Shown: one piece after another, positions 1-64,000 of the stretch
How positions within the stretch are numbered: the first letter of the stretch is position 1
Layout of the letters: every line of letters begins with the position of its first letter
IMG/VR virus record: IMGVR_UViG_3300027743_000002
Coordinates: 1 to 64,000 of that record
DNA length: 64,000 nt
Direction: 5' to 3' (one strand)
From: a virus
Notes under the pieces: generated by a model
The model's database searches: none
Seen by the model: the letters and a program-made list of their open reading frames with translations, nothing else
What the model was told of the DNA's origin: nothing
Made by a program: the position numbers and the translations under genes

Positions 1-46
1 GAAAGGACTGCTGCTTAGAGTAAAATTGTACGGAAAAGTTGGAGAT

Positions 47-70
47 GAGGGCCGCTTTCGGGTGGCTCTC
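47..70 (+). terminator. Hairpin with UUCG loop; possible terminator or RNA structure
   Basis: gagggccgct-TTCG-ggtggctctc, 10-bp stem with G-U pairs; no U tail. Confidence 0.4.
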
Positions 71-102
71 GTCGTCTATGGAGAGCACTAAAGCAAAACT
101 TG

Positions 103-131
103 TTGATTTAATCTGGCACACGCATTACACT
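103..131 (+). promoter_or_regulatory. Sigma70-like promoter of the head operon
   Basis: TTGATT-17 nt-TACACT upstream of ATG 179. Confidence 0.5.
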
Positions 132-178
132 CCGCTCCGTGCAGCTAGCCACGCAACCAGCGTTTGCGGCTGTGATTA

Positions 179-1735
179 ATGAGTCAGTCAGAAAGTTCTA
201 TCGGGGCTAATACCAGCGCACCGTCCGACGCTGGAGTCGCATCGACCGTGGGAGCACCTGAAAGCTCAAGCCCCTCCACGCAGGACACATCTCTCGCTCC
301 ACAGAGCACGGCTAGCACTCCTACTGCTGAGAATGTTCAAGGTAGTCAACCTTCAAGCGATACTGAGACCGATTTTCTTGACCAGTTACCTTCTATTGAC
401 GAATTGAAGGCGCAGGCAGGACAAGGAATCAAGTACGCCGATGCGTTGGCAAGTCTGAAGGGGGCATTTGACCCGCTAAAGGCCAATTATAAAGAACTTC
501 AATCTAAATATCAGCCTTATCAAGACGTTTTATCGCGTTTTGAGCAGCCTGAACAACTGCAAGAAGTTCTAGGATTCCGAGACAGCATAATTGCGTGGGA
601 GAACGATCCCGTAACAGGGGAACCCGTTCCTGCGCCGAATGTGCAGTTTTTACAGGAAAAGTACCGCTCACACGCGGACTATCTCGTTGCTGATTTATTG
701 AATTTGCCCACGGTTGACCCCGAAACGGGTCGAGAAGTGCCGAGGGCGGATTTGATCCTTGAAGCGTGGCGGGATTCACCTGAAAGACGTGCTCATGTAG
801 CAAAAGTCTTGGGATTAGTTGAGCCATCGGCTATCGCCCCACAGTGGCAACCGACTGAAGAAGAATTAAGCCTCGTTCGTCCTGAATTGCAGGATGTTTA
901 TCGGAAATTACCTTACGAAGAACGTGAGGAATTGAAGCTGAACAGCCCTGAATTCATCAATCGAGCGTTGGAGAAAGAGCAATTCCAACAGCAGTTGATT
1001 GAGCGCGACAAGCAAACGCAAGAAGCGCAGAAACAACAGGCCCAACAGCGTGAACAATATCTCAATTCCCAAGCCCAACAAGCAGGAACTGAGTATGTAA
1101 ACACGCAACTTAATCAGGCGTTGACCACTTTCCACGAATCGGTTGTGCAACAGTGCAACTTCATCAAACCGCTTGATCCGGCAAACCTCCCACAAGGGGT
1201 TACACCGGAGCAGGCCGCGCAAATGAACCAGCAAATTGCTTCGTCGAACAAAGCTGAGGCTGCTCAGATAACAGGACTCGTGGTGAGTCTGTTTAACCCG
1301 CAGACACAGGCTTATGTACTGCCTCTCTTGAAAGAGATCGGGGCAGTGGACGACAAGATGTTGAGTCAGATGGAAAAGGCGGCAAGCGCGTTTGGGAACA
1401 ACGGCAGAAATTACGGGAATCTGAATTATCGTCAACAGTTACAGACGAACGGCAACGGTTATCAGCCGAGCGCGGACGTAACGGGGATGAATAATGAAGC
1501 CCAGAGAGCGTTGAAAACCATGATTGGCTACGCGAACCAGATTCGCGGGAAACTGATGGAGCAACGCAGTAATTTCTTCAGTTTGAAGGCCACTGAGCAT
1601 AATCAAACCTTGAACGGCGCAGGAACGGTGCGACCCCCCATCAACGGAACGGGCTACAATCCTACTACCGCGCCTCCGGTTCAATTACCCTCTGGAAAAC
1701 TAACCAGAGCGGATATTGACCGCCTCTACGGTTAA
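179..1735 (+). CDS. Putative capsid scaffolding protein
   Basis: 518 aa; S/T/P-rich N-terminus, Q/E-rich coiled coil; directly upstream of the capsid-sized gene. Confidence 0.6.
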   Translation: MSQSESSIGANTSAPSDAGVASTVGAPESSSPSTQDTSLAPQSTASTPTAENVQGSQPSSDTETDFLDQLPSIDELKAQAGQGIKYADALASLKGAFDPLKANYKELQSKYQPYQDVLSRFEQPEQLQEVLGFRDSIIAWENDPVTGEPVPAPNVQFLQEKYRSHADYLVADLLNLPTVDPETGREVPRADLILEAWRDSPERRAHVAKVLGLVEPSAIAPQWQPTEEELSLVRPELQDVYRKLPYEEREELKLNSPEFINRALEKEQFQQQLIERDKQTQEAQKQQAQQREQYLNSQAQQAGTEYVNTQLNQALTTFHESVVQQCNFIKPLDPANLPQGVTPEQAAQMNQQIASSNKAEAAQITGLVVSLFNPQTQAYVLPLLKEIGAVDDKMLSQMEKAASAFGNNGRNYGNLNYRQQLQTNGNGYQPSADVTGMNNEAQRALKTMIGYANQIRGKLMEQRSNFFSLKATEHNQTLNGAGTVRPPINGTGYNPTTAPPVQLPSGKLTRADIDRLYG

Positions 1736-1748
1736 ATAGGAGAGAATC

Positions 1749-3050
1749 ATGCCAGAAGTCGATACCGTATCTAATTGGGTGGATTTTTATTCCCAACAGC
1801 TAATCCGCGCCAAGGATTGGTCAATTTTAGCCGCCCCCTTTTGGAATTCCCTCGGTGAAGTAACGACCGCCGAAGAAGTTTCGCAACGTGGCGCACGTCT
1901 TTATTTCGTGAAAAACCAAGCAGGCGGCGATTCACTGCCGACTATTGCCAACCCCGACAACAACCGCGCTATTCCACCGCAGTCAGACAGCATGTGGGCA
2001 GTTCCACAGATGTCCACTACTACTGCTGTGCTTGATTATTCCCTGATGGTCGATGCAGGTGGCGCAAATGGCCCCAAGAAGGCCAACGCCATGTTCACAA
2101 TTCAGGAAATCATCTCACAGACCGTGGATGCCTTTGCCCAACGCCAAGAATACTATTCTATGGGTAACGGCAGTGCAGCAATGGCGTTTTCAGCGGGCAG
2201 TATTGCCGCTCCTGGCGCAGGTCAGACCTTGACTTGCACTACGTCTGCTGCCGCGACTCCAGGACAGACCAAGGGCGCAGTCAGGCTGAAGGCGAATCAG
2301 TATTATCAGTCCTACGACACGACCACTGGTTTGCCCGAAGGAACCTTCCTCGTTACGAGTTCCAACAACAAAACCACCGCAACTATCACCTTGTTGAGCG
2401 GTATCATCACTTCGGGAAACCCGATCACTATTGTTGGGGGCTACAATGGTGCTCCTATGGGAGTCTCAGGACTGATTGATGACAACAACCGCATCGTTCA
2501 GGGTCGAGATTCCAGCGTGGACACCATTCTTAACTGCCCCTCGGTTGACTTGAACGGAACAAAGTTCACGGTCAGCGACCGCGAGACAGTCAAGACCCAA
2601 CTCGTAGTTCGCAACTTGAGCAAGTCGGAGCGCGGTGGTCTAAACAACCTCGTCACTCCAGGCTTGATGAGCGACCTCCGCAAACAGGGTTACGGCTTCC
2701 ACCGCACCAACGGCGACGAACCCGTAGTTGACATCGCAGGCGGCTACAAAGATGCAGACGGTACACGCATCATGGAAATGTCGAATTGGGAAGAAGATCG
2801 CTCAACCTTCTGGAAGGGTGACGCACTTCAGAAGCACACTCAGTTTCCAATCGGTGATCTGATGCCCAACGGCAACAACCTCGATTGGTGGAATCTCCCA
2901 GGTGTCAACGGTACAGGTTCACGCTCGTACTACAGGCAATGGGGGACAAGCTACACCTGTGCCCTTGTTAATCCTAACTGTGTCACCACAGTTAAACGCA
3001 GTTCGTTGACAGGGATCGTCACCCAGGTATCAATCGGAGCCGGAAACTAA
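1749..3050 (+). CDS. Putative major capsid protein
   Basis: 433 aa; strong SD (AGGAGAG); follows scaffold; internal G/T/A-rich beta insertion. Confidence 0.65.
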   Translation: MPEVDTVSNWVDFYSQQLIRAKDWSILAAPFWNSLGEVTTAEEVSQRGARLYFVKNQAGGDSLPTIANPDNNRAIPPQSDSMWAVPQMSTTTAVLDYSLMVDAGGANGPKKANAMFTIQEIISQTVDAFAQRQEYYSMGNGSAAMAFSAGSIAAPGAGQTLTCTTSAAATPGQTKGAVRLKANQYYQSYDTTTGLPEGTFLVTSSNNKTTATITLLSGIITSGNPITIVGGYNGAPMGVSGLIDDNNRIVQGRDSSVDTILNCPSVDLNGTKFTVSDRETVKTQLVVRNLSKSERGGLNNLVTPGLMSDLRKQGYGFHRTNGDEPVVDIAGGYKDADGTRIMEMSNWEEDRSTFWKGDALQKHTQFPIGDLMPNGNNLDWWNLPGVNGTGSRSYYRQWGTSYTCALVNPNCVTTVKRSSLTGIVTQVSIGAGN

Positions 3051-3061
3051 GGAGGAATCGC

Positions 3062-3313
3062 ATGGCTTATACAACAGCAGCCGCTCCTTATCAGATTGGC
3101 CCTGGATCGAATGATAATTCGTCGGGGATGATCTTTGAGGACATCACCGTAACCGGAGCCGGAGACACGACCGGAACGTACACAACCAAGTACGTCAAGC
3201 AACCCGTTTATGTCGTCGGCCCGTTTACTTACAGCATTTCGGGCCAAGTGGTCACGCTTGGCAGCGCGTCCTTAACGGGAGTTGAGGCAGCACGAATAGT
3301 CGGATTCGCATGA
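3062..3313 (+). CDS. Putative capsid decoration protein
   Basis: 83 aa, T/G/V-rich beta-type; SD AAGGAGG; follows capsid gene. Confidence 0.45.
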   Translation: MAYTTAAAPYQIGPGSNDNSSGMIFEDITVTGAGDTTGTYTTKYVKQPVYVVGPFTYSISGQVVTLGSASLTGVEAARIVGFA

Positions 3314-4050
3314 TCATCAAGCCACGCGACGGGGCGGAAAGTTGGCAACCCAACGAACCGCCCCCAAGCAACTTCGACCAAGCCGCGTATCAGCAGAAAA
3401 TCGACAAGATCGTCGGTACTAAAGATACGCGGCCCATCATTAAACTCGCGTGGGCACCAGAGGAATTTCGTTGGTGGCCCATTCGGGTAGATGAAGAAGA
3501 ACCCAAGGGTTATGTCTTTCCGATCTTTCACGCTTACACGACCGCTGAAGGGAAGTTGGTAGCTGCGCCTCGGTGGGTACTCTTAGAACGGATTGAGCCT
3601 GCGCAGTATGCCCCGACACCGCAGTTTTGGGAGAGCAAGCGGTATCAGTTTGACGACGGTTCATTGTGGGACTTGACGGGGCCAGTTCCCGACGAGAAGT
3701 ACATTGAATTACGTTGCCACTCGCACCATGACGGAATCTGTTGTGCGTGCATTGGAACGACATGTGAATGTGGAATTGAATATGCTCATTGTTGGGGTAG
3801 GTACGCAGAGCCGGATGAGCATCTGTTAAATTGGATACGGCAAAAGAATTGGGAAGCACAACATGATAATGACGTGCAACCCGACGCTGATGCGCGGTAC
3901 TTTTCGGCTCCGCAAAGTCAGGCTGATTACAAGTCGGAGATTGTAAATCGGCAGGAGCAGCAGAAAGAAGATCGGCGCAAGTACAACGATTACATGTTAG
4001 ACCATTGGGAACGTAAACCTGTTTCGACCGTAGGCCCAACTAGGGCATAA
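3310..4050 (+). CDS. Hypothetical protein with Cys/His cluster
   Basis: ATGA overlap with previous gene; CHSHHDGICCACIGTTCECG. Confidence 0.7.
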   Translation: MIIKPRDGAESWQPNEPPPSNFDQAAYQQKIDKIVGTKDTRPIIKLAWAPEEFRWWPIRVDEEEPKGYVFPIFHAYTTAEGKLVAAPRWVLLERIEPAQYAPTPQFWESKRYQFDDGSLWDLTGPVPDEKYIELRCHSHHDGICCACIGTTCECGIEYAHCWGRYAEPDEHLLNWIRQKNWEAQHDNDVQPDADARYFSAPQSQADYKSEIVNRQEQQKEDRRKYNDYMLDHWERKPVSTVGPTRA

Positions 4051-4057
4051 AGGACAT

Positions 4058-5287
4058 TTGATGTCGCAAGTTTTAGAAGTCAGTCAAGGTTATCCGGTAG
4101 AAGGTCGGCCCTTTGAGCCACCACAACTCAGTCGGCAGAACGAGCAACCCCGTTACATCACCTTTGTTGGCAGTCTCGTTGAGGCAAGTGTTGCTCTCGA
4201 CCGCCCGTGGACAAAGGGCGGGGGCATTGAAATCGGCAATCCTTGTCTGCGGTACACAAAGAACTTTGTCCGCAAAGGTCGGATTACTCCGGTACTGAAA
4301 GACGTTCACGATTGGGTAACTCAAGACTATTGGGAGAAAGCGACGGGCAGGGACGCGAGTTATTTTCCGCGCCAAGTTCCCGCAGGCTATGTATCTCCAC
4401 TGAACGAGAGTGGACATCCTAGCCCTATCAGAGCCATGTACGGCAAGATCGCAGTACCTGGGGAGCAGATGGATTCGATTCTCAATGGTTCTGCCAACAT
4501 CCTTGACCGCACGCGACGAGGAGTGGTGGAACTGACCGAGTTAGCGGGGCACGAATACAATCCGCAAGACTTGGGTGACGGGATTGTTACCGACCCGACG
4601 ATTTGGAAGATTCAACGAACGATTCTGCCTGACTATCCATTCATTATGAAAGATGGTCAGCCAACGGTGTTGTTGGATGACATTGAAGAAGTCCTGCTTG
4701 ATGCACAGCGACATACATCGTTGCGGTCGATTGTGGACAAGTATCTGACTTCGCTGAATCAGTTCCGCGACTTCGCTAAAGGGTCAGTTGATCAGACTCA
4801 CTATCGGATGAAAGAGTCGGCGGTGAAGTCGGATTCCGGCTACATCTGGAAGTACACTGAACTTGATTTCGTGTTGATGGAGCAGTTGGGTGTTCAGCGT
4901 CAAGACAGAGAGATTCGCCAAGCGAACAAGGCCCAACCAAACGAGCGGTTGGAGAACATGTTCGAGCAGTGGTTAGCGATTCAGATTGAGGAGAAGCAGG
5001 CTAACCTTGAGCGACAGAAGCAGTTTGCAGTTGACCAGAACACGATGGCCGCAGCCCCGATTCAAGACAAAGGATTCGACGGGCAATCTGGTTATTCGGG
5101 CTATTCAGGGGAAGTGGTGACAAATGCCACAGCCCAAGGCCAAGAGGAAATCGCCGTAGCGATGGCTGATACGATGCACACATGCGAGTGTGGGAAAGAA
5201 TTCGACACCGCGCAGGGCATTTCAATGCACAAGGCTCGTTGGTGTGAACTGCTAAACAAGACAGAGACGGGAGAAGACAACGCCTAA
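4058..5287 (+). CDS. Hypothetical protein with C-terminal C2H-type zinc finger
   Basis: 409 aa; HTCECGKEFDTAQGISMHKARWC; short GQSGYSGYSG motif. Confidence 0.7.
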   Translation: MMSQVLEVSQGYPVEGRPFEPPQLSRQNEQPRYITFVGSLVEASVALDRPWTKGGGIEIGNPCLRYTKNFVRKGRITPVLKDVHDWVTQDYWEKATGRDASYFPRQVPAGYVSPLNESGHPSPIRAMYGKIAVPGEQMDSILNGSANILDRTRRGVVELTELAGHEYNPQDLGDGIVTDPTIWKIQRTILPDYPFIMKDGQPTVLLDDIEEVLLDAQRHTSLRSIVDKYLTSLNQFRDFAKGSVDQTHYRMKESAVKSDSGYIWKYTELDFVLMEQLGVQRQDREIRQANKAQPNERLENMFEQWLAIQIEEKQANLERQKQFAVDQNTMAAAPIQDKGFDGQSGYSGYSGEVVTNATAQGQEEIAVAMADTMHTCECGKEFDTAQGISMHKARWCELLNKTETGEDNA

Positions 5288-6041
5288 TCTCTACGACATC
5301 GGAACCAACACGCGAGTTCGACTCGGAATGCCACGGTCAGAGGCTCCGACAGAACTCGCTGTGTTGAATCAGAACTGCTCGCAGATTAGAAATCTCAAGA
5401 AGTTCAAGCGAGCCACGGGCAATCCGTGGGACTTCAACGACCTTGTGTTGGAGACTTCGGCTGACGAATCCACCTACCAAATTAGTCAGACCGATTTTGG
5501 GCAACCTCTCGCGGTGCTAACGTGGGCACCCGAACTCTCCACTTGGACACCTCGTTTAATCAAAATCTTTGAACCGCAGAACTTGGTGCTAAACATTCCC
5601 ACAGTGGGGAATAATACCTTAGCGAGTTACGCTTATTTACCGTGGGACGGTTCTAACTGCACCGCTCAACGGTGTGCCTTCTATTGGCGCAACAACGTGC
5701 CTTTTATCGAGTTTTGGCCCGCACCGACAACTTCGATAGCGTCTTATAAAATTCGCTACCTTCAGAACAGTAACAACTTAAATACCATCTCTCTAAATGA
5801 AGCCCCTTTGCAGAATGACGATTGCGATCTTGTTGAAATCCGTTCTGCGCTTGCGTTGCTTCCGTTGACGCAATGGATGGCTGAAGAAGGGGACGGTTTG
5901 GCTTACAACGCGAACAAACGTAAGGAACTCGCGGCAAGTTTGGGCGCAGAAGAACAAGAAGCCACACGATTGTTTGAAGCAATGGCGCGACAAACTACGG
6001 GGCCAAGAATGTATCAACGATGGAATCCGACAGTGGGCTAA
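5280..6041 (+). CDS. Putative head-tail adaptor; probable ACG start at 5280 (first ATG is 5328)
   Basis: SD GGAGA then in-frame ACG-CCT-AAT-CTC; YWRNNVPFIEFWPAP..YKIRY resembles adaptor proteins. Confidence 0.5.
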   Translation, partial: TPNLYDIGTNTRVRLGMPRSEAPTELAVLNQNCSQIRNLKKFKRATGNPWDFNDLVLETSADESTYQISQTDFGQPLAVLTWAPELSTWTPRLIKIFEPQNLVLNIPTVGNNTLASYAYLPWDGSNCTAQRCAFYWRNNVPFIEFWPAPTTSIASYKIRYLQNSNNLNTISLNEAPLQNDDCDLVEIRSALALLPLTQWMAEEGDGLAYNANKRKELAASLGAEEQEATRLFEAMARQTTGPRMYQRWNPTVG

Positions 6042-6317
6042 ATGCAGACCTCACCGCTAAAAAACGGCGATAAACTTCCCGATCATCCTAGCGACACCAC
6101 CGCTTTACAAATAACCAAGTACGGACGAGTTTTTGACGCAACCGATGGGCTAGAGTTACTGCCTAATCTCCACCGAACTGAGATCGGAATGTTACGGGGT
6201 GGAGAAAGAGGCGGTCTATCTCATTTGTACAGATTTCACATCGAATCCGGCCACATTTTTCACACACGAGCGGCGGCTGTAGTTGAGGTAGAATGTGAAA
6301 GTATTGACTCTGAATAG
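6042..6317 (+). CDS. Hypothetical protein; its 3' end is mirrored by pentamer array 2
   Basis: 91 aa; ATG directly after the upstream TAA. Confidence 0.7.
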   Translation: MQTSPLKNGDKLPDHPSDTTALQITKYGRVFDATDGLELLPNLHRTEIGMLRGGERGGLSHLYRFHIESGHIFHTRAAAVVEVECESIDSE

Positions 6318-6332
6318 CGAATAGAGTAGATT
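6304..6332 (+). promoter_or_regulatory. Promoter of the RAMP/pentamer cassette
   Basis: TTGACT-17 nt-TAGATT; predicted +1 near 6339 coincides with the first base of the leader stem. Confidence 0.65.
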
Positions 6333-6338
6333 GCTCCC

Positions 6339-6468
6339 GCCGACCAAGATTGAATGGCGTGGGCTTTGTTTTTAGCCTTAACAGATTCCAGATACTTAGA
6401 CCAAAATCGTCCGCGCTTGTCTTGGTCGGCAGGCTCTAACGAAGGTCGGGTGTCTGGAATTTGTTTTT
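6339..6468 (+). ncRNA. Structured leader RNA with interleaved helices
   Basis: 6339-6349 pairs perfectly with 6420-6430; 6380-6395 pairs with 6450-6465 (2 G-U), followed by a T run. Confidence 0.55.
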
Positions 6469-6471
6469 CAG

Positions 6472-6536
6472 GGAGTGGCGTGGTGCGCTGGTTTAGGGTT
6501 GGCATAGGTCAGTTCCGGCTTGGTATGGTGCGCTAT
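6472..6536 (+). repeat. Pentamer array 1 (G[G]Y-NN); putative guide RNA
   Basis: 13 units: gga-gt ggc-gt ggt-gc gct-gg ttt-ag ggt-tg gca-ta ggt-ca gtt-cc ggc-tt ggt-at ggt-gc gct-at. Confidence 0.8.
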
Positions 6537-6556
6537 TCCTCTAAGGAGAATCTGTT

Positions 6557-7192
6557 ATGGCTACAGCAAAAGCAAAACTAGAAGCATTGAGTCCGGTGTC
6601 AAACGATGCCGCAGAAACGATTTCATTTGAGGAACCGTATATCGTGACGGTTCAGATTGAAGGCACTGCGCCGATTCTTTTCCATCGGTGGTCTTGTGAA
6701 GACGTGGAAGCCAAGGCCAACGCAAAGAAGAACTCCAAAGCTAAGAAAACCGACAATGTGGAGTCCTACATCTATCGCAATGAGTTGAATCAAATCTGTT
6801 TGCCAGGTGAGTACGTGCGGCAGACAATTATTCATGCCGCGAAGTTCAAGCAAGACCCGCGTTCACCTCGTAAATCGGCAATGGACTTGTTCAAGGCGTC
6901 GATTGTGGCGTTGACCGAACTCGCACCGTTGAATGGTGGTACAGAAACGTGGGATTACATTGACCAACGACGAGTAGTGATTCAGCGGGCAGCTATCACG
7001 CGAATGCGGCCCGCGTTTGCGAAAGGATGGACAGCAGAGATGGATTTCTCGATTCTCTGTCCTGAGTATGTTGATCCACATTTGTTTAATGAGGTGTTGG
7101 CTCTATCTGGAAAGTTGATCGGCACAGCAGATGGTCGCCCTAGTTATGGACGATTTCAAGTGAACAAGTGCTCTGTAGTTGGGCTTGCTTAG
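6557..7192 (+). CDS. Stand-alone RAMP/Cas7-like RNA-binding protein
   Basis: 211 aa; N-terminal VQIEGTAPILFH strand, LPGEYVRQTI helix, C-terminal G-rich loop GKLIGTADGRPSYGRF typical of RAMP proteins; SD TAAGGAG. Confidence 0.75.
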   Translation: MATAKAKLEALSPVSNDAAETISFEEPYIVTVQIEGTAPILFHRWSCEDVEAKANAKKNSKAKKTDNVESYIYRNELNQICLPGEYVRQTIIHAAKFKQDPRSPRKSAMDLFKASIVALTELAPLNGGTETWDYIDQRRVVIQRAAITRMRPAFAKGWTAEMDFSILCPEYVDPHLFNEVLALSGKLIGTADGRPSYGRFQVNKCSVVGLA

Positions 7193-7318
7193 GTTATGGC
7201 TAATTCAGCCACGGTCGGCTAGGTATCGTTGTGTTGTGGTATGCCGAGCAGTGGTGAGGGTGGCTGCGGAATGTTCCGCTTTGGTCTTGCAACGGTGAGG
7301 CGTGGCCTTATAAGGAGA
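7193..7318 (+). repeat. Pentamer array 2 (G[G]Y-NN); putative guide RNA
   Basis: G at the first position in 18 of 19 units 7193-7287; 1-nt register slip at 7288; 6 more units ending in palindrome CCTTATAAGG. Confidence 0.85.
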
Positions 7319-7383
7319 GTTGCGGTGAGGTATGGAACGGCGAGCTGAGCATGGTCGTGTTGGGGTTCGGTTTGGTCAGGTAA
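7319..7383 (+). repeat. Pentamer array 3 (G[G]Y-NN); putative guide RNA
   Basis: 13 of 13 units begin with G: gtt-gc ggt-ga ggt-at gga-ac ggc-ga gct-ga gca-tg gtc-gt gtt-gg ggt-tc ggt-tt ggt-ca ggt-aa. Confidence 0.85.
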
Positions 7384-7422
7384 GAAAGAGCTAAGATAAG
7401 ATTCATTATCTTGGCTCTTTCT
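7383..7422 (+). terminator. 17-bp hairpin closing the cassette
   Basis: agaaagagctaagataa-gattca-ttatcttggctctttct, one U-G pair. Confidence 0.7.
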
Positions 7423-7439
7423 ATTGTATACTCAACGAA

Positions 7440-9488
7440 ATGCCTAAGTTGACGAGGGAAGAAACTCAAACACTCTTTAGAGCTTTAGAGATTTCTTCTT
7501 TGTCCGAGATCGATGATGATTGGGTAGGCCAGTTTCTCTCCAAACTCAACGACCCTGTAAAGAAAGCCGCGTGGAATCAACTTCTCGGAATCATCGAAGA
7601 ATTCCGTCCTGAAGAATACAAACGCCTCAACAACTTCGCCAAGAACAACAAGGGAATGCTGCTGGAGTTCCAAGGATGGGAACGCTGGTTAAAGACTCTG
7701 GGAGCGCAGACCTTTACCCGCGACTTTGCCCCGATTCAAAAGAGATTTTGGGATTGGAATTGGCGAGCGTTGCTGAAGATTCGCAAGAACGTCCCGCTTG
7801 ATCCGAAAGAGATGGTTGGCTTTTTACCATGGTCCAGGGAGACGGGGAAAAGTTCAGTAACCGAGTGGGCGTGCATTGCCGAAGGAGCCTTGCTCAGAGG
7901 CGGGTATGTCATCTTCTACTCAGGCAAGCAATCGCAAGCAGAGGAACACGTTACTTCAATCCGTGACCGCATTGAATCTGAGCATGTCAGTGACCTTTAT
8001 CCGTGGTTAGGGAAGCCCAAGGTCGGCGCACACGGAAACAAGTTTGGATGGGGTAAAGAGTTCCTGATGACGAGTGGTGGTTGGGCCATCCGACCTGTTG
8101 GAGCTGATGTAGCGATACGCGGCGGTAAGACACTCAACCTTAGACCAACGCTGATCGTGGTAGACGACCTTGATGAACTCGGTGAGTCACCCGTTGTGGT
8201 CGAACACAAGGAACAGATTCTCACTCGCTCAATTCTGCCGATGGGGAATGACAAAACTCGTGTACTTGTCCCGCAGAATCCCATTCACGCGAACTCAGTA
8301 GTCAATCGAATGCTGACGGGCGTGTCACTTGCGTTGGCGATTAGAACCGTGTTCGGGGAGTTGAATGATGACGGTTCAATGTCCACTCGTCCTGTACCTG
8401 CGGTGCGCGACTTTGCTTACGAAGTCCGCCAAACCGATGAAGGCCCATTCTCTAAAATCACTCAAGGCGAAACGAACTGGCCTGGGATTACGATAGAAGG
8501 TTGGGAGCGAACTCTTAATCGTGTTGGGCCACTAGCATTCGAGAGCGAATACCAACACCGACTCGACGTAATGTTAGAGGAAAGGGTTCTTCCCGAATAC
8601 GATGACAGGGTGCTACGGACGAATCTGATTTCGTGGAGTCAATATGAAACAATGTATGGGACTCGTCGGATTCCGAGTGATTGGATTTGTGATGTTGGTT
8701 GCGATATTGGATATTCGGTAGGCCATCGAACTGCGTTTACATTTCTCACGCGAGCACCGCACGGCGCACCTCTAGCGGGAAGTATTTTTCGTTATCGAGG
8801 ATGTGTATTCACGGCTACCACGATTGGAGAAATGAGCACATCAGTAAAAGCCCGTCTATGGCCTGATGAAAACCTTCAGCGGGAATGGTTGAGTCACGAG
8901 AAGTTAGGCGAGCGGCTAGTGCTTAATCGAGAGCATGGTTGGCACTTCCAGACGTGCGAAAGTGCAAAAACCGCAGGAATTCCGCAATGGAGGCACTTTC
9001 TCAAGTCTGATAAGACGCAGCCGCATCCATTTCACCGAGATGAAAAAAGTGTAGATGGCTTGTGGAAGATTGGTCGTCCAGCATGGTTTGATGTTGTGGA
9101 CGATGACCAGTTCTTTCAACCCTATGATGACCGTGGATTAAAGGTGCATCGTGACCAAGCATTTAATTGGCGACTAAAGCCTGAGAAGCTGACGGAAAGC
9201 GGGCTGACTATTCAGCAGCCTATGAAGGCAGACGAAGATTCCTGCGACGCTACGAGAATGTGTACAGCCGCTCCAAATTTTGGGCCAACTATGCGAGGAA
9301 TGACCCAATATGAAAAGGTGCAAGCCATTATCCCGCAGGGCTATCATGTTAATGAGTTAGTCAAACGTGTTGACTTAGACCCTAACCAACAACACATGAC
9401 TGGTCAGATGGCAACCTTTTTAGCGAGAAAAACATTAGGCTTGGATAAGCCTAAATTAGTTGATCCATGGGGCCAGCCGATAAGGTAA
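7440..9488 (+). CDS. terL: Terminase large subunit
   Basis: 682 aa; Walker A SRETGKS, Walker B IVVDDLD, FESEYQH, RNase H-like GCDIG and C-terminal DEDSCDA. Confidence 0.9.
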   Translation: MPKLTREETQTLFRALEISSLSEIDDDWVGQFLSKLNDPVKKAAWNQLLGIIEEFRPEEYKRLNNFAKNNKGMLLEFQGWERWLKTLGAQTFTRDFAPIQKRFWDWNWRALLKIRKNVPLDPKEMVGFLPWSRETGKSSVTEWACIAEGALLRGGYVIFYSGKQSQAEEHVTSIRDRIESEHVSDLYPWLGKPKVGAHGNKFGWGKEFLMTSGGWAIRPVGADVAIRGGKTLNLRPTLIVVDDLDELGESPVVVEHKEQILTRSILPMGNDKTRVLVPQNPIHANSVVNRMLTGVSLALAIRTVFGELNDDGSMSTRPVPAVRDFAYEVRQTDEGPFSKITQGETNWPGITIEGWERTLNRVGPLAFESEYQHRLDVMLEERVLPEYDDRVLRTNLISWSQYETMYGTRRIPSDWICDVGCDIGYSVGHRTAFTFLTRAPHGAPLAGSIFRYRGCVFTATTIGEMSTSVKARLWPDENLQREWLSHEKLGERLVLNREHGWHFQTCESAKTAGIPQWRHFLKSDKTQPHPFHRDEKSVDGLWKIGRPAWFDVVDDDQFFQPYDDRGLKVHRDQAFNWRLKPEKLTESGLTIQQPMKADEDSCDATRMCTAAPNFGPTMRGMTQYEKVQAIIPQGYHVNELVKRVDLDPNQQHMTGQMATFLARKTLGLDKPKLVDPWGQPIR

Positions 9489-9560
9489 AATAGAACGGCT
9501 CAACCAAAGGCGTGAACCTTTGAGTGAGCCTTGCCAACACTTCTTGATGGAGACAAGATC

Positions 9561-10226
9561 ATGCCAGCTAAATCTAAAATAACTCTTGGCGATCAATTTG
9601 GAAAGCTCACTGTGAGTATCTTTCTTGGTATTCGTAATAAAGAGCGATGGTGGGAGTGCATTTGCGAGTGCGGTAAAACCGTTGAGCGAACTACGGGACA
9701 GTTAAGACGACGACGTTCTTGTGGTTGCTTGCGTGGAAAGAACGGTATTAAGCATGGAATGTCTGAGAGTGATGAGTTTGTTATTTGGCACACAATGAAG
9801 GCACGTTGTTATAACCCGAAAGCCACTGGATATGAAAGATACGGAGGAGCGGGAATATCAATGTCTGATGAATGGCGCGATGATTTTATGGCATTTTATA
9901 ATCATATAGGGCCACGTCCATCAAAAAGACATTCCGTAGATCGTTGGCCGAATCCAAGTGGCAATTATGAACCGAATAATGTTCGGTGGGCCACCAAAGA
10001 GGAACAGGGACGTAATAAAAGAACGAATGTAATTTTCACTCTGAACGGGGAGTCTAAGACTTGTATTGAGTGGAGTGAGATTCTTGGAATTAAGCCAATG
10101 ACTTTGCAAGGGCGTAAATACCATGGGTGGTCGGATGAAGAAATACTCACGACACCGACACTTAAACAAGGAAGGAGAAAAAACAGTGTTGGAAGATATG
10201 AAATCCCTGACGGAAGCGGTAAATAG
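9561..10226 (+). CDS. HNH-type homing endonuclease
   Basis: CICECG...SCGC...YGGAGI...SVDRWPNPSGNYEPNNVRWAT; SD GGAG before ATG 9561. Confidence 0.8.
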   Translation: MPAKSKITLGDQFGKLTVSIFLGIRNKERWWECICECGKTVERTTGQLRRRRSCGCLRGKNGIKHGMSESDEFVIWHTMKARCYNPKATGYERYGGAGISMSDEWRDDFMAFYNHIGPRPSKRHSVDRWPNPSGNYEPNNVRWATKEEQGRNKRTNVIFTLNGESKTCIEWSEILGIKPMTLQGRKYHGWSDEEILTTPTLKQGRRKNSVGRYEIPDGSGK

Positions 10227-10746
10227 ATTTGCGTTTGATTGGTGCGGGCATCGCTCAACCTGTGTGTTGTCATCCGCAGCCCTTGTCCACGTCTTACGGG
10301 AATTGGGCTATGACGCGATGCCGTTGCGGGTTCGTTGCTCAGTACATTCTTCTGAGCCTAGACAAACAGGAACGGTGCTTGGGTCAGACGGAGATGGGTG
10401 CCGACAAGCCGCTGCGGGGCCGGATATGTGGCATGGACATCTAGTAGTAATTGCGGAGAACCGATTCTTGCTTGATCCGTCCATTGACCAAGTGAGTGAA
10501 GGAGAAGAATGTAATCGCTGGATGAACGTGCCGCCATTAGCAGTGGAAGTGAGTGAACGATTTATCCGTGGTGAAGAAGGGTTTTCATTTCAACATGGAA
10601 ATGCCAATCTTTACTATAACGCACGACGACGACAAGTAGGATTTCTATCTGCGCCTGACTGGAAACGTCCGTCACATTGGATGCCCGTGGCGCGTCAAGT
10701 GTTAAACGAGACTAAAATCGTTGCTAAACAGTCGCATGTGACATAA
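10198..10746 (+). CDS. Transglutaminase/papain-fold protein with putative Cys-His-Asp triad
   Basis: TCVLSSAAL..LRELG, WHGHLVV, LLDPSIDQ; ATG 10198 preferred over 10123. Confidence 0.5.
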   Translation: MKSLTEAVNRFAFDWCGHRSTCVLSSAALVHVLRELGYDAMPLRVRCSVHSSEPRQTGTVLGSDGDGCRQAAAGPDMWHGHLVVIAENRFLLDPSIDQVSEGEECNRWMNVPPLAVEVSERFIRGEEGFSFQHGNANLYYNARRRQVGFLSAPDWKRPSHWMPVARQVLNETKIVAKQSHVT

Positions 10747-10757
10747 ACTGCGCGGTG

Positions 10758-10931
10758 ATGCCTTACCGGAGCGCAAGTCAAAGAAGATTTTTTCATTCTA
10801 GTGGAGCGGCAAAAGCAGGGATTACGCTCAAACAAGTGAAAGAATTTGACGCGGCAAGTAAGGACATGAAATTACCAGAAAAGAAGATTAAAAAGCGTGG
10901 CTTGAAGCACGTAAAAATTGGGGGAAAATAA
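10758..10931 (+). CDS. Small basic phage protein (57 aa, not in ORF track)
   Basis: MPYRSASQRRFFH...LPEKKIKKRGLKHVKIGGK; fills the operon gap; MPxxSxxQxR start common in phage small proteins. Confidence 0.65.
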   Translation: MPYRSASQRRFFHSSGAAKAGITLKQVKEFDAASKDMKLPEKKIKKRGLKHVKIGGK

Positions 10932-10933
10932 TT

Positions 10934-11296
10934 ATGCCAGGTCTCACGACGTACACCGCAGATAACAGGCAGACAAGCGCATTGGTCGGCTATGCGATTT
11001 TGCAGGCGTTTGTGCAGGGATACCTTACGAACAGCAATGTTACGGGAGCAGCGACCGCAGACGAGTTGATTGCCTTTGTGAACGCTGCCGTGGTTAGCCC
11101 TGGTGGGGAATCATTTTCACAGCGCAACGCAATTGCGCGAGCACTTGCCGTAGGAAAAGCACTAGGCGATCTCAGCGACGCACGAGTGGCTGCTGCAACG
11201 AGCGCAAATGACCTTGCTGTGACTTACACATGGGTTTCGTCAGACCCCGCAGCGAGTGTGACGGGTCACTTGGGGCCGAACCTCATAACTGGATAA
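10934..11296 (+). CDS. Hypothetical Ala-rich virion-like protein
   Basis: 120 aa, operon position. Confidence 0.65.
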   Translation: MPGLTTYTADNRQTSALVGYAILQAFVQGYLTNSNVTGAATADELIAFVNAAVVSPGGESFSQRNAIARALAVGKALGDLSDARVAAATSANDLAVTYTWVSSDPAASVTGHLGPNLITG

Positions 11297-11301
11297 TCGC
11301 C

Positions 11302-11688
11302 ATGGGTGAAATAGATAGTCTAGCCCGCGCCGCGTGGGAAGGAACTCGTTCGGAACACGCTGTCCCTTACGACGAGTTGGAGCCTGCGTATCGAGACAAC
11401 TTACTTAGACGGGCAGAAGCAGTCTTAGGTGGTGCACCTCCTACAGGCCCGTGGGAAGTCTATGAGAAGCAAGTATGTCAACTGGCCTCAACGAATACGG
11501 AAGTTGGTGCAGAGATGGCGATGGCGGCAGAGATTCCTGAAGAAGTAAAAGAGGAATTGGTAGAAGAAGTTCAGGAAGAAGCCAAACCCAAGAAGGTGAC
11601 AAAGAAAGCCGCGCCAAAGAAAGTGGCTACCAAGAAACCCGTTAAGGTAGTCAAGGCTGTAGCCAAACCCGTAGCGAAGAAAAAGTGA
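11302..11688 (+). CDS. Protein with acidic linker and histone H1-like Lys/Ala/Pro tail
   Basis: KPKKVTKKAAPKKVATKKPVKVVKAVAKPVAKKK. Confidence 0.7.
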   Translation: MGEIDSLARAAWEGTRSEHAVPYDELEPAYRDNLLRRAEAVLGGAPPTGPWEVYEKQVCQLASTNTEVGAEMAMAAEIPEEVKEELVEEVQEEAKPKKVTKKAAPKKVATKKPVKVVKAVAKPVAKKK

Positions 11689-12104
11689 AACGACTATTTC
11701 GCATCCTACATTGGCAAGCCCGCTGTCGTTTTTGGCGCAAGCAAGCCGAAGCAGCCAAGCGAGAAGTAGCACGCTTACAATTATCTCTCTTAGCTGAAAG
11801 ATATCGAAATCTCACTAGGGAAGATATGTTTGTAAGTGCGAGCGTGATGGGAGCGAGAGGGATGTATGGGGTTGCCCCGCGTGGTGGGCCTGCATTGGCG
11901 GAACCGACTCAACCCAAAGTTCCCGCAGTTGATCCGTATCAGTTAAGTGGAGCGGACTTGATGGAGTTTGAGACGTTCTGGAAACCGGACGCAGAAGCAG
12001 CAGGGATTTCGCTGATTACAGCCAAGCAAAAGTTTATTCATGAAGTAGTGATACCTCGTCGGGCACCATTACAAGACGATCCTTTCAATAGTAGGGCTAA
12101 CTAA
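11685..12104 (+). CDS. Hypothetical protein
   Basis: GTGA overlap, 139 aa. Confidence 0.65.
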   Translation: MKRLFRILHWQARCRFWRKQAEAAKREVARLQLSLLAERYRNLTREDMFVSASVMGARGMYGVAPRGGPALAEPTQPKVPAVDPYQLSGADLMEFETFWKPDAEAAGISLITAKQKFIHEVVIPRRAPLQDDPFNSRAN

Positions 12105-12123
12105 GCCAACAAGTGAGCAGTGA

Positions 12124-14742
12124 TTGAACGATTCCCGTGAGTCCCCTAACTTTACCCCGCTCTCGGTCGCCACGGCTCGTGGTGCTCAGAATTTCGCGCC
12201 TGCCAAACCCATCCATGATGTTCTTCAATCTCGTCAGCTAAGTGAAAAGCGCACACCCTCAAAACTTGAAGCAGGCATTAAAGAACTTTACTCCCACTAT
12301 CTGAATCAAGAAAACGCTGCATGGAACTCAATGATTGGGATGGCCCAATTAGTTTCCTTGTTCAGAAAAGGCCAACAATTACTACAACGCCGACCCTTTG
12401 GTGCCCCAGGATACTACGTTAGACCACTCACCGACAACGATGACACGGTAATGAAGCAGACAGCGATGAACCTGATGGGGTTCTTTTCGCAAGCATGTGA
12501 ATCGAAAGTCATTGCTTCTAATCCGAACGTGAACATGCGCCCTGGGGATGATACACCGGAAGCCATTGCTGCCGCGCAAGCGTGTCGTCCCGTCGTGGAT
12601 TACTACGAAACTGAGTGGTACACCGTCCCTTTTGTGCGCCGTGAAGCAATTCGCTTTTTGACTGATGGAGTAGTGATTCATCAGGTGCGGTGGAATCCGT
12701 TTCTTGGGGGCTACGAAGTCAATGAGCGAGAAGTTACGCATGAAGATGTGACGATTGACGAAGGTGGTGGTCAATGTCTTGATTGCCAATTTGAAGGCTC
12801 GCACGAAGCGTTTCAAGGCGAGTATTCAGCGCAATGTCCTGAGTGTGAAAGTCCGGCGGTAGATGTAAGAGACCCGATAAAGCAGAAGTTGGCAAGGATC
12901 GGGATGGGCCAATCGAAGCCCGTAGGTGAGCCGGAAATCGTTTCATCTGCTTTCGCGTCGTGGCGTTGGGACTTGACGAAGGATTTGGAGTTATCGACGT
13001 GGGCGATTAAGCGGCAGTACATCGGACAAGGCGCAATCAAGTTGATGCTTGGGGATGTGACTATCCCTGATTCACAGAGTTCCGAATCTCACGGTCTGGA
13101 CGTGATGTACGCCCTCGCTTATTCAGGTCAGGCGTTCGCTGGAACTAGTAGTTCTCAGTACACAAACACATCGTTAGTTGATAAGAAGCCGACGTTAGCA
13201 GAGTTTTGGTTAAGCCCTGAAGACCAAGCCATGATTGAGACTGAAGGGGGCGAGACAATCTGCGGGCAGACGCTTCCCAAAGGTCGCTTAAGTGAATTCT
13301 TTGGTGGCAAACCAATCTGTGTAGTGGGCTTGAACGATATGTCCCTGATTGTCGGGATGTATGCGAACGAGTCTCAGCAAAAGGAAGTAGTCACCGCTCA
13401 GTGGTTCATGGATGCGGATTCAGGTGCAGGGCGCGGCATGGAAGATACCGCAGCCGTACAGCGCAGATTCAACGCAGTCGATGGTCAGATTTATCAAGGG
13501 CTTGCAACTACAGCAACTCCCGCTGTGTTTACGGATATGTCGTTGATTAAGGAAGATCAGGGAAGATACTTGTTTGCCCCAGGTCATAACATTGATATTT
13601 CACTGGCGTTGCTACCGCCGAACATGAAGTTGCAGGATGCGATTTATGTTGGAAATCCTGGGGCGGTGAGTCAACAGTTTGTTCAGTACGGCTCTCAGTT
13701 CTTGCGCGAGATGGCGCAGATTTCCAGTCTTGTCACAGAGTTCACGAATGGCTTGATTGGAGTGGATAACCGCACTGCAACAGGTGCACAGATTACGGCA
13801 CAGTTAGCGAACTCGTTGTATGGCCCAATGCTGGCAAGTAAAGGTCAGATGAGAGTTGATATTGCGAAGAAGATCGTTCGGTTGGTGGCGGAACATGACT
13901 TCTCAGGCAGGTACTATCCAGGCAAAGGCGCAGCCAAGGGCAGAATGGTTAGTGGGCAGGATTTGAAGTCGAAAGTGGTCTTTGAGTTAGTGCCTAACAG
14001 CGAGTTGCCTGTAAGTCCCTTTACTGAGCAGACAGACATTAGAGTGTTTGGAGAGTCTTTTGGGGGACTTTTAGGTGCAGCTCAGTTACAAGCACAGTTT
14101 CCACGCTTCTTTAAGGCGGTAGCAAAGCCGTTTAACATTCAATTTGATGATGAGAGTGATGACGATGTGAGCACGTTGTGTCTCAAGCGACTTGAAAGTA
14201 TGAGAATGAACCTTGAGTCAGGTGTGACTGACCCTGCGGTGTTAGTGCAGATGGTCAAGCCTCCCGTGAGTAAGGTAGAGCCGAAACATGCTGAGAAAGC
14301 GGAATGGTACAGCGACTATTTAGACTTGGAGAGAGGTCAAACTGCCCCGTTGGAATTACGTGAAGCGATTGAGCAAATGTATTGGTCTCATCTAAATCTC
14401 CAAGTTGAGAAGTCAATGCCTCAATCCTTTAATCAAGGTTTAATCGGTGCGGCGGGTGCTGCGCCTGCTGCGATTGGTTCAGCCTTACTGCAAGGTCAAG
14501 AGCAGCAAGCAGAACCAGCGGTTGAGGACAAGAGTGAAGAATTGGAAGCGAAAGTTGCGATTGAGGAAATGAAGACAAAGAAAGACCTCGAACTCAAGCA
14601 GATGGAGACGGAGACGCAAAAACAAGTCGCGTTAATTCAGGGACAGAGTGCCCTTGCTAACACAAAACTTGCGGGTGAGAATCAGTTGAAGGTGGCTAAA
14701 GCCAAGCCAAAGGTAAAACCCGCAGCAAGGAAGTCGGCATAG
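12124..14742 (+). CDS. Portal protein with Zn-ribbon insertion
   Basis: 872 aa downstream of terL; RTATGAQI motif, C-terminal coiled coil, CLDC..CPEC insertion. Confidence 0.75.
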   Translation: MNDSRESPNFTPLSVATARGAQNFAPAKPIHDVLQSRQLSEKRTPSKLEAGIKELYSHYLNQENAAWNSMIGMAQLVSLFRKGQQLLQRRPFGAPGYYVRPLTDNDDTVMKQTAMNLMGFFSQACESKVIASNPNVNMRPGDDTPEAIAAAQACRPVVDYYETEWYTVPFVRREAIRFLTDGVVIHQVRWNPFLGGYEVNEREVTHEDVTIDEGGGQCLDCQFEGSHEAFQGEYSAQCPECESPAVDVRDPIKQKLARIGMGQSKPVGEPEIVSSAFASWRWDLTKDLELSTWAIKRQYIGQGAIKLMLGDVTIPDSQSSESHGLDVMYALAYSGQAFAGTSSSQYTNTSLVDKKPTLAEFWLSPEDQAMIETEGGETICGQTLPKGRLSEFFGGKPICVVGLNDMSLIVGMYANESQQKEVVTAQWFMDADSGAGRGMEDTAAVQRRFNAVDGQIYQGLATTATPAVFTDMSLIKEDQGRYLFAPGHNIDISLALLPPNMKLQDAIYVGNPGAVSQQFVQYGSQFLREMAQISSLVTEFTNGLIGVDNRTATGAQITAQLANSLYGPMLASKGQMRVDIAKKIVRLVAEHDFSGRYYPGKGAAKGRMVSGQDLKSKVVFELVPNSELPVSPFTEQTDIRVFGESFGGLLGAAQLQAQFPRFFKAVAKPFNIQFDDESDDDVSTLCLKRLESMRMNLESGVTDPAVLVQMVKPPVSKVEPKHAEKAEWYSDYLDLERGQTAPLELREAIEQMYWSHLNLQVEKSMPQSFNQGLIGAAGAAPAAIGSALLQGQEQQAEPAVEDKSEELEAKVAIEEMKTKKDLELKQMETETQKQVALIQGQSALANTKLAGENQLKVAKAKPKVKPAARKSA

Positions 14743-14744
14743 TC

Positions 14745-16106
14745 ATGGCCTTTACTGACAGACTACGGAAACGAATCAGCAGCCCCGTTGGATTTGCGGG
14801 CGGCACGTTGGAAGAACAACTTCTGCGAGCCGCGCAAGGGGATCAAGCCACAGCCCCACAACCTGAACGCGGTGGGTTTATTCGTGAACCACAGCCAACG
14901 ATGGCTGAGTCTGCAATGGCTCGTGTTGTTGAACCACAACCTGCTCCCGCGTTAGCGCAGCCGATGGCGCGTTCGCGTTCGTTCAAGGATGCATTATCAC
15001 GACCAACGCAAGCCCCAACGGGCAGTTTTGAGCCACCACAGCCCACTCAAACAACGGACTTAGGACAAGGAAGGACGTTTACCGAAGGCGGTACGGACGA
15101 TGTACGTGGCCGACGCGCTGAACCACGAGACTTCATTGCTGATGATGAAGCGTATTTGCGCGATTTGAGAAACAAACCCCGCACTTGGCGAGACAAGTTA
15201 GTAGACGTGACAGACGCTCTCAATGTGGTAGCAGGGGGACAGAAAAGAATTCTCCCAACCAAGCGAGAGCGAGAAATTGGAGAGGTAGAGAACAGAATTG
15301 GACAAGGGTTGGCGATAGACAGATCACGACTTCCCAAAGCAAGTGAGCGGGGGCAAATATCCACACGGGTTGTGAATGAAGGTGAGTATCCCGATGTGGA
15401 AGCAGGAACAGAGATTCGGGTACGAATTGATCCGCGCACGGGTGAACCTACAGACATGATAGGGGCGAATAAACGCCCTGTGGTAGCGGGTCTCCCGAAA
15501 AAGGGAGCAGAGCGAGCACCCCACTACGATAAGGACGCAGAGGGCTACTTAATCACCGTACAAGATGGTAAGTCGAAGCGGGTCGTGAATGAAAAGGGTG
15601 AACCCGTCCAAGTGAAAAAGAGTGGTGACGAAGAATTCGTGGAAGTGGAAGTCAATGGACGGAAACTGAAGGTCACTCCTGCACAAGCATTGAACTACTA
15701 CGGGCAAACGGGAGAGCAGGAAATCAAACGCACGGCAGCACAGCGAGAGGCGTTAGCCAAGCGAACAGCAAAGTTGAATGAGTCATCGACACTCTACAAG
15801 AAGGCTGACAACTTAGCGGAAGAAGCAAAGAAGTTACATGGACAACCCGATCCCTACGGTGACGTTGCGAAGCGCATCATGGAGTACGAGAAGGAAGCGC
15901 GAGACTTGCGCGTTAAGGGTGATGCGGCGCGGGCTGACGGAGAAGCGATTCCGGTTGCCACAGAGCAACCACCAGCAGCGACGGGTGGCAAGTACGCAGG
16001 ACAGAGAATCGCCACCACGAAACTCGCAGACGCAGCCAAGCGGTTGAACATGACCATCGAGAAGGTCAAAGAATATCTTCAAAGTGAAGGTGCTGAGATA
16101 TATTGA
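14745..16106 (+). CDS. Putative internal virion/ejection protein
   Basis: 453 aa, charged and low complexity; between portal and the giant SLT protein. Confidence 0.5.
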   Translation: MAFTDRLRKRISSPVGFAGGTLEEQLLRAAQGDQATAPQPERGGFIREPQPTMAESAMARVVEPQPAPALAQPMARSRSFKDALSRPTQAPTGSFEPPQPTQTTDLGQGRTFTEGGTDDVRGRRAEPRDFIADDEAYLRDLRNKPRTWRDKLVDVTDALNVVAGGQKRILPTKREREIGEVENRIGQGLAIDRSRLPKASERGQISTRVVNEGEYPDVEAGTEIRVRIDPRTGEPTDMIGANKRPVVAGLPKKGAERAPHYDKDAEGYLITVQDGKSKRVVNEKGEPVQVKKSGDEEFVEVEVNGRKLKVTPAQALNYYGQTGEQEIKRTAAQREALAKRTAKLNESSTLYKKADNLAEEAKKLHGQPDPYGDVAKRIMEYEKEARDLRVKGDAARADGEAIPVATEQPPAATGGKYAGQRIATTKLADAAKRLNMTIEKVKEYLQSEGAEIY

Positions 16107-16109
16107 GCA

Positions 16110-19100
16110 ATGCCGAACACTCCTGATCTCACCGATCTGTTCGACAAGCCCAACCCACGCACGCGGGTTCATTCCATAGCGTCTAAAGCAGGACTTCCCC
16201 CCGACATTGCCGACGATTACCTACGACTCACCAAGATTGAATCGGGACATAACACTAACGTCCGCGATTCCAGCAAAGGAGCGCAGGGCTTTGGTCAGGT
16301 AATGCCTGACGTGAAGGGCGGCACGACGCGCACGGTTGGCGGGAAACGCTATAACTTGCGGAATGCAGATGAAAACATCGAAGCAGGAATTCGCTATTTC
16401 GCAGAAGGGGGCAATGACCCCGTAGCGCGACGATTACATTACTTCGGTGGCCCAAAAGCGAAACAGCGTTACGAGCGCACGGGCAAGATGCCTAACATCT
16501 CTGATGGCAATATGACCGCCGCACAGTATGTGAAAGCAACGGGCGGAAATCAGAAACCGCAGTCGGCATCTCCTGATTTATCGGACTTGTTCGACAAACC
16601 TTCGGGACAGACCCAACCTGCCACGTCAAAGCAAAACCGTGTCAACAACCTACCCCCAACTCCAGCTACAACCCCCGTTAGTTCACGGCAACAGTCTGTC
16701 CCTAAGCAACCAATTCAGCGACGTGGGCCAACGAATCCGTTTGACTTCCAACGTCCCGCGCCAAGATTGGAAGTCGGAGCAAAAGTAGGCGGCCCACAAG
16801 CGTCTCAGGGTGTAGGTGATCTACGCCGCCAAGATGAGCGAGACTTAGCCCGTATGAGCCGTATTCGAGGCCAAGTGACTTCAGAGCAGACGGACGCGGA
16901 GCAACAGATGGGTCGTGCTCCAAACACTGCTCAAGCGCGTCTATTTGACCCGAAACTGAATGTTGATGAAGAAGTGCTGAAACGCATCAGTCAAGAGCAA
17001 GACACTGAGAAGGCCCAAGCAGACGCGCAAGCCGAACAGCAAAGACTCATTGGACAGTTCACCGATGCAGATCGCGCAGAAATAGCCGACTTCACGAATC
17101 ACCTTCAAGGCAAAGGGGGAGTCTATTCAGGAATCCGTGCAGGTATTCGACGTGGTGGTTCATCTGCTCTCTACAAACTCGCTGGACTTGCGGAAATTGG
17201 GAATCAAGTAGCCAAGAGAACAGTTGGAGAGTCGTGGATACCTGACTATTTGCGGAAGAAGGCTCTCGCGGGAGAGTTGTCAGTCAACGACATTCCTGAA
17301 GACAAACGGAATCAGCTCGCGGAGTTTCTAGCGCAATCAGGAGTGGGGTTAGCCGAACTCGCAGCAGCTCCAGGTTCGATTACCACGAAGTTTGCAGGTA
17401 TGGCGGGAAGCGAAGCGTTGGGTCGAAATCTTCCTGCTAAAGAAGTCGCCCGTGAGACCGCTAAAGGCGCGGCGATGGGGGCGGTACAGAAGTACGGCGA
17501 AGGACTCGCGCCTGCAAGCGCAGGACGATTCAAACGTGCAGCGGTGAGTGCTCCTGCGGTTGGGATCGGAAGTGGTGCAGTTGAGTTAGCAACGGGAGCT
17601 ACGCCACGAGAAGCAGCTTTGAGCGCGGTGACGAACGCGGCCTTTCAAGGGGGTGGTGAGATGTTACGCCGAACCCCGCAAAGGAGATTAAGTGAAGCAG
17701 AAGCAGCACCCAAGCAAGAGGTTAATGTCCCTGAGCGTCCAGAAACGATTGCGGCGCAACTAGCAGCCGTACAGCAAGGCACTAGACCCGCAGTCTTGGT
17801 GACGAGAGGTGAGAAACAACCCAACACTCCTAGGGGAATGAGCGCGGTCAGAACAAGTGAAGGAACCTTCTATTACGATCCGAAGCAGGTTAGTCGGGAA
17901 ACCTTACTTGCCAAAGTGAAGGATGGGACTTACGGCGAAGTTCTCGGACACATAGAACCTAAATCAGCAGCGACTACAGAAGCAGTTGTAGCGCGTGCTG
18001 CTGATGGAACTGAAGTACAAGCCTCAGCGGTGTCACCTGAGAACGTAGCGAAGCAAGCTGAAGTGTTACAAGCGCAGCATCCTGAAGCCACGATTGAAAC
18101 GGGTGGTAATGAATTAGCGCAGAAGGTCATTCAGGATCGGGTTGCACCTGAAGTAAGAGGCTTTGATGATGTTCCTTTAACTGAGCGAGAAAGAGCGGAA
18201 CTCGACACTTATTTTGATGTGGAATCGAGAATTCCTGAAAGTGAGAGAGTACCACCTAAGCCCGCAAAGATAGACATTCTGGGAGAGACTGAAGTAGCCC
18301 CGAAACCTCTTGCGCGCCGAGAATTATTGGAACTTACGGACGCAGAGTTGGATGTTCGTGAGTCGCCTGTGCCGAAAGGAATGACACGTTTGTATCGTGG
18401 CGGCGTAGAAGGGAATTGGTTTTCGTCGGAGCGTGATACGGCGCGATTTCACTTGGATAATGCGACGGGGCGCAAACCAACGCTGCGTTATGTGGATGTA
18501 CCAACTGCTGATTTAGCGAAATACGACGCCTTTGAACATCCCCGCGTAGTATCGGGCCGCGAACAAGCGGAAGCGGGTGATTACATTTTACCAAAAGAAC
18601 TAACCGCGCAAGCACGAGACTTGGCGACTGAGACAGCACCTACAGAAGTAGCACCTATTGAGCCAGTAGTAGCTAAACCTAAAACTCCAGTTACGGAAAC
18701 ACCTGTTACACCAGAGACACCAAGAGCAGCAACGGAACCACGAGAACCATCCACAACTTCTGCTCGTAAAGCGCAGATGGCCCAAGATCGCGCCGAATTA
18801 GATTTGCCCGAACTTGACCCAACAGAACGAAAGACTTGGCGCACAACGCTCGACAACGCAAAAGAGCGTGGACTAGATAAGCGCGGCGACATGCTGGCCG
18901 ATGAGGTCTTAAAGAAGCGTCGTGCCCTTGACGATGAAGAAACCGCAGGCGTGGTACTCCGCACGCAAGAACTCAAGAACCAACACAACCAACTCCTCAA
19001 AGAGATAGCCGAAAGCAAGGATGAAGTAGACATACTTCGTAAAGGCGCAGAGTTGAAACTAATTGAAGATCGCTTTGACCTTAACAGCGAAGCATTGAAG

Positions 19101-21806
19101 GAATCGGGAGGGCATAAGGGGCGGGCACTTGCTGCGCAAAAACTCACCATCAACCAAGACTACGACTTGATTAGTTTGGTGAACCGCGCCAAGGCCGCTA
19201 AAGGGAGGGATATTACCCCCGCAGAGCGTGAGCGGTACGAAAAGCAGGACGCCGAGATTAAACGACTTACTGAGGAATTATCTAAAGCCGAAGAACGAGC
19301 CTCAGTTGCTAACTTGCAAAAGCAAGTAGAGCGGGTAGCGCGACGACGCACACGAACTGAGACAAAGGCGACCTTAGATGATGAGTTCGTGCTGCTCACC
19401 CAAGAGTTTCGCGCCAAGATGCAGGGCGTACAGCCGCTAGGAATTGACCCAACCGCAATTCCTGTGATTGCAAAGATGGCCCACAACCGCGTGAAGGCGG
19501 GAGTTACGGATGTTGCGCAGTTAGTTGACGACATTCACGGAGCAGTGAGCGAGCACTTGCCCGATATAACCAAGCGCGATATTCGGGATGCTATCAGCGG
19601 TTACGGTATCACCGCTGAACTCAGTCAAGATCAAGTCAAGAAATCGCTGCGTGAGATGAAGTCAATCATGCGGTTAGCGTCTGCGCTTGAAGATGCGGAA
19701 GCAAAACAAAAACCGCTACGGAGTGGCCTGCAACGAGAAGCAGACACGCCGCAAGTTAAGGAACTCCGCCGCCAGTTAAACGAGAAGTTAAAAGAAGCGG
19801 GATTACTTGAACCGCGTGAGCCGTTGCCACCAAAACAAGGGCCAAAACTTTCAGAGGGAACAGGCCCGCGTCAAGGGCCAACACTCAGAGAAGGAGTTGG
19901 GAGAAAACAAGGCCCGCGTGTTACAGACGCACCGCTTCAAGGGCCAAAGGAATCAGATGCACGTCGCTTACCGATGGAAGGGCCAAAGATTACCGATGCC
20001 CCCAAGGTTGGGCCAAAAGAAACGCTTGAGGCAATTAAGAAGCGCGTGAACGTTCAGATTGATGAATACCAACGCCGTCTTGATGAAGGGGACTTTAGCC
20101 CGCGCTCCAAGCAGCCACGACAAGTAATTGACACCCCTGAAACCCGACGACTTAAAGACCAACTCGCAAAGATTAAAAACGAGTATGAGCGCGAATTGGA
20201 GCGTGATCGGGGGATGTTCTGGCACAACATGTCGGGTATTCGTAAGTCATGGATGCTGAGTGGTATTCGTACTCAAGCGCGCAATATTGCAGGTACGGCA
20301 GGCTATCAAGTGTTTGATGAGATAGCCCGAATGCCCGCAGTGATTGCCGATGCTGCCGTTGCTCCAATCACAGGTCAGCGTTCGATTGCAATGAGCAATC
20401 CGATTGCCATGTTGGACTCGGTAGTAAAGGGAGCGAAGGCGGGAGCAAGAGAATTTAAGGAGACGATGCAATTTGGTGGAACCCGCGAACAAATGGAGCG
20501 GATGCAAATCAAAGAAATTAACACAGGGAGTCAGGCCTTTGACTTGGCTCACAACGTAGTTTTCCGCTTGATGTCGGGTTCTGACCGCGTGTTCTACAAC
20601 ATTGCTTATGAACGCGCTTTGTTGGATCGCGCCACGGTGCAAGCTAAGAATGAGAAGGCGAGCAACGTACGGGCACGGGCGAAAGAGATTATGGATACCG
20701 CGTCACCGCATGGTGACTTGGTGATGTCGGCAAAGCACGACGCGCTAATCAATACCTTCAACAATAACAACAAGCTGAGTGACGCTATCAAGCGGGCACG
20801 CGGAACTCTTGGCCCCAAGGCGAATTTCGCTATTGATTTGGTGCTTCCCTTTGACCGCACGCCAACAAACGTAGTTACGCGCATTCTTGAGGCGGCTCCG
20901 GTGAGTGGGCAAGTGATGACTGCGGTACGAGCAGGACAAATGGCGAAAGGGATTATCAATAAATCTCTGACCTTAGAGCAGCAACGACAGTTTGCGCAAA
21001 CCTTTGGACGCTCGACAGCGGGCACTGCGTTGGCAGGACTGGGTTGGGCCTTGATGCCAAGCGGAATCATTACCACTGACGATTATGGGAACGCTTTCTT
21101 GAATGTCGCGGGTAAGCAAATCAATCTGTCTACTATCTCTCCCGCAGGCAATATTATTGCGATGGGCGCAAACATGTGGAAGGCGGCACACTCGGAAAAA
21201 GATCAAGTGCGCAAAGGAATAGGGGCAGTAGCGAAACCTCTCTCTGATATTCCTCTCGTCCGTAGCACAACCGGAATAACCGAAGCAGTCAAGAATCCAG
21301 CCCGTTCAGGAACTCAATTCGCTGGACATTTAGCAAGTTCTTTTGTTCCCTTTGGCGGACTGCAACGAGACGCGGCATTGGTGCTTGACCCTGAAGAATC
21401 GCGTAAACCTAAAACCATTGGAGAGACGGTGAAGGCGGGTATCCCGATTCTACGAAACACTCTTGATGTAGATCGTTCACCTTTATTTGCGGGGGAAAAG
21501 AAAACCACCCCTGCTATTAAAGAGGTACAGCGACTAGGAATGCGGCTTTCGGGGGTGAACCAAAGTCCGAAGGAAAGACCGGAACAGTTTGCAGAACGAC
21601 GTGCTAAGGTTATTCCGGTGATGCAGAAAGAACTCAACACGCTAGTTGAGACTGACGCCTACAAAGCCTTGAACGACAGAGAAAAGAGAGAAGCCCTACA
21701 GAAGAAGTTGGATGATATTCGCAATGACTATGAAAGTCAGCAACCGCGTGGCCCAAGAGAAGCACGCAAACCACGCGAACAGAGGGTGCAGAGACAATTC
21801 CAATGA
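16110..21806 (+). CDS. Large ejection/polyvalent protein with N-terminal lytic transglycosylase
   Basis: 1898 aa; IESG..SSKGAQGFGQVMP..NIEAGIRYF SLT motif; long helical remainder. Confidence 0.8.
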   Translation: MPNTPDLTDLFDKPNPRTRVHSIASKAGLPPDIADDYLRLTKIESGHNTNVRDSSKGAQGFGQVMPDVKGGTTRTVGGKRYNLRNADENIEAGIRYFAEGGNDPVARRLHYFGGPKAKQRYERTGKMPNISDGNMTAAQYVKATGGNQKPQSASPDLSDLFDKPSGQTQPATSKQNRVNNLPPTPATTPVSSRQQSVPKQPIQRRGPTNPFDFQRPAPRLEVGAKVGGPQASQGVGDLRRQDERDLARMSRIRGQVTSEQTDAEQQMGRAPNTAQARLFDPKLNVDEEVLKRISQEQDTEKAQADAQAEQQRLIGQFTDADRAEIADFTNHLQGKGGVYSGIRAGIRRGGSSALYKLAGLAEIGNQVAKRTVGESWIPDYLRKKALAGELSVNDIPEDKRNQLAEFLAQSGVGLAELAAAPGSITTKFAGMAGSEALGRNLPAKEVARETAKGAAMGAVQKYGEGLAPASAGRFKRAAVSAPAVGIGSGAVELATGATPREAALSAVTNAAFQGGGEMLRRTPQRRLSEAEAAPKQEVNVPERPETIAAQLAAVQQGTRPAVLVTRGEKQPNTPRGMSAVRTSEGTFYYDPKQVSRETLLAKVKDGTYGEVLGHIEPKSAATTEAVVARAADGTEVQASAVSPENVAKQAEVLQAQHPEATIETGGNELAQKVIQDRVAPEVRGFDDVPLTERERAELDTYFDVESRIPESERVPPKPAKIDILGETEVAPKPLARRELLELTDAELDVRESPVPKGMTRLYRGGVEGNWFSSERDTARFHLDNATGRKPTLRYVDVPTADLAKYDAFEHPRVVSGREQAEAGDYILPKELTAQARDLATETAPTEVAPIEPVVAKPKTPVTETPVTPETPRAATEPREPSTTSARKAQMAQDRAELDLPELDPTERKTWRTTLDNAKERGLDKRGDMLADEVLKKRRALDDEETAGVVLRTQELKNQHNQLLKEIAESKDEVDILRKGAELKLIEDRFDLNSEALKESGGHKGRALAAQKLTINQDYDLISLVNRAKAAKGRDITPAERERYEKQDAEIKRLTEELSKAEERASVANLQKQVERVARRRTRTETKATLDDEFVLLTQEFRAKMQGVQPLGIDPTAIPVIAKMAHNRVKAGVTDVAQLVDDIHGAVSEHLPDITKRDIRDAISGYGITAELSQDQVKKSLREMKSIMRLASALEDAEAKQKPLRSGLQREADTPQVKELRRQLNEKLKEAGLLEPREPLPPKQGPKLSEGTGPRQGPTLREGVGRKQGPRVTDAPLQGPKESDARRLPMEGPKITDAPKVGPKETLEAIKKRVNVQIDEYQRRLDEGDFSPRSKQPRQVIDTPETRRLKDQLAKIKNEYERELERDRGMFWHNMSGIRKSWMLSGIRTQARNIAGTAGYQVFDEIARMPAVIADAAVAPITGQRSIAMSNPIAMLDSVVKGAKAGAREFKETMQFGGTREQMERMQIKEINTGSQAFDLAHNVVFRLMSGSDRVFYNIAYERALLDRATVQAKNEKASNVRARAKEIMDTASPHGDLVMSAKHDALINTFNNNNKLSDAIKRARGTLGPKANFAIDLVLPFDRTPTNVVTRILEAAPVSGQVMTAVRAGQMAKGIINKSLTLEQQRQFAQTFGRSTAGTALAGLGWALMPSGIITTDDYGNAFLNVAGKQINLSTISPAGNIIAMGANMWKAAHSEKDQVRKGIGAVAKPLSDIPLVRSTTGITEAVKNPARSGTQFAGHLASSFVPFGGLQRDAALVLDPEESRKPKTIGETVKAGIPILRNTLDVDRSPLFAGEKKTTPAIKEVQRLGMRLSGVNQSPKERPEQFAERRAKVIPVMQKELNTLVETDAYKALNDREKREALQKKLDDIRNDYESQQPRGPREARKPREQRVQRQFQ

Positions 21807-21931
21807 TGAGGAATTCTGACACAGAAAGTGCGTTCGTTGGTACAATCCGAATGAAATGGCTCACCCGCATCGTTTTGTCGCTACGCCGTTATACATGGGA
21901 ATGGGGTGTTCGTAAGGGTCTAGGAGAATAA

Positions 21932-22171
21932 ATGCCGAACAATTACTTTCGTGATCCACAGTCGCCCTTTAGCGCACCACAAATGGAGATGCCTGAATGG
22001 GTACAGATGCCAGAGTCCGAAACGCCCGACATGAGCGGGGTATTTCAAGGGCTGAAGGAGCGAATGCAAGGTGGCGGTAAGGCTAATTCCGCGCCTATGA
22101 CAGTTTCGGGTAAAGCGATGCCTTCAATGTCGGGTAAAGCGGGCGGAAGTGGAGGGGGCGCGTCACTTTGA
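21932..22171 (+). CDS. Small Met/Gly-rich hypothetical protein
   Basis: SD AGGAG, 79 aa. Confidence 0.6.
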   Translation: MPNNYFRDPQSPFSAPQMEMPEWVQMPESETPDMSGVFQGLKERMQGGGKANSAPMTVSGKAMPSMSGKAGGSGGGASL

Positions 22172-22860
22172 GCCTCACAAGCAATATCATTGTTCGCCAA
22201 GCCTATGTCCGCATCGGGGCGTTTGAAGGGAACGCGTCTCAAATTGCCACAGACTACGCTAGTGATGCCGCGCTTGCCGATGCGAACACAGAATCCTTTC
22301 CACTTCAATCCATGTACGACATCTTGGTTGGAGTAGAGAATGAAATGGCTACGGCGGTAGCAATGAATGTCAATAACACCTTGAGAAACGTGCTTGGCGA
22401 CATAGTTACAGTAACTTCGGGTAGTTTAATTCCCGCAATCAGTGATGCAGACTTGCCGATTATCGGAGAGTGGGGCCAAGTAAGAACCGCCGCAGGAATC
22501 GAACTCACTCCCGCCTTGCATGAGGATGAGATTAGAGCCATTGTCAATGGCCCATCAGGATTATTCAAGACGAATTATTACAGTTACGCACTTAGACCAC
22601 CACGCATTTACGCGACTCAAACAACCCTTGAAATTGATGTTTGTGTGTTTGACATCGACGCGAGACAAACTGCCATTAACGCGAACGAAGATTTACTATT
22701 CCAGCAGATGCAGAACGCTTATTTCAGTGGAGTGATGGCGAACCTGAAGAATGAAGACCCTGCGTATACGTCATTAAGCAACGAATATGCGCCTGCTTAT
22801 CAGGCATGGTTGGTGGCCCAACAGCCACCTCGTGATGTTGTTGGTCAAGCTGCCGCATGA
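22168..22860 (+). CDS. Putative tail adaptor/tube protein
   Basis: 230 aa; TTG start overlapping the upstream stop; position. Confidence 0.5.
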   Translation: MSLTSNIIVRQAYVRIGAFEGNASQIATDYASDAALADANTESFPLQSMYDILVGVENEMATAVAMNVNNTLRNVLGDIVTVTSGSLIPAISDADLPIIGEWGQVRTAAGIELTPALHEDEIRAIVNGPSGLFKTNYYSYALRPPRIYATQTTLEIDVCVFDIDARQTAINANEDLLFQQMQNAYFSGVMANLKNEDPAYTSLSNEYAPAYQAWLVAQQPPRDVVGQAAA

Positions 22861-23411
22861 GCCAAACTTATTCATACATCCGTGAACAAGTAGTGCAGGG
22901 AGTCATTCGTGGCTCGCTTGCTAACCCGATTTCTCTAGATCGCATTCGCGCCCAATTTGACGCTGCTTTCTTTTCCATCAACTCGACTGTGGCTCAGACT
23001 TATGCAGCCCAAGAGAGCCGCCGCGAACTCTTACGTGTCGCTACGACTCTGACTTTCACGGCGGGAGATGCAGACCTTCCCGAAGCAGTGCTTAAGGGCT
23101 ACATCGAAGATGCAACCTTCACAGTGACGGGAAAGAAGTATTCATATCGCAGGTATCCCGATTGGTTACGTGGTGGCGATCCGCGCTTGGGAATGTGGAC
23201 GCAAATAGGGGAAACACTCAAAGCCAAGACCCCAACTCCGGTGATTGCTTTAACGGGGGACGTGGAATTTAGTTCGATTTGCTCTCCTGCAATTCCTTCG
23301 ACTGAATCGGCTACTTACGTTGCGCCGGATGACTTTTACCCTGATTTTGTGAACGCAATGGTGCAGTACATCATTGGTCAAACGATGGAAACAGCGGCAC
23401 AGACCGCGTAG
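22857..23411 (+). CDS. Putative tail adaptor protein
   Basis: 184 aa, ATGA overlap. Confidence 0.5.
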   Translation: MSQTYSYIREQVVQGVIRGSLANPISLDRIRAQFDAAFFSINSTVAQTYAAQESRRELLRVATTLTFTAGDADLPEAVLKGYIEDATFTVTGKKYSYRRYPDWLRGGDPRLGMWTQIGETLKAKTPTPVIALTGDVEFSSICSPAIPSTESATYVAPDDFYPDFVNAMVQYIIGQTMETAAQTA

Positions 23412-23418
23412 AAAATGA

Positions 23419-25491
23419 ATGAGCCTAGACCCCATAATTCTCGGCGCGGCACCCTACCATCCAACAAGTCCGCGCAGTGGTGTGTCAGGACGAACGCTGC
23501 TCAGGATGCAAAATCTCATTCTCAGTGGCGCAGACGAGAATATCTACCTGCAAGTCTATAAAGGCTCCCTCGACTTAGAAGAAACAATCCCAGGTTTAGA
23601 CATCACAGGCACCGTCAGTGCTGCTGCGGGTGAGACCACCATTGAAGGTGTAGGGACTCTTTTCACTACCGAACTCCAAACCGGACAAGGTTTTTGGGCT
23701 GGTGATAGTCCCTTAGTAGTCAATCGAGTGATTGACGATACTCACCTGACAGTGTGGGTTGGGCCACTAACAACTCTGGCAGGCGCGACTGCTACCCGAA
23801 TGCCCGTGCTGTTCACGGTGAACACGCAGCGGGGCACTCTCAGTGCTCGTGGTAACGCCTTAGAATCCGACTCAGGAACTATCTTCGCAACGGGTGTGGG
23901 AACGCTTTTAATTGACGGACAGCCCTTACAAGGCTCGTCAATGGTGCTCACAGGGAGTCCCGCAGTAGCAATCTTCGACCCCACCACAGGAAACTATGCA
24001 GTCTATCCGGTAGGCTTTGATGTGCCAACTCCCGCTCCTGTTTTGGGTGATGTGATTGGCGGCGAGCAAGGCATGGTAGCGGGTGATTACAGCGTTCGCT
24101 TGACTGCGGCAAGTTCAATCACTGAAGGAGAAAGTAATCCTGGGGTGAGGGCGAATGTCAGTCTCTCATCGGATGGCGATCAAATTGAGGTAGACATTTC
24201 GGGAGTTACCTTCGACACGGCAGCAGGGGTAGATCAAGTTAATGCCTACGCGACTCAGTTGAATGTCGTGAACGTCAATCAAGGCCCGTGGAACTTTGTG
24301 CTGAGTCACTTATTAGCCGATGGTAATACCTTTAACCTTGATTACTTGAACGCCGCTATTGCCCGACAGGGAGAACTTGAGTTTGATAACGACGCGCCTC
24401 CTGATGCGGGCTTTGTGGCTACACTTCAGAGTTACATCCAATGGGTAAGTTGCTATGGCAAGTGGGGTGGGCCTCCTGGCCCCGTATTAGTTCCTGCGAA
24501 GCCAAACAACATCGAAGCGGCTCCTGCTAATTGGGTAGTTACCTCATCGCCTCCCGATACAATTCTTGATGTAGTGACTTCTCAAGCAAGACTCTATTTC
24601 CCTTGCCACAATTCTCTACAACAAGGTGTGTACGCGCCAACAGGTGATCCATTAGTTCCGCCAACTCAGATTCGCGCCTTCTGGAGTTTAGGGTTCTCTA
24701 GTTTTCAGCAGTTGGTATTTGCCCAAGATTTGTTAGTGGGTTATTCGCATGGTGGGCCAACTCGTTCATCGGCCAATGTGGAGATTGTCAACACTCAGTT
24801 TCTTGGTGCCCAAGTCGCGGAAATTATTCAGAATTGGGAGAGTGCATACGTTAAGGTGGGTTGGGACTCTGACCCGATGGTCAATGCCATTTGTTTCTTC
24901 CAACCTGCCATTAGACAGAACGACGATGGTTGGTGGGAAACGGATGTTTTGATATGGGGGCTAAATTCTGTGGATTGGATTGGGGCTGTAACTCTTACCG
25001 ATCCAGATCGGGACATGGTTGTTTGCAGCGTGTCTAACGTGAATAACGTGCTCACGTTTCTAGCAGGCGGTAGAGTTGATGATGTTGGAACCCTTCGGTT
25101 TGATACCTTTGAGTGGAATAAGATTTCAGGAGAAGAAGTGCCATATTATGCCGCTTGGCAACTCAATGCTTGCGGATTATTAGATCAAAATAAAACCATT
25201 CGAGCAGCGAGGGCGAGCGGCAAGTTTACGAATGGATCGTTAGACCTATACGGTTTTGATAGTGAAACTCCCGTGGATTTAAGCATTATAGAGGACGGAA
25301 CTAATGCTCAAGTATCCATCAATTTAGGAACCACTACCGACGTAGAAACTACGATACGCGCCCGCGTGAATGCGCCTAGTAACTTCATGGTGACAGCTAG
25401 GATTTCCGGAACTTACAACGGTACGGATGAAATAGTTGACCGCATCGGGGGTTGTGTATTAGAGGTCATGCCCCAAGGCCCGCGCCGTTAA
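23419..25491 (+). CDS. Putative tail nozzle/stabilisation protein
   Basis: 690 aa, beta-rich, podovirus-like position. Confidence 0.55.
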   Translation: MSLDPIILGAAPYHPTSPRSGVSGRTLLRMQNLILSGADENIYLQVYKGSLDLEETIPGLDITGTVSAAAGETTIEGVGTLFTTELQTGQGFWAGDSPLVVNRVIDDTHLTVWVGPLTTLAGATATRMPVLFTVNTQRGTLSARGNALESDSGTIFATGVGTLLIDGQPLQGSSMVLTGSPAVAIFDPTTGNYAVYPVGFDVPTPAPVLGDVIGGEQGMVAGDYSVRLTAASSITEGESNPGVRANVSLSSDGDQIEVDISGVTFDTAAGVDQVNAYATQLNVVNVNQGPWNFVLSHLLADGNTFNLDYLNAAIARQGELEFDNDAPPDAGFVATLQSYIQWVSCYGKWGGPPGPVLVPAKPNNIEAAPANWVVTSSPPDTILDVVTSQARLYFPCHNSLQQGVYAPTGDPLVPPTQIRAFWSLGFSSFQQLVFAQDLLVGYSHGGPTRSSANVEIVNTQFLGAQVAEIIQNWESAYVKVGWDSDPMVNAICFFQPAIRQNDDGWWETDVLIWGLNSVDWIGAVTLTDPDRDMVVCSVSNVNNVLTFLAGGRVDDVGTLRFDTFEWNKISGEEVPYYAAWQLNACGLLDQNKTIRAARASGKFTNGSLDLYGFDSETPVDLSIIEDGTNAQVSINLGTTTDVETTIRARVNAPSNFMVTARISGTYNGTDEIVDRIGGCVLEVMPQGPRR

Positions 25492-26001
25492 TTTTCTTTG
25501 ATGGTATGCACGTCGAGCATTAGCGTTGATTATTTCACGACGTTCAGTTTCACTTTGTTTAATACAGATGAGACATTGGCGCATTCCGCGTCGCACTTGT
25601 AGATTTCTGCCGCTTAAAGGATGTCCCCTTTTGCAGTGAGTTTTACGAGCATTTTTCGCAGCCGCACCACTACCACGCAATACATTGATGCGCGTTGACG
25701 TAAATTCTAAATGGAGAGGATTGCAGCACGCTCGGCGGCGACACAGATGATCTATTCCATTTGTATTGGCAGGTTGTCCTTTAGGAATTGCGTGTACAAG
25801 CCATGCGAACATAAGTCGATGTACACGTTGTTGATAGCCGTACCATCCCGTAACTCCGTATCCATCGGGGTCACGAGCCGCGCACCAAATCCAACATGGG
25901 GTGTCATCCCAAAGCAAGTCTGGATGGATTGTAATTTTAGAAAAGAGCCGAATTAACTCTTTGGTGGAAAGATGATTAACAGTAAGATACTCGACAGGCA
26001 T
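25459..26001 (-). CDS. HNH homing endonuclease in antisense orientation
   Basis: CWIW..GYG..RVHRL..IDHLCRRRACCNPLHLE..KTHCKRGH; SD AAAGGA. Confidence 0.85.
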   Translation of the reverse strand: MPVEYLTVNHLSTKELIRLFSKITIHPDLLWDDTPCWIWCAARDPDGYGVTGWYGYQQRVHRLMFAWLVHAIPKGQPANTNGIDHLCRRRACCNPLHLEFTSTRINVLRGSGAAAKNARKTHCKRGHPLSGRNLQVRRGMRQCLICIKQSETERREIINANARRAYHQRKLTARALGHDL

Positions 26002-26028
26002 GGTCTGAACGTCCTTTCAGATTATTGG

Positions 26029-26075
26029 GTTGGATAGGTGCGACAAACATCTATCCAATTCGCCTAATTATAGCA
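26029..26075 (-). promoter_or_regulatory. Extended -10 promoter and leader hairpin for the HNH gene
   Basis: TGcTATAAT (26075-26067) then hairpin ttggatagatg...cacctatccaa. Confidence 0.5.
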
Positions 26076-26090
26076 TGAGAGATTGATATT

Positions 26091-26528
26091 ATGGCGACTT
26101 TATCAGAAGGCATTGATAGTCCCGCGATAGAGCAAGACCCTAGTATCGCGCAAATACAGGCAGCGCAATATGGTGCTCAGTTAGCGCAGACGCAAGTGAG
26201 TTTGCCCGCTACAGGTTTCGTAGCGGAGATCAACGGTGAAGATGGGGCAGTCACGATCCAGCCTGGGACGAGTTCGATCACCACAGGTGCTCCTGATGTA
26301 GATGTAGCAGTTACGAATGGACTCGGAACTATCTCAATCGGGGTGGACGTGAAGTTGTATGCAGCCGCGCTTGCCAAGAGCAATACTGCGATAATTGCGC
26401 CGACCGTGAACGACGATTCAGGAGACGGTTTCAGCCTTTTCAGCACTTGGATAGACACAGTGTTAGGGGATGTTTATATGGCAGTAGATGTTACCGTAGG
26501 CGCAGCCGTGTGGAGAAAACTGAACTGA
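26091..26528 (+). CDS. Virion structural protein (fibre-anchor-like)
   Basis: APTVNDDSGDGF..W.D...VYM.VD...GAAVW motif common at fibre ends. Confidence 0.6.
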   Translation: MATLSEGIDSPAIEQDPSIAQIQAAQYGAQLAQTQVSLPATGFVAEINGEDGAVTIQPGTSSITTGAPDVDVAVTNGLGTISIGVDVKLYAAALAKSNTAIIAPTVNDDSGDGFSLFSTWIDTVLGDVYMAVDVTVGAAVWRKLN

Positions 26529-26537
26529 GGTGAACTT

Positions 26538-26867
26538 ATGGTAGGTAACTGGAATCCTTCAATAACTAGGGGCGGTGGTTGGACGCGCACACTGACGTTC
26601 ACTCAATCAGGAGCCGTTTTTAGTCTCGTGGACTACGAAGCTGAGATGACCCTAACCCCTGGGACGGGCACGACAGTTACGCTCTCGACCGACAACGGGA
26701 AACTCACGATTAACGGAGCAGCGGGAACCTTAACGACTGAACTCACTGCTGCTGAAGTTGCTGCTATTGATTGGTCGCAGGGCGTAGTGCAATCAGTCTT
26801 GACCGTCATTTCCCCTGAAGATACAGGTGAAGCAATCGAACTAACTGGAATCGCCAACCTTGTCTGA
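26538..26867 (+). CDS. Virion structural protein
   Basis: 109 aa beta-rich; SD GAGG. Confidence 0.6.
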   Translation: MVGNWNPSITRGGGWTRTLTFTQSGAVFSLVDYEAEMTLTPGTGTTVTLSTDNGKLTINGAAGTLTTELTAAEVAAIDWSQGVVQSVLTVISPEDTGEAIELTGIANLV

Positions 26868-27387
26868 ACTTCGCGTCACCGTCAACGAGCCTATCGTCAA
26901 AGTTACCACTACTGGTGACGAAGTAAATGTACGCATTAACGAAGAACCCATTCGAGTTTTTGAAGGCGTAGTTGGACTCTCCGGTTACTCCGGTTACTCT
27001 GGCGCATCTCCTGGGGTCAGCGGGTTTAGTGGTTATTCCGGCAAGTCGGGATTCTCTGCTTATTCAGGCTACAGTGGAACGTCGGGGGCACCTGGGGGTG
27101 ATTCAGGTTATTCAGGCTATTCGGGCAGGTCGGGGTTTTCAGGTAGGTCAGGCTTCTCAGGTGAAGGGTTTTCTGGTTATAGTGGCAAGTCGGGTTTTAC
27201 AGGCATTTCCGGTTTCTCTGGATACAGTGGGCGCAGTGCATTTTCAGGCTACTCAGGAGCCAACCCTGGAGCGTCAGGTTTCAGCGGTTATTCCGGTACA
27301 ACTGCTGGTTTTACTGGCACATTCACGGTAAATGGTGGGGCAAATACCGCCAACGTCACCAATGGTTTAATCACAAGTGTTACTTAA
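26860..27387 (+). CDS. Gly-(F/Y)-Ser triplet repeat protein
   Basis: About 110 aa of SGYSGFSG-type repeats. Confidence 0.8.
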   Translation: MSELRVTVNEPIVKVTTTGDEVNVRINEEPIRVFEGVVGLSGYSGYSGASPGVSGFSGYSGKSGFSAYSGYSGTSGAPGGDSGYSGYSGRSGFSGRSGFSGEGFSGYSGKSGFTGISGFSGYSGRSAFSGYSGANPGASGFSGYSGTTAGFTGTFTVNGGANTANVTNGLITSVT

Positions 27388-27423
27388 GGGATTTTGAGAG
27401 AGATGAGTATGTCAATTTAATCT

Positions 27424-28794
27424 ATGCCGATTTCTTCTCGCTCCCCCAATCGCGTTACCGTCACCGAAGACTATGCCGTTAAATACACGGATGATTACGT
27501 CACTTTTCAGATAGCCGCCGATAAAACGGCTTCTTTACCTCACGCCTCACAATGTCAGTTAGGTTACTTCCAGAAAATCATTATCAATCAATTTGGGCTG
27601 AGTAGTTCAGTCGCCATAGTTCCGCAAGATGGTGACACGTTTGAAGGGGTGAGTTCACTCACTTCTGGTCAATGCGTGACCTTAACTAGCGATGGTATAT
27701 CGAAGTGGTCAAGCGTGTTGGGTCTTTATATCGGAACGACGATGGTGGGCATTTCTGGCTTCTCTGGCCCACAAGGAATGAGTGGTTGGAGTGGTTATTC
27801 CGGCGCGTCAGGCGCAGGCGGTACGGGGCCAGCGGGCGTCTCAGGCTACTCCGGTTTTAGTGGTGGAGGGGTCAGCGGCTTTAGTGGATTCTCTGGCGCG
27901 GGAAGCAGTGGGTTTTCAGGCTACAGCGGCACATCGGGGTTCTCTGGATATTCTGGAAGGTCAGGATTTAGTGGTACGAATGGTTCCAATGGAGTGAGTG
28001 GTTTCAGCGGCTATTCAGCAGTTGGTACATCGGGATTTTCGGGCTTCTCAGGTAGTGCAGGTAGCACGGGGAACACGGGGACTTCTGGATTCAGTGGATA
28101 CTCAGGATATTCTGGCTTCTCTGGCTTGAACGGTTCAACGGGACAAACTGGATCGGCAGGCACGAGCGGTTTCAGCGGGTATAGTGGCAATAACGGCGCA
28201 GCAGGAGCAGGAGGCGCATCGGGCTTCAGTGGTTACAGCGCAGTCGGTTCATCTGGTTTTAGCGGTTATAGCGGACTACCAAGCGCAAGTGGCTTTAGCG
28301 GTTATTCGGGGGTGAGCGGATTTTCCGGTTACAGCGGAATCAGCGGAGTCAATGGCACATCGCCTGCTTATGCTCGCGTGACGGTGGCAGATGCAACCAC
28401 AACGGGCCAAGCGTTAGTAGACATTGCGGGGCTTTCCATTGCGTTGTCTGCGAATGCGGTTTATGAGTATCAAGCCGTGCTTTCAGTGCTCACATCTGCT
28501 GTTACTACGGGTGTGCAATATGGAGTAAACTACAGTGTCGCAGGTGGCGCGGTTGAAGGACAACTTATTGGATCATCGACTGCCACAGCGACTAAATCAG
28601 AGCGAGTGAGCGCGTTGAATACCGCATCAGGGACTTATCTAACGACTTCGGGGCAAAATGGTCAAGTGTTGATGAAAGGGATCGTGACCACGGGAGTCAA
28701 TGCGGGGAATTTGACCATCAAGCATTTGAAAGTTTCGAGCGGAACCGCAACTTGTAGAATCAATTCATTCTTAAAGGTGACAAGAATCAGTTAA
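27424..28794 (+). CDS. Gly-(F/Y)-Ser repeat fibre-like protein with N- and C-terminal globular domains
   Basis: N-domain paralogous to 36444 and 36984; about 200 aa of repeats; beta-rich C-domain. Confidence 0.8.
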   Translation: MPISSRSPNRVTVTEDYAVKYTDDYVTFQIAADKTASLPHASQCQLGYFQKIIINQFGLSSSVAIVPQDGDTFEGVSSLTSGQCVTLTSDGISKWSSVLGLYIGTTMVGISGFSGPQGMSGWSGYSGASGAGGTGPAGVSGYSGFSGGGVSGFSGFSGAGSSGFSGYSGTSGFSGYSGRSGFSGTNGSNGVSGFSGYSAVGTSGFSGFSGSAGSTGNTGTSGFSGYSGYSGFSGLNGSTGQTGSAGTSGFSGYSGNNGAAGAGGASGFSGYSAVGSSGFSGYSGLPSASGFSGYSGVSGFSGYSGISGVNGTSPAYARVTVADATTTGQALVDIAGLSIALSANAVYEYQAVLSVLTSAVTTGVQYGVNYSVAGGAVEGQLIGSSTATATKSERVSALNTASGTYLTTSGQNGQVLMKGIVTTGVNAGNLTIKHLKVSSGTATCRINSFLKVTRIS

Positions 28795-28797
28795 TTT

Positions 28798-31700
28798 ATG
28801 AAGCCACGTTACAGTATTGTTATTCCGACGCACAAACACCTCACCGACGCGCTTATTCCCTGCCTCCAAAGTATCCAAAAATACACTGACCTTTCTGACT
28901 GTGAAATTCTTGTCGTGGCAAATGGTTGTGGCAACGACTTCACGCGAGAGTACGTGCAGACGCTAGGCGCACCCTTCAAACTCATCTGGATAGATGAACA
29001 AGCAGGCTATACAAAATCCGTGAATGCGGGCATCAGAGCCGCGCAAGGCGAGTTCGTCTTACTGCTCAACAATGACTGTCAGATACTTGAAAGTCCTCGC
29101 GGTGAGTGGTTGGAAACTTTGGTTGCTCCGATGGCTGACCCGCAAATAGGGATGGTCGGGATTCACGAACTTTGGAGCGCAGAAATCAACAGCAACTTCA
29201 TCGTGTTTTATTGTGCGCTCATTCGTCGCTCAGTGTTTGATGTTGTCGGTTTACCTGATGAACTGTTCAGCCCTGGTTTCGGTGAGGACATAGACTTCTG
29301 TGCGCGGCTGATGAGAGCAGGATACAAATACGCTAATGTTGATCCAACTGCTAACCAAGCAGGAGAGTTGTGTATCGGTACTTTTCCTTTGTATCACGCG
29401 GGCGGCAAGACCTTTCACGACTCAGCGCATGACGCGGGTTACAAAATAATAGTGGAGCGCAACTTGAAGATTCTGCGCAATCGGTATCAGCCCGTGAAGT
29501 TGTTGGCTGTCTTAGTCAACTTTGGAGTTGAAGGTTTATCGCACTTATATCAGACCATCGACAGTCTCAAGAGTTTCGATTCTCGTTATACAGTGGACAT
29601 TGTTGTCCATTCCAACGTGGCTGTTGGCAGAGACGACATCCGAGAGATTATTCACGCGGAAGCCCCGTGGGGTGATTGGCTCAACTTGCCGTGGAAGTGT
29701 CGGGAAACACTTCACCAAGAACGCGAGAACTACGACCTCTATCTTTATGCCGAACATGACCATCTTTTCACGCAAAGAAACATAGATGCGTTTCTGGAAA
29801 TAACACCCTTTCTGTCGGATGCTGAGATTGCGGGATTTATCGAGTGGGAACATTCCCCTCAAGGGCGATTTTACCCCGCATGGCACGCTGATTATGGATG
29901 GGGTGAATCATTCACGAACGATGCAGGGACATTCGCCAAGTTCACTAATCTACATCAAGGCAGTTTCTTAGCTACCCGTAGGCAATTAGCACGGGCTATC
30001 GCGGTTGGTAAAGAAGCGTTTCTTGACCCACAGCGACGTTTGTTTTCGAGTCCGTATGGCATTCGTGAACGGTGTAACACCGACTTTTACGATACAGGCT
30101 TCAAGAAGGTTATTCCGGTTTCGCGGTTTGAGGACTTTCTGATTCACCATCTGAGCGATCATTACTACGGTGTGTACGGTACGAAGTGCGATTCAGAGAT
30201 GAACAAGGCGTTGGCGGAACTAATTGAGCGTCCCGAAGTCTCCATCATCATTCCTACCTACAATCATTGTGACGATCTACTCCGTCCGTGTCTGGAAAGT
30301 CTGCGGGTTAATACTGACTTGACGCAGACAGAAATCTTAGTGATTTCAAATGGCTGTACCGATGGAACGGATGCTTACGTTAAATCGCTGGGCCATCCCT
30401 TTAAACTGATTAGCCACAGAGCACAACTCGGATTTACGAAAGCAACGAACATCGGGTTACGCGCAGCTCGTGGAAAGTATCTTGTCTTACTCAACAACGA
30501 CACCATCATTCAAGGAAGTGATTGGATTGACTTGATGAAGGCTCCATTCCTTGATCGGAAAGGCGTCGGCATGAGCGGGCCTATGCGCTTCGTGGGAGAA
30601 CCTGACAAGTCCAACGACTTCGTAATGATGTTCTGTTGTTGCACGACAAGGGCAGTTGTGGATGACATTGGCCTCCTTGATGAGCGATTCGCCCCTGGTG
30701 GTGTCGAAGACGTTGACTACGGACTCCGGCTCTTATTAGCCGGATATGAGTTAGTACAAGTACCGGAAAATCACGCAGTCGCATTTGAGCCTGATTTGTC
30801 TACGGGAGCCTTCCCAATCTTCCACAGTGGCAATGCTACTTATCGAGATGAAGCGGGTTGGCACGCGAACTTGATTCGCAACAATGGCCGACTCAAAGCT
30901 AAGTTCCCTGAATACTTCAAGGGCTTAACGTGGATTGAAGAAATGGCCGTGAGTGAACCGCAGCCACTTGATTTTGCGGCTCTCCATGAGCAAATGAAAG
31001 AAGCAGACAGTTGGCTGCATTGGGAAATGTTTGACGTAGACGTGAATCAGGCCAAGCGAGAAGAATTAGCAGGCAAGACCGTCATCGACATTGGGGCCAA
31101 CAAGGGCTTCTTTGCTATTCACGCGTTGGAGTTGGGAGCCAAAGAAGTTTATTGCTTTGAGCCAGTCCATGAAATCTACGAACAGCAGCTTCAACTCGTG
31201 GGTGATATTCCGCAAGTTCATTCCTTTAATTTGGCCGTGTTAGATGGTTCGGTGTCAGAAGTCCACATGCACGAAGCAGGTGTGGTATCGAACATTTGGG
31301 GCGACCCAACTACTTCTCCAACTCCGTGCGTTTCGTTGGTCACAGCGTTGAGTCATGTGCCTGACCATTCCAACATGGTCTTGAAGATTGACTGTGAAGG
31401 CTCAGAGTTTGAAATCCTGTTTCATACGCCTGCCAACGTGATTCGGCAATTCTCAACCATCTACGTTGAGATGCACGACGAAATGAATCCCAACTTTCAA
31501 CACAAGACTCCTGAGTTGTTGAGTTATCTACACTCATTGGGATTCACGAGCGAGCAAGGGCCACAAGCATCAACTTGGTTGGAAGATGGTTCATCCGAAG
31601 AATCTCCCGTGCGTATTTACAAGATGAGACGAAGTGAACAACCGCGTGTGACGGTAATCATTCCTACTTATCAACGCTATGGACTGTTGCGGGAAGCGTT

Positions 31701-34167
31701 GAACTCCGTGCAGGCGCAGACTTATCGAAACATCTGTGCGCTCGTAATAGCTGATGGCCCCGATGCGGAAGTAGAACAAATCGTGGCTGAGTATCAAGCA
31801 CAGAGTTCAGATATTACCTACGCCTACGCAGACGTGCCCCACGAAGGATTTATCAGTGCGCGTTCCAAGATGCGCGGGATTGACTTGCTACCTCTACATG
31901 GTTACGTGTGCTTTCTCGATGATGACAATGTTCTCTTGCCTCAGTATGTCGAGAAGATGGTTGGAGTGCTTGCTGAAGGGAAAGAAGTGGCGATTGGGCA
32001 GATTCTACTCCAGCGCGTCATCGACGGAGAGAATATGGTTAAGACTGCCCCGCCCGATGCAAACTCGTTGGGGTTCTCAGATATTGATGCGCTGAACATT
32101 TTAGTGCAGAACGACATTGCTCGATTGTGTCGGGACGAATGGCACCAAGACAGAGATAAGCCCATCGACCACGACTACCGCTTTATTCAGAAGTGCTTGA
32201 CGCATACGGGCTATGGTTTTGTACCCGAAGTGGTTGCTTTCCATCGGGACATGACTCGCGAGACAGCCAAAGTATTTGATTGTTTCCCCTTCTTTAATGA
32301 GTTGGACTTGTTGGAAATGAGGCTGAGTGAACTCGACAGCGTAGTGGATTACTTCGTGATTGTAGAAGCAAACCAGACCCACAGTGGACAGCCGAAACCG
32401 TTGTACTTAGCAGAGAACATGGAGCGGTTCAAGAAGTGGGAAAAGAAGATTGTGATTCAGGTAGTTGACCTGAGCACGATAGAGTTTGCCAACTTTGACT
32501 TCGACCCTTGTTGGGTGCGTGAACATCTACAGCGAGATTCAGGGCGTGACGTTGTTAATCGAATGGCTAAAAAGGGAGACTTCTGCATCGTCTCGGATGT
32601 AGATGAGATTCCCCGCGCTTCAGCGATACAAGAGTACATCGTGAGTGGACAGTACGAAGTTGGAGTGTTAGCCCTTGAGAGATTTATGTACTTTTTGAAC
32701 TATCGGAATGTGACCACCGATGAGCCACAGTTGAATGCCAAGATTACTCCTTGCGATAAGTTGCAAACTTACAATCTGAATGACATTCGCTTTGCCGATA
32801 AAGAGAACGTGTTACCAACTCGTCGCATTGAATCGGCGGGATGGCATTTTACAATGATGGGCGGATTAGAGAAGGTCATTGAAAAGGTGAAAGCGTTCGC
32901 ACATCAGGAATATGCTGCGCCCGACAAGATAGACCACGAGCGCATGGAGAAGTTGTTTCGTGAAGGCAAGGATGTGTACTCAGCGAACACGACTTGGGAG
33001 ACAGTTGAGATTGACGAAACATTTCCGCAGTACGTGAGAGAACACGAAGATGAGTTGCGGGCAAAGGGTTGGATTAAACCGCAGGAGACGGGAACGGTCA
33101 TCAAGTTACAGGATTGGAAGCAATCTCGGTTGACCGTTACCGCCGAAATCTCTACCAAAGACCGTTATCAAACCACTTTGCCACTAACTATTAGCGCGAT
33201 AATCAATCAGACTCACAAGCCTGAGAAACTAAAAATCTACGATGATGGTGAACAAGCGAATCTCTTTGAACTTGCACCCTTCAGTGGTTTATTGCAGATG
33301 GCAATGGACAAGGGCATTGAAGTAGAAGTGCTGACCACGCCGCGCAAGGGCCAAGTCACTAATCATCAACATTGCCTTGAAAGCGCGACTACAGATGTGA
33401 TTTGGCGTTGCGACGATGACAATATTCCTGAACCTGATTGCCTACACAATCTGCTTGCGGAAATGAAAGAGGGGGTAGGAGCTGTAGGAGGATTGGTTCA
33501 TCATCCAGGCGGTATTAGCCCATTACCCAAAGGCGTTGATGGCTCGTTAAATGATTTAGCGATGGGATTAAATATTGCGTGGTTTGATTGGAACAGCGGC
33601 CCCAAAGAGTGCGAACACTTGTACTCGACTTTCGTGTACAGAGTTTCGTCAGCACGAGAGGTTGGTGGCTATCCTCTTGATTTAAGCCCTTGCGGACACC
33701 GTGAGGAAAGCTGGCTCACCCATAAAATCCATCGAGCAGGGTACAAGGTAATTTGTACGCCCTACGCTCGTACCGCTCACTTGAGAGAAGCAACGGGCGG
33801 CATCCGTACTTATACTGACCCTGCTATGTGGGAGCATGATGAGGGCTTGTTTCAAGCGTATCTACGAGCGATTGGGAAGGTAAGTCCGAAATCCAAAATG
33901 ATGATTCTGGACATGGGCTTAGGTGATCATCTTGTGGCAAAGGCCGTGTTATCAGAGATTCGGAAACGCAACAACAATCAGCATCTCGTCATGGCGGTTT
34001 GTTTCCCAAGTGTGTTTGAAGAAGAACCCAACGTGACGTTGATTTCCATTGCGGACGCTAAGGCAATCGTGGGCCATGGCTACCAACAACATAGTCTGTA
34101 TGCTTGGATGTGGGATAATAATTGGGATGCACCGTTGGCTGACGCCATGATAAAATTCTGGGGATGA
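28798..34167 (+). CDS. Giant multidomain glycosyltransferase: GT2 x4, FkbM methyltransferase, GT17-like, GT9 N-half
   Basis: SIVIPT/LLNND twice, IDIGANKG + LKIDCEGSE, VIIPTY/FLDDD, DCFPFFNELDLLEMRL..VSDVDEIP, WRCDDD, terminal GLGDHL. Confidence 0.85.
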   Translation: MKPRYSIVIPTHKHLTDALIPCLQSIQKYTDLSDCEILVVANGCGNDFTREYVQTLGAPFKLIWIDEQAGYTKSVNAGIRAAQGEFVLLLNNDCQILESPRGEWLETLVAPMADPQIGMVGIHELWSAEINSNFIVFYCALIRRSVFDVVGLPDELFSPGFGEDIDFCARLMRAGYKYANVDPTANQAGELCIGTFPLYHAGGKTFHDSAHDAGYKIIVERNLKILRNRYQPVKLLAVLVNFGVEGLSHLYQTIDSLKSFDSRYTVDIVVHSNVAVGRDDIREIIHAEAPWGDWLNLPWKCRETLHQERENYDLYLYAEHDHLFTQRNIDAFLEITPFLSDAEIAGFIEWEHSPQGRFYPAWHADYGWGESFTNDAGTFAKFTNLHQGSFLATRRQLARAIAVGKEAFLDPQRRLFSSPYGIRERCNTDFYDTGFKKVIPVSRFEDFLIHHLSDHYYGVYGTKCDSEMNKALAELIERPEVSIIIPTYNHCDDLLRPCLESLRVNTDLTQTEILVISNGCTDGTDAYVKSLGHPFKLISHRAQLGFTKATNIGLRAARGKYLVLLNNDTIIQGSDWIDLMKAPFLDRKGVGMSGPMRFVGEPDKSNDFVMMFCCCTTRAVVDDIGLLDERFAPGGVEDVDYGLRLLLAGYELVQVPENHAVAFEPDLSTGAFPIFHSGNATYRDEAGWHANLIRNNGRLKAKFPEYFKGLTWIEEMAVSEPQPLDFAALHEQMKEADSWLHWEMFDVDVNQAKREELAGKTVIDIGANKGFFAIHALELGAKEVYCFEPVHEIYEQQLQLVGDIPQVHSFNLAVLDGSVSEVHMHEAGVVSNIWGDPTTSPTPCVSLVTALSHVPDHSNMVLKIDCEGSEFEILFHTPANVIRQFSTIYVEMHDEMNPNFQHKTPELLSYLHSLGFTSEQGPQASTWLEDGSSEESPVRIYKMRRSEQPRVTVIIPTYQRYGLLREALNSVQAQTYRNICALVIADGPDAEVEQIVAEYQAQSSDITYAYADVPHEGFISARSKMRGIDLLPLHGYVCFLDDDNVLLPQYVEKMVGVLAEGKEVAIGQILLQRVIDGENMVKTAPPDANSLGFSDIDALNILVQNDIARLCRDEWHQDRDKPIDHDYRFIQKCLTHTGYGFVPEVVAFHRDMTRETAKVFDCFPFFNELDLLEMRLSELDSVVDYFVIVEANQTHSGQPKPLYLAENMERFKKWEKKIVIQVVDLSTIEFANFDFDPCWVREHLQRDSGRDVVNRMAKKGDFCIVSDVDEIPRASAIQEYIVSGQYEVGVLALERFMYFLNYRNVTTDEPQLNAKITPCDKLQTYNLNDIRFADKENVLPTRRIESAGWHFTMMGGLEKVIEKVKAFAHQEYAAPDKIDHERMEKLFREGKDVYSANTTWETVEIDETFPQYVREHEDELRAKGWIKPQETGTVIKLQDWKQSRLTVTAEISTKDRYQTTLPLTISAIINQTHKPEKLKIYDDGEQANLFELAPFSGLLQMAMDKGIEVEVLTTPRKGQVTNHQHCLESATTDVIWRCDDDNIPEPDCLHNLLAEMKEGVGAVGGLVHHPGGISPLPKGVDGSLNDLAMGLNIAWFDWNSGPKECEHLYSTFVYRVSSAREVGGYPLDLSPCGHREESWLTHKIHRAGYKVICTPYARTAHLREATGGIRTYTDPAMWEHDEGLFQAYLRAIGKVSPKSKMMILDMGLGDHLVAKAVLSEIRKRNNNQHLVMAVCFPSVFEEEPNVTLISIADAKAIVGHGYQQHSLYAWMWDNNWDAPLADAMIKFWG

Positions 34168-34973
34168 AAGTCGCCAAATTGATAGGAATTTACTGTTTCC
34201 GCAATAACGTAACAAATAAAGTTTATGTGGGAAGCTCTATAGATATTTCCTACCGCAAGCGCAAGCATCTAGAAACACTTCGCGCTAATCGACACCGTAA
34301 TCAATTTTTCCAACGTGCATTTATTAAGTATGGGGAAATTGCGTTTTCATTCTCAGTCCTTGAGACGTGTTTACGGGAAGAATTGCAATTGCGGGAAGAT
34401 TATTGGATCGTCACGCTGAACTCTCTAAATAAAAAATATGGCTACAACTTGGTTAGTGCAGATCGCAGGGAAATATCACCGTCTACCAAAAGAAAAATCA
34501 GTGCAGGGCAAAAACGGAGTTATGAGAATGGGCGTATCCCGTTCAACAAAGGCAGACTGTTTTCTGAAGAACATAAAGCCAATATTAAGCGCGGAATAAG
34601 ACGAACATTTGAAGGTGGTCGTATTTCTGCATTTAAGGGGAAACACGTAGCAGAAGCTACGAAGGTAAAGTTCGCATGGGCATATACGGGACAAAAGGTA
34701 TCTCTAGAAACCCGTCTCAAGATGTCAGAGTCGTCCAAGGGAAACAAGGCATCCTTGGGCCATAAGCAGAGCGCAGCCAGAGTTGAGCATCGTGCGTGGT
34801 TGAACCAAAAGCCTGTTGTGCAATTTCGTAAAGACGGAGTGCTATTGGGTTATTACTGCTCTATTCAACATGCTGCCAAAATGCATGGTATGTCTCCAAC
34901 AACGGTATCTAAGCGTGTACATGGTCATCGAGCAACGGCAGGTGGCTTTGTGTGGAGATTTAGCGGTCAATGA
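34164..34973 (+). CDS. GIY-YIG homing endonuclease with NUMOD-type DNA-binding repeats
   Basis: GIYCFRN..KVYVGSS; GYN; ETRLKMSES; KPVVQF..TAGGFVWRF. Confidence 0.85.
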   Translation: MKVAKLIGIYCFRNNVTNKVYVGSSIDISYRKRKHLETLRANRHRNQFFQRAFIKYGEIAFSFSVLETCLREELQLREDYWIVTLNSLNKKYGYNLVSADRREISPSTKRKISAGQKRSYENGRIPFNKGRLFSEEHKANIKRGIRRTFEGGRISAFKGKHVAEATKVKFAWAYTGQKVSLETRLKMSESSKGNKASLGHKQSAARVEHRAWLNQKPVVQFRKDGVLLGYYCSIQHAAKMHGMSPTTVSKRVHGHRATAGGFVWRFSGQ

Positions 34974-35455
34974 GAATTTTAATTTCGCCGTACGCCGCAA
35001 GGCTTCCAAGCGGCAATCGCAATCCAAAGAATTTTCCGTATTGGGCTGAGTTGGTCAAGATGCTCAACGCCAATGGTCATCACGTTATTCAAATCGGCGT
35101 CAAAGGGGAAGCCCGCATAGACGGGGTAGCAGAATTTCTTCAAGACATACCGTTAAAGGATTTGGTGAATGTTATTAACGGTATTGATGTGTGGTGTTCT
35201 GTAGACAGTTTCCTTCCCCATTTCTGCGCGACTAATCATCTCAAATCAGGCGTCGTAATTTGGTCGCAGGCTTCGCCCAAAATATGGGGCTACCCACACA
35301 ATACAAATCTCTTAAAGGATGAGAAATTTTTGCGAGAGTTTCAGTACGCACCGTGGTGGGACGCGGAATACAACGAAGATGCTTTTGTTGAACCTCAAGT
35401 AGTAATGGATGCACTGCATGGCCGACTCTTTAATAATGCGCCCGCTAAATCCTGA
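34970..35455 (+). CDS. GT9/heptosyltransferase-like C-terminal half
   Basis: KNFPYWAELV..VIQIG..SVDSFLPH..GVVIW..WGY. Confidence 0.7.
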   Translation: MRILISPYAARLPSGNRNPKNFPYWAELVKMLNANGHHVIQIGVKGEARIDGVAEFLQDIPLKDLVNVINGIDVWCSVDSFLPHFCATNHLKSGVVIWSQASPKIWGYPHNTNLLKDEKFLREFQYAPWWDAEYNEDAFVEPQVVMDALHGRLFNNAPAKS

Positions 35456-35900
35456 AACCGAACAAGACCTATTTCGGCTTTCATATTCGTGGCGGATGAA
35501 ACAGAAGCGACACACTCAAGGTGAGCGCATGGCCTTTGAGGAGTTTTCCGCCAACGATCCGACACAGATAGTGCTTGGACTGTTCAACGGTGAACTACAA
35601 GCGGTCTACTTGATTAAGGAGTGGGCACCTGCGCACTATGAAACTCATTTTACCTCAAGCAAAAATGCGCCACGAGAGAACGTGGTAGCGGGAGCAAGGA
35701 AGATTTTGACGTGGTTAATGGAGAATGGGGCAGAGGAAGTAAGTGCTTTTGTTAGGCCAAGAAATAAGCCAGTGTGTCGTTTCGTCGAGGAAGTGGGTTT
35801 TAAGCGTGAGAGTTTGTGTCTTTTTGGTAGACAAGAAGATTTAGATACATGTAGTATGCCCAACAAGTTTGTGAAGTATGTTTGTCAAAGAGGCAACTAG
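35409..35900 (+). CDS. GNAT acetyltransferase-like protein; start probably ATG 35436
   Basis: VSAFVRPRNKPVCRFVEEVGFKRE GNAT motif; precedes the ejection-like gene. Confidence 0.65.
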   Translation: MHCMADSLIMRPLNPETEQDLFRLSYSWRMKQKRHTQGERMAFEEFSANDPTQIVLGLFNGELQAVYLIKEWAPAHYETHFTSSKNAPRENVVAGARKILTWLMENGAEEVSAFVRPRNKPVCRFVEEVGFKRESLCLFGRQEDLDTCSMPNKFVKYVCQRGN

Positions 35901-35941
35901 CCACTCATGGAGTTATCCACATTCGCTCTGTCTGACATAAG

Positions 35942-36433
35942 GTGTGTGCAATCATTGGGTTGAGCGATCAAAAACAGAAGTCGAACCAGACACAACAAAG
36001 CCAATCCACCGCGCAATACGGTTGGCAAGCACCTCCGACGACAGCCTCATTAGATAAACTCCGCAACGAAAAGTTTGAAATTGATCCAGGTCTTGCGGCT
36101 CAATACGGTCAGCAACGCCAAGCATTAGAATCTAGTTTTAACCAACCCACACGGGCATACCTGCCCAAGCAAGTAGAACAACAGCAACTACAATCCGGTC
36201 GAGAGCGATTAGGTCGTGACGAAGCCCAAGCCATGCGCGAGGGTCAGCATGACGTTAATCGACTTAATTACGGGCGTGATCTAGCTGTGGCGGGAATGGA
36301 AGCTCCAACCCTTACCCAAACAGGCAGTACCGGAAGTGGAACATCATCAGGCACTACAGTTCAAAGTGAGTCGCCGTGGAAGATAGGCGCACAAATCGCA
36401 GGACAAGCAGCACCAGCAATGGCTAGTCTTTAG
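35942..36433 (+). CDS. Putative small ejection (DNA transfer) protein; start uncertain
   Basis: Q/S/T-rich, GSTGSGTSSGTT, C-terminal small-residue helix. Confidence 0.55.
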   Translation: MCAIIGLSDQKQKSNQTQQSQSTAQYGWQAPPTTASLDKLRNEKFEIDPGLAAQYGQQRQALESSFNQPTRAYLPKQVEQQQLQSGRERLGRDEAQAMREGQHDVNRLNYGRDLAVAGMEAPTLTQTGSTGSGTSSGTTVQSESPWKIGAQIAGQAAPAMASL

Positions 36434-36443
36434 GAGACTCTTA

Positions 36444-36965
36444 ATGTCACCACCAATTAACAGCGCATACGCCAAGCAGCAATTCAAGACTGATAGCTAC
36501 ACGATCACCGTATCCGACGATATTATACGGTTCACACTTGCGGCTCCTGGTACTGCTACGTTGCCCTTTTCTCGCAACTGCTCGATAGTATCAGGGCAGA
36601 ACCAAAAGATTATTGCTAACGGTGATTCAGGTGGTAATGACCTGACAATCGCTGTGGGCGCAGGCGACACGCTCGTTGGGGAAACAACCTTGAGCGCGGG
36701 TGAGACAGCCTTTATTACTGGCGATGGAGTCTTGATCTGGAATTCCATTGGCGCATCGGGCGTCACGGGCAATTCTGGTTTCTCAGGGTACTCGGCGTTT
36801 TCGGGGTACTCAGGTAAGAGTGGATTTAGTGGTATCTCTGGATTCTCTGGCTTCAGCGGCATCAGTGGCGCGAGCGGCAAGAGCGGATTCAGCGGTTACA
36901 CCGGAATCTCTGGATTCAGCGGTTACTCAGGCACTAGCGGTAGGTCAGGCTATTCCAAAGCCTAA
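36444..36965 (+). CDS. Gly-(F/Y)-Ser repeat protein, paralog A
   Basis: MSPPINS domain plus C-terminal SGFSGYSG run; SD AGGAG. Confidence 0.8.
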   Translation: MSPPINSAYAKQQFKTDSYTITVSDDIIRFTLAAPGTATLPFSRNCSIVSGQNQKIIANGDSGGNDLTIAVGAGDTLVGETTLSAGETAFITGDGVLIWNSIGASGVTGNSGFSGYSAFSGYSGKSGFSGISGFSGFSGISGASGKSGFSGYTGISGFSGYSGTSGRSGYSKA

Positions 36966-36983
36966 CTAGGAGAGATTAAAACA

Positions 36984-37502
36984 ATGGCTCCACCAATTAA
37001 TTCGATATACGCAAAGTATGTCACCAAGACAGATAACTATACGCTCACCTTCTCGGATGATGTGGCGACTTTTACCATTGCGACCGCAAAGACCGCCACG
37101 TTGCCGAAAGCGGGAACGTGTACGGTGATGTCGGGGCAGAACCAGAAGCAGATTATTAACTCTGCAAACTCCAGCGACACGCTCACGATAGCAGTGCAGA
37201 GCGGGGATACGTTGGTGGGTATCGGCTCACTGGCGGTAGGTCAGGAAACCATTGTTACGTCCAACGGCACGACTACATGGACAGGCTTTGGCGGCGGTGG
37301 TGCAGCAGGCACATCGGGCTATTCAGGGCCAAGTGGATTCAGCGGCTACAGTGGGCCTTCTGGTTACAGTGGCTACACAGGAGTCAGCGGCTTCTCCGGT
37401 TACACGGGAGTCAGCGGATTCTCTGGCTACAGTGGAGCGAGCGGATTTAGTGGCTACTCTGGATACTCTGGCAAGTCTGGATTCTCTGGATTCAGTGCGT
37501 AG
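36984..37502 (+). CDS. Gly-(F/Y)-Ser repeat protein, paralog B
   Basis: MAPPINS domain plus about 21 uninterrupted G-X-S/T triplets; SD AGGAG. Confidence 0.8.
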   Translation: MAPPINSIYAKYVTKTDNYTLTFSDDVATFTIATAKTATLPKAGTCTVMSGQNQKQIINSANSSDTLTIAVQSGDTLVGIGSLAVGQETIVTSNGTTTWTGFGGGGAAGTSGYSGPSGFSGYSGPSGYSGYTGVSGFSGYTGVSGFSGYSGASGFSGYSGYSGKSGFSGFSA

Positions 37503-37512
37503 AGCGGTGAAC

Positions 37513-37542
37513 GCGGGGTGGTTTCACACACTGCCACCCCGC
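37513..37542 (+). terminator. GC-rich hairpin
   Basis: gcggggtgg / ccaccccgc, 9-bp perfect stem; no U tail. Confidence 0.45.
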
Positions 37543-37565
37543 ACTAATACTCGGAGGTCACTCCT

Positions 37566-37883
37566 ATGGCGACAAGCGCAGCTCCATTTGGTACAGCACT
37601 AGAGATAATTCGTTCCGTTACAACCACCACTATCATTACTGATGGGGCAACTAACCTTGTGACATCTCCGTCAGGCGGAGCGAAGACCGTCACGCTCCCA
37701 TCTATTGCCAACATGATTGCCAGTCAAAACCTGCTAATTTTTATTAACAACGCATCGGGTGGAGGCGGCAACATTACCGTGGCGGCAGCAGGGAGTGATG
37801 TCATCATCGGGCAAACAGCCGTAGCGGTAGCAACGGGCGTAACCTACAGACATGATGGCCGTTCGACTTGGTATTCCACATAA
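37566..37883 (+). CDS. Small virion protein related to the N-domain of the repeat proteins
   Basis: KTVTLPS..INN..NITVAAAGSD.I.G..DGRSTWY. Confidence 0.65.
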   Translation: MATSAAPFGTALEIIRSVTTTTIITDGATNLVTSPSGGAKTVTLPSIANMIASQNLLIFINNASGGGGNITVAAAGSDVIIGQTAVAVATGVTYRHDGRSTWYST

Positions 37884-37892
37884 GGCAACGAT

Positions 37893-38279
37893 ATGACCTC
37901 GACATCGCAGAAGTTTTTCAGCGAAGTTTGTTCATTAACAGAGCGCACGCCGACAAGCGTAGCGTCGTTGATGATTGCCGCAGGCTATGGCAGGGAGAAA
38001 GATGCAAACAACGACATCACGACCCAACCGTCATTAGATGGATTCATTGGTTCACAGTGTTTCATTATCCCGCAGACTGCAGGCATTTATATAGGCCACG
38101 ATCAGTATGTCTCGAACACGGCGTTGAGTGGGCCACCAAGAATGTATAAAGGGGTTCCCGTAGCAAGTGGCGATTCCTACAACGTGGTGAATCCTATGCG
38201 TGGGATAGTGGATGCGAATGCTATTTGGTTATTCTCGACCACGACGCAGGAAATTGGGATCGTCTTTGTGGCAACGTAA
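37893..38279 (+). CDS. Hypothetical virion protein
   Basis: 128 aa, operon position. Confidence 0.6.
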   Translation: MTSTSQKFFSEVCSLTERTPTSVASLMIAAGYGREKDANNDITTQPSLDGFIGSQCFIIPQTAGIYIGHDQYVSNTALSGPPRMYKGVPVASGDSYNVVNPMRGIVDANAIWLFSTTTQEIGIVFVAT

Positions 38280-38308
38280 TTTTCAAGGGCGCACAACAGC
38301 CCCATGAT

Positions 38309-38348
38309 GGCGCGGTATGCGGTCTTTCGTTCCGTGACCGCGCCTTTT
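38309..38348 (+). terminator. Intrinsic terminator
   Basis: ggcgcggt..accgcgcc followed by TTTT. Confidence 0.55.
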
Positions 38349-38362
38349 AGTTTAATTAGCTC

Positions 38363-40729
38363 ATGTCACAGCAAATAATTGAAGCAATAAATACACCGAG
38401 TGTCTTTCAGTTTGAAGGCGACACTGCGGAGTTGCGGCTATATCCCACGCAGTCCTTCCTTACTTCAACAGGGCAAATGATGGGGCAAGGCTCTCCTTGG
38501 AATACCGAGAGTTGGTATCTACCTGTTACTTGTGATGTTCAACCTACGGGCATCCTCTACGTTCCTTCGTTTGAGATTCCCTCAACCACTGACGGACAAC
38601 CACGAACTTCTAAGTATGTCGCGGCGTTGTTTGATGAAGGCGGGGCGTACGTCGGGCCGTTCCCGTTGATGAACCCGAATGGGTTTGCCGTTCCCCCAAC
38701 GAGTCTGATGCCTTCCCCGACTTGGGGACAGTTACAGATTTACAACCGACTCCCGACCCTACTTTATCCACCACAGACATTTCCTACACGAGATGAGATG
38801 TACGCGGCGATTGCAGAAGCAATTAGCGATGAGTGGGTGCGTTCATCTGCAACAGTAGTCGGAGCAACGGCTTTAAGTGTCGATCCTACGTCTCCTGTCT
38901 TTCCCATTGCGTTAGGGATTAACGATCCGAGCTGGTTGGAGCTGTTAGCGACAATTCTCGGTGGCAGGGGGTTCTATTTTCTATCAAACTATGCGAGTCT
39001 AGCAGCGGCGGTGACAGACATTGGGGTAACGCGGGCCACCCTTCTTATTGACTCAGTGGCGGCAGTTGCTTTAAATCTCACTATCCCCGCAAACATTACA
39101 TTGTTCTTTACTAACGCGGGAGGAATACAACCTGCTAACAGCGTTACTGTAACGGTTCTTGGGTCAGTTACCGCGCCACCCTTCAAGATTTTCTATAATG
39201 CTCTCAGCGGGCAAGGCACAATCGCCTTTACCGCCAACAAGGTTTTGACTGATTTCTACCCTGAGTGGTGGGGAGCAGGGATTGGACTCGTGGCGGCGAC
39301 CAACGCAACAGCGATGAACGCCTGCCTAACCGCCATTGCTACTGGAATTAGTGGCACGATGCACCTTGCTACAGGCACTTACTCCTTTGACGCTACTCTG
39401 GTAGTTGGGTCAACCACGGGTGGAGGCGATGGTTTAGGCAGCTTTACCACCATAAATATAGCGGGTACGAGTGGGCTTGTTGGTACTAGCTTGTCGTGGG
39501 CAGGCGCAACCAATCTTCCGGTTATTAAGATAACGCGAGGACGTTTCAATCACTTCACTGATTTCCGTTTGACCAATGCTGGAGTAAGAGGTACGACAGT
39601 TGGTGTTCTGGAAACTGGCCCCGCTGTTTCGATGCAGACTCACGGCACTCATTATGAGCGAGTATCTATCAATGGATTTGGGAAGGGTATCGAATCGGGT
39701 GACGCGAGTTTCCCTGGGGGAACAGCCAGTGAGATGATGCTCGCGGAACGGGTTGAATTTGTTGATTGTACCTATGGTTGGTATGCAAGTTCAAACTTCA
39801 ATTCGCTTGGTTTTACTTTCATTAGTTGTGTTTTCCAAGGTTCTGATTACGGTATTTATACAACTACGGGCTACCAAGTCACGCTAACCAGTTGTGGGGG
39901 TGGACAAAACGACGTTGATATTCATGTTAGCGGCAATGGCAATGTCCTTAACGTGAATGGGTGGGATTCAGAGCAAAGTGTAGTGTTTCTAGAACTCGCT
40001 AACGACGCTACGGCTAGGATTAGTTCTGTAACATTGCGGAGCTACACGCAGACAACCGCTAACAGCACCGGCATTATCTACCCAGGGACAAGTTTTCTAT
40101 CTATTGATGGACTGTATCAAGGGCCGAACGGTACGAGTTCGGGATCGACCGGCCCACACTTAATCATTCTGCAAAACGCGCCTCCTAAATTAGTTCTAAA
40201 AGATATTTACACGACAGATGCTTATCCGTTCTTTCTAAACCCTGGAGACAGCGGTGGGGATGGAACCTATTACAGCGTAGAAAATTGTCGGGTAATAGAT
40301 AACACCAGCGCAGCGGTACTAAACACCATTAACTATGAACGTGGGCGCGTAGTTTGGCCTGGTAAGTTATCAAATGAAATATTGTTGCAATCCACAAAAA
40401 CGGTGGACATGAATACCGCAACGGCGACGACGCTATTCACTAATTCCACGGGCCGAACTTGCGTAATCACCAAAGTAATTGTTCGCAATGCTTCCACGTC
40501 ACTGACGACTGCGAGTTATTCCTTTGGTTGGAACTCGGCGGCGTTTGACGATGTGATTGCTAACGCTACTCACACCGAATTAACAGGTAGTACGCTACAA
40601 ACAATCTTGCTTCCCAAAGCTGGACAGAAGCTAGGGGCATCGGCGGGAACTTTCAAGGTGCTAATGAATACACTTCAGGGCGGAGCAGCAACCGCCACAA
40701 TGGATGTCTATGGATACTTCGCTTCATAG
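38363..40729 (+). CDS. Tailspike-like protein with pectate-lyase-type beta-helix
   Basis: YPEWWGAG..MHLATGTY..beta-helix repeats; C-domain shared with the 43054 gene. Confidence 0.7.
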   Translation: MSQQIIEAINTPSVFQFEGDTAELRLYPTQSFLTSTGQMMGQGSPWNTESWYLPVTCDVQPTGILYVPSFEIPSTTDGQPRTSKYVAALFDEGGAYVGPFPLMNPNGFAVPPTSLMPSPTWGQLQIYNRLPTLLYPPQTFPTRDEMYAAIAEAISDEWVRSSATVVGATALSVDPTSPVFPIALGINDPSWLELLATILGGRGFYFLSNYASLAAAVTDIGVTRATLLIDSVAAVALNLTIPANITLFFTNAGGIQPANSVTVTVLGSVTAPPFKIFYNALSGQGTIAFTANKVLTDFYPEWWGAGIGLVAATNATAMNACLTAIATGISGTMHLATGTYSFDATLVVGSTTGGGDGLGSFTTINIAGTSGLVGTSLSWAGATNLPVIKITRGRFNHFTDFRLTNAGVRGTTVGVLETGPAVSMQTHGTHYERVSINGFGKGIESGDASFPGGTASEMMLAERVEFVDCTYGWYASSNFNSLGFTFISCVFQGSDYGIYTTTGYQVTLTSCGGGQNDVDIHVSGNGNVLNVNGWDSEQSVVFLELANDATARISSVTLRSYTQTTANSTGIIYPGTSFLSIDGLYQGPNGTSSGSTGPHLIILQNAPPKLVLKDIYTTDAYPFFLNPGDSGGDGTYYSVENCRVIDNTSAAVLNTINYERGRVVWPGKLSNEILLQSTKTVDMNTATATTLFTNSTGRTCVITKVIVRNASTSLTTASYSFGWNSAAFDDVIANATHTELTGSTLQTILLPKAGQKLGASAGTFKVLMNTLQGGAATATMDVYGYFAS

Positions 40730-40731
40730 GA

Positions 40732-41853
40732 ATGACTCGGAGAATAACTGAAATGAAAAAGTTCTTAGTGTTACTATTTGCGATCCTTACGAGCGTTTCC
40801 GCAAGTGCCCAAACGTCTGGTATCAACGCTAAACGTATTTTCTCCGGTACAGCAGTGCCAACGATGAACTGCTCACCTGGGCCGTCCTATCGAGATGTGT
40901 ATATTCGTACCACCACAAATGTTGTGTATCAATGTACGGCCGCACCTGCTACGTGGACTGCGGTAACAACAGGTGGCTCTCCAGGTACAGTCACGAGTGT
41001 TACAGGTACGGCGAATCAGATTGACGTGGCTACCGGAACGACCACGCCTGTCTTGTCGCTGCCTTCTGCGGTAACGATGCCTGGCACGCTGACGATGACA
41101 GGTCAGATTTTTAGCGGAGACGGAACTAATACTGCCCCTACTTTTGCCAATTCAGTACGAACAAATTCAGGTCTTAGAATTTCCACTTACTATCCGGTGC
41201 TCACCGTCAATGGCACGGACATAATGGGTATTTCCAACTCAGCCGGAGCAATTCTAAAAAGCGACCAACCGTTTGGGTGGTCAGACGTTGGTGGCGCATT
41301 AGCAGGGGGCGCAGCGGACACTAGAATAAGTAGAAACGCCGCAGGCATCGTGCAAGTTGGCACGACTGCCAACAACGCTTCTGGTTCTCTACTAGCTACT
41401 AACGCAACCTTTAGTGGGACGCTTACTAACTCAGGAATTGCGTCTGACGCGGCAACTACTAACAACACAGTCTGCACGACCACAACCACGAATGTCTTTA
41501 CGAAGGGCAGTGGAACTGCGGGTATTTGCCTCGGCACGTCAGGAGCTAAATTCAAGCAGAACATGTTGCCACTGAACATGGGACTGAATCAGGTCATGGA
41601 CTTACGCCCGATTAGCTACAACTACAAGTCGGGGTACGGTTACGATCCGAATAAGACCTACTATGGCTTCACTGCTGAATCAGTTGCTCCCGTGATTCCC
41701 AACCTTGCCCCTAAAGACGTGAATGGCGCACCGCAGAGCGTTGACCTTGTGGGCATGATTCCCGTTTTGGTTCACGCAATTCAAGAACAACAAGCACAGA
41801 TTACAGTCTTAAAACAGCAAGTAGAAACCTTAAAGCACAAACGTAAGCATTGA
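40732..41853 (+). CDS. Fibre-like protein with signal peptide and C-terminal S74-type intramolecular chaperone
   Basis: MKKFLVLLFAILTSVSASA|Q (ATG 40753); SGAKFKQN..LRPISYNYK..YGFTAE..LVHAIQEQQ. Confidence 0.75.
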   Translation: MTRRITEMKKFLVLLFAILTSVSASAQTSGINAKRIFSGTAVPTMNCSPGPSYRDVYIRTTTNVVYQCTAAPATWTAVTTGGSPGTVTSVTGTANQIDVATGTTTPVLSLPSAVTMPGTLTMTGQIFSGDGTNTAPTFANSVRTNSGLRISTYYPVLTVNGTDIMGISNSAGAILKSDQPFGWSDVGGALAGGAADTRISRNAAGIVQVGTTANNASGSLLATNATFSGTLTNSGIASDAATTNNTVCTTTTTNVFTKGSGTAGICLGTSGAKFKQNMLPLNMGLNQVMDLRPISYNYKSGYGYDPNKTYYGFTAESVAPVIPNLAPKDVNGAPQSVDLVGMIPVLVHAIQEQQAQITVLKQQVETLKHKRKH

Positions 41854-41878
41854 CACCCTATAGGCGTAGGCGTAGCAT
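41850..41878 (+). promoter_or_regulatory. Sigma70 promoter with repeats in the spacer
   Basis: TTGACA-17 nt-TAGCAT; spacer holds palindrome CCTATAGG and TAGGCG x2. Confidence 0.7.
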
Positions 41879-41889
41879 GGTTGGCGAAA

Positions 41890-42060
41890 ATGTCCTATTC
41901 AAGTAAAACCATCTCGCTTCACGACGACACTTGGGCGGCTCTAGAGCGTCTTAAAAAAGAGTTCGGTTCGTATAACAAGGTTTTGAAGGTAGTGTTAGTG
42001 CTCTTTGAGACAGGTTCAAAGGTTAGCAAGCGAGACAAAAAGAAAGAGGAATTAAAATGA
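41890..42060 (+). CDS. Ribbon-helix-helix-like DNA-binding protein (56 aa, not in ORF track)
   Basis: MSYSSKTISLHDDTWAALERLKKEFGSYNKVLKVVL; ATGA overlap with the next gene. Confidence 0.6.
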   Translation: MSYSSKTISLHDDTWAALERLKKEFGSYNKVLKVVLVLFETGSKVSKRDKKKEELK

Positions 42061-42656
42061 AGGCTCTTTTGCTCGTACTCGCACTTGCTACTCCAATCTT
42101 TGCGCAAGAATCCAACGTCCACGTATCCGGCGTTATCGGAACGAACGCCAATCTTGGCTTTGCTAATCCGATGTATGGAGTCTCAGGTGGCGGAGACTTC
42201 CGCGTTAGTAATAAAGTAGTTCTCTCTGCTGATGGTTCTGTCCTACGGTTAAAGAAGAACGTAGGAGGCTCAGGCTACCAAGTTACCGCTAAGGAGACAG
42301 TAAGAGTCTACCTGACGAGAAAAGCCTTTGTGCAAGCCGCTACGCGTCAATGGAAGTATGACGTGCGAGACTTTGGCAAGTCAGGGATTGAGATAGGTGG
42401 CGGTGGTGGGTTCATGTGGGAAGGTGAGGATCAGGCGGGAGTCTTTGCAGTAAACTATCTTCACAATGTTTATGAGGTACAGCGACCGAGCGGGGTAGAT
42501 TCCAAGCAGCAGATTGTGGATGGAGAGTTGAGGTTCTATTTTAAGAAGCACATCTTTCTCTCTCCGCGAGTGGCGGTCTCAAGGTTCAAGTCGGGGGGCA
42601 CGAGCATGACGGGAGCAAGTTTTACGTTGCAGATTGGACTGTGGAAGAAGCTGTGA
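42057..42656 (+). CDS. Putative outer-membrane beta-barrel protein
   Basis: Signal peptide MKALLLVLALATPIFA; alternating amphipathic strands; C-terminal FTLQIGLWKKL. Confidence 0.65.
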   Translation: MKALLLVLALATPIFAQESNVHVSGVIGTNANLGFANPMYGVSGGGDFRVSNKVVLSADGSVLRLKKNVGGSGYQVTAKETVRVYLTRKAFVQAATRQWKYDVRDFGKSGIEIGGGGGFMWEGEDQAGVFAVNYLHNVYEVQRPSGVDSKQQIVDGELRFYFKKHIFLSPRVAVSRFKSGGTSMTGASFTLQIGLWKKL

Positions 42657-43054
42657 GAACACTTTTAATCTTCATCAGCATCATCCTCTTGTTAGGGGTT
42701 GGAGTTTATGCCCAACAACAAGGAACGCTCGTTTGGGACTCAAAAGGGGCGAACACCACGATTGCTGCCCCTGCAACGGGAACCTTTACGTTTCAGCTAC
42801 CTGCTAAGTCAGGGACGTTTGCGTTAGTATCAGATATTCCCGCCCCGCAGCCTCCGACTACACCTGCTCAGACGCAATACTTCGGCACCGTAACGCTGGT
42901 GAATGGCTCAGGGTCGGTAACTTTCGCCACGGCGATAAGTGGTTGTCGGGTTTCAGACCGTAGTGGAAACTCGGTGAAGTACGGGCCTACCGCTAATGCA
43001 ACCATTTGGCAATTCTCTGGTGTAGGGCCAACTATTGATTACGAATGTCGGTGA
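42653..43054 (+). CDS. Secreted small beta protein
   Basis: GTG start overlapping the stop; signal peptide ..GVYA|QQ; LPAKSGTFALVSDIP fibre-type motif. Confidence 0.6.
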   Translation: MRTLLIFISIILLLGVGVYAQQQGTLVWDSKGANTTIAAPATGTFTFQLPAKSGTFALVSDIPAPQPPTTPAQTQYFGTVTLVNGSGSVTFATAISGCRVSDRSGNSVKYGPTANATIWQFSGVGPTIDYECR

Positions 43055-44160
43055 TGCAAATGAAGAAGCTAATTCTAGTTCTCGTACTTCTGTGTGCTTG
43101 CGTAGGGAGTGCTTATTCTCAGGCCAGAACTGCTAGTAATTATCAAACCGCCCCGTTTTCGCAACTAACATCTGACCTTCCTTCCGCCACCGTTCGTGTC
43201 TGTATTAACTGCCAAGCAAATGCGGCTACGGGTGTGTGTGAAAGTGGCGTGTACCAGATGGTTGCCACAAGACTAGATAACGCGTGGAAGTGTACGAAGT
43301 ACGATCCGAACGAGAACGGCGGTGGTATTTGGGGTTCAATTACGGGAACGCTCTCTAATCAAACCGACCTGCAAACCGCCTTAGACCTGAAGACGCCTAC
43401 ATCGCGCACTGTTTCCACGTCTAGTCCACTTGGGGGCGGTGGGGCTTTATCGGGCAATCTTACGCTAACTTGTGCTACGTGCGTCACCAGTGCTGCTAGC
43501 TTGACCTCTACGGCGTTAGTAACGGGAGCAGGAAGTCAGGGGTCACAGACTCCTGCGGCGACCACCACGCTCGATTCTAGTGGGAATATTTCAACGGCAG
43601 GTACGTTAGCGACGGGCGTTGGCGGGGCAGTGGCAGGAAATATCGGATTAGGCGAAGGTACGTCCACCTCAGTAGCGGCTGACACTGTGCAGTTACAGGG
43701 TGCGGCAGCAATTACGGGCTACAACGTAGTGCTCCCTGCCGCTGCGGGTGACGGACTAACTTTCAATACTAATTCATCCAATGTTGTCACACAGACCTTT
43801 GTAACCGCAGAAACAGTCTTAGCATCGGCGGCTAGTGTTGACCTGAATACCGCAACCGCTCAAACCTTATATACGTGCCCAACGGGTAAGACGTGTGTGA
43901 TTACTCGTGTTGTTGTTCGGGGTGCTTCTGCTTCCCTGTCCACGGTTAGTTTTTCGATTGGGTGGAATAGTGCGTCGTTCAATAACGTGGTGGCGGACGC
44001 TACTCATACGGAACTAACGGGTAACACCCTTTACACGATTCTTCCGGCCAAAGCGGGAGCAACTTTGGGCACTTCGACGGGCATCCTCAAGCTCTTGAAT
44101 AACGTCCAGCAAGGCGGGGCGGCGACCTGTACCGTGGACGTAATTGGTTGGTGGTTCTAA
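43054..44160 (+). CDS. Secreted fibre-like protein
   Basis: MKKLILVLVLLCACVGSAYS|Q; WGSITGTLSNQTDLQTAL fibre motif. Confidence 0.7.
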   Translation: MQMKKLILVLVLLCACVGSAYSQARTASNYQTAPFSQLTSDLPSATVRVCINCQANAATGVCESGVYQMVATRLDNAWKCTKYDPNENGGGIWGSITGTLSNQTDLQTALDLKTPTSRTVSTSSPLGGGGALSGNLTLTCATCVTSAASLTSTALVTGAGSQGSQTPAATTTLDSSGNISTAGTLATGVGGAVAGNIGLGEGTSTSVAADTVQLQGAAAITGYNVVLPAAAGDGLTFNTNSSNVVTQTFVTAETVLASAASVDLNTATAQTLYTCPTGKTCVITRVVVRGASASLSTVSFSIGWNSASFNNVVADATHTELTGNTLYTILPAKAGATLGTSTGILKLLNNVQQGGAATCTVDVIGWWF

Positions 44161-44167
44161 TTCCCCT

Positions 44168-46342
44168 ATGACAACTCGCATCGCGCTACTGACACTCTCG
44201 TTGCTCATTGTGGTGGGAGCTATCGGCAATGGTCGGTATCTCTACGCGAAGGCTTATTATGCCGTGTTTGTACCTCAAACTTATTATGTACGGCCCGCAG
44301 GGGGAACTTCAGTACAGTGCACTGGAAAAACTGACGTGGACTATGACGGTTCAGGAACCGGAGAAGCGTGCGCTTACGCTGCTCTCAGTACCGCAGTCTC
44401 AGCCATGACCTTTGGCGACATCACCAAGATGCAAAAGGGAGTGACGCATCAAGGTACGGTGGGACACTTTGGGGAACTCAGTCTCTCGGATAAAGGCACT
44501 CCACCCACGGGGACAGATGCGGATTACATGACCATCACTACCAATGATGAGTCAGGAACACCCGCAGCCCTATCTACCTATCCAGCAGCCAGAACCAGAA
44601 TCACTACCGCAATGGCAGCAGACATGCCCAAGGTTATCTGTAACGGCAGCACTCCTTTATTTCGGGTCGCCAACGGTAGTGAATACTGGAAGGTTGAACG
44701 GCTTAATATCACTAATGATGCAGCTAACGGCTGGCAAACGATTGTTTTTGTCAACAATGATGACCCTGGGCCAGCGACTTTAGCTGCGGTTCCCGATCAT
44801 ATTATCTTTCAATACAACTGGATTCATCCGGCAGAAGAAACAGGAACGGATTTAGATATATCAAACGATGATCGTAGTGCTGAGAACGCTCTCTATCTGA
44901 TAGCAGAAGACCTGACTATTCAGTACAACGCAATTCAGGGATTTGTCGGTAAGGTTCGGTATGGTGGAGATGCTGGAACGCGCATGACCTCGGCAGGCTT
45001 ATTGATTACTGCCTACGCCGCGAATGTGTTGATGCAGTATAACCTCGTGGAAGCGTGGACGTATGCCTTCTTTGCGGGTGGCTCCAGTATGCCTAGTTGG
45101 GCAGTCACAGAGAGCAGTACTATCTCATCTTGCGCTTCCCAAACAGTCTGCACCTTTAACAGTGTAACTGGTCTTAATGTGGGCGATCCCGTAGCTGTGC
45201 GAGTGAATAGTGTAAGCACTTGGGGTGCAGCTTATGTGAAGACTATCGTGGGTAACATAGTTACTTTTGAGGGTGATGGACTTTGCCACTCTTATGACGG
45301 CAATAATACCTGCGTGCAGATAACAACGAATCCAATTCCGGCCAGTGGAGACTTAATTTGGTGGAACGGAACACAGCCACACGACATACTTGTTCGGCGC
45401 AACGTCTTTGCTCATTACCCTTCGTGGACAACGATAATGACTGACTGTGGAGGTAAGGGGTACATGGAAGTCAAAGCCTGCGTGGACTGTGTGTTTGATG
45501 GCAACATCTTCACGGGCTGCACGGGGCCAACCGTGACCGTCAGAAACCAAGGAGGAGATTTTGTTTGGGCGAGTCTGGATGGCCTGACCTTCAGCAATAA
45601 CATCTGGGAAGACACAAACCGAGTTTTTACTACCTTTCTCCGAGATACTTCTCCGACTCCTAAATCTCAAGACGTGACCTTTACGAACAACTTGTACTTG
45701 GGAGTTGTCGGCAATACTGACTTCTTTCCAGGGGGTGAGTTGTCAGGGAACACGGGTGGAGGTATCAACACTATCTTCACTCATAACACGGTCGCTTGGA
45801 ATAAAGACCATCAACCAGGGATGGGTTTGAGTGCGTGGCACGACTACATTAACTTCAAGCAGGGAACGGTGAATGGGTATGTTTACTCAAACACGATGGA
45901 TGGGTTGATTATTCGAGACAACATCATTCCTATCGGGCAGAATTCTTGCTTCATAGATGGGGGTGGTATCGGGACTACAATTACTCAGTGTTGGCCGGAC
46001 GCGACGGTCACGAATAATGTCTTTCTGAATGTCGATGGGTGGTCAACGGAGAATGTCAATTCGTTTTGGGCAACCTTCTACCCCTCAAATACCTACATTA
46101 CTTCGTATAGCACGGTGAGCTTTATCAATCCTTCTTCGACTTTGGATTCTACAGGAAACTACAAGCTGTCGAATTCGAGTCCTTACAAGAACGCGGCAAG
46201 TGACGGAACGGATATCGGAGTGAACTGTGGGCCACTAGCTAGTGCTTTGGGCTTCACTCCCACTCAATGTACGGGGACTGACAGCCGTACTGCTATCGTC
46301 AGTGGGAAGGTCACGGTCGGGGGAAAAGTAATTCTTCATTGA
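44168..46342 (+). CDS. Secreted or membrane-anchored parallel beta-helix protein (polysaccharide lyase-like)
   Basis: Hydrophobic N-terminus; TYYVRP; Asn-ladder repeats; YKLSNSSPYKNAASDGTDIG. Confidence 0.7.
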   Translation: MTTRIALLTLSLLIVVGAIGNGRYLYAKAYYAVFVPQTYYVRPAGGTSVQCTGKTDVDYDGSGTGEACAYAALSTAVSAMTFGDITKMQKGVTHQGTVGHFGELSLSDKGTPPTGTDADYMTITTNDESGTPAALSTYPAARTRITTAMAADMPKVICNGSTPLFRVANGSEYWKVERLNITNDAANGWQTIVFVNNDDPGPATLAAVPDHIIFQYNWIHPAEETGTDLDISNDDRSAENALYLIAEDLTIQYNAIQGFVGKVRYGGDAGTRMTSAGLLITAYAANVLMQYNLVEAWTYAFFAGGSSMPSWAVTESSTISSCASQTVCTFNSVTGLNVGDPVAVRVNSVSTWGAAYVKTIVGNIVTFEGDGLCHSYDGNNTCVQITTNPIPASGDLIWWNGTQPHDILVRRNVFAHYPSWTTIMTDCGGKGYMEVKACVDCVFDGNIFTGCTGPTVTVRNQGGDFVWASLDGLTFSNNIWEDTNRVFTTFLRDTSPTPKSQDVTFTNNLYLGVVGNTDFFPGGELSGNTGGGINTIFTHNTVAWNKDHQPGMGLSAWHDYINFKQGTVNGYVYSNTMDGLIIRDNIIPIGQNSCFIDGGGIGTTITQCWPDATVTNNVFLNVDGWSTENVNSFWATFYPSNTYITSYSTVSFINPSSTLDSTGNYKLSNSSPYKNAASDGTDIGVNCGPLASALGFTPTQCTGTDSRTAIVSGKVTVGGKVILH

Positions 46343-46359
46343 GTGTTATAATTCATTTA

Positions 46360-46432
46360 GGGCTGTGTGATTCGGGGGAGACCTTGTAGTGCTAGAGGTA
46401 ACACTACGGGGCTTGGAGAGCGCGGCCCTACT
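46360..46432. terminator. Long structured element between convergent operons
   Basis: Outer gggctgtg/cgcggccc stem, inner ccttgtagtg/cactacgggg stem. Confidence 0.5.
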
Positions 46433-46433
46433 T

Positions 46434-46787
46434 TTACGTTTCTTTGATGGTTATATCGTGTAAGGCTCGCATGAGTTTCGCTTTCAGTTTGTACGCGGGA
46501 GTTTTCACGCCTTTGCAGTCCTCAACCACAACCACGTCGTTCTCCCAATACATGAAGTCGGCAAAATAGTTGCAGATGTGGTAGCCGTTAATGTCGAGTG
46601 AAAACTTGACTTGGGTTTGCAGACCCTTGATTGCTTTGCCGCGCTCAAGGAGTTTGAGTTCTGAGTAACGCCGCGCTTCCTTGCGAGAAGCAAAGATAAT
46701 TCCATCAACTTCCGTCTTGATTGCGCTGTATTTGTTGAAGGACGAGGGGCGGGACGAGAAGCCCGCGCTTTTCGATGATGTTTTCAA
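46434..46787 (-). CDS. DUF1064-like PD-(D/E)XK endonuclease
   Basis: NKYSA.KTEVDGI.FAS.KEA..YFADF.Y..VVEDCKG. Confidence 0.8.
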   Translation of the reverse strand: MKTSSKSAGFSSRPSSFNKYSAIKTEVDGIIFASRKEARRYSELKLLERGKAIKGLQTQVKFSLDINGYHICNYFADFMYWENDVVVVEDCKGVKTPAYKLKAKLMRALHDITIKET

Positions 46788-47157
46788 CCGTTTGCTCCAT
46801 TTCTTCGTGGCTCATTTTTTCATCTAAAATTCCGTGACAATGAAGACAACCAAGACAGACGCGCCAAATGTCTAAGTCTTGCATCTTGCGACGTTTCTTG
46901 GAGTGACAGAACGAGAGTCCATCATTGAACCAACAGCCGCGCATCTTGAGTTCGCAGGTCGTGATTCCCGCCCACTCGAAACGCTTCTTTAACTCCTTAC
47001 GAACCTTAATCCACGCACTGCCCTTCTTACCTATCGCCCGCAAGGTCGATTTCGGGCGTTCAGCGGCGGCTACAGACGTTTTCAGCACAGATCGTGAGCG
47101 CAAGGGCGTGTTTCGGCTCAAAGGCGTTTGAGAGCGTTTAATGGGGCTGCGTTTCAA
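46705..47157 (-). CDS. NinG/HNH-like small protein
   Basis: Basic MKRSPIKRS leader; CE..C..H..CLHCH. Confidence 0.55.
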   Translation of the reverse strand: MKRSPIKRSQTPLSRNTPLRSRSVLKTSVAAAERPKSTLRAIGKKGSAWIKVRKELKKRFEWAGITTCELKMRGCWFNDGLSFCHSKKRRKMQDLDIWRVCLGCLHCHGILDEKMSHEEMEQTVENIIEKRGLLVPPLVLQQIQRNQDGS

Positions 47158-47339
47158 ATCTAAACTCTCCTTCCATTAGGTAAGCTAACTCTGTGTCTCC
47201 CGTATCAACTCAATAGCGGCTACTGCCCCTGCATACGACCATGAGTAGCAAAGAAATTCGTGGTGGAAGTACACCGCCCACGATAATACTGAAGTTCCAT
47301 CGTGGTAAGGGTAGTTCTGAGGTCTGATGGTGAAGTAGT

Positions 47340-47552
47340 TCATGCGGTTTTAGGGATGTAGTATTCAGCGTAGCGTTCGCCGCGCTTCTCAATCATTTCG
47401 GTTTTGATCGTCCAACCCGCTTTCCGCAATTCAAAAACTGCGCCCCCAACATTCCAAAGCCGAAATCTACGGAGAGCACACTGTTTACTCAAGCGGTCGC
47501 CCGCAAGTAGCGCGGCGAGAAACTTTTGTCTCTTAGCTTTCTTATCACTCAT
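47340..47552 (-). CDS. Winged HTH protein
   Basis: LLAGDRLS..A..F..GGAVFELRKAGWTIKT..RYAEY. Confidence 0.7.
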   Translation of the reverse strand: MSDKKAKRQKFLAALLAGDRLSKQCALRRFRLWNVGGAVFELRKAGWTIKTEMIEKRGERYAEYYIPKTA

Positions 47553-47812
47553 TCCCCAATCTCCTTTGCATCTAAAATGCTGTCTTCTACTTCACAAGGT
47601 TCTATCTCGCACTGTAGGTCTAACCATGACTCCGCGATATGCCCCAAATCACTCAACTCAAGTCCGAGATAGCCCATTAAACAAGCCACCATGTACCACC
47701 GATTAGAAATACACGAACCTTCGTGAGCGTCGGTACACGTCTCATCGTGTCGGTCAGCGTCCTCCGCGAGCGCGGTCATGTGGTCTATGATTGGTTTCAT
47801 TGGCATCCTCAT
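47549..47812 (-). CDS. Hypothetical protein
   Basis: Overlap-coupled in leftward operon. Confidence 0.55.
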   Translation of the reverse strand: MRMPMKPIIDHMTALAEDADRHDETCTDAHEGSCISNRWYMVACLMGYLGLELSDLGHIAESWLDLQCEIEPCEVEDSILDAKEIGE

Positions 47813-47904
47813 TCAAAGATTTAACGGAAGGGGCGATCAATCGGCCTTGTCAAGAGAGCCTTGGGATACCCCTTCCGCTCAGACCGTCTTTTCACGGTCA
47901 GAGT

Positions 47905-48105
47905 TCATTTCTTTCCTAATCCCGCGCCTTCGCTCTTTCTCAAAATATCATCGACTCTCAACGCGGGGCGAATAACTTCAAGATGTTGATTGACTAGCGG
48001 CTGAGATATGCCCTTTGCGAGCGCGGATTTGACCGCTGAACGCGCTATGTCTCGTGGATGGGGCTTCTCACTATCAACGACTCTTAATCTTGGTTTAGCG
48101 GGCAT
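47905..48105 (-). CDS. Hypothetical protein
   Basis: 66 aa, SD GGAG. Confidence 0.55.
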   Translation of the reverse strand: MPAKPRLRVVDSEKPHPRDIARSAVKSALAKGISQPLVNQHLEVIRPALRVDDILRKSEGAGLGKK

Positions 48106-48108
48106 CTG

Positions 48109-48921
48109 TTACTCCTTCTCTGCTGAACGAGCAGCGGCCAACTTACAAACACAGCAAACGGTTGATCCGAGACATAGGCCACAAGGAATGTGCAATAGCA
48201 TTTCGCACTTCACACACTTGCTGCTGGCTGAGTCAGGCTGAGACGCTGCTGGTAGTAATGCCATAGCACGAACGAGTCGAAAGGCATCCATGATAATGTC
48301 CGCACTTGGACAATCGCCGCCCTTAGCTGTTTCGGTGCAAATGGCATCCCACGTTGCTTGAGCCAAACGAAAATCTCCACGCTCACTAACTAAACAGTTT
48401 TGATGCACCCCAAAGATTCCGCTGGTTATTGATTCTGGTAATGGCTTACCACAAATTGAACAGTCGTCCGCTACTTCAGTTAGTGGCACTTGGTGTTCAT
48501 CAATGGCCCTTTCAGCGACTTGGGCTATATCATCACAAAGCATAACTAACTGTGGGCCAGTCAACGGCTGTAATCCATCAATGATGCCAATTCTAATTGC
48601 AGCATTCGCTATCGCCTCACCGAGTTTGGCTGAGTCAGCGGGAGCGGGTGTATTAGCGACAACGACTGGAGCGGTTCCGCCTAGAAGGTTCCGAAGCGCA
48701 TCAATCTCATCCCACGGGATGCTAATTGCTTTTCGCGCATCGTCCCGATTGATTAGCCGGATGCTGTGACCTTCGTTCCGGAGCATCACGAAAGAGCGCG
48801 TCAAGAACTTGGATGGGTCGTTGGCGTCAATGGTGTTAATTGCGTTCATCACCTGTCGGCCTTTATCAGCGTCGGTGGTGGCGTCGTCGTCGTTCATTGG
48901 TGGCAGTTGTTCACTCGGCAT
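48109..48921 (-). CDS. Mosaic hypothetical protein with Cys clusters
   Basis: 270 aa, coupled to upstream stop. Confidence 0.65.
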   Translation of the reverse strand: MPSEQLPPMNDDDATTDADKGRQVMNAINTIDANDPSKFLTRSFVMLRNEGHSIRLINRDDARKAISIPWDEIDALRNLLGGTAPVVVANTPAPADSAKLGEAIANAAIRIGIIDGLQPLTGPQLVMLCDDIAQVAERAIDEHQVPLTEVADDCSICGKPLPESITSGIFGVHQNCLVSERGDFRLAQATWDAICTETAKGGDCPSADIIMDAFRLVRAMALLPAASQPDSASSKCVKCEMLLHIPCGLCLGSTVCCVCKLAAARSAEKE

Positions 48922-49788
48922 TTACTTCTCCTTTTCGGCTGCAAGGGTAATGGACTCAAGGTTCTTTCCACAGAAGGGGCAGAATGAGCTACCCGCATAG
49001 GGCGGGTTTAGATTATTTCTTCCGCACTCAGTCGCCCAAAACTCCAACACTCGGTTGCGTGGCCCACAGTCACCGTCACATTCATGTTCACCAAGCTGAG
49101 TCCAGGTACACCGCTTCATTGCTTCTCCTGCACCAGCGGGAGCGGCTGCTAGGTGGCGGGAGAGAATCGCTTCTGCGTTACGCGCTAAGTTTCCAATCTT
49201 CAACAACGCTTCATACCGCACCTGCGGGTCGGGGTTTTCCTCGCACGAATAGCAGGCAAAGTCATTGATACGCTGTAAGGCTTTCAGTACCTCTGCGGGA
49301 GCGTCTACTGTAGTTGCTGGTACAGGGGGAAGGGTGGCGAGTGCGCGCTGAGTGTTATCGAGTTTTTGCCGAGCTTCCCATTCAGGGATTTCAACGTAGC
49401 TATAACCATCCGTGTAAGTTGGCCCAATGGTTCCGGCCTTAGTTTTAATGGCATTGGCGAGCCGAAAGGAAAGCCACGCCTCGAAATCCCGTAAAGTCGA
49501 TAACGGCGAGTCTTCTCTACTAATCACGTCTCCTGCTACTGGGGAGCGGGCGAGAAACGATTGCTCTAACTCCCACGCGACACAGGCGGCGCGGCGCAAG
49601 ATGTTTAGCAAGTGCGTGTCGCAGCGGAAGCCTCTCGATTCTTCGTCCATGAAGTACCTCAGACCGCGAAGAAACTCGACAAGTGAACAATCAAGGCGTC
49701 CTATCGCGCACGTTCCTGCCATAACCGACTCGACTGTTTCCCGCTCCGGTGCTGGTTGGTTATCTGTATGAGATTCTTTGGCTTTCAT
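48922..49788 (-). CDS. Mosaic hypothetical protein; N-terminus supplied by the TnpB element end
   Basis: C-terminal WATECG..FCPFCGK; see finding. Confidence 0.65.
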   Translation of the reverse strand: MKAKESHTDNQPAPERETVESVMAGTCAIGRLDCSLVEFLRGLRYFMDEESRGFRCDTHLLNILRRAACVAWELEQSFLARSPVAGDVISREDSPLSTLRDFEAWLSFRLANAIKTKAGTIGPTYTDGYSYVEIPEWEARQKLDNTQRALATLPPVPATTVDAPAEVLKALQRINDFACYSCEENPDPQVRYEALLKIGNLARNAEAILSRHLAAAPAGAGEAMKRCTWTQLGEHECDGDCGPRNRVLEFWATECGRNNLNPPYAGSSFCPFCGKNLESITLAAEKEK

Positions 49789-50895
49789 AAATTAAAGATT
49801 TCAGATGGCAATCGCTTGCCTCTCGTGGCTTCCTCCAAGCCCGACAATGAGCGTGTTAATCGCGGCATTGATGTCGCGGTCGTGCTCAGTTCCACATTGA
49901 GCGCACTCCCACTCTCTTACCTTCAAGCCTGCCAGTCCGGTAGGCCCAGATAAGCACCCACAAGCCGAACAAGTCTTGGTGGAATTTCTGGAATCAACTT
50001 CGACGTAAACCCCAAGGCCGTCTGTACGACGCTTGCTCTTGTAGGAAAGCATTTGTCGAAGTTGAGCGTGTCCTGAACTAGCTACACTCTTACCGAAGCG
50101 TTTTGCTATTGATTTGTGTCTGTCTGCGCTAAAGGCAATGAGCTGATTCTCGGCAATCAATCTGCGCGACAGTTTGTGATTACGATCTTTACGTTGGTTC
50201 GCTATGCGCTCTTGAAGTCGAGATGTGAACTTCCTGTTACGCCCACGCTGCGACTGAGACAAACGCTTAGCGGACGCTTCCAGTTCTCGCGGATGCTCTA
50301 CGACCTCACCGTCTGACAGCGTGAGCAGCGAACTAAAGCCTGGATCAATTCCAACGCAGCCATCGGCGGTTGCAAAAATAGCGTCACCGTCTGCCTTGAT
50401 GAATAAACAGGCGTACCACCCCGATGCCCTTTTCACCAAACGAAATTGACTAATCTGCCCTTCGGGTATCTCTTGCTTGTGAAAGCGAATCCGGCCTAAC
50501 CGGACAACGCTCAATCGGCCATCTATAACCTTCACCCCGTGAGCAAACGGAATCGAGTTAAACCTATTCCGTCGCCCCTTCAGTCGGGGCTTACGTGAAA
50601 CCTTCTTGAAGCAACGCCGCCAAGATGTGTGGGCAGACCAGAGAGTTCCGCAGATCGCGTCTTGCGCTACGTCCATCTTTGGCCCATGACTGTTTAGCAG
50701 GTTTCTAAAGTCCAGCGACGAGTAGTAAATACAGTCCCGCGAATCGTGCTCAATCTTCTTGATGGCCCAGTTCCAGACCGAACCCAAGTGACGTAGCCAA
50801 TGGCCTAGTCGTCGCTCTTGGCGTGGGGTGGGTCTAAGCTTTAACTGAATCTGAATCATGGTGCGTGATTATCTCAAAAAGATTTTCGTTCCTGA
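49769..50895 (-). mobile_element. TnpB-only element bounded by a 12-bp direct repeat
   Basis: tggttatctgta at 49757-49768 and 50896-50907; no tnpA in the window. Confidence 0.6.
49801..50859 (-). CDS. tnpB: RNA-guided endonuclease TnpB
   Basis: KLRPTPRQ..VWNW; GIDPG; TKTCSACG..WECAQCGTEHDRDINAAIN. Confidence 0.92.
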   Translation of the reverse strand: MIQIQLKLRPTPRQERRLGHWLRHLGSVWNWAIKKIEHDSRDCIYYSSLDFRNLLNSHGPKMDVAQDAICGTLWSAHTSWRRCFKKVSRKPRLKGRRNRFNSIPFAHGVKVIDGRLSVVRLGRIRFHKQEIPEGQISQFRLVKRASGWYACLFIKADGDAIFATADGCVGIDPGFSSLLTLSDGEVVEHPRELEASAKRLSQSQRGRNRKFTSRLQERIANQRKDRNHKLSRRLIAENQLIAFSADRHKSIAKRFGKSVASSGHAQLRQMLSYKSKRRTDGLGVYVEVDSRNSTKTCSACGCLSGPTGLAGLKVREWECAQCGTEHDRDINAAINTLIVGLGGSHERQAIAI

Positions 50896-50908
50896 TGGTT
50901 ATCTGTAG

Positions 50909-51082
50909 TCATTTAGTAGGTGTCCTTTCACCGACTGGCAACTTAGGACGCGAATCAACGCGTTTGTACGGCTTTCGTCTGCGATTTTGGCGACAAAAGT
51001 CTTGGGTGTGCCGAATTACCATCAAGCGATTATCGCTATCGTAAACCTCTCCACATTTCCAACACTTCACCTGTTCACTCAT
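50909..51082 (-). CDS. Small Zn-finger-like protein (57 aa, not in ORF track)
   Basis: MSEQVKCWKCGEVY..H..C; ends in an ATGA overlap. Confidence 0.55.
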   Translation of the reverse strand: MSEQVKCWKCGEVYDSDNRLMVIRHTQDFCRQNRRRKPYKRVDSRPKLPVGERTPTK

Positions 51083-51397
51083 CTACTTTTCCTTTCCTGC
51101 TGCTGCGGTTTCAAGTTCAGCTAACACCCTGTTAATTACTTCAGTTGCGTTTGGCCCCCATGCTCGGTCATGTATCTGCTTTTTGAACTTCAACGCGAAG
51201 GCTTGCAACCGCTTCTGTTCCTTTGCTCGCTCTGCTGCTAGAGCGGCTGAGATAGCGTCGATTAAGTCGGTCGCGCACTGACCGTTCGGATTTAACCGTG
51301 CGAGATAACGATAGCCCTCGTGCCAGTTCTCCACTATTGCTTTCGCTGTTGCTCTATCTTCATCGTTAGGTGTAGCCATTAGCGTCTTGCCTCCCAT
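51083..51397 (-). CDS. Hypothetical protein
   Basis: Leftward operon. Confidence 0.55.
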   Translation of the reverse strand: MGGKTLMATPNDEDRATAKAIVENWHEGYRYLARLNPNGQCATDLIDAISAALAAERAKEQKRLQAFALKFKKQIHDRAWGPNATEVINRVLAELETAAAGKEK

Positions 51398-51580
51398 TCT
51401 TCTTTCGGATTGTCGTAATTGACACCGTGTCGACTAGCTGTCTCTCTGCGCTTGCCGTCCAACTCTCTCATCAATAATTGAGTCGCTTTCCAAGTCGGAG
51501 CATTTGAATCAATGGTGCGTACTCACTGAGCAACGATTTGGTCAGACGCGCATAAGTCCCCGCTTTTAACTCGGATGGTT

Positions 51581-51937
51581 TCAATTCTCAATCCTCCCTG
51601 TAATCTGTTCCACCAAGCGGATGTTCTTATTCCCTATGTACTCTTGAGCCTGGACAAGTAGCTCGCGGAGTTCGTCATTTTCCTTCGCTACTTCTGCCAG
51701 CATTTCCTTTTCTCGCTCCGCACGAGTTTCTAAAGTTCTCACTAGGTCGTCACGCTGCTTGCGGAGTTCGGCGTTCTCAGCACGTTGGCGGCGTATCTCT
51801 GCTATGAGAGCGGGAACGTCAGATTCGATTAAGGTTCGAGCCGCAAGTTCCGGCAAGTCCATTTCCACCTTTGATTGCCGCCCTTCAATAGCATCTAGGT
51901 CTAGTGCTGCTATAGACTCTGCATTGATGGTGGTCAC
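51581..51937 (-). CDS. Coiled-coil hypothetical protein
   Basis: LDLDAIE..DVPALIAEIRR. Confidence 0.6.
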   Translation of the reverse strand: MTTINAESIAALDLDAIEGRQSKVEMDLPELAARTLIESDVPALIAEIRRQRAENAELRKQRDDLVRTLETRAEREKEMLAEVAKENDELRELLVQAQEYIGNKNIRLVEQITGRIEN

Positions 51938-52236
51938 GATTGAGACTCCTTCACGAGTTCGAGAATGTGTTTGGGCTTATCGTGCATATCGAGGTTGAAA
52001 CAAAGCCCTTGCGTGGCAAACTTATTTCTCAGCATGAACCGATAAAGTTCGTCTTGGGTTATGTCTGCGACCGTCACGCCAAATCGGTATTCGTGAATCT
52101 CATCTGAGCCATCTTCAAATACAGCATTGGGCCACTGACTACGCAAGCGGGCGATCAGATCGTCGTAGTCGGCCTTGTCTTCGCAGTAAATAAGATCGTG
52201 CGCCCGCGCTTCTTCCACTGTTACCTGCTCGCTCAT
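51934..52236 (-). CDS. Hypothetical protein
   Basis: SD GGAG; overlap-coupled. Confidence 0.6.
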   Translation of the reverse strand: MSEQVTVEEARAHDLIYCEDKADYDDLIARLRSQWPNAVFEDGSDEIHEYRFGVTVADITQDELYRFMLRNKFATQGLCFNLDMHDKPKHILELVKESQS

Positions 52237-52260
52237 TCCCTCTCCTTCGGCTTGTAGAGT

Positions 52261-52476
52261 TCAGCCTAAGTCCTTTAACGCGGACTGAAATTTATCCACA
52301 AGGGTTGCGTTCCAATCCCATCGTCCGGTTTCCAGCGATGAGAGCCGTGCCTTGCTGATGCCCATGCGGGCGGCAACCTCAGTCAGCGTTTTCTTGGCCC
52401 GCTCCCGCTTGGCCCTGAGTTCTTGTGGACAAGGAAGCGAGCCTTTGCCCCCGCAGTATTTACAAGTAATTCTCAT
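52261..52476 (-). CDS. XRE-family HTH regulator
   Basis: LRAKRE..TLTEVAARMGISKARLSSLETG. Confidence 0.8.
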   Translation of the reverse strand: MRITCKYCGGKGSLPCPQELRAKRERAKKTLTEVAARMGISKARLSSLETGRWDWNATLVDKFQSALKDLG

Positions 52477-52883
52477 TTTGCTTTTGGCCCCGCAGCGGCG
52501 ACGGTTTTGTACTCAAGTCCCCATCCGTACTTAGCCGCGTCTCCGTGCCATGCTTCCGCAACCTCATACAAAGTTTCGATGAACAGTGGCCCATGCGGAC
52601 GACGCGCACCGCTCCGCGTGCGTCCGTAACCATTGCGTTTGAAGTTCAGCAAGTGAGCGAACTCATGCAAGAGCAAGTTAGTTGTGCCAATCCACGAACG
52701 CGCACCCGCAAAGATTGTCCATTGTTCTAACTTCGCGTGTCCCCGAACTCCGTCGATAGACCATGCCAAGTTGGGCATTGGGACATTGAAGTGAACCGCG
52801 AGTATCGCTAACAACTCTAAGGCCTCCGTCTTGAGTAAGCGGTCTCCCGTGCGCTTGAATTCCCGTTCTTGTTGTCGTGTCAT
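52473..52883 (-). CDS. SprT-like zinc metallopeptidase
   Basis: LLHEFAHL...HGPLF. Confidence 0.7.
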   Translation of the reverse strand: MTRQQEREFKRTGDRLLKTEALELLAILAVHFNVPMPNLAWSIDGVRGHAKLEQWTIFAGARSWIGTTNLLLHEFAHLLNFKRNGYGRTRSGARRPHGPLFIETLYEVAEAWHGDAAKYGWGLEYKTVAAAGPKAK

Positions 52884-53024
52884 TTATCTTTCCTTCTCTG
52901 AAAGATTGTTTCAATGTTCACAGATAGTATAACACGGCTGTCAATACCCCTTGCGCTGAAAGTGGCTGAATTAAGAGTGGAAAGTGTAAATTCATTGAGC
53001 AAAGTTGCATTGAAAATAAATTTC

Positions 53025-53345
53025 TCACCAACATTTCCAAGCGAACGTGCGCTCTGCTTTTTTCCAGTATGGAAGTATCAACAGCGGGAGTTCCTTGAAT
53101 TCAACTTGCTGCTCTCGTTCTGCTTCACGGTCATACACGTCTTGTTTGGCTCGTAGCAGAGAGAGTTGATAGTCATGCTCATAGCGGGCTAAGAGGCTGT
53201 GACTTTGTAGATCGTCTGTGCCCCTGGGAGTGGCGCGTTTATTTAGTGGCTCACCACACTCACGGCAGTTGGCTTCATTGGGGGTGGGGACGTGACAGTC
53301 CTTGCATAGCACTAGCATCGGGTTTCTTCTCCTTTGTTGCGGCAT
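53025..53345 (-). CDS. Zn-ribbon hypothetical protein
   Basis: CKDC..CREC. Confidence 0.5.
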   Translation of the reverse strand: MPQQRRRNPMLVLCKDCHVPTPNEANCRECGEPLNKRATPRGTDDLQSHSLLARYEHDYQLSLLRAKQDVYDREAEREQQVEFKELPLLILPYWKKAERTFAWKCW

Positions 53346-53565
53346 CTTTCTTCCAAGCGAGCGCGTAGTACATCTCCGTAGCGTCTTTGGCCGACGACCT
53401 TGTTCTCGCCCAATTCATGCTCATGCAAGGCGATTAGCTGAGTCGTGGCGCGACGGACGTTGGTAGGGGAGCCAAAACAGACTCGCGGGCCTACGTCGAT
53501 GCGGGCTAAGTAGATACTCTGACCACAGACGCGACAGATGTAGGGGTAGTGTGATTTACGGTGTG

Positions 53566-53820
53566 TCATAGAGGTCTCACTTCCGCAGGGAGTCCACAAC
53601 ATTTCGGCCACTTGAGCGCGTACTTGCTCATCTGCTCCGGTGTCTTAGTGCTGGTACGGAAACAGATCGGGCAACTAAGAACTGCGCCTTTGGGCCACGC
53701 TAGTTTCTCAATGTTCTTGAGAGCCTTAGCAGATAAAGCAATGGTCTTTAATGATTCAGGGTTGTTGTTCATATCTTTAGTCAACACGTAACTGTCCGGT
53801 TGCCCGTGCGTAATCATCAA
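53566..53820 (-). CDS. Zn-ribbon hypothetical protein
   Basis: CPIC..WPKCCG. Confidence 0.5.
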   Translation of the reverse strand: MMITHGQPDSYVLTKDMNNNPESLKTIALSAKALKNIEKLAWPKGAVLSCPICFRTSTKTPEQMSKYALKWPKCCGLPAEVRPL

Positions 53821-54082
53821 TCAGCCTAAGAGTGCTTGTCACAGCAAACGTAACCGCTGCGTGAAAAGTTGGATCGTATTCCCACAACCAATGAAATCGG
53901 TTTTGTTGGCCGTCTGGTGCTTGTGGCCCACTTGGGTAACACGCTGCGATTCCTAACCCTATGGCGTAAATCAAATAGCCTTCTAACTCGCGGCGGTTGG
54001 TCGGTGCTTCCGCTCGTTGCTTATCTCGTGCTGCGTTTACTAAGGCTTGCGCGGCTTTTAGATCAAATGGCTCATTGCTCAT
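53777..54082 (-). CDS. Hypothetical protein
   Basis: Overlap-coupled. Confidence 0.55.
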   Translation of the reverse strand: MSNEPFDLKAAQALVNAARDKQRAEAPTNRRELEGYLIYAIGLGIAACYPSGPQAPDGQQNRFHWLWEYDPTFHAAVTFAVTSTLRLIDDYARATGQLRVD

Positions 54083-54417
54083 CTTCCATACCCCGCTATC
54101 TCTCGCGCTTCAGCACTCTCAGCGAGCCTTTGATACTCCGCAAGTTGATGGTCTACTTTCAAGGGGTTGAATGGTTTCCATTTCCCCGACCGCTGCCGAT
54201 AGCCCCAATGCTTCAACACGAAGGCCCAAAGAGTTAAGTCCTTCACGGTCATGTTAATGTCGTAGCGTCTGCCCGCGTTCAAATTTAAGCGGAAGGTGTC
54301 CCGCCAGATTTCCACAGCCTCACTTGAACCGCAGAGGTCGTTAAGGATTTCTTGTTCTTCGTTACGTTGTTCTTGGAGTAGTGATGTTTGCATTTCGTCG
54401 CTGCCTTTCTGCTTCAT
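54079..54417 (-). CDS. Hypothetical protein
   Basis: ATGA overlaps at both ends. Confidence 0.6.
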   Translation of the reverse strand: MKQKGSDEMQTSLLQEQRNEEQEILNDLCGSSEAVEIWRDTFRLNLNAGRRYDINMTVKDLTLWAFVLKHWGYRQRSGKWKPFNPLKVDHQLAEYQRLAESAEAREIAGYGR

Positions 54418-54617
54418 CGTTTACGTGGTTTCGGCCCCGTTTTTGTATTGCGGTCTTTCATCTTCTGAAACTGCATTGGGGTGAACGTCATGGCTCGCCC
54501 AATCCAGCTTGGCTTAATTCGCAACTGCTTGGCGATTTCTCTTACGCGCTTCTGCGTTAGCCCAAGACTGTGAGCAATCATCTGCGTGGTTAAAGACACT
54601 TCGGTATTATAGGACAT
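54414..54617 (-). CDS. Small HTH DNA-binding protein; possibly leaderless from GTG 54599
   Basis: TTQMIAHSLGLTQKRVREIA..GPKP. Confidence 0.6.
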   Translation of the reverse strand: MSYNTEVSLTTQMIAHSLGLTQKRVREIAKQLRIKPSWIGRAMTFTPMQFQKMKDRNTKTGPKPRKR

Positions 54618-54634
54618 TGGCGCACCTAATCCAA
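54606..54634 (-). promoter_or_regulatory. Leftward promoter
   Basis: TTGGAT-17 nt-TATAAT. Confidence 0.55.
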
Positions 54635-55218
54635 GAGGTTATTTAGAATTACCTTGCGTTGAGTTCGAGAAACTTTGTAAAATGCGGGGATTGAAAAGCA
54701 GTAGGGCCGAAATGTAGGTTTATTTACACTCGGCCCCAAGATACCGCCAACGGCAGCGACGCTGTAGCGATGTCCCAATCCTAGCACGACACGGGCATCG
54801 CTACAAGGTTCTTTTAAGTCCCGTGAGCACCTAATATGGCAATGACTAAAATTGCCAGCGTAAAAATCACGGACAAAGTTGAAGGCGGCAACTGATTCAC
54901 TAGCTGAAAAGCAAGCGAGAAACAAAGCGTCTCGCAGAAGGGCAGCGCAGTCAGAACAACCACTTCCTATGCTGATTAAATTCTTCATAGTCTTGCTAGG
55001 CAATCGCCGACGAACCGTGAACCTAGTCCCAAACGTGCAGAGACGCGAGCAATCGTGTCTCTATGGTAAAGAAGGTGGTGTACTCGCACGGTGCATCTTC
55101 AGGGTAAATTCTGACGACGTGAATCGCAAAGAATAAGGCTCCCGTTAAGCAACTACAGTTACCTCTCCTAACTAATCCCGCGCACAAGGGATAAGGGTTC
55201 GGTGCGCTCTCTTGAACT

Positions 55219-55261
55219 GACTGCCCGCCCTTCTTAACGGAGGAGCGGGTAGTCTTGTTTT
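55219..55261 (+). terminator. Hairpin with + strand T-rich tail
   Basis: gactgcccgc..gcgggtagtc then ttgtttt. Confidence 0.5.
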
Positions 55262-55266
55262 ATGCG

Positions 55267-55821
55267 TTAGGTAAATTGCCCATCTCGCGGCATTTTAACT
55301 TCTAAGCCTTCGGACGTTAGTTGAGTAACCATTGACATAGCAAATTCGGTTTCAACAAATCGCTCGGCGTTTTCACGGTTCCAGCCACCGTCCCCGCGAT
55401 ATTGATCCCAAAAGTCTCCATTGGTCACGAGGTAGTCAACTATCTCGGCTTTTGTGGCAAAGGCTGGTGTAACAGGCGTACCCTCAGAAACCGTTTCGTA
55501 CATCTGAAACCAAGTGGCTTCTTCTTCAGTCCACTTTGGACGGTAACCATCTCGCTCTGGTGGTGAGCCGTTCCATTCCCAATAGTAGCGGGTTTCACCG
55601 TCGCCGTATTCAGCGCGATCCGGATCGTCTCCGGCCTCCCATGCTACAAGCCCCGCGATCCATTCTTCTGCGGTTGACTCATAATCTCGGTCATAGAGCG
55701 GGCGAAGACACATACCTCCATTTTTCTTAGCGTCGTCACATCCTCCAGTCCACGGAGAATGTTCGCACTGTTGGCGGGGATGTTCCCAATTCGGTATAAC
55801 CTTGCGGATTTCTCGTCCCAT
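55267..55821 (-). CDS. Hypothetical phage protein
   Basis: MGREIRKV..FQMYETVSEGTPVTPAF; SD AGGAGG. Confidence 0.75.
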   Translation of the reverse strand: MGREIRKVIPNWEHPRQQCEHSPWTGGCDDAKKNGGMCLRPLYDRDYESTAEEWIAGLVAWEAGDDPDRAEYGDGETRYYWEWNGSPPERDGYRPKWTEEEATWFQMYETVSEGTPVTPAFATKAEIVDYLVTNGDFWDQYRGDGGWNRENAERFVETEFAMSMVTQLTSEGLEVKMPRDGQFT

Positions 55822-55960
55822 AACTACCTCCTAATTTGTGATACATAAAGGTTTAACGGAGAGCGGGCTGTCGAGTCTCTAGGGGATTGCGCGGGGTTGA
55901 GTTCTCACCCCAACTAGCGACCGCGAGGTCATTAACGAGACAGTCTCCCGCGCAAACTTG

Positions 55961-56662
55961 TCAAAACGGAGCATCCTCCAAATCATCAGGTGGCTCACTT
56001 AAAGCCGGATCGGGAGCGTCACGATATGGATCATTATCTTCTAAGCCTTTATTTCCGCTAGGGTCGGTATCTACTTGCTGGTTTCTCAGCGGTCTCAGGG
56101 CTTGTGCCGCGTCGATAGTAGGAATGACGACATCTAGCATTCGCTGACACAGAAAGTCTTCCTGTGCCCCGTAATCCCACTTGCCGCTTGCCCGCTGAAT
56201 TGGTTCCGGCAAGTCGTGAGGGTTCTCACGGGTGTATTTCTGAGGAACCGAGACTCCATCCTGTTGCACGTTGAACGCGGTCGTGTCAGTCTTACGATCT
56301 GTCCAAGCAGAGAAACGAACAGGCTTACGGAAGTCCACATTTTCTGCCACCTTCATCCAGCGGGAGTTGATGCGTGAGTCAAACGCAATATCAAGAGAAC
56401 AGGGCGTACCGTCGGCATCAATGTGAATATTCCACCCCCTGAATTTCCGACCATTGTATTCACGGTCGTACCACTCCATTTTGGTGACGTAGCCGGAAAC
56501 GGCTTTGTAGGGCTTGATCCACTTGGTGTACTCCGTACCGTCACGGAGAGTCCCGTCAATCCGCTTGTATCCATCGCGTTCGGTCTTGCTGGTTTGGCAT
56601 ATTTGGCCGTGAGAAATCTTAAGAAAGATCGCTCCAGTATCGTCGTAAGTTTCGAGTCCCAT
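55961..56662 (-). CDS. SSB-like/recombination protein
   Basis: Acidic C-tail DDLEDAPF; next to the Cas4-like nuclease. Confidence 0.55.
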   Translation of the reverse strand: MGLETYDDTGAIFLKISHGQICQTSKTERDGYKRIDGTLRDGTEYTKWIKPYKAVSGYVTKMEWYDREYNGRKFRGWNIHIDADGTPCSLDIAFDSRINSRWMKVAENVDFRKPVRFSAWTDRKTDTTAFNVQQDGVSVPQKYTRENPHDLPEPIQRASGKWDYGAQEDFLCQRMLDVVIPTIDAAQALRPLRNQQVDTDPSGNKGLEDNDPYRDAPDPALSEPPDDLEDAPF

Positions 56663-56695
56663 TTGAGTTCCTTTCGTTGGTTAAGGCGAGCAGTC

Positions 56696-57493
56696 TTACT
56701 TAGTCTCGCTTGGGTTAAAGGGAATAGTCTGAGCTGGTAGTTTTTGGCATTTATCCAAGAACCCGCAGTAAAGACACGGCCATTTCTTCGACTTCGGATC
56801 AAGGATAACCTCACCCTCAAATTCTCGTGCGGGTAATTGGTCGTTCTCCACGCTCCGAACTATCCATCTCAGACGTTCAATTTCAGCTTGTATTTTATCA
56901 TCTAAATCCTTGATTTTGAACCGGAATTCAGCGAAAATAGGCTCATCCTTTGCCGCTGTTTTACGAGCGTAAATGATGTGTAGATACGTGGCCCCAAGAG
57001 CCTTTGCGGAAATTCCAACTTGTAAAATATTTTCCGGCTTGGCTCCTTCAGCCACCATGTCTTTCTTGTTCCATTGACCGTTTGATTTCAACTTCTTTCC
57101 GGTGATTAGTTTGAACGCAAAGTCAGAGACAGACTTGATTTCGCCGCAGACCAATTCACCGTCTTCGGCGTGGTAGAGCAAGTCGGCGCGAACGGTAATG
57201 AAGTCTTCGTACGCGCCACTGATTTCTTTCTCGCCGTGGGTGGCCGCGAGCATAGTGGCTTGGATAATGTCGTGAACATGATCACCAAGCGAGAAGTTAA
57301 AGAGCGCGTCTCCGGTAATTGGGTTGGACGCTTCGACGCCCATAACTCGAAAGGCAATCTGTCGAGCGCACGCTCCTGCTGATGATGCGTTGGCATGGAG
57401 TTTATCAGCGAGCAAAGAGGGCGCACGTTCTTCTGCGGCTTTCTTGGCTTCCAGATGTTTGAAAACTAAATCTTCAATTTTCGGTAGGGTCAT
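56696..57493 (-). CDS. Cas4-like PD-(D/E)XK exonuclease
   Basis: ACARQ, GDHVH, RAD..EIKS, Q motif, CLYCGFLDKC four-Cys set. Confidence 0.8.
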   Translation of the reverse strand: MTLPKIEDLVFKHLEAKKAAEERAPSLLADKLHANASSAGACARQIAFRVMGVEASNPITGDALFNFSLGDHVHDIIQATMLAATHGEKEISGAYEDFITVRADLLYHAEDGELVCGEIKSVSDFAFKLITGKKLKSNGQWNKKDMVAEGAKPENILQVGISAKALGATYLHIIYARKTAAKDEPIFAEFRFKIKDLDDKIQAEIERLRWIVRSVENDQLPAREFEGEVILDPKSKKWPCLYCGFLDKCQKLPAQTIPFNPSETK

Positions 57494-57502
57494 TTGATTC
57501 CT

Positions 57503-57844
57503 TTAGAAGTTACTAGGTAGAGTTTCCTCAAGGTGGCGCAACATACTCTGTTGCACGCTAATGGTTGTTTGAATCGCCCGTAAACGCTCTCTATAGGCAT
57601 CCCGCGTTGCTTCTGCGATACGAGCCTCACGCATGAATTGAGCGACGATTAACACGGCTTCTGATTCACGCTGCTTCTGAGTTCCTTCACCGACCGAGAG
57701 AAAGGCTTTAGCCCACTCTACATCGTAGGTGCTACGCTTCTCAGCGGCATCTTTAATGGCTGATTCATAGCCGACGATAGCGGCACGAAGCGCGGAGATA
57801 AGGCGCGTTAGTTCGTTGTTGATAGTGATTAACTCGTTAGCCAT
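57503..57844 (-). CDS. Helical recombination-mediator-like protein
   Basis: Coiled coil adjacent to the nuclease. Confidence 0.5.
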   Translation of the reverse strand: MANELITINNELTRLISALRAAIVGYESAIKDAAEKRSTYDVEWAKAFLSVGEGTQKQRESEAVLIVAQFMREARIAEATRDAYRERLRAIQTTISVQQSMLRHLEETLPSNF

Positions 57845-58029
57845 TTAATCCTCGTCAGCGGCGGCACACTCAGCACAAGGTTCTAGTGCGGAACAAAGTC
57901 CATTAGGCCACACACCGAGCGCAAACACGTCTTCATAGACTCGATACGCTTCATCCACATCACCGTATTGAGAGGTTTCAACCTCACGGCGGGATAGATC
58001 GTCAACAAGGGATTTAGTTGATTGGTACA

Positions 58030-58296
58030 TTATTCGGCGTCTCCTTTTACCTCGATACATTTCCTCCCCTCACACCCCTCAAGCGCGTCGAACATCTCTT
58101 GAATCTTGATAACTCGCCGCTGGCCGTTCCACTCTACGGTTATCGTCTCAGCCACGTTAAGCACCAAGAGAAAGTCCGATTGTGGCGCAGGGGGAGCAGT
58201 GATCGTAATGGTGTCAGCCTTTAGTTTCTGCGCTTGAACGGCCATGCTTCCGACCATCACGGCAAATAACGCTTGTACTGCGGTTCTTCGATTCAT
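58030..58296 (-). CDS. Small protein with signal-like N-terminus
   Basis: MNRRTAVQALFAVMVGSMAVQA. Confidence 0.5.
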   Translation of the reverse strand: MNRRTAVQALFAVMVGSMAVQAQKLKADTITITAPPAPQSDFLLVLNVAETITVEWNGQRRVIKIQEMFDALEGCEGRKCIEVKGDAE

Positions 58297-58499
58297 CGGT
58301 AATACTCCTCCAGACTAATTCCCAACCCTTGCGCATCCGCTACTCCAAAGCAATCCTGGCACACGAGCTTTCCACCTTCCATTACTCCACAGTAAACATC
58401 TGTACATCTGAACCATCCTTCATGCTCAGGACAGAAATGACGTTGAGTTGGAAAGATTGCTGAATGTAGGACAGCAGCGCGTGTTTGTTCTGAGGGCAT
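58293..58499 (-). CDS. Cys-rich small protein
   Basis: SD AGGAG; CPEH..C..C..CQDC. Confidence 0.5.
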   Translation of the reverse strand: MPSEQTRAAVLHSAIFPTQRHFCPEHEGWFRCTDVYCGVMEGGKLVCQDCFGVADAQGLGISLEEYYR

Positions 58500-58654
58500 T
58501 TCAATCTCCTACTTGAGTCTATGGGTTAGGGGATCGTCCAACATCGCGGATACTTCTCTGACAGCTTCGTTAAAGCCCGCTCGATAGCCTGAGACATCCC
58601 CGATAACGAAGCCTACAAGCCCTGCGGCGATAGTAATCAAGATGTAGGTTGTCA

Positions 58655-58924
58655 TTAGATTCTCTCAAATACGTGAAAGACTAAACCTTCAAATGTTAGT
58701 TGATAAGTACCGATGTATTTGCGACTTGTGAGCGGGCGCATTTCGTGACCCGTTCCGTAGATTTCGATATGCCGATCTTCCTTCGGGCGGGCATCATCAA
58801 CAACGGCCCACAAGCAAGGAATGTCATATTGGATTTGCACCGTCAGAATCTCTGCGCCTATCGGCATTGACAAGTCTTGCCCGTCAATGGTTCGCAGCGG
58901 GTACTTCCAAATCGTTTTAGCCAT
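58655..58924 (-). CDS. Conserved small phage protein
   Basis: TIWKYPL..GAEILTVQ..LWA.V..GTGH..YIGT..LVFHVFE. Confidence 0.75.
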   Translation of the reverse strand: MAKTIWKYPLRTIDGQDLSMPIGAEILTVQIQYDIPCLWAVVDDARPKEDRHIEIYGTGHEMRPLTSRKYIGTYQLTFEGLVFHVFERI

Positions 58925-59038
58925 ACCTTCTCCTTATGAAACCGCCCACAGTAAAGCCGCATAAGCGACTACAATTAAAATCACTACTGCTAGCCCAAAG
59001 CAGTCTTGTTGAAAGTTACTTTTGTCCATTTTGCCCCC

Positions 59039-59620
59039 TTAGTATCGTCGTTCCCGCGTGTTGCGCTCACACCACGCAGACGTTCGACCGCCGACAGCCA
59101 ATGACTTGCGGTATCGCTTCTTTAGCGCGGCTATCTCAGCCGCTTGGTCGCTATTCGGCACGTCCGGCCAAATGTCGAAGTAAACAAAGTGATACTTCTT
59201 GGCGGGCGGTTCCCATGTATGTACGTCAGCCTCAACAATGGTCAGTTTGGGATTGTCGTATAATGGCCCAATGAGCGCGATAACGTCAGCAGAACGCTCC
59301 AGCACTGTAACGCTGGCAACGTCAGACTGTTTCAGCAAAGGTTCAATGATTAACCCAAGACCTAAACCCGCAATCAAGACGTGTCCGAAGGCTCTGTTCA
59401 CAAAGTCTTGGTTGGTGTAGATTTCAAACTCCGCGTCAGTCATCCACAAACGCCCGTCGATGAACAAGCGCGTGTAAGTCTTGGCGGTGAGCGGTTGACC
59501 GTCTCTCGCCGCCCTCATGCGGGTTAGCATGTCGGGGGAATCGTGAACTACCTTTGCCGCGCCAAATGACGCCGCAGGGACTCGCTTATGTAAAGTTCCA
59601 GCTCTCATTGTTTTCTCCAA
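59039..59620 (-). CDS. Spermidine-synthase-like class I SAM methyltransferase
   Basis: LWMTD, VLIAGLGLG, VTVLE, YFDIW. Confidence 0.75.
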   Translation of the reverse strand: MEKTMRAGTLHKRVPAASFGAAKVVHDSPDMLTRMRAARDGQPLTAKTYTRLFIDGRLWMTDAEFEIYTNQDFVNRAFGHVLIAGLGLGLIIEPLLKQSDVASVTVLERSADVIALIGPLYDNPKLTIVEADVHTWEPPAKKYHFVYFDIWPDVPNSDQAAEIAALKKRYRKSLAVGGRTSAWCERNTRERRY

Positions 59621-59744
59621 TCAAAGGTGATTTACCAAACCTCCCGCAGGATATTAAACCCCACCACCATGAACCAGAGGATGACTAGCACGATGCCCAC
59701 GCGGGCAACGGTAGGTAAGTTGAAGAAGCTATCTAGTAAGCGGT

Positions 59745-59984
59745 TCATTCTTCGTAATCTCCTCTCACTATTCTTGGTTCATCATCTACCTCAGTAGCCC
59801 GCTGCTTCCACTTATCTATGGCTTTGTCTCGGTTGTAGTCCGTAGGGCCAGCAGCTTCACAGCGGTCACAAGTGACGTAGAAGAACTCGCGGCCAGAAAA
59901 AGTAGCTATCCCCCGCTCACGCTCTCGTGCTACATCTAGGTCAGGTGAGCCGCAAAAGGCGCAGAATCCTAGTTCATTAGGCAT
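59745..59984 (-). CDS. Lar-family (restriction alleviation) protein
   Basis: CAFCG..VTCDRCEAAGP..AIDKW. Confidence 0.7.
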   Translation of the reverse strand: MPNELGFCAFCGSPDLDVARERERGIATFSGREFFYVTCDRCEAAGPTDYNRDKAIDKWKQRATEVDDEPRIVRGDYEE

Positions 59985-60149
59985 CCCTATTCTCCTTCAT
60001 CTTCCAAGTCGTCAGCTCCATAAACTCGATTACATAACTCACAGTAGTAGCCCGATTCCCAATAGGATTCGCGTCCACCATCAGGAGCCACAACCCCCGT
60101 GTCATACTGCCCGCTGACGGGTTCCAAGTCGGCGTGACCTTTGGGACAT

Positions 60150-60380
60150 TTACTCATTGCTCACATCCTTTGGTTCCCACAAAGCCCCTTCTAGGCCGCA
60201 AGGGTAGACCGCCGAAGAATTACTTCCTTGCCGCATACTTGAGCAGTAGGGCATCGTGGACACTCCGCTGACTAGATCAACAGCGGCAACGGTCGGCTGC
60301 GAGCATTGCGGCGCGTCATAAAAAGCCGCCGCACTTGGCACGCACCACTTACAGTCTTTACAGAATTTAAGTTCAGCCAT
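60150..60380 (-). CDS. Cys-rich small protein, first gene of the leftward operon
   Basis: MAELKFCKDCKWC..CGLEGALWEPK; SD AAGGA. Confidence 0.65.
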   Translation of the reverse strand: MAELKFCKDCKWCVPSAAAFYDAPQCSQPTVAAVDLVSGVSTMPYCSSMRQGSNSSAVYPCGLEGALWEPKDVSNE

Positions 60381-60410
60381 GTTTGTTTTCCTTTCAATCG
60401 AAGCAAGCGA

Positions 60411-60440
60411 ACAGTAGCACGGATAGGAAAGACATGTCAA
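60411..60440 (-). promoter_or_regulatory. Leftward early promoter
   Basis: TTGACA-18 nt-TACTGT with extended TGc. Confidence 0.7.
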
Positions 60441-60470
60441 GCATCGTTTACAAGAAATAGTAATCTTGCG

Positions 60471-60500
60471 TTGACAAGACAGGACGTGACGTGCTAGGGT
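60471..60500 (+). promoter_or_regulatory. Rightward promoter; leaderless to ATG 60508
   Basis: TTGACA-18 nt-TAGGGT with extended TGc. Confidence 0.7.
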
Positions 60501-60507
60501 TGGGCCT

Positions 60508-60723
60508 ATGTTCATCAGCGAAATCAAGATAGACGCAGGGAAGCTGAAGGGGGCACGCGGTTTACGCAAGCCTTCTGAGGTGGCGCGGGAGATCGGGATT
60601 ACCCGTCAGCACTTGTGGCAAATAGAATCTGGACGGGCGAAACCTTCGGGAGAGATTCTAGCCAAGCTCTGCTGGCTCTACGGAAAGCCCATTCAGGAGT
60701 TCACTTCTAACGAGTCTAAGTGA
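60508..60723 (+). CDS. Cro/XRE-family HTH regulator
   Basis: EVAREIGITRQHLWQIESGRAKPS. Confidence 0.85.
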   Translation: MFISEIKIDAGKLKGARGLRKPSEVAREIGITRQHLWQIESGRAKPSGEILAKLCWLYGKPIQEFTSNESK

Positions 60724-60753
60724 AGGTTAGCGAGACTAAGAAAGGTGGCGTAG

Positions 60754-61044
60754 ATGGATAAGACAGAGTTGTTGCGATACGAACTTGCGGGGAGTGATTG
60801 GTGGGTGTCGCTGATTTCGTGGGGTTGGGCGCAGACGCTCGTTGCTCGTTATTTCGCGTGGAAGATAAACCGAAAGTTCGCGGCATTGGAGAGAGTGCGG
60901 CAGCGATCCATCTTGGTCGGCGCGGCTATCCGGCGGGGAGTGGTAGTTCGCGGCATGAGCGATTCAGACATGGACTATCTCAACTCAGCCATCCGGCGCG
61001 AGTGGAATACGCCAGAAGAAGACAAGGCGTGGAAACATCTATGA
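60754..61044 (+). CDS. Hypothetical protein
   Basis: SD AAGG; operon position. Confidence 0.55.
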   Translation: MDKTELLRYELAGSDWWVSLISWGWAQTLVARYFAWKINRKFAALERVRQRSILVGAAIRRGVVVRGMSDSDMDYLNSAIRREWNTPEEDKAWKHL

Positions 61045-61126
61045 AACATCTACTAACACTAACTTCTATTCCTCTGTTGGTACTTTTAGTTTCGGTGGTG
61101 AATCTGATTACCCCAAAGGAGTGGGA

Positions 61127-61369
61127 ATGAAGGCATTTGCTGACTTAGCCGATCTTCCAGAAGATGATCGAATTGCGATCATTGGTAAAACCGCAGAGGG
61201 CGGGCAGCGAGTCGCATTTGTGGTTGAGGATCACGCTAAAGCTGATCGCTATGTTGAGAAGCTAACAAAACGATTTCGGGTGTCAGTCGCCAAGCGATTA
61301 AATGGGCCAGTTAAGAACACAATTAGCGTGATTGTTACGAGACGATCTGAAGCGAAGGAGAACCTATGA
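61127..61369 (+). CDS. Hypothetical protein
   Basis: SD AGGAG; ATGA coupling. Confidence 0.6.
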   Translation: MKAFADLADLPEDDRIAIIGKTAEGGQRVAFVVEDHAKADRYVEKLTKRFRVSVAKRLNGPVKNTISVIVTRRSEAKENL

Positions 61370-61848
61370 GCGGGAACGTAAAGGTCTGCACAACAAGTGG
61401 CGAGCCTGTCGATAAGGTGCGCGCCGAACAGACAGAAACCGAGGGTCAGCACAAAGCCTACTTAGTGCTCTGCGCCGAAGAACGGGAGAAAGGGTTTGTT
61501 CGGCCCTACCGTGATAGGTACAGACATGTGGGCCGTTCTATCTGTGGAAAGATGGCCGATAGTTCCCCGTTGCTTGGCGGGCCGCGTTCTATTTGTAGCG
61601 ATGACTTCGAGCACGATGGCGAGCACGGCATACAAACCCGAACAGTTACCCAACCAGAGCACGCGCAAATAGAGAACACTCACAGACTGGGCGGTTGCGG
61701 TTCTGTTACCACAATGGGTCGCGCCCTAAGTGAAACTTATGCACGTGACCCGAAGTTCTACGGCGCAACCTTTTGCTGTCACTGCAATCAGCATTTACCT
61801 GTGGCTGAATTTGTTTGGGACGTTGACGGCGAAGTGGTTGGTTCTTAG
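61366..61848 (+). CDS. Conserved phage Zn-binding hypothetical protein
   Basis: YLVL..EREKGFVRP..ETYARDPKFYGATFCCHC. Confidence 0.75.
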   Translation: MSGNVKVCTTSGEPVDKVRAEQTETEGQHKAYLVLCAEEREKGFVRPYRDRYRHVGRSICGKMADSSPLLGGPRSICSDDFEHDGEHGIQTRTVTQPEHAQIENTHRLGGCGSVTTMGRALSETYARDPKFYGATFCCHCNQHLPVAEFVWDVDGEVVGS

Positions 61849-61888
61849 TTTCTCTGGTGGCCTTAAACCAGCAGAGACGGAGATAGAA

Positions 61889-62065
61889 ATGGGTGAGTCG
61901 GAACACTATAAGGAGATTCTGAAAGCCGCTAAGAGTGGCCGGATCGCCGCTTGGCTGGTCTACATGGTGATGTTGCTGCTTTTTATTGTTACGTGGGTTG
62001 GAATATCCACGATGGAGCAGCGAATAGTTGATCGACTAGACCGCATTGAAAGGAAACTGCCGTGA
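61889..62065 (+). CDS. Small membrane protein
   Basis: SD GGAG; one TM segment. Confidence 0.5.
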   Translation: MGESEHYKEILKAAKSGRIAAWLVYMVMLLLFIVTWVGISTMEQRIVDRLDRIERKLP

Positions 62066-62292
62066 CTAATCCAGAGGGGGAGCGGGAGAAACTGTTGAAC
62101 TGCCCGTTTTGCGGATCGGCAGCGGGTAAGGCTTTTGTGCCGTCAAGTGATCCGCGAACAAACGGGCGCGGCGATCTGTGGATCATCGGTTGTCAAGATG
62201 CGGAGTGCGCCACTGGTTTCGTGTCGTCCAATATCGATGATTCAATCAAGCGTTGGAATGCACGATCAGACATGCAGGAGCAGCAGAAGTAA
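62062..62292 (+). CDS. Lar-family protein
   Basis: LLNCPFCG..IGC..C..KRWNAR. Confidence 0.75.
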   Translation: MTNPEGEREKLLNCPFCGSAAGKAFVPSSDPRTNGRGDLWIIGCQDAECATGFVSSNIDDSIKRWNARSDMQEQQK

Positions 62293-62601
62293 ATGGAAAC
62301 CAAACCAAAAACTGAGAGCGCAACGACTGTTCAATTCGTTGGGGGCTACGCAGATGGGCGTATCGTTGAGTTATTCGGGCCATTGCCTGACATGTATAGA
62401 TGTCCCGTTCCTGACCGCACCAGAGGGTTCACGGCTCCCTTAGTTTTCGATCCAGCACGACTGCCGCAAGAGGATGATTATGTACTTATTCCGCTATTTG
62501 GCAAGAAGTTCTACGTCGAAAGACGTTTACTGCAAATGGCGAACGACACAGCACGAACAACCGATAATCCCTTGATAGGACACTTGGCAGAACTAAAATG
62601 A
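62293..62601 (+). CDS. Hypothetical protein
   Basis: FVGGYADG motif; coupled. Confidence 0.6.
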   Translation: METKPKTESATTVQFVGGYADGRIVELFGPLPDMYRCPVPDRTRGFTAPLVFDPARLPQEDDYVLIPLFGKKFYVERRLLQMANDTARTTDNPLIGHLAELK

Positions 62602-62602
62602 A

Positions 62603-62797
62603 ATGAAACGCAATCCCAATAACTCTCAACGCCTGGAAGAATCTCTCACAGTTGCTTGTCCGTACTGTCGCGCTAGGATTGGAGAGTCATGTTGGGGAAT
62701 CAGCAGTTTCAGCGGCAAGCCCGTAAAGAAACCACACGTGCCCCACAAGGGGAGGGTATTGGCTTTAGTAGCACAGAGGTTGAAGGAGAAGGAATGA
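62603..62797 (+). CDS. Zn-finger protein
   Basis: VACPYCRA.IGE.C..H..R. Confidence 0.6.
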   Translation: MKRNPNNSQRLEESLTVACPYCRARIGESCWGISSFSGKPVKKPHVPHKGRVLALVAQRLKEKE

Positions 62798-63391
62798 CAT
62801 TGACGTTGTGGGTAATTTGGGTAGCTACGGCGATGGTGGCTGCAATTATGAATGTTTCCATTTGGGAGCGATATGGAATGCGGATAGCCGCCCGTTCAGT
62901 CCTAGCAACCCTCTGTGGCCTCATTGCGGGTATTATCTGCATGACGTTGGAGGCGAAATGAGCAAGGAGCTAATTTCTCACACGCGCATCGTGAACGATT
63001 TAGAAATCTACGTTGATGATGAAGTTGCAGATGACGAGGTTGAGGTTGATTTCTTTCTTCCGCGCCATAAGCATCGAGTGACAGTTAAACTAAAAACCAA
63101 AGACGTACTACCTGAACTATGGGCGCGACTTCAGGAACAACCATGAACAGAAGAAGGTTTCTTGAACTACTAGCCTTAGCAAGTGCGGGGAGTGTGGAAT
63201 GACTGACGTTAAGGAGCCACTTAAACAAGTTTGCCCGCGCTGTGAAACAACCTTCTGGAGTTATCGCCCGTGGCCGAGCTGCGGAGCGTGTCTGACTGAG
63301 AAAGAACACGATCATCTTATCGCTACTGCTCCGTTTCAACCCGTCCCTCTGCTTATCTGGCTACAACAACATCAGAACTAAATCCCTTCGT

Positions 63392-63871
63392 TTGAAGGGC
63401 TTCAATGGTAAAATGCAGGCAATGAAAAAGCTCGCTAGCCACGTTCTTATTGACCGTCGCAAGACGCTAAACCTCAAAACCACCTTAGCTGAAAAGCAGT
63501 TTCAGTCGCGCTTGCGGAGACATGGCATCAGGCATTACGCGCAGGTTGTAATCGGGCCGTTCATCGCTGACTTTGTAATACCAGACCGTTTGCTGGTCAT
63601 CGAGATCGATGGCGGGATTCATTCGAGCGTGGCGGCGAGAGCGTATGACGCGCAGCGTACCGAATACCTCAGAGATAAAGGATTCTCGGTCGTTCGTGTG
63701 GTCAACGAGAATGTCAAGACTTGGCCGCTACAGACCATTGATCAATACCCCGTCATCATGGGCAAACGATTGAAAGAGTACAAGCGTATCATTGGCGAGT
63801 TAAGCAACGAGCGGCAAGAGCCAAGCGTTGCGATGTCGGCCAATCCAACACTCATAGACTGTCCGTTCTAG
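63392..63871 (+). CDS. DUF559/Vsr-like endonuclease
   Basis: Q.VIGPFIADF..LVIEIDGGIH..YDAQRT.YL..GF.V.R. Confidence 0.8.
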   Translation: MKGFNGKMQAMKKLASHVLIDRRKTLNLKTTLAEKQFQSRLRRHGIRHYAQVVIGPFIADFVIPDRLLVIEIDGGIHSSVAARAYDAQRTEYLRDKGFSVVRVVNENVKTWPLQTIDQYPVIMGKRLKEYKRIIGELSNERQEPSVAMSANPTLIDCPF

Positions 63872-64000
63872 ATCGGTTAGCCGCTTGGCGGTCTCCCGTG
63901 TGTTTGGCGGTAATGTCACAAAACCATTGCCAATTAGACCACCTACGGTCATAATGCGCGGCGAAACGTAGGACTCAGCCCTCAAGGAGACTAACGACTT

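What the first reader, a model, noticed from the sequence alone, without database searches (positions are those of the whole stretch)
6304..7422. Self-contained cassette: lone RAMP/Cas7-like protein flanked by 5-nt periodic G(G)Y-NN arrays, a candidate RNA-guided system
Seen: a promoter (TTGACT-17-TAGATT), a structured leader, a 13-unit array, a 211-aa gene ending in GKLIGTADGRPSYGRF, about 38 more pentamers and a 17-bp terminal hairpin, all inserted in the head module before terL. Nearly every fifth base is G. The first three bases are constrained (GGT/GGC/GCT/GTT) and the last two are free. Established: G-loop RAMP/Cas7 proteins polymerise on guide RNA with a fixed nucleotide step. Inference: each subunit grips one GGY and presents one NN. 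This resembles my recollection of recently reported phage VIPR (GGY/NN) systems, which I cannot verify here. There is no CRISPR repeat-spacer array and no nuclease in the cassette.
Basis: partly seen in the sequence, partly recalled or inferred. Interest (0 to 1): 0.97.

Follow-up and report, generated by a model that had tools for sequence, protein, structure and literature searches.

The report
Phage VIPR guide-RNA silencing cassette
This 1.2-kb insert in an uncultured freshwater-sediment phage is a real VIPR system (a Cas7-like protein plus guide RNAs built of five-base repeats, a class first described in 2026 preprints), and one guide spells the start of the terminase gene as carried by the phage's closest known relative, which lacks the cassette.

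Summary
A 211-aa gene (6557-7192) lies between G-every-fifth-base arrays: 13 units upstream (6472-6536) and 41 downstream (7178-7383). A 17-bp hairpin (7383-7422) closes the cassette. No other place in the 64-kb window has comparable G periodicity plus the scaffold pattern.

VIPR is in print (bioRxiv 10.64898/2026.04.26.720920, .720927 and 2026.10.15.759431). The protein matches the solved SUSP1 Vipr protein by sequence (E 4e-11 with a profile) and keeps its GGY-contact residues. Its model has a Csm3/Cas7 fold (Z 9.8). In 30 of 31 relatives' loci, similar arrays lie beside the gene on the same strand.

This member has no accessory (vap) gene. Its scaffold is relaxed: G 96%, then G/C/T, then mostly T/C, then two free bases.

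New here: the cassette is a clean 1.2-kb indel relative to the closest relative phage, G001, which has no vipr. Read by the published skip-one-base rule, the last guide matches G001's terL codons 22-30 perfectly. The phage's own terL differs at two of those codons. A second guide resembles the 3' end of the upstream gene.

No RNA data exist. This scan has already found VIPR loci in hundreds of other genomes. Verdict: new member of a known kind.

The parts
6231..7439 (.). Cassette as an indel: present here, replaced by about 70 nt in the collinear relative phage G001
   Evidence: blastn of the own genome against G001 aligns 126-6230 (89% identity) and 7440-9220 (75%), with 6231-7439 uncovered. 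G001 has no vipr at E<=10.
6304..6332 (+). Promoter-like site TTGACT-17-TAGATT (a similar TTGACC-17-TATAGA in L002)
   Evidence: This is a consensus match only and not above chance on its own.
6380..6466 (+). Leader stem-loop closed by an 18-bp helix (6381-6398 with 6449-6466), ending 5 nt before the first repeat unit
   Evidence: dG -43.2, z -6.9. There are 5 compensatory pair changes between the window and L002. 6287-6469 is nearly identical in contigs of other metagenomes.
6472..6536 (+). Upstream vrRNA-type array U, 13 units; NN = GT GT GC GG AG TG TA CA CC TT AT GC AT
   Evidence: In one metagenome contig these 75 nt are replaced by 81 other letters between near-identical flanks (table 5).
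6557..7192 (+). vipr gene: 211-aa stand-alone RAMP (Cas7-like) protein
   Evidence: PDB 36pp_D 'SUSP1 Vipr protein': E 8e-6 alone, 4.3e-11 with profile A1. Csm3 6ae2_A: Z 9.8, rmsd 3.4, 144 aligned. phrog_4652.
7193..7287 (+). Downstream array D1; 16 units (7193-7272) read as a guide, and in-phase units begin at 7178 inside the ORF end
   Evidence: The 16 NN match the own orf91 3' end (6255-6301) at 24/32, the best place in the genome; the null maximum was 23 in 1000 shuffles.
7294..7383 (+). Downstream array D2, 18 units, one base out of phase with D1 (extra T at 7288); core units 6-14 = 7319-7363
   Evidence: Units 6-14 match G001 terL codons 22-30 perfectly.
7383..7422 (+). 17-bp terminal hairpin (vrRNA 3' cap and/or terminator)
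   Evidence: dG -24.4, z -6.3. L002 has the same hairpin with two compensatory pair changes.
7488..7541 (+). Own terL codons 17-34: the near-match 'self' site for D2 (21/36; core 15/18; differs at codons 22 and 25)
6255..6301 (+). Own orf91 3' end: the near-match site for D1 (24/32, codon-aligned)

Best explanation
The cassette is a vap-less VIPR system. Inferred transcript: one RNA starts near 6335-6340, runs through a structured leader, array U, vipr and arrays D1 and D2, and ends at the 17-bp hairpin. Inferred from SUSP1 cryo-EM and conserved residues: Vipr protomers polymerise on each repeat tract, one per 5-nt unit. They sequester the three scaffold bases (G, G/C/T, T/C/A) and present the two free bases. 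Rule shown for SUSP1, tested here only by computation: the filament reads double-stranded DNA two bases out of every three and silences transcription. Sequence match shown, function inferred: guide D2 is aimed at the 5' coding region of terL as carried by a closely related phage that lacks the cassette. Guide D1 resembles an allele of the 3' end of the upstream gene. In a cassette-less rival these two footprints would lie within about 150 bp across the empty insertion site, which would block its packaging operon during co-infection. The phage's own terL escapes through two codon changes at read positions.
For: (1) The protein is a homolog of the solved SUSP1 Vipr over residues 30-204. SUSP1's GGY contacts H17, E71, R138, D177 and R179 align with H43, E85, R151, D192 and R194. 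Four of these are invariant among 31 relatives and E85 is nearly invariant, at 90% or more. (2) The fold is RAMP: all top Foldseek hits are Csm3/Cas7, and the best VIA-align Z is 9.8, above the paper's discovery cut-off of Z 6. (3) The arrays are 54 five-base units with a conserved scaffold and free NN. Across aligned arrays of three relatives, identity by unit position is 98/49/45/27/29%. (4) In 30 of 31 homolog loci, in unrelated gene contexts, same-strand period-5 arrays abut the gene. (5) The locus has no CRISPR array, no cas gene and no defence-family hit, and it lies in a complete 74.7-kb phage genome. (6) Target: D2 units 6-14 match G001:52116-52142 at 18/18 read bases, with the skipped base at the wobble position. 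The guide has the same sense as the mRNA, so it can pair with DNA but not with terL mRNA. A run of 9 units appears only under the 1-nt skip rule (skips 0, 2 and 3 give at most 7). None of 1500 shuffles of D2 exceeded 7. G001 was identified separately as the closest TerL relative (78% aa). Published functional footprints can be as short as 6 units.
Against: There is no expression, processing or binding evidence for this locus. Only 45% of units are canonical GGY. The G2-stacking tryptophan of SUSP1 (W178) is glycine here (G193). There is no vap gene, and no repeated conserved 3' tail or pseudoknot as in SUSP1. Over all 18 units D2 matches G001 at only 69%, below the papers' 80% rule, so guide boundaries matter. 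The own terL keeps 15/18 in the core, so self-discrimination rests on 3 bases. Guide U has no target. D1's best match (75%) is to the phage's own gene, and its 16-unit frame was chosen after the fact.
Confidence: 0.88

Rival explanations
1. The system is a working VIPR, but its guides regulate the phage's own flanking genes (orf91 and terL) through partial matches. It would time the packaging operon rather than attack rivals.
For: Both near-matches lie in the two genes that flank the cassette, codon-aligned: own orf91 24/32 and own terL 21/36 with 5 consecutive perfect units. Six-unit footprints work in SUSP1.
Against: D2 matches the rival allele better than the own allele (18/18 against 15/18 in the core). 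The published pattern is that self-match scores fall below non-self scores and that there is no self-targeting at 80% or more. Silencing one's own terminase would be costly.
Confidence: 0.12
2. The cassette is a decaying or inactive VIPR remnant. The scaffold has degenerated and the accessory gene is lost, so no functional RNP forms.
For: Canonical GGY makes up only 21 of 47 core units. W178 is replaced by G193. No vap is present.
Against: The ORF is intact and the contact residues are invariant across relatives at 57-89% identity. The same relaxed scaffold occurs in L002-L004. Position 1 G and position 3 non-G are kept at 96-98%, while NN is free. The paper reports working consensus variants and stand-alone vipr genes. 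A 9-unit perfect match to a relative's gene is not expected from decay.
Confidence: 0.07
3. The protein is a type III-like, RNA-targeting Cas7 filament whose guides pair with transcripts.
For: The nearest solved folds other than Vipr are Csm3 and Cmr4, which bind RNA targets.
Against: D2 has the same sense as terL mRNA, so it cannot pair with it. The match needs the 1-nt skip geometry shown for dsDNA. No Cas10, nuclease or CRISPR repeats are present.
Confidence: 0.02
4. The period-5 tracts are DNA-level signals next to terL (packaging or bending sites), unrelated to the RAMP gene.
For: The tracts lie directly upstream of terL, where pac sites often lie.
Against: In relatives the arrays travel with vipr, not with terL: only L002 is syntenic. 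The periodic G is always on the gene's strand. The collinear relative G001 packages without them. The genome has direct terminal repeats at its ends.
Confidence: 0.01

Closest known systems
Type II VIPR of Escherichia phage SUSP1 (Vipr + vap1 + four vrRNAs; bioRxiv 10.64898/2026.04.26.720920, .720927 and 2026.10.15.759431; PDB 36pp)
   Same: Both have a homologous stand-alone RAMP protein with the same GGY-contact residues, five-base units with a conserved scaffold and two free bases, and arrays both upstream and downstream of vipr. Both are phage-borne and lack a CRISPR array. Both have a codon-aligned target with the wobble base skipped and a lower self-match than non-self match.
   Different: The homology is distant (28.6 bits alone). 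There is no vap gene. The second scaffold base is relaxed to G/C/T, and W178 is replaced by Gly. There is no repeated about 40-nt pseudoknot tail; instead a long leader stem-loop and a terminal 17-bp hairpin bracket the arrays. The predicted target is a rival phage's terL rather than a satellite recombinase.
VIPR systems with staggered arrays, alternative repeat consensus or stand-alone vipr (same paper: text, fig. S17-S18 legends, methods)
   Same: D1 and D2 abut with a one-base phase shift and no tail between them. The consensus departs from strict YNNGG. vipr is the only protein gene.
   Different: I could not see the figures or tables (none are held), so the type (I-VII) cannot be assigned. 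The listed variants are NNNGG, YNNNG and NNNNG, whereas here the first G is the conserved one (YNNGN in that notation).
Csm3/Cmr4/Cas7 backbone subunits of class 1 CRISPR effectors
   Same: Both have an RRM core with a G-loop and thumb, and polymerise on a guide RNA at a fixed nucleotide step.
   Different: The step is 5 nt, not 6. There is no crRNA repeat handle, no partner Cas proteins and no adaptation genes. The target is read in a gapped 2-of-3 code.
Homing-endonuclease 'marker exclusion' in T4-type phages (my own knowledge, not checked here)
   Same: This is a resemblance in how it works only. A mobile cassette sits beside a resistant allele of the gene whose sensitive allele it attacks in cassette-less relatives.
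   Different: There is no nuclease, and the predicted action is silencing rather than cleavage and gene conversion. It is not a family member.

Membership tests
VIPR system | Vipr protein: a RAMP fold (RRM core, G-loop, thumb) homologous to known Vipr proteins | tested here: met
   36pp_D SUSP1 Vipr: E 8.1e-6 alone, 4.3e-11 with a profile, covering residues 30-204 of 211. Csm3 6ae2_A: Z 9.8. C-terminal G-loop motif G-x-x-D-x-R-P-x-x-G-R-F.
VIPR system | Residues that read the GGY scaffold in SUSP1 (H17, E71, R138, D177, W178, R179) | tested here: met
   H43, R151, D192 and R194 are invariant and E85 is nearly invariant (90% or more) among 31 relatives. W178 aligns with G193 here (F in most relatives, W in L004). 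Five of six are kept. The alignment is by HMMER, not by structure.
VIPR system | Tandem 5-nt GGY/NN (YNNGG) repeats next to vipr, at least 4 units and typically 9-16 per vrRNA | tested here: met
   There are 13, 16 and 18 units on the gene's strand. The scaffold is G(96%)-G/C/T-T/C/A, and canonical GGY makes up 45% of units. The paper allows related consensus forms.
VIPR system | Scaffold conserved and NN hypervariable among relatives | tested here: met
   Identity by unit position is 98/49/45/27/29%. In another metagenome the array is swapped between near-identical flanks.
VIPR system | Structured, conserved 3' tail after each repeat tract | tested here: inconclusive
   Only D2 is followed by a strong hairpin, which covaries with L002. 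The hairpins after U and D1 are weak (z +0.5 and -1.9). The relative L009 has a repeated 52-nt tail.
VIPR system | Minimal non-CRISPR locus on a virus: no cas genes and no CRISPR array | tested here: met
VIPR system | Accessory vap gene (typical, not universal) | tested here: not met
   There is no ORF between vipr and terL. The small Lys-rich ORF that overlaps the vipr stop in 9 relatives has no homolog in this genome. The paper also lists stand-alone vipr genes, so this does not exclude membership.
VIPR system | Targets read by the 1-nt skip rule, codon-aligned, with no strong self-target | tested here: met
   D2 makes a 9-unit perfect run on G001 terL, only with skip 1. No own-genome site reaches 80% over a whole guide.
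VIPR system | vrRNAs expressed, processed and bound by Vipr; transcriptional silencing | not testable with these tools
   No RNA run is on record for this DNA.
VIPR type I-VII assignment | Position in the published Vipr tree, together with vap and array architecture | not testable with these tools
   The supplementary tables and tree are not held.
CRISPR-Cas class 1 effector | Repeat-spacer array, multiple Cas subunits, 6-nt step | tested here: not met
   There are no such repeats and no Cas family hits. The period is 5.

The most novel reading that the evidence does not exclude
The cassette behaves as a selfish 'weapon beside its antidote' module. Its two downstream guides are aimed at the two genes that flank its own insertion site, as cassette-less relatives carry them, so the footprints bracket the empty site (about 150 bp apart in G001). 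The resistant alleles are inherited in cis with the cassette. In mixed infections this would silence the rival's packaging operon and favour the haplotype that carries the cassette. That would be an RNA-guided, nuclease-free analogue of homing-endonuclease marker exclusion. The array swap between identical flanks hints at how guides are exchanged.
Probability: 0.3. Interest if true: 0.65.

Novelty: new member of a known kind. Interest (0 to 1): 0.42.

Why it matters
VIPR is only months old in print, and experiments cover two type II clades. This locus offers a compact test case of about 1.1 kb with one protein and no accessory gene. It has a relaxed scaffold and a concrete natural target pair: the rival allele is perfect and the own allele differs at two codons. 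That pair would let one measure how many read-base mismatches give self/non-self discrimination, and whether vap is dispensable. The two guides that bracket the empty insertion site suggest a selfish, linkage-based logic for where VIPR cassettes sit. It also corrects database annotation: the homolog in phage DSL-LC04 is filed as a helix-turn-helix regulator.

Tried and rejected
Target searches in public collections:
- Exact 10-unit patterns of U and D1 in IMG/VR gave no hits.
- 8-unit seeds of D2 gave 85, 20 and 2 hits, and the best extension was 25/36. The excess for seed 1 is explained by its codon-like make-up: 64 of 85 hits are in frame, many from one family.
- U units 2-11 in genome contigs gave one hit, in an Oceanococcaceae MAG. 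This is the number expected by chance, and the flanking units match only 1 of 6.
- Two metagenome scans found nothing.

Other target tests:
- All 70 guide chains from 31 loci against those loci and the own genome gave nothing above shuffles.
- An 8-unit run of an L009 guide on G001 is at the null level.
- Guide U has no target near the junction.

Expression: no RNA holder is listed for this DNA.

Ideas that failed:
- Loss of the W178-equivalent residue does not explain the relaxed second G. L004 has W and is equally relaxed, and all non-F loci form one clade.
- A hairpin over the ribosome-binding site at 6535-6551 is not supported (z +0.5). The small hairpins at 7198-7211 and 7266-7279 are weak.

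Other negative searches:
- Rfam has no family here and no hammerhead.
- Pfam, NCBIfam and PADLOC give nothing for the protein.
- TRF does not see the arrays.
- Other G-periodic tracts (own 16269 and 72045; G001 30481 and 33841) lack the scaffold and are chance.
- No isolated phage is close by TerL.

- The VIPR type could not be assigned.

Full report
**1. The observation**

The 211-aa ORF at 6557-7192 and the flanking periodic tracts are real. G autocorrelation at lags 5, 10 and 15 is 0.46, 0.36 and 0.37 downstream of the gene. It is 0.25 at lag 5 upstream and absent inside the ORF. In a scan of every 60-nt window on both strands, only 6463-6541, 7174-7398 and one coding stretch at 16269-16332 reach 10 of 12 Gs in one phase. 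The coding stretch lacks the scaffold pattern.

A dynamic-programming parse gives these arrays:
- U: 13 units at 6472-6536.
- Downstream: 41 units at 7178-7383, with a single extra base at 7288.

The logo over 47 core units is as follows:
- Position 1: G 96%.
- Position 2: G 55%, C 23%, T 19%.
- Position 3: T 64%, C 15%, A 19%, G 2%.
- Positions 4 and 5: essentially free, and all 16 dinucleotides occur.

The terminal hairpin 7383-7422 has 17 pairs and z -6.3. The promoter-like site exists but is not statistically notable.

**2. What is known**

The library holds three 2026 preprints on Viral Interference Programmable Repeat systems. They report the following:
- Vipr is a stand-alone RAMP protein found mostly in phages.
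- vrRNAs consist of 9-16 YNNGG units followed by a structured 3' tail.
- Each NN pairs with dsDNA while one target base per unit is skipped.
- The outcome is transcriptional silencing of competing mobile elements.
- There are seven types. They have various accessory vap genes, alternative repeat consensus forms, staggered arrays and stand-alone vipr genes.
- Cryo-EM shows one protomer per repeat. H17 and D177 read G1. R138 and W178 hold G2. E71, M72 and R179 form the pyrimidine pocket.
- A six-unit guide with an 18-bp footprint is functional, and self-match scores are lower than non-self scores.

**3. The protein**

Pfam, NCBIfam and PADLOC give nothing. PHROGs gives phrog_4652, of unknown function. 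Against PDB sequences the only hit is 36pp_D, 'SUSP1 Vipr protein'. It scores E 8.1e-6 alone and 4.3e-11 with a profile of 31 relatives, over residues 30-204.

In that alignment, H17, E71, R138, D177 and R179 fall on H43, E85, R151, D192 and R194. Four of these are invariant in the family and E85 is nearly invariant (90% or more). W178 falls on G193, which is F in most relatives.

An AlphaFold model has mean pLDDT 70, with low confidence in the presumed thumb and G-loop. With Foldseek it finds only Csm3/Cas7-type chains at the top. With VIA-align the best Z is 9.8 to Csm3 6ae2_A (rmsd 3.4, 144 residues aligned), and the first 35 or so rows are all Cas7-family proteins.

The family is large: 5848 proteins at E<=0.001.

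**4. Relatives**

I examined thirty IMG/VR loci and phage DSL-LC04, where the gene is annotated as an HTH regulator. In 30 of these 31 loci, same-strand period-5 arrays lie directly beside the gene; the exception is cut off at the gene. Only L002 shares the gene neighbourhood, so the arrays travel with vipr.

Array styles differ among relatives:
- L009 has strict GGC.NN tracts, each followed by the same 52-nt tail.
- L022 and L031 separate tracts by GGCC-tetraloop-GGCC mini-hairpins.
- Nine loci have arrays only upstream, plus a small Lys-rich ORF that overlaps the vipr stop. This ORF is a candidate vap, and it has no homolog in this genome.

Across the aligned downstream arrays of the window, L002, L003 and L004, identity by unit position is 98, 49, 45, 27 and 29%.

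Contigs from other metagenomes add two observations. One carries the leader and the vipr start almost unchanged but replaces the 75-nt U array with 81 other letters. Two others diverge right after 7186. No RNA run is on record.

**5. Anatomy of the transcript (inferred)**

The elements run in this order:
- A promoter-like site.
- A leader whose 18-bp closing helix (6381-6398 with 6449-6466) shows five compensatory changes in L002.
- Array U, then vipr.
- D1, whose in-phase units already start in the last codons of vipr.
- A one-base phase shift, then D2.
- The 17-bp hairpin, which L002 keeps with two compensatory changes.

No ribozyme or other Rfam family is present.

**6. The cassette is an indel**

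The window lies in a complete 74,678-bp virus record with terminal repeats. Its closest TerL relative in IMG/VR (78% aa) is a 72.5-kb, 97%-complete record, G001. The two genomes are collinear over 47% of their length at 85% identity.

Positions 126-6230 and 7440-9220 align with G001, and exactly 6231-7439 is missing there, replaced by about 70 nt. G001 has no vipr. In G001 the orf91 homolog overlaps the terL start. In the window, a diverged copy of that overlap seems to remain at the left border (weak).

**7. Targets**

Collection-wide exact searches with 10-unit patterns found nothing convincing. One 8-unit seed hit of D2 lay in G001. This was noticed only after G001 had been found separately through TerL.

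Read by the skip-one rule, D2 aligns with G001 terL codons 17-34 on the coding strand, with the skipped base at the wobble position. Per-unit matches are 2,1,1,0,0,2,2,2,2,2,2,2,2,2,0,2,1,0. Units 6-14 spell A-E-I-T-D-D-W-V-G perfectly.

The own terL reads S-E-I-D-D-D-W-V-G, which is 15/18 in the core.

The controls were these:
- Among all 70 guide chains tested on both genomes, a 9-unit run appears only for this guide and only with skip 1. Other skips give at most 7.
- 1500 shuffles of D2 never exceeded 7.
- The whole-guide score is 25/36, against a null maximum of 24.

Because the guide has the same sense as the mRNA, it can pair with the template DNA strand but not with the transcript.

They match the own orf91 3' end (6255-6301) at 24/32. 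This is the best site in the genome, against a null maximum of 23 in 1000 shuffles. The G001 allele scores only 19/32. The intended allele is therefore not sampled, and the frame was chosen after the fact. Guide U has no target.

**8. Reading**

Membership in VIPR is well supported (about 0.9). The mechanism is carried over from SUSP1. That D2 is aimed at rival terL alleles I put at about 0.65. That the two guides bracket the empty site as part of a selfish linkage strategy I put at about 0.3. Autoregulation of the phage's own genes and functional decay are the main alternatives.

**9. Novelty**

The class is in print, and this scan has already noted VIPR loci in at least 328 genomes. These include guides aimed at rivals' terminase, portal and other genes next to an altered own copy. 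This locus is a new member.

Its particular points are:
- It has no vap gene.
- Its scaffold is relaxed at position 2, and glycine stands at the W178 position.
- Hairpins, not repeated tails, bound the arrays.
- It forms a clean presence/absence pair with a targeted relative.

Noticed in passing
L001 4612-5055; L017 3612-4052; also L006, L014, L018, L019, L023, L026, L030: In nine relatives, a 114-147-aa ORF overlaps the vipr stop codon. It has a Lys/Ala/Pro-rich (AKKPAKK-like) N-terminal tail and a helical C-terminal part. It has no Pfam family. It is a candidate DNA-binding vap gene. These loci carry arrays only upstream.
   Followed up: partly
L009 3591-4171: Four copies of an identical 52-nt element (GGGCCTTATTGCAAGGAATAGGGCGGCTAAGAACCGCCTTATGACGTGCAAT) separate strict GGC.NN tracts of 11-19 units. 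This is a textbook vrRNA array with a tail, beside a 62%-identical Vipr. L022 and L031 use 13-nt GGCC-tetraloop-GGCC hairpins instead.
   Followed up: partly
window 6469-6545 (metagenome run X3, table 5): A contig from another sediment metagenome has near-identical leader and vipr start, but carries 81 different letters in place of the 75-nt U array. This is a guide swap between conserved flanks.
   Followed up: no
window 6287-6317 versus 7440-7463 and G001:52038-52073: The last codons of orf91 look like a diverged copy of the first 7 codons of terL. In G001 the two genes overlap there. The cassette therefore seems flanked by a short duplication of its insertion site, and the -35 box TTGACT lies in it. 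The alignment is short and weak.
   Followed up: partly
window 6333-6373: A GC-rich hairpin followed by TTTGTTTTT lies just after the promoter-like site and is kept in L002 and L003. It looks like an intrinsic terminator. It may end the upstream operon or regulate read-through into the VIPR transcript. It also competes with an alternative long-range pairing, CGACCAAGA (6342) with TCTTGGTCG (6421).
   Followed up: partly
L001 (OR003939.1 22429-23046): The Vipr homolog of isolated phage DSL-LC04 (57% identical) is annotated as 'helix-turn-helix transcriptional regulator'. Its upstream 300 nt are a 58-unit GGY/NN array that carries no annotation.
   Followed up: partly
window 7440-9220 versus 126-6230: terL is markedly more diverged from G001 (75% nt identity) than the block upstream of the cassette (89%).
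   Followed up: no

What the first reader, a model, noticed from the sequence alone, without database searches (positions are those of the whole stretch)
7193..7272. Array 2 dinucleotides spell codon positions 1+2 of a diverged copy of the upstream gene (wobble-skipping code)
Seen: the NN string at ta ca ac cg ag tc gt gt at ga gt ga tg gc at aligns to positions 1+2 of codons 6255-6302 (at tt ca ac cg gc gc gc gt gt ga gt ga tg ga ag). That is 24/32 nt and 9/16 exact dinucleotides. A rough binomial at p=0.25 gives about 4e-9 per position, with the window chosen by eye. One consistent decoding is IYHTRSSVVIEVECAI versus the phage's own IFHTRAAAVVEVECES, so differences look like homolog substitutions (F/Y, A/S, V/I). 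Inference: the guide targets this gene in a related phage and skips every third base, so synonymous escape is useless, while the carrier's allele is protected by divergence. The guide is mRNA-sense, which points to a DNA target.
Basis: partly seen in the sequence, partly recalled or inferred. Interest (0 to 1): 0.96.

Follow-up and report, generated by a model that had tools for sequence, protein, structure and literature searches.

The report
Phage VIPR guide aimed at sibling phages
The 5-base repeat array is a guide RNA of a VIPR system, a CRISPR-like, phage-borne DNA silencer first described in 2026 preprints.

Summary
Positions 4-5 of the 16 pentamers at 7193-7272 match codon positions 1+2 at 6255-6302 in 24 of 32 bases. 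This is the best site in the whole 74.7-kb phage genome (next best 19-20; shuffle P about 0.0005-0.0012).

The element is a VIPR system:
- The 211-aa gene at 6557-7192 is a Vipr homologue, a Cas7-like RAMP. It matches PDB 36pp "SUSP1 Vipr" at E 1.7e-12.
- G-periodic pentamer arrays flank this gene here and in about 25 of 30 relatives.
- Only the published "1-nt skip" rule gives outlier matches.

The prediction that a relative matches better than self is met twice:
- Array 2 matches the orf91 homologue of metagenome contig L038 at 26/32, and 26/28 over the first 14 units. Self scores 24/32.
- The next guide (7319-7378) matches the terL 5' end of a VIPR-less sibling phage (G1/L032) at 21/24, with 9 consecutive exact units. 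Self scores 18/24.

Both targets are in codon phase 0 and lie in the two genes that flank the cassette's insertion point.

The wobble-skipping code, dsDNA targeting and self-avoidance by divergence are all published (bioRxiv 10.64898/2026.04.26.720920, .720927, 2026.10.15.759431). This scan has also found VIPR loci on other DNA before. Verdict: a new member of a known kind, with two well-supported natural targets.

The parts
6042..6317 (+). orf91, a 91-aa gene of unknown function that sits directly upstream of terL in VIPR-less relatives. Codons 6255-6302 are the self near-match (24/32) of guide 2.
6304..6332 (+). Sigma-70-like promoter match (TTGACT-17-TAGATT) at the left edge of the cassette. 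This is a consensus match only.
6472..6536 (+). Array 1: 13 G-phased pentamers in the vipr leader, a candidate vrRNA1. No target was found. In another metagenome this stretch is replaced by 81 other letters between near-identical flanks.
6557..7192 (+). vipr: a 211-aa RAMP/Cas7-like protein and homologue of SUSP1 Vipr. It carries a conserved C-terminal G-loop motif (G-x-x-D-x-R-P-x-x-G-R-F).
7193..7272 (+). Array 2, the finding: 16 pentamers of the form G-[G/C/T]-[mostly Y]-N-N. The first 14 (7193-7262) behave as the guide. Units 15-17 overlap a weak hairpin at 7266-7279.
7273..7318 (+). Inter-guide stretch: 3 more in-phase units, a +1 phase slip near 7288, 4 units in the new phase, and the palindrome CCTTATAAGG followed by AGA. 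It may be a tail or a processing region; the boundaries are not established.
7319..7378 (+). Array 3 guide: 12 pentamers. It matches the terL 5' codons of VIPR-less phage G1 at 21/24 (9 exact units in a row) and its own terL at 18/24.
7383..7422 (+). Strong terminal hairpin of 17 bp (dG -24.4 kcal/mol, z -6.7). It marks the end of the cassette transcript or the tail of the last vrRNA.
7440..9488 (+). terL (terminase large subunit). Codons 7503-7538 are the self near-match of guide 3.

Best explanation
The window comes from a complete 74.7-kb phage genome (IMG/VR record with terminal repeats). This phage carries a minimal VIPR cassette, with outer bounds 6231-7439 (the stretch that does not align to sibling phage G1, including the last 29 codons of orf91), inserted between orf91 and terL. 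The cassette holds one vipr gene and pentamer arrays on both sides of it.

By analogy with the characterised SUSP1 system, the arrays are transcribed into vrRNAs. One Vipr protomer binds each pentamer, hides the G-N-Y scaffold and presents the two variable bases. The filament then pairs with double-stranded DNA, reading two bases and skipping one, which forms a gapped R-loop that blocks transcription.

Array 2 (7193-7262/7272) encodes a guide against the C-terminal codons of orf91 as they occur in rival sibling phages. Array 3 (7319-7378) encodes a guide against the 5' codons of the rivals' terL. The skipped base falls on the wobble position, so synonymous changes do not help the target escape. 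The carrier's own alleles differ at amino-acid-determining positions and match at 75%, below the 80% the preprints use to call targets.

Shown here: the homology of the protein, the array anatomy and its conservation, the matches and their statistics, and the absence of the cassette from the sibling phage. Inferred from the literature: RNA expression, filament formation, DNA binding and silencing.
For: - Vipr homology: the profile of 23 homologues hits PDB 36pp 'SUSP1 Vipr protein' at E 1.7e-12, and the single sequence hits at 8e-6 with an aligned G-loop. The AF2 model (pLDDT 75) gives Csm3/Cas7 chains of type III and type VII CRISPR as top folds, E about 2e-6.
- Arrays: period-5 G tracts flank the vipr homologue in about 25 of 30 IMG/VR relatives. 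In the called arrays of these loci, unit position 1 is G in 93%. In an alignment with relatives whose Vipr is 78-89% identical, the invariant array columns are mostly the periodic G; the rest varies.
- Code: only the 1-nt skip gives outliers. Both targets are in codon phase 0.
- Targets: guide 2 against L038 scores 26/32 and 26/28, with 0/2000 shuffles reaching this. Guide 3 against the whole G1 genome scores 21/24 (next best 17), 0/2000. Self scores are 24/32 (P<=0.0005) and 18/24 (P=0.06).
- The guide 3 units that differ between self and G1 (codons for S/A and D/T) agree with G1.
- A second sample holds the same terL allele with different wobble bases that still match guide units 1-4 (loose end before 7515).
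- The peptide implied by guide 2 (IYHTRSSVVIEVEC) fits the natural variation of the orf91 family.
- G1 is syntenic at 85-98% nt identity, has 70 bp where G0 has 6231-7439, and has no vipr and no arrays.
- Mechanism and the >=80% target / <80% self criteria come from the preprints.
Against: - No perfect target was found. The best match for guide 2 is 81% over 16 units, just at the published threshold.
- An exact 10-unit scan of IMG/VR found nothing.
- The scaffold is relaxed (position 2 is G in only about 45% of units), and the protein is only distantly related to SUSP1 Vipr (single-sequence E 8e-6), so the SUSP1 biochemistry is an extrapolation.
- vrRNA ends, tails and expression are unknown. 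The small hairpins proposed as tails fold no better than shuffles.
- The mismatch tolerance of VIPR is not reported in the preprint whose text I searched for it, so it is not shown that a 75% self-match is harmless.
- No vap accessory gene is present.
Confidence: 0.87

Rival explanations
1. Autoregulation. The guides are tuned to the phage's own orf91 and terL. An imperfect 75% match gives partial, timed repression of its own packaging genes, and the better matches in relatives are by-products of homology.
For: Both guides have their best own-genome match in the two genes next to the cassette. 75% is close to the 80% threshold, and mismatch tolerance is unknown.
Against: Relatives match better than self for both guides, and exactly at the units where the alleles differ. 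The preprints report that natural guides avoid self at >=80% and score lower on self than on rivals. Other loci of the clade show no excess of self-like matches.
Confidence: 0.07
2. Chance match. The 24/32 is a product of many patterns tried by eye on a G-rich, codon-like string.
For: G-rich control registers reach 23/32 elsewhere in the window. The A3 string also finds 23/32 at an unrelated place (52956).
Against: Shuffle P is about 0.0005-0.0012 genome-wide. The hit lies in the adjacent gene. The protein is a Vipr homologue.
Confidence: 0.02
3. The array is a DNA-level signal, for example a pac site or a small-terminase binding array upstream of terL, and not a guide RNA.
For: It lies directly upstream of terL. 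A period of 5 is half a helical turn.
Against: In relatives the arrays travel with the vipr gene, not with terL: among the fetched loci terL is found only in L002 and L032 (and the window's own L001), while about 25 loci have arrays. The closest sibling phage has neither array nor vipr yet keeps orf91 and terL. This model does not explain the NN-to-codon matches.
Confidence: 0.02

Closest known systems
Type II VIPR of Escherichia phage SUSP1 (Vipr + Vap1 + four vrRNAs; bioRxiv 10.64898/2026.04.26.720920 and .720927; PDB 36pp)
   Same: A small RAMP protein with a G-loop. Pentamer arrays lie upstream and downstream of vipr. Variable positions 4-5 read the target with one base skipped, and the skip base falls on the codon wobble. 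Targets are competing mobile elements, and self scores below 80%.
   Different: The Vipr protein is only distantly related (single-sequence E 8e-6). The scaffold is relaxed to G-[G/C/T]-[mostly Y] instead of strict GGY. There is no vap gene and no recognisable pseudoknot tail. The targets are sibling phages' packaging-module genes rather than a satellite's recombinase.
Staggered vrRNA arrays and alternative NNNNG/YNNNG repeat forms of VIPR (same preprint, fig. S17-S18 legends and methods)
   Same: Long uninterrupted arrays with 1-nt register shifts between successive guides (+1 slip near 7288; many slips in relatives L009, L010 and L022). Only one G is strongly conserved per unit.
   Different: The type (I-VII) could not be assigned: the figures are not held, and the processing sites here are unknown.
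vrRNAs that target relatives' VIPR loci while sparing their own (bioRxiv 10.64898/2026.10.15.759431)
   Same: The guides score higher on rivals than on self. The targets are closely linked to the guide's own locus and are wobble-aligned.
   Different: Here the targets are the non-VIPR genes (orf91, terL) on either side of the empty insertion site in VIPR-null siblings, not vipr or vrRNA sequences.
Class 1 CRISPR Cas7 backbone (Csm3/Cmr4, type VII Cas7)
   Same: Same fold (Foldseek E about 2e-6). One protomer binds per guide repeat unit, and a thumb interrupts pairing periodically.
   Different: The guide period is 5 nt with 2 read bases, against 6 nt with 5 read bases. There is no CRISPR array, no cas1/cas2 and no other cas genes. 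The target is dsDNA read discontinuously.

Membership tests
VIPR system | Vipr protein: a small single-RRM RAMP with G-loop and thumb, homologous to characterised Vipr | tested here: met
   Profile against PDB 36pp SUSP1 Vipr, E 1.7e-12 over residues 27-198. Pairwise alignment shows a shared G-x-x-D-x-R-P-x-x-G-R-F motif. The AF2 model's best folds are Csm3/Cas7.
VIPR system | Tandem pentamer repeats (GGY/NN or a related consensus, at least 4 units) in the intergenic regions flanking vipr, on the same strand | tested here: met
   13 + 19 + 19 G-phased units at 6472-6536 and 7193-7383. Clade-wide composition: position 1 G 93%, position 2 G 45%, position 3 Y 66%. This is a relaxed consensus, which the preprint allows.
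VIPR system | Scaffold conserved and NN hypervariable among close relatives | tested here: met
   In the alignment with relatives whose Vipr is 78-89% identical, the invariant array columns are mostly the periodic G. Array 1 is replaced wholesale between near-identical flanks in another metagenome.
VIPR system | NN string matches natural targets under the 1-nt skip rule (>=80% NN match), mostly wobble-aligned in coding sequence | tested here: met
   Guide 2 against L038: 81% (93% over 14 units). Guide 3 against G1: 87.5%. Both are in phase 0. Skips of 0, 2 and 3 give background. No target was found for array 1.
VIPR system | No self-target at >=80% NN match | tested here: met
   The best self matches are 75% (24/32 and 18/24).
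VIPR system | Vipr-accessory protein (vap) in the locus (typical, not universal) | tested here: not met
   The cassette holds only vipr. No neighbour family is shared across the clade; a subclade of 6 loci has a conserved ORF directly downstream of vipr.
VIPR system | Structured invariant 3' tail after each repeat tract | tested here: inconclusive
   A strong hairpin follows the last array. The candidate small hairpins after arrays 1 and 2 fold no better than shuffles. There is no Rfam match.
VIPR system | vrRNAs expressed, bound by Vipr as a filament, and able to bind and silence dsDNA | not testable with these tools
   No RNA run holds the stretch. The biochemistry is known only for SUSP1 and P. 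fulva systems.

The most novel reading that the evidence does not exclude
The cassette is a linked poison-and-immunity module that drives itself. Both guides with known targets aim at the two genes bordering the cassette's own insertion point, as those genes occur in cassette-less sibling phages. The carrier's mismatched (immune) alleles sit within about 200 bp of the cassette. In mixed infections, only recombinants that inherit the cassette-linked flanks would escape silencing, so the cassette and its flanks would spread. This would resemble the localized marker exclusion caused by homing endonucleases, but without a nuclease. The dip in identity to the sibling phage just left of the cassette (72-79% against 90-98% further out) could be the co-transferred tract.
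Probability: 0.15. Interest if true: 0.65.

Novelty: new member of a known kind. Interest (0 to 1): 0.4.

Why it matters
This case independently reproduces the VIPR 1-nt skip, wobble-aligned code in a distant clade: an environmental phage with a relaxed scaffold and no accessory gene.

It gives two concrete natural guide-target pairs in which the target-bearing phage is a VIPR-null sibling of the carrier. That provides ready-made matched and mismatched alleles (self, L038, G1) for measuring how many NN mismatches VIPR tolerates. I did not find this figure in the preprint I searched for it.

Both targets lie next to the insertion site, which suggests selection for tight linkage between guide and immune allele. 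It does not reveal a new mechanism.

Tried and rejected
Negative or uninformative searches:
- Rfam at gathering threshold over the window, and at E<=1 over 6250-7450: nothing relevant. No tRNAs.
- Pfam and PADLOC: no hit for vipr or its neighbours. PHROGs gave only phrog_4652, of unknown function.
- Exact-pattern scans of IMG/VR with guide 2 units 1-10 and with array 1 units 1-10 and 4-13: 0 hits each. These scans allow no mismatch, so they are weak negatives.
- tblastn of orf91 in GenBank phages: none.
- Protein Atlas for orf91: no usable hit.

Limited sampling:
- Homologue searches for orf91 and terL in IMG/VR and metagenomes gave only L032/G1, L038 and a few terL fragments.
- The orf91 family has only 6 proteins among 5.8 billion.
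From their protein sequences, my hand count gives at most about 25/32 for guide 2.

Tests that did not support a wider claim:
- Guide-against-own-locus test in 27 loci: no general excess of self-like matches outside this window.
- Pooled guide-against-all-loci test: the other hits were low-complexity (L017 to L027) or expected by chance (L003, L022).
- Array 3 against own terL (18/24) is not significant on its own (P 0.06). The 23/32 at 52956 has P 0.018 and no supporting context.
- The early idea of a TRAP-like or pac-site periodic signal was dropped once the Vipr homology appeared.

Sequencing runs:
- No RNA holder is listed for the stretch.
- Four DNA runs laid as contigs gave no cover of 7219-7319.

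No complex prediction was run.

Full report
**What is in the sequence**

From 7193 the + strand runs in 5-base units that begin with G. There are 19 units to 7287, a +1 register slip, then 19 more units to 7383 and a 17-bp hairpin at 7383-7422. A shorter tract of 13 units lies at 6472-6536, in front of the 211-aa gene 6557-7192. The period-5 G signal at 7176-7390 is the strongest period-5 signal of any base in the 64-kb window. Codons 6255-6302 are in frame with ORF 6042-6317 ("orf91"). The counts of 24/32 bases and 9/16 exact dinucleotides are right.

**Is it more than chance?**

I scanned every position of both strands with a two-read, one-skip mask. Position 6255 scores 24 and the next best site scores 19. 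Shuffling the order of the units reaches 24 or more somewhere in the window in 3 of 2500 trials. Against the whole 74.7-kb genome, unit shuffles and base shuffles reach it in 0 and 1 of 2000. Other registers of the pentamer, used as controls, reach at most 23 through G-rich low complexity.

**What the element is**

The window is most of a complete IMG/VR phage genome (74,678 bp with direct terminal repeats). The 211-aa protein has no Pfam or PADLOC hit and only an unnamed PHROG. A profile of 23 homologues hits one solved structure, 36pp "SUSP1 Vipr protein", at E 1.7e-12. The pairwise alignment shows the shared C-terminal glycine-rich loop. An AlphaFold2 model (pLDDT 75) finds Csm3/Cas7 subunits of type III and type VII CRISPR complexes as its best folds.

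Thirty IMG/VR loci encode homologues at 48-89% identity. In about 25 of them, period-5 G tracts lie directly upstream of the gene, downstream of it, or both. In an alignment with the three closest loci, the invariant array columns are mostly the periodic G, and the rest varies.

This is the anatomy of VIPR (Viral Interference Programmable Repeat) systems, described in three 2026 preprints:
- The discovery paper shows vrRNAs of GGY/NN pentamers whose NN bases read dsDNA with one base skipped. The skip falls mostly on the codon wobble. There is no PAM, either strand can be targeted, the natural targets are competing phages and satellites, and no self-hit reaches 80%.
- The cryo-EM paper shows one protomer per pentamer, sequestered GGY and a gapped R-loop triplex.
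- The third paper shows that wobble-skipping blocks synonymous escape, and that guides score lower on self than on rivals.

The scan has also met VIPR loci several times on other DNA.

**Testing the prediction that a relative matches better than self**

Homologue searches found two relatives of orf91 with DNA in hand.

(a) G1 (= L032/L033/L039) is a 72.5-kb IMG/VR phage, 97% complete. It is syntenic with the window's phage at 85-98% nucleotide identity. In G1, orf91 abuts terL: where the window has 6231-7439 (1209 bp), G1 has 70 bp. G1 has no vipr homologue and no G-periodic tract anywhere. It is a VIPR-null sibling.

(b) L038 is a 3.5-kb metagenome contig with an orf91 that is 81% identical, followed directly by a different terL.

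At the homologous orf91 codons, guide 2 scores as follows:

| Target | All 16 units | First 14 units |
|---|---|---|
| Self | 24/32 | 22/28 |
| G1 | 19/32 | not counted |
| L038 | 26/32 | 26/28 |

L038 includes eight exact units in a row and scores 0/4 on units 15-16. No shuffle of 2000 reaches these L038 values. G1 supplies the one unit (TA, Tyr) that neither self nor L038 has.

The peptide implied by the guide (IYHTRSSVVIEVEC) falls within the variation of the six known family members, two of which read IYHTRS.... The exact allele the guide was selected on has not been sampled, but the best sampled allele is not the carrier's own.

The neighbouring guide behaves the same way. Units 7319-7378 match G1's terL codons at 21/24, with nine consecutive exact units. 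This is the best site in the whole G1 genome (next best 17; 0/2000 shuffles). The carrier's own terL scores 18/24. At the two units where the alleles differ (Ser/Ala and Asp/Thr codons), the guide agrees with G1. A contig from a different groundwater metagenome carries the same Ala-Glu-Ile-Thr allele with different third bases that still fit the guide. This shows the skip-base tolerance in natural variants.

Only the one-base skip gives any outlier for either guide; skips of 0, 2 and 3 give background. Both targets are in codon phase 0.

**How it most likely works**

The following steps are inferred from the SUSP1 work and not tested here. The cassette is transcribed: there is a promoter-like match at 6304-6332 and a strong terminal hairpin at 7383-7422. 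The arrays are processed to vrRNAs, and Vipr protomers coat them at one per pentamer. The filaments bind the template strand of orf91 or terL in a co-infecting sibling phage and block transcription of its packaging module. The carrier is spared because its own alleles differ at read positions (75% match).

The two guides cover two different rival lineages. L038-type phages are hit by guide 2 but not guide 3 (15/24). G1-type phages are hit by guide 3 but not guide 2 (19/32).

Not established:
- The vrRNA boundaries. The hairpin at 7266-7279 and the palindrome near 7303-7312 fold no better than shuffles.
- The role of the extra units at 7273-7318.
- The target of array 1: none in G0, G1, L038 or IMG/VR exact scans.
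- The mismatch tolerance that would make 75% safe.

**What differs from the described systems**

The scaffold is relaxed: position 2 is G in about 45% of units and position 3 is a pyrimidine in about 66%. The preprint lists such variants. There is no vap gene in this cassette and none shared across the clade. No pseudoknot tail is recognisable.

Both identified targets lie in the two genes that border the cassette's own insertion point in cassette-less siblings, within about 200 bp of the junctions. For two targets in a 75-kb genome this is unlikely to be accidental: roughly 1e-3 even if the whole of both neighbouring genes is allowed. This is my estimate, not a tool result.

A plausible reason is linkage. 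A guide and the mismatched "immune" allele must be inherited together, as in poison-antidote pairs or homing-endonuclease loci. Identity to G1 falls to 72-79% in the kilobase left of the cassette, against 90-98% further out. This would fit co-transfer of flank and cassette, but it would fit an arms race equally well. This is the most novel reading the data allow. I rate it at about 15%.

**Verdict**

- Observation: confirmed.
- Interpretation: supported.
- Classification: a new member of a known, very recently described kind.
- Added value: two statistically strong natural guide-target pairs against VIPR-null sibling phages, and replication of the skip rule in a distant clade.

Noticed in passing
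window 9221-10778: A stretch of about 1.5 kb just after terL holds an HNH endonuclease gene (9531-10226; phrog_374, E 1e-56) and a 207-aa ORF. It is absent from sibling phage G1, which has 323 bp there. Identity in the adjacent terL 3' part drops to 64-66%, as expected for a homing-endonuclease insertion with a co-conversion tract.
   Followed up: partly
window 6470-6544 (array 1): In one sediment-metagenome contig (run X3), this stretch is replaced by 81 other letters, while the flanks 6329-6469 and 6545-6581 are nearly identical. This looks like a swapped guide in an otherwise identical cassette. In runs X2 and X5, contigs follow vipr to 7186 and then continue with unrelated sequence.
   Followed up: partly
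window 6339-6468: The leader upstream of array 1 contains a long-range inverted repeat (around GCCGACCAAGA ... TCTTGGTCGGC). It is kept in L002 and L003, with what look by eye like paired changes in L003. The stretch is identical in contigs from three other metagenomes. There is no Rfam family beyond a chance hairpin hit.
   Followed up: no
L006, L014, L017, L023, L026, L030 (about 3612-4050 in locus coordinates): A subclade of the vipr relatives shares a conserved ORF of about 115-145 aa starting right after vipr. It is a candidate accessory (vap) gene that the window's cassette lacks.
   Followed up: no
window 52956-53003: The array 3 dinucleotide string (units 4-19 from 7289) matches an in-frame coding stretch at 23/32 (shuffle P 0.018). 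There is no supporting context, so it is probably chance.
   Followed up: partly
L009, L010, L022: Some relatives carry very long downstream arrays (up to about 60 units per register, several hundred bases) with repeated 1-nt register shifts. This resembles the 'staggered arrays' mentioned in the VIPR preprint.
   Followed up: no

What the first reader, a model, noticed from the sequence alone, without database searches (positions are those of the whole stretch)
7319..7538. Array 3 dinucleotides mirror the 5' end of the adjacent terL gene, so both flanks of the cassette are encoded in its guides
Seen: NN gc ga at ac ga ga tg gt gg tc tt ca versus terL codons 7503-7538 (tc ga at ga ga ga tg gt gg ca tt ct) gives 18/24 nt and 8/12 exact, again on positions 1+2. 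It decodes as AEITDDWVGSFQ versus own SEIDDDWVGQFL. Alone this is marginal window-wide (about 4e-7 per position), but it lies 120 nt from the array and in codon register. Inference: guides against both neighbours suggest homing- or drive-like behaviour, blocking or replacing the cassette-free allele, or silencing a competitor's packaging gene during co-infection.
Basis: partly seen in the sequence, partly recalled or inferred. Interest (0 to 1): 0.88.

Follow-up and report, generated by a model that had tools for sequence, protein, structure and literature searches.

The report
VIPR guide aimed at rival terL
This is a member of the VIPR phage system described in 2026 (a small Cas7-like protein plus guide RNAs made of five-letter repeats), and one guide matches the packaging gene of sibling phages that lack the cassette better than it matches the phage's own copy.

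Summary
The 12 variable dinucleotides of array 3 (7319-7378), read with one base skipped, match terL codons 22-33 (7503-7538) at 18/24 bases. That is the best site in the genome but marginal alone: 5% of order-shuffled guides do as well.

The system is already in print. It is a VIPR locus (bioRxiv 10.64898/2026.04.26.720920), a Vipr RAMP protein plus GGY/NN guide RNAs that read DNA with a one-base skip at the wobble position. The 211-aa protein folds like Cas7 and is homologous to the Vipr of phage SUSP1.

- Two relatives with an empty site carry EITDDWVG and match at 21/24 and 19/24. One is a 97%-complete genome with no vipr.
- Two cassette carriers carry EIDD(D/N)WVG and match at 18/24.
- A nine-unit pattern has one hit in IMG/VR, and it is that sibling site.
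- A sister cassette keeps all 24 guide bases while 10 of 24 scaffold bases differ.
- Its second guide hits the left-flank gene at 32/36.

The likely function is silencing of a rival's packaging genes, with the phage's own copy spared by mismatches. Homing is not shown.

The parts
6042..6317 (+). ORF91, a small gene of unknown function directly upstream of terL in cassette-free relatives. It is the left flank of the cassette.
   Evidence: Homologue ORF92 in L081 (2242-2520) overlaps the terL start. There are six homologues in 5.8 billion proteins and no Pfam or PHROG family.
6255..6302 (+). Near-self match of vrRNA2 (24/32 NN bases, 75%) in the last codons of ORF91 (IFHTRAAAVVEVECES).
   Evidence: Best site in the whole genome; the next best scores 19. 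0/300 and 0/200 shuffled guides reach 24.
6304..6332 (+). Sigma-70-like promoter at the left edge of the cassette (TTGACT-17-TAGATT).
   Evidence: Consensus scan only, 9/12. Function is inferred.
6472..6536 (+). vrRNA1 repeat tract, 13 pentamers in the vipr leader. It is an orphan guide.
   Evidence: Units listed. Best matches in the phage's own genome and in the sibling genome are at background (16/26).
6557..7192 (+). vipr, a 211-aa Cas7-like RAMP protein.
   Evidence: phrog_4652. 5848 homologues. The AF2 model matches type VII Cas7 and Csm3 at E 4e-6. hhalign against SUSP1 Vipr gives probability 97.9%, E 4e-13.
7193..7287 (+). vrRNA2 repeat tract, 19 pentamers. One scaffold G is broken, at 7203.
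7319..7378 (+). vrRNA3 guide, 12 GBY-NN pentamers, with extra units at 7314 and 7379.
   Evidence: All 24 NN bases are identical in sister locus L094 while 10/24 scaffold bases differ.
7383..7422 (+). 17-bp hairpin followed by a T-rich run. It is the 3' tail of vrRNA3 and the cassette terminator.
   Evidence: Fold of -24.4 kcal/mol, z -6.0. It is conserved in L094.
7440..9488 (+). terL, the terminase large subunit. It is the right flank of the cassette.
   Evidence: phrog_38, E 4.5e-16. 78% identical to the L081 TerL.
7503..7538 (+). Own-genome counterpart of the vrRNA3 target, terL codons 22-33. It matches at 18/24 NN bases (75%).
   Evidence: The homologous site in sibling L081 (2564-2599) matches at 21/24.

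Best explanation
Window 6318-7439 is a 1.1-kb VIPR cassette inserted between ORF91 and terL of an uncultivated 74.7-kb phage with direct terminal repeats. It holds a promoter, vrRNA1, vipr, vrRNA2, vrRNA3 and a terminator hairpin.

By homology with the characterised SUSP1 system, Vipr protomers should polymerise on each vrRNA. Each protomer hides a GGY scaffold and presents the NN pair, and the filament binds double-stranded DNA whose sequence reads NNx NNx and so on. This step is inferred here; it is shown only for SUSP1.

vrRNA3 is a conserved guide against terL codons 22-33 as they occur in sibling phages that lack the cassette (AEITDDWVG...). Binding there would block terL transcription in a rival genome during co-infection or superinfection. 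This is also inferred.

The phage's own terL escapes because it carries 6 mismatched guide bases, including a double mismatch in the fourth unit (ACC to GAT). That leaves it at 75%, under the 80% level the VIPR papers use to call a target. The left-flank gene ORF91 is treated the same way by vrRNA2 and by the sister cassette's second guide. The protective alleles therefore lie within about 100 nt of the cassette on both sides.
For: **It is VIPR.**
- Pentamer arrays flank the gene here and in 67 of 80 related viral loci.
- The protein has a Cas7 fold and is homologous to SUSP1 Vipr.
- The published rule is a 1-nt skip at the wobble position.

**The guide is aimed at the rival allele.**
- L081/G001 has no vipr in 72.5 kb at 97% completeness. 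About 70 nt there replace window 6231-7439.
- Its terL site is the top hit in that genome at 21/24, and 0/200 shuffled guides exceed 18.
- L092 also has an empty site and matches at 19/24 with 8 perfect consecutive units. The cassette carriers, the window and L094, match at 18/24.
- The pattern of 9 units plus TT has a single hit in 2.9 million IMG/VR contigs, and it is that site.

**The guide is under selection.**
- Between the window and L094, NN bases differ at 0/24 and scaffold bases at 10/24 (Fisher p = 6e-4).
- Two of the 3 TerL amino-acid differences in 243 codons lie in the 12-codon site.

**The left flank is also targeted.**

The papers report self-match scores lower than rival-match scores as the way autoimmunity is avoided, and no self hit at 80% or above.
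Against: - No sampled allele matches all 12 units. The last three units (TC TT CA) fit none of the known terL alleles.
- The gap between rival and self is only 3 bases (21 against 18), and the mismatch tolerance of this Vipr is unknown.
- For the window's own vrRNA2, no allele with known DNA beats the self match (19-21/32 against 24/32).
- TerL acts in trans, so in a mixed infection the carrier's enzyme might rescue the rival.
- No expression data, host or isolate exists.
- Only four DNA alleles of the site are known.
Confidence: 0.7

Rival explanations
1. The cassette is a drive-like or homing-like selfish element. Because it silences the empty-site alleles on both sides of its own insertion point, it favours recombinants that take up the cassette together with the linked resistant flanks. 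It would then spread through the phage population in the manner of marker exclusion by phage homing endonucleases.
For: - The site is polymorphic for cassette presence.
- Both flank genes are guide targets within about 100 nt of the junctions.
- Between the window and L094, vipr is much less diverged at third codon positions (12/210) than the adjacent terL (64/243). This suggests the cassette was shared more recently than its flank.
- The Vipr gene sits in many different gene contexts: 79 of 80 loci lack this terL.
- Earlier scan note e1-6059674 reports the same logic in another virus.
Against: - The 1.1-kb cassette has no nuclease or recombinase, so nothing would create the break that drives homing.
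- Silencing alone does not copy the cassette.
- The proximity of the targets may simply reflect that terL is a good essential target.
Confidence: 0.25
2. The guides regulate the phage's own genes. Partial matches (75%) of vrRNA2 and vrRNA3 to the phage's own ORF91 and terL would tune or delay late packaging-gene expression.
For: - The best genome-wide sites of both guides lie in the phage's own adjacent genes.
- Own-locus matches recur in related loci at period 3 only: 7 of 100 arrays have z above 3, against 0 at periods 2 and 4.
Against: - Empty-site relatives match vrRNA3 better than the carriers do.
- The carriers' amino-acid changes cluster in the site and reduce the match. That is the opposite of what a maintained self-target predicts.
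- The published systems show no self hits at 80% or above.
Confidence: 0.1
3. The resemblance is chance, or a relic of a guide that no longer does anything.
For: The self match alone is marginal: p is about 0.05 window-wide, and it is not the top hit when 13 to 15 units are used.
Against: - The sibling site matches at 21/24, with 0/200 shuffles reaching it.
- The pattern has a single hit in IMG/VR.
- NN bases are conserved against scaffold divergence.
- A second, independent guide in L094 hits the other flank gene at 32/36, against a permutation maximum of 24.
Confidence: 0.05

Closest known systems
VIPR system of Escherichia phage SUSP1 (type II; bioRxiv 10.64898/2026.04.26.720920, with structures in 10.64898/2026.04.26.720927)
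   Same: - A small RAMP protein homologous to the one here (hhalign probability 97.9%).
- It is flanked by GGY/NN pentamer RNAs of 9-16 units, one upstream and several downstream.
- It uses the 1-nt skip code with the skip at the wobble position, needs no PAM, and shows no self hit at 80% or above.
   Different: - The two proteins share only about 30% identity, and tblastn at E 1e-3 does not link them.
- There is no vap gene in this cassette.
- The scaffold is looser here (G-[G/C/T]-[T/A/C]).
- The tail is a plain 17-bp hairpin rather than the SUSP1 pseudoknot tail.
- The targets are a sibling phage's terL and its upstream gene, not a satellite.
Solo vrRNAs and vrRNA-targeting vrRNAs of SUSP1-family phages (bioRxiv 10.64898/2026.10.15.759431)
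   Same: The guides are aimed at close relatives, and self-match scores are lower than rival-match scores. The authors read this as avoidance of autoimmunity.
   Different: There the targets are vipr genes, vrRNAs or satellite genes. Here they are the structural genes on either side of the cassette's own insertion site, in relatives with an empty site.
Free-standing homing endonuclease cassettes of T4-like phages (marker exclusion)
   Same: A small intergenic cassette that is polymorphic among relatives. It acts on the cassette-free allele of the neighbouring gene, while the carrier's allele is resistant through nearby substitutions. This comparison rests on general knowledge, not on a tool result.
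   Different: This cassette has no nuclease, and recognition is by RNA. The expected outcome is silencing rather than a double-strand break, so gene conversion of the cassette is not implied.
Class 1 CRISPR-Cas backbone (Cas7/Csm3 filaments)
   Same: The RAMP fold is shared. The protein presumably also polymerises along a guide RNA with periodic unpaired positions.
   Different: The guide period is 5 nt, with 2 informative bases per protomer. There are no repeat-spacer array, no cas1/cas2 and no other cas genes.

Membership tests
VIPR (Vipr + vrRNA) | A small single-domain RAMP protein (about 20 kDa) with a C-terminal glycine loop, homologous to characterised Vipr. | tested here: met
   The protein is 211 aa. 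Its AF2 model (pLDDT 72.7) matches type VII Cas7 and Csm3 at E 4e-6 to 1e-4. The family profile against the SUSP1 195-aa protein between its arrays gives probability 97.9%, E 4.4e-13, and includes G.aD.RP.yGRF.
VIPR (Vipr + vrRNA) | Tandem GGY/NN pentamer tracts of about 9-16 units flanking vipr. | tested here: met
   There are tracts of 13, 19 and 12-15 units with a near-invariant G every 5 nt. The same holds in 67/80 related loci. Scaffold positions 2 and 3 are looser than strict GGY.
VIPR (Vipr + vrRNA) | A conserved structured 3' tail after each repeat tract. | tested here: inconclusive
   vrRNA3 ends in a 17-bp hairpin (z -6.0) that is conserved in L094. The tails of vrRNA1 and vrRNA2 are short palindromes and were not analysed. 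There is no SUSP1-type tail and no Rfam family or hammerhead.
VIPR (Vipr + vrRNA) | Natural targets follow the 1-nt skip rule at 80% NN identity or above, with the skip at the wobble position. | tested here: met
   vrRNA3 against L081 terL matches at 21/24 (87.5%) in codon register. L094 vrRNA2 against L081 ORF92 matches at 32/36 (89%). In related loci only period 3 gives excess matches, not periods 2 or 4.
VIPR (Vipr + vrRNA) | No self target at 80% NN identity or above. | tested here: met
   The best self sites are at 75%, both 18/24 and 24/32.
VIPR (Vipr + vrRNA) | An accessory vap gene next to vipr (typical, not universal). | tested here: not met
   The only convincing ORF in 6318-7439 is vipr. 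The paper names six vap genes for seven types, so a type without vap is implied. The type of this locus was not assigned.
VIPR (Vipr + vrRNA) | vrRNAs are expressed, bound by Vipr, and silence matching double-stranded DNA. | not testable with these tools
   The phage is uncultivated and known only from a metagenome, with no isolate relative.
Homing-endonuclease-type mobile cassette | Encodes a site-specific nuclease that cuts the empty-site allele. | tested here: not met
   The cassette has no nuclease domain or family. The Vipr fold is a Cas7 backbone.
Homing-endonuclease-type mobile cassette | Presence/absence polymorphism at one site, with the target in the empty-site allele and a resistant allele in the carrier. 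| tested here: met
   There are two empty-site and two carrier genomes.
CRISPR-Cas class 1 | A repeat-spacer array plus adaptation and effector cas genes. | tested here: not met
   No such array or genes lie in or near the cassette.

The most novel reading that the evidence does not exclude
VIPR cassettes of this clade are selfish elements that target their own empty site. Their guides are kept matched to the alleles of the genes on both sides of the insertion point, as those alleles occur in relatives without the cassette. The resistance alleles are then genetically locked to the cassette, and the unit spreads by recombination in mixed infections. This would be an RNA-guided, nuclease-free counterpart of homing-endonuclease marker exclusion. 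The three VIPR preprints, as far as I read them, do not describe it.
Probability: 0.3. Interest if true: 0.65.

Novelty: new member of a known kind. Interest (0 to 1): 0.42.

Why it matters
The gapped, wobble-skipping guide code that made this finding look remarkable has been in print since April 2026, so the class is not new.

This locus adds a clean natural example of a VIPR guide aimed at an essential packaging gene of a sibling phage. Four things are visible in one small comparison:
- the rival allele;
- the carrier's escape allele;
- conservation of the guide bases against scaffold drift;
- a cluster of amino-acid changes at the target site.

It also hints that these cassettes preferentially target the alleles next to their own insertion site. 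That would link RNA-guided silencing to the population genetics of selfish phage cassettes. It would also give a simple way to predict VIPR targets: look at the neighbours in cassette-free relatives.

Tried and rejected
- **Exact 12-unit vrRNA3 pattern.** There were 0 hits in IMG/VR and 0 in the phage's own genome with up to 3 mismatches.
- **vrRNA2 10-unit pattern in IMG/VR.** 0 hits.
- **L050 guide pattern, run to test whether the logic generalises.** 0 hits.
- **Genome-contig scan with a 10-unit pattern.** It gave one hit in an alphaproteobacterial MAG with no TerL homology. About one chance hit was expected.
- **vrRNA1.** It shows only background matches in the phage's own genome and the sibling genome.
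- **The 80 Vipr-related loci.** None holds a better vrRNA2 or vrRNA3 match, and only L001 shares the terL context.
- **Isolate phages.** tblastn of TerL found none. tblastn of Vipr found only DSL-LC04 and Medea1, not SUSP1.
- **ORF91.** No family and no Atlas lead.
- **Rfam.** Nothing, and no hammerhead.
- **The look-up of encoding contigs.** The DNA and cassette status of alleles P0123, P0124, P0126 and P0128 could therefore not be read. At the protein level P0123 reads AEITDPWVGQFL, and P0126 could match vrRNA2 at 23-27/32.
- **Ideas dropped before the literature search.** These were a TRAP-like ring-binding RNA, G-quadruplex DNA and a pac-site structure. The homology and the target data settled the matter.
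- **Period-5 C runs in the sibling genome.** They are not GGY/NN arrays.

Full report
**What is in the sequence**

A + strand ORF of 211 aa lies between ORF91 (6042-6317) and terL (7440-9488, phrog_38). It spans 6557-7192 and belongs to phrog_4652, a family of unknown function. It is flanked by non-coding tracts in which every fifth base is G.

The tracts hold 8 strict units (13 with one break) at 6472-6536, 19 units at 7193-7287 and 15 units at 7314-7384. No other run of 10 or more such units exists in the 64-kb window. The unit is G-[G/C/T]-[T>A]-N-N. A 17-bp hairpin (7383-7422; -24.4 kcal/mol, z -6.0) closes the last tract just before terL.

**The claimed match**

The 12 NN pairs of array 3 are GC GA AT AC GA GA TG GT GG TC TT CA. 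Laid on 7503-7538 at period 3 they give 18/24 bases and 8/12 exact pairs, in register with terL codons 22-33.

This is the best site on both strands of the window and of the full 74,678-bp genome. Order-shuffled guides do as well somewhere in the window in 5% of trials, and in 1.4% for 8 exact pairs.

The sister claim for array 2 (6255-6302, 24/32) is far stronger. The next best site scores 19, and none of 300 or 200 shuffles reach 24.

**What it is**

A literature search found that this architecture was published in 2026 as VIPR. Vipr is an ancestral RAMP protein. vrRNAs consist of 9-16 YNNGG repeats plus a 3' tail. The NN pairs recognise double-stranded DNA with one skipped base per unit, and the skip usually falls on the codon wobble position. 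Targets occur on either strand and need no PAM. Cryo-EM structures show a Vipr filament that hides each GGY and presents the NN bases.

Membership was tested here.
- The AF2 model of the 211-aa protein (pLDDT 72.7) matches type VII Cas7 and Csm3 (E 4e-6).
- I located the SUSP1 locus from its period-5 arrays: two genes on the minus strand at 28031-29061 of NC_028808.2. The profile of the window's protein family aligns to the SUSP1 195-aa protein with probability 97.9%, E 4.4e-13, including the C-terminal G.aD.RP.yGRF loop.
- The family is large, with 5848 proteins at E 1e-3 or better. In 67 of 80 related viral loci the gene is flanked by such arrays, some with more than 60 units.
- The cassette holds no vap gene, and the type of this locus was not assigned.

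The window's genome is a complete virus record with direct terminal repeats.

A sibling, L081/G001 (72.5 kb, 97% complete, TerL 78% identical), has no vipr anywhere. It aligns to the window on both sides of the cassette: window 4000-6230 at 82.6% identity and 7440-9220 at 75%. About 70 nt there stand in place of window 6231-7439, and ORF92 overlaps the terL start.

At the homologous terL site the sibling reads AEITDDWVGQFL. This matches 21/24 guide bases, with the first nine units perfect. It is the top hit in the whole sibling genome, and no shuffled guide exceeds 18.

A second empty-site relative, L092 (TerL 84%), reads HEITDDWVGLFL. It matches at 19/24, with eight perfect consecutive units.

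The second cassette carrier, L094 (TerL 99%), reads SEIDDNWVGAFL and matches at 18/24, like the window.

A pattern of nine guide units plus TT has exactly one hit in 2.9 million IMG/VR contigs, and it is the sibling's terL site.

**Selection on the guide**

L094 carries the same 12-unit guide. All 24 NN bases are identical, while 10 of the 24 variable scaffold bases differ (Fisher p = 6e-4).

Of the three TerL amino-acid differences between the window and L094 in 243 codons, two fall in the 12-codon target site.

Upstream of vrRNA3, L094 has a different guide. Its 18 units match the N-terminal part of the ORF91 family at 32/36 in the sibling and 30/36 in the window's genome, against a shuffle maximum of 24. 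Two different guides in two sister cassettes therefore hit the left-flank gene, and one conserved guide hits the right-flank gene.

**Limits**

- No sampled allele matches all 12 units of vrRNA3, and the last three units fit none.
- For the window's vrRNA2 the DNA-known alleles score 19-21/32, below the self value of 24/32. It decodes as IYHTR(S/R)SVV(I/M)EVE(C/W)A(I/M), a mosaic of known ORF91 alleles. P0126, known only as protein, could reach 23-27/32.
- vrRNA1 has no target in either genome.

**Mechanism and rivals**

The best reading is that vrRNA3-Vipr filaments bind terL codons 22-33 of cassette-free siblings and block transcription of the packaging gene. The carrier's own copy is spared by mismatches and stays at 75%, under the 80% level the papers use to call a target. 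This agrees with their finding of no self hits at 80% or above, and of self scores lower than rival scores. Binding and silencing are inferred from SUSP1 and are not shown for this locus.

A drive-like reading is possible. The resistance alleles lie within about 100 nt of the cassette on both sides. Between the window and L094, vipr differs at 12 of 210 third codon positions and terL at 64 of 243. However, the cassette has no nuclease.

Self-regulation is disfavoured because the carriers' substitutions reduce the match.

In 100 non-redundant arrays from related loci, own-locus matches with z above 3 occur at period 3 (7 arrays) but not at period 2 or 4 (0 each). Several lie in adjacent portal, RecT or adaptor genes. 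Near-self matches to neighbouring essential genes may therefore be common in this clade. An attempt to confirm this for L050 found no sibling.

**Verdict**

The system and its code are already known. This scan has noted VIPR in at least 337 genomes, and note e1-6059674 describes the same neighbour-allele logic in another virus. This is a new member of a known kind, with a modestly new twist.

Noticed in passing
L094:643-760 (sister cassette), against window 6066-6118 and L081 2266-2318: The second guide of the sister cassette (18 units) matches the N-terminal part of the ORF91 family. It scores 32/36 in the vipr-less sibling and 30/36 (83%) in the window's own genome. By the published 80% criterion the window's phage could therefore be a target of its sister's VIPR.
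   Followed up: yes
window 7440-8168 and 6565-7192 against L094: Third-codon-position divergence between the two carriers is 64/243 in terL but only 12/210 in vipr. The first six scaffold triplets of vrRNA3 differ at 10 of 12 variable positions. The cassette therefore looks mosaic and more recently exchanged than its flank.
   Followed up: partly
L050:4180-4214, L004:4100-4149 (-), L058:1573-1610, L023:1885-1910: In other Vipr loci the best own-locus period-3 matches of the arrays (z 3.4 to 6.1) fall in adjacent portal, RecT-like and head-tail adaptor genes, mostly within 350 nt of the array.
   Followed up: partly
window 6472-6536: vrRNA1 lies in the vipr leader and ends at the ribosome-binding site. 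It has no match above background in the phage's own genome or the sibling genome, so its target is unknown.
   Followed up: partly
OR003939.1 22435-23043 (Phage DSL-LC04): The only isolate-type GenBank phage with a close homologue of this Vipr (57% identity) annotates it as a helix-turn-helix transcriptional regulator. That is probably a misannotation.
   Followed up: no
window 6339-6468: The leader between the promoter-like site and vrRNA1 gave only a weak, sub-threshold Rfam hit (mir-345, E 0.099).
   Followed up: no
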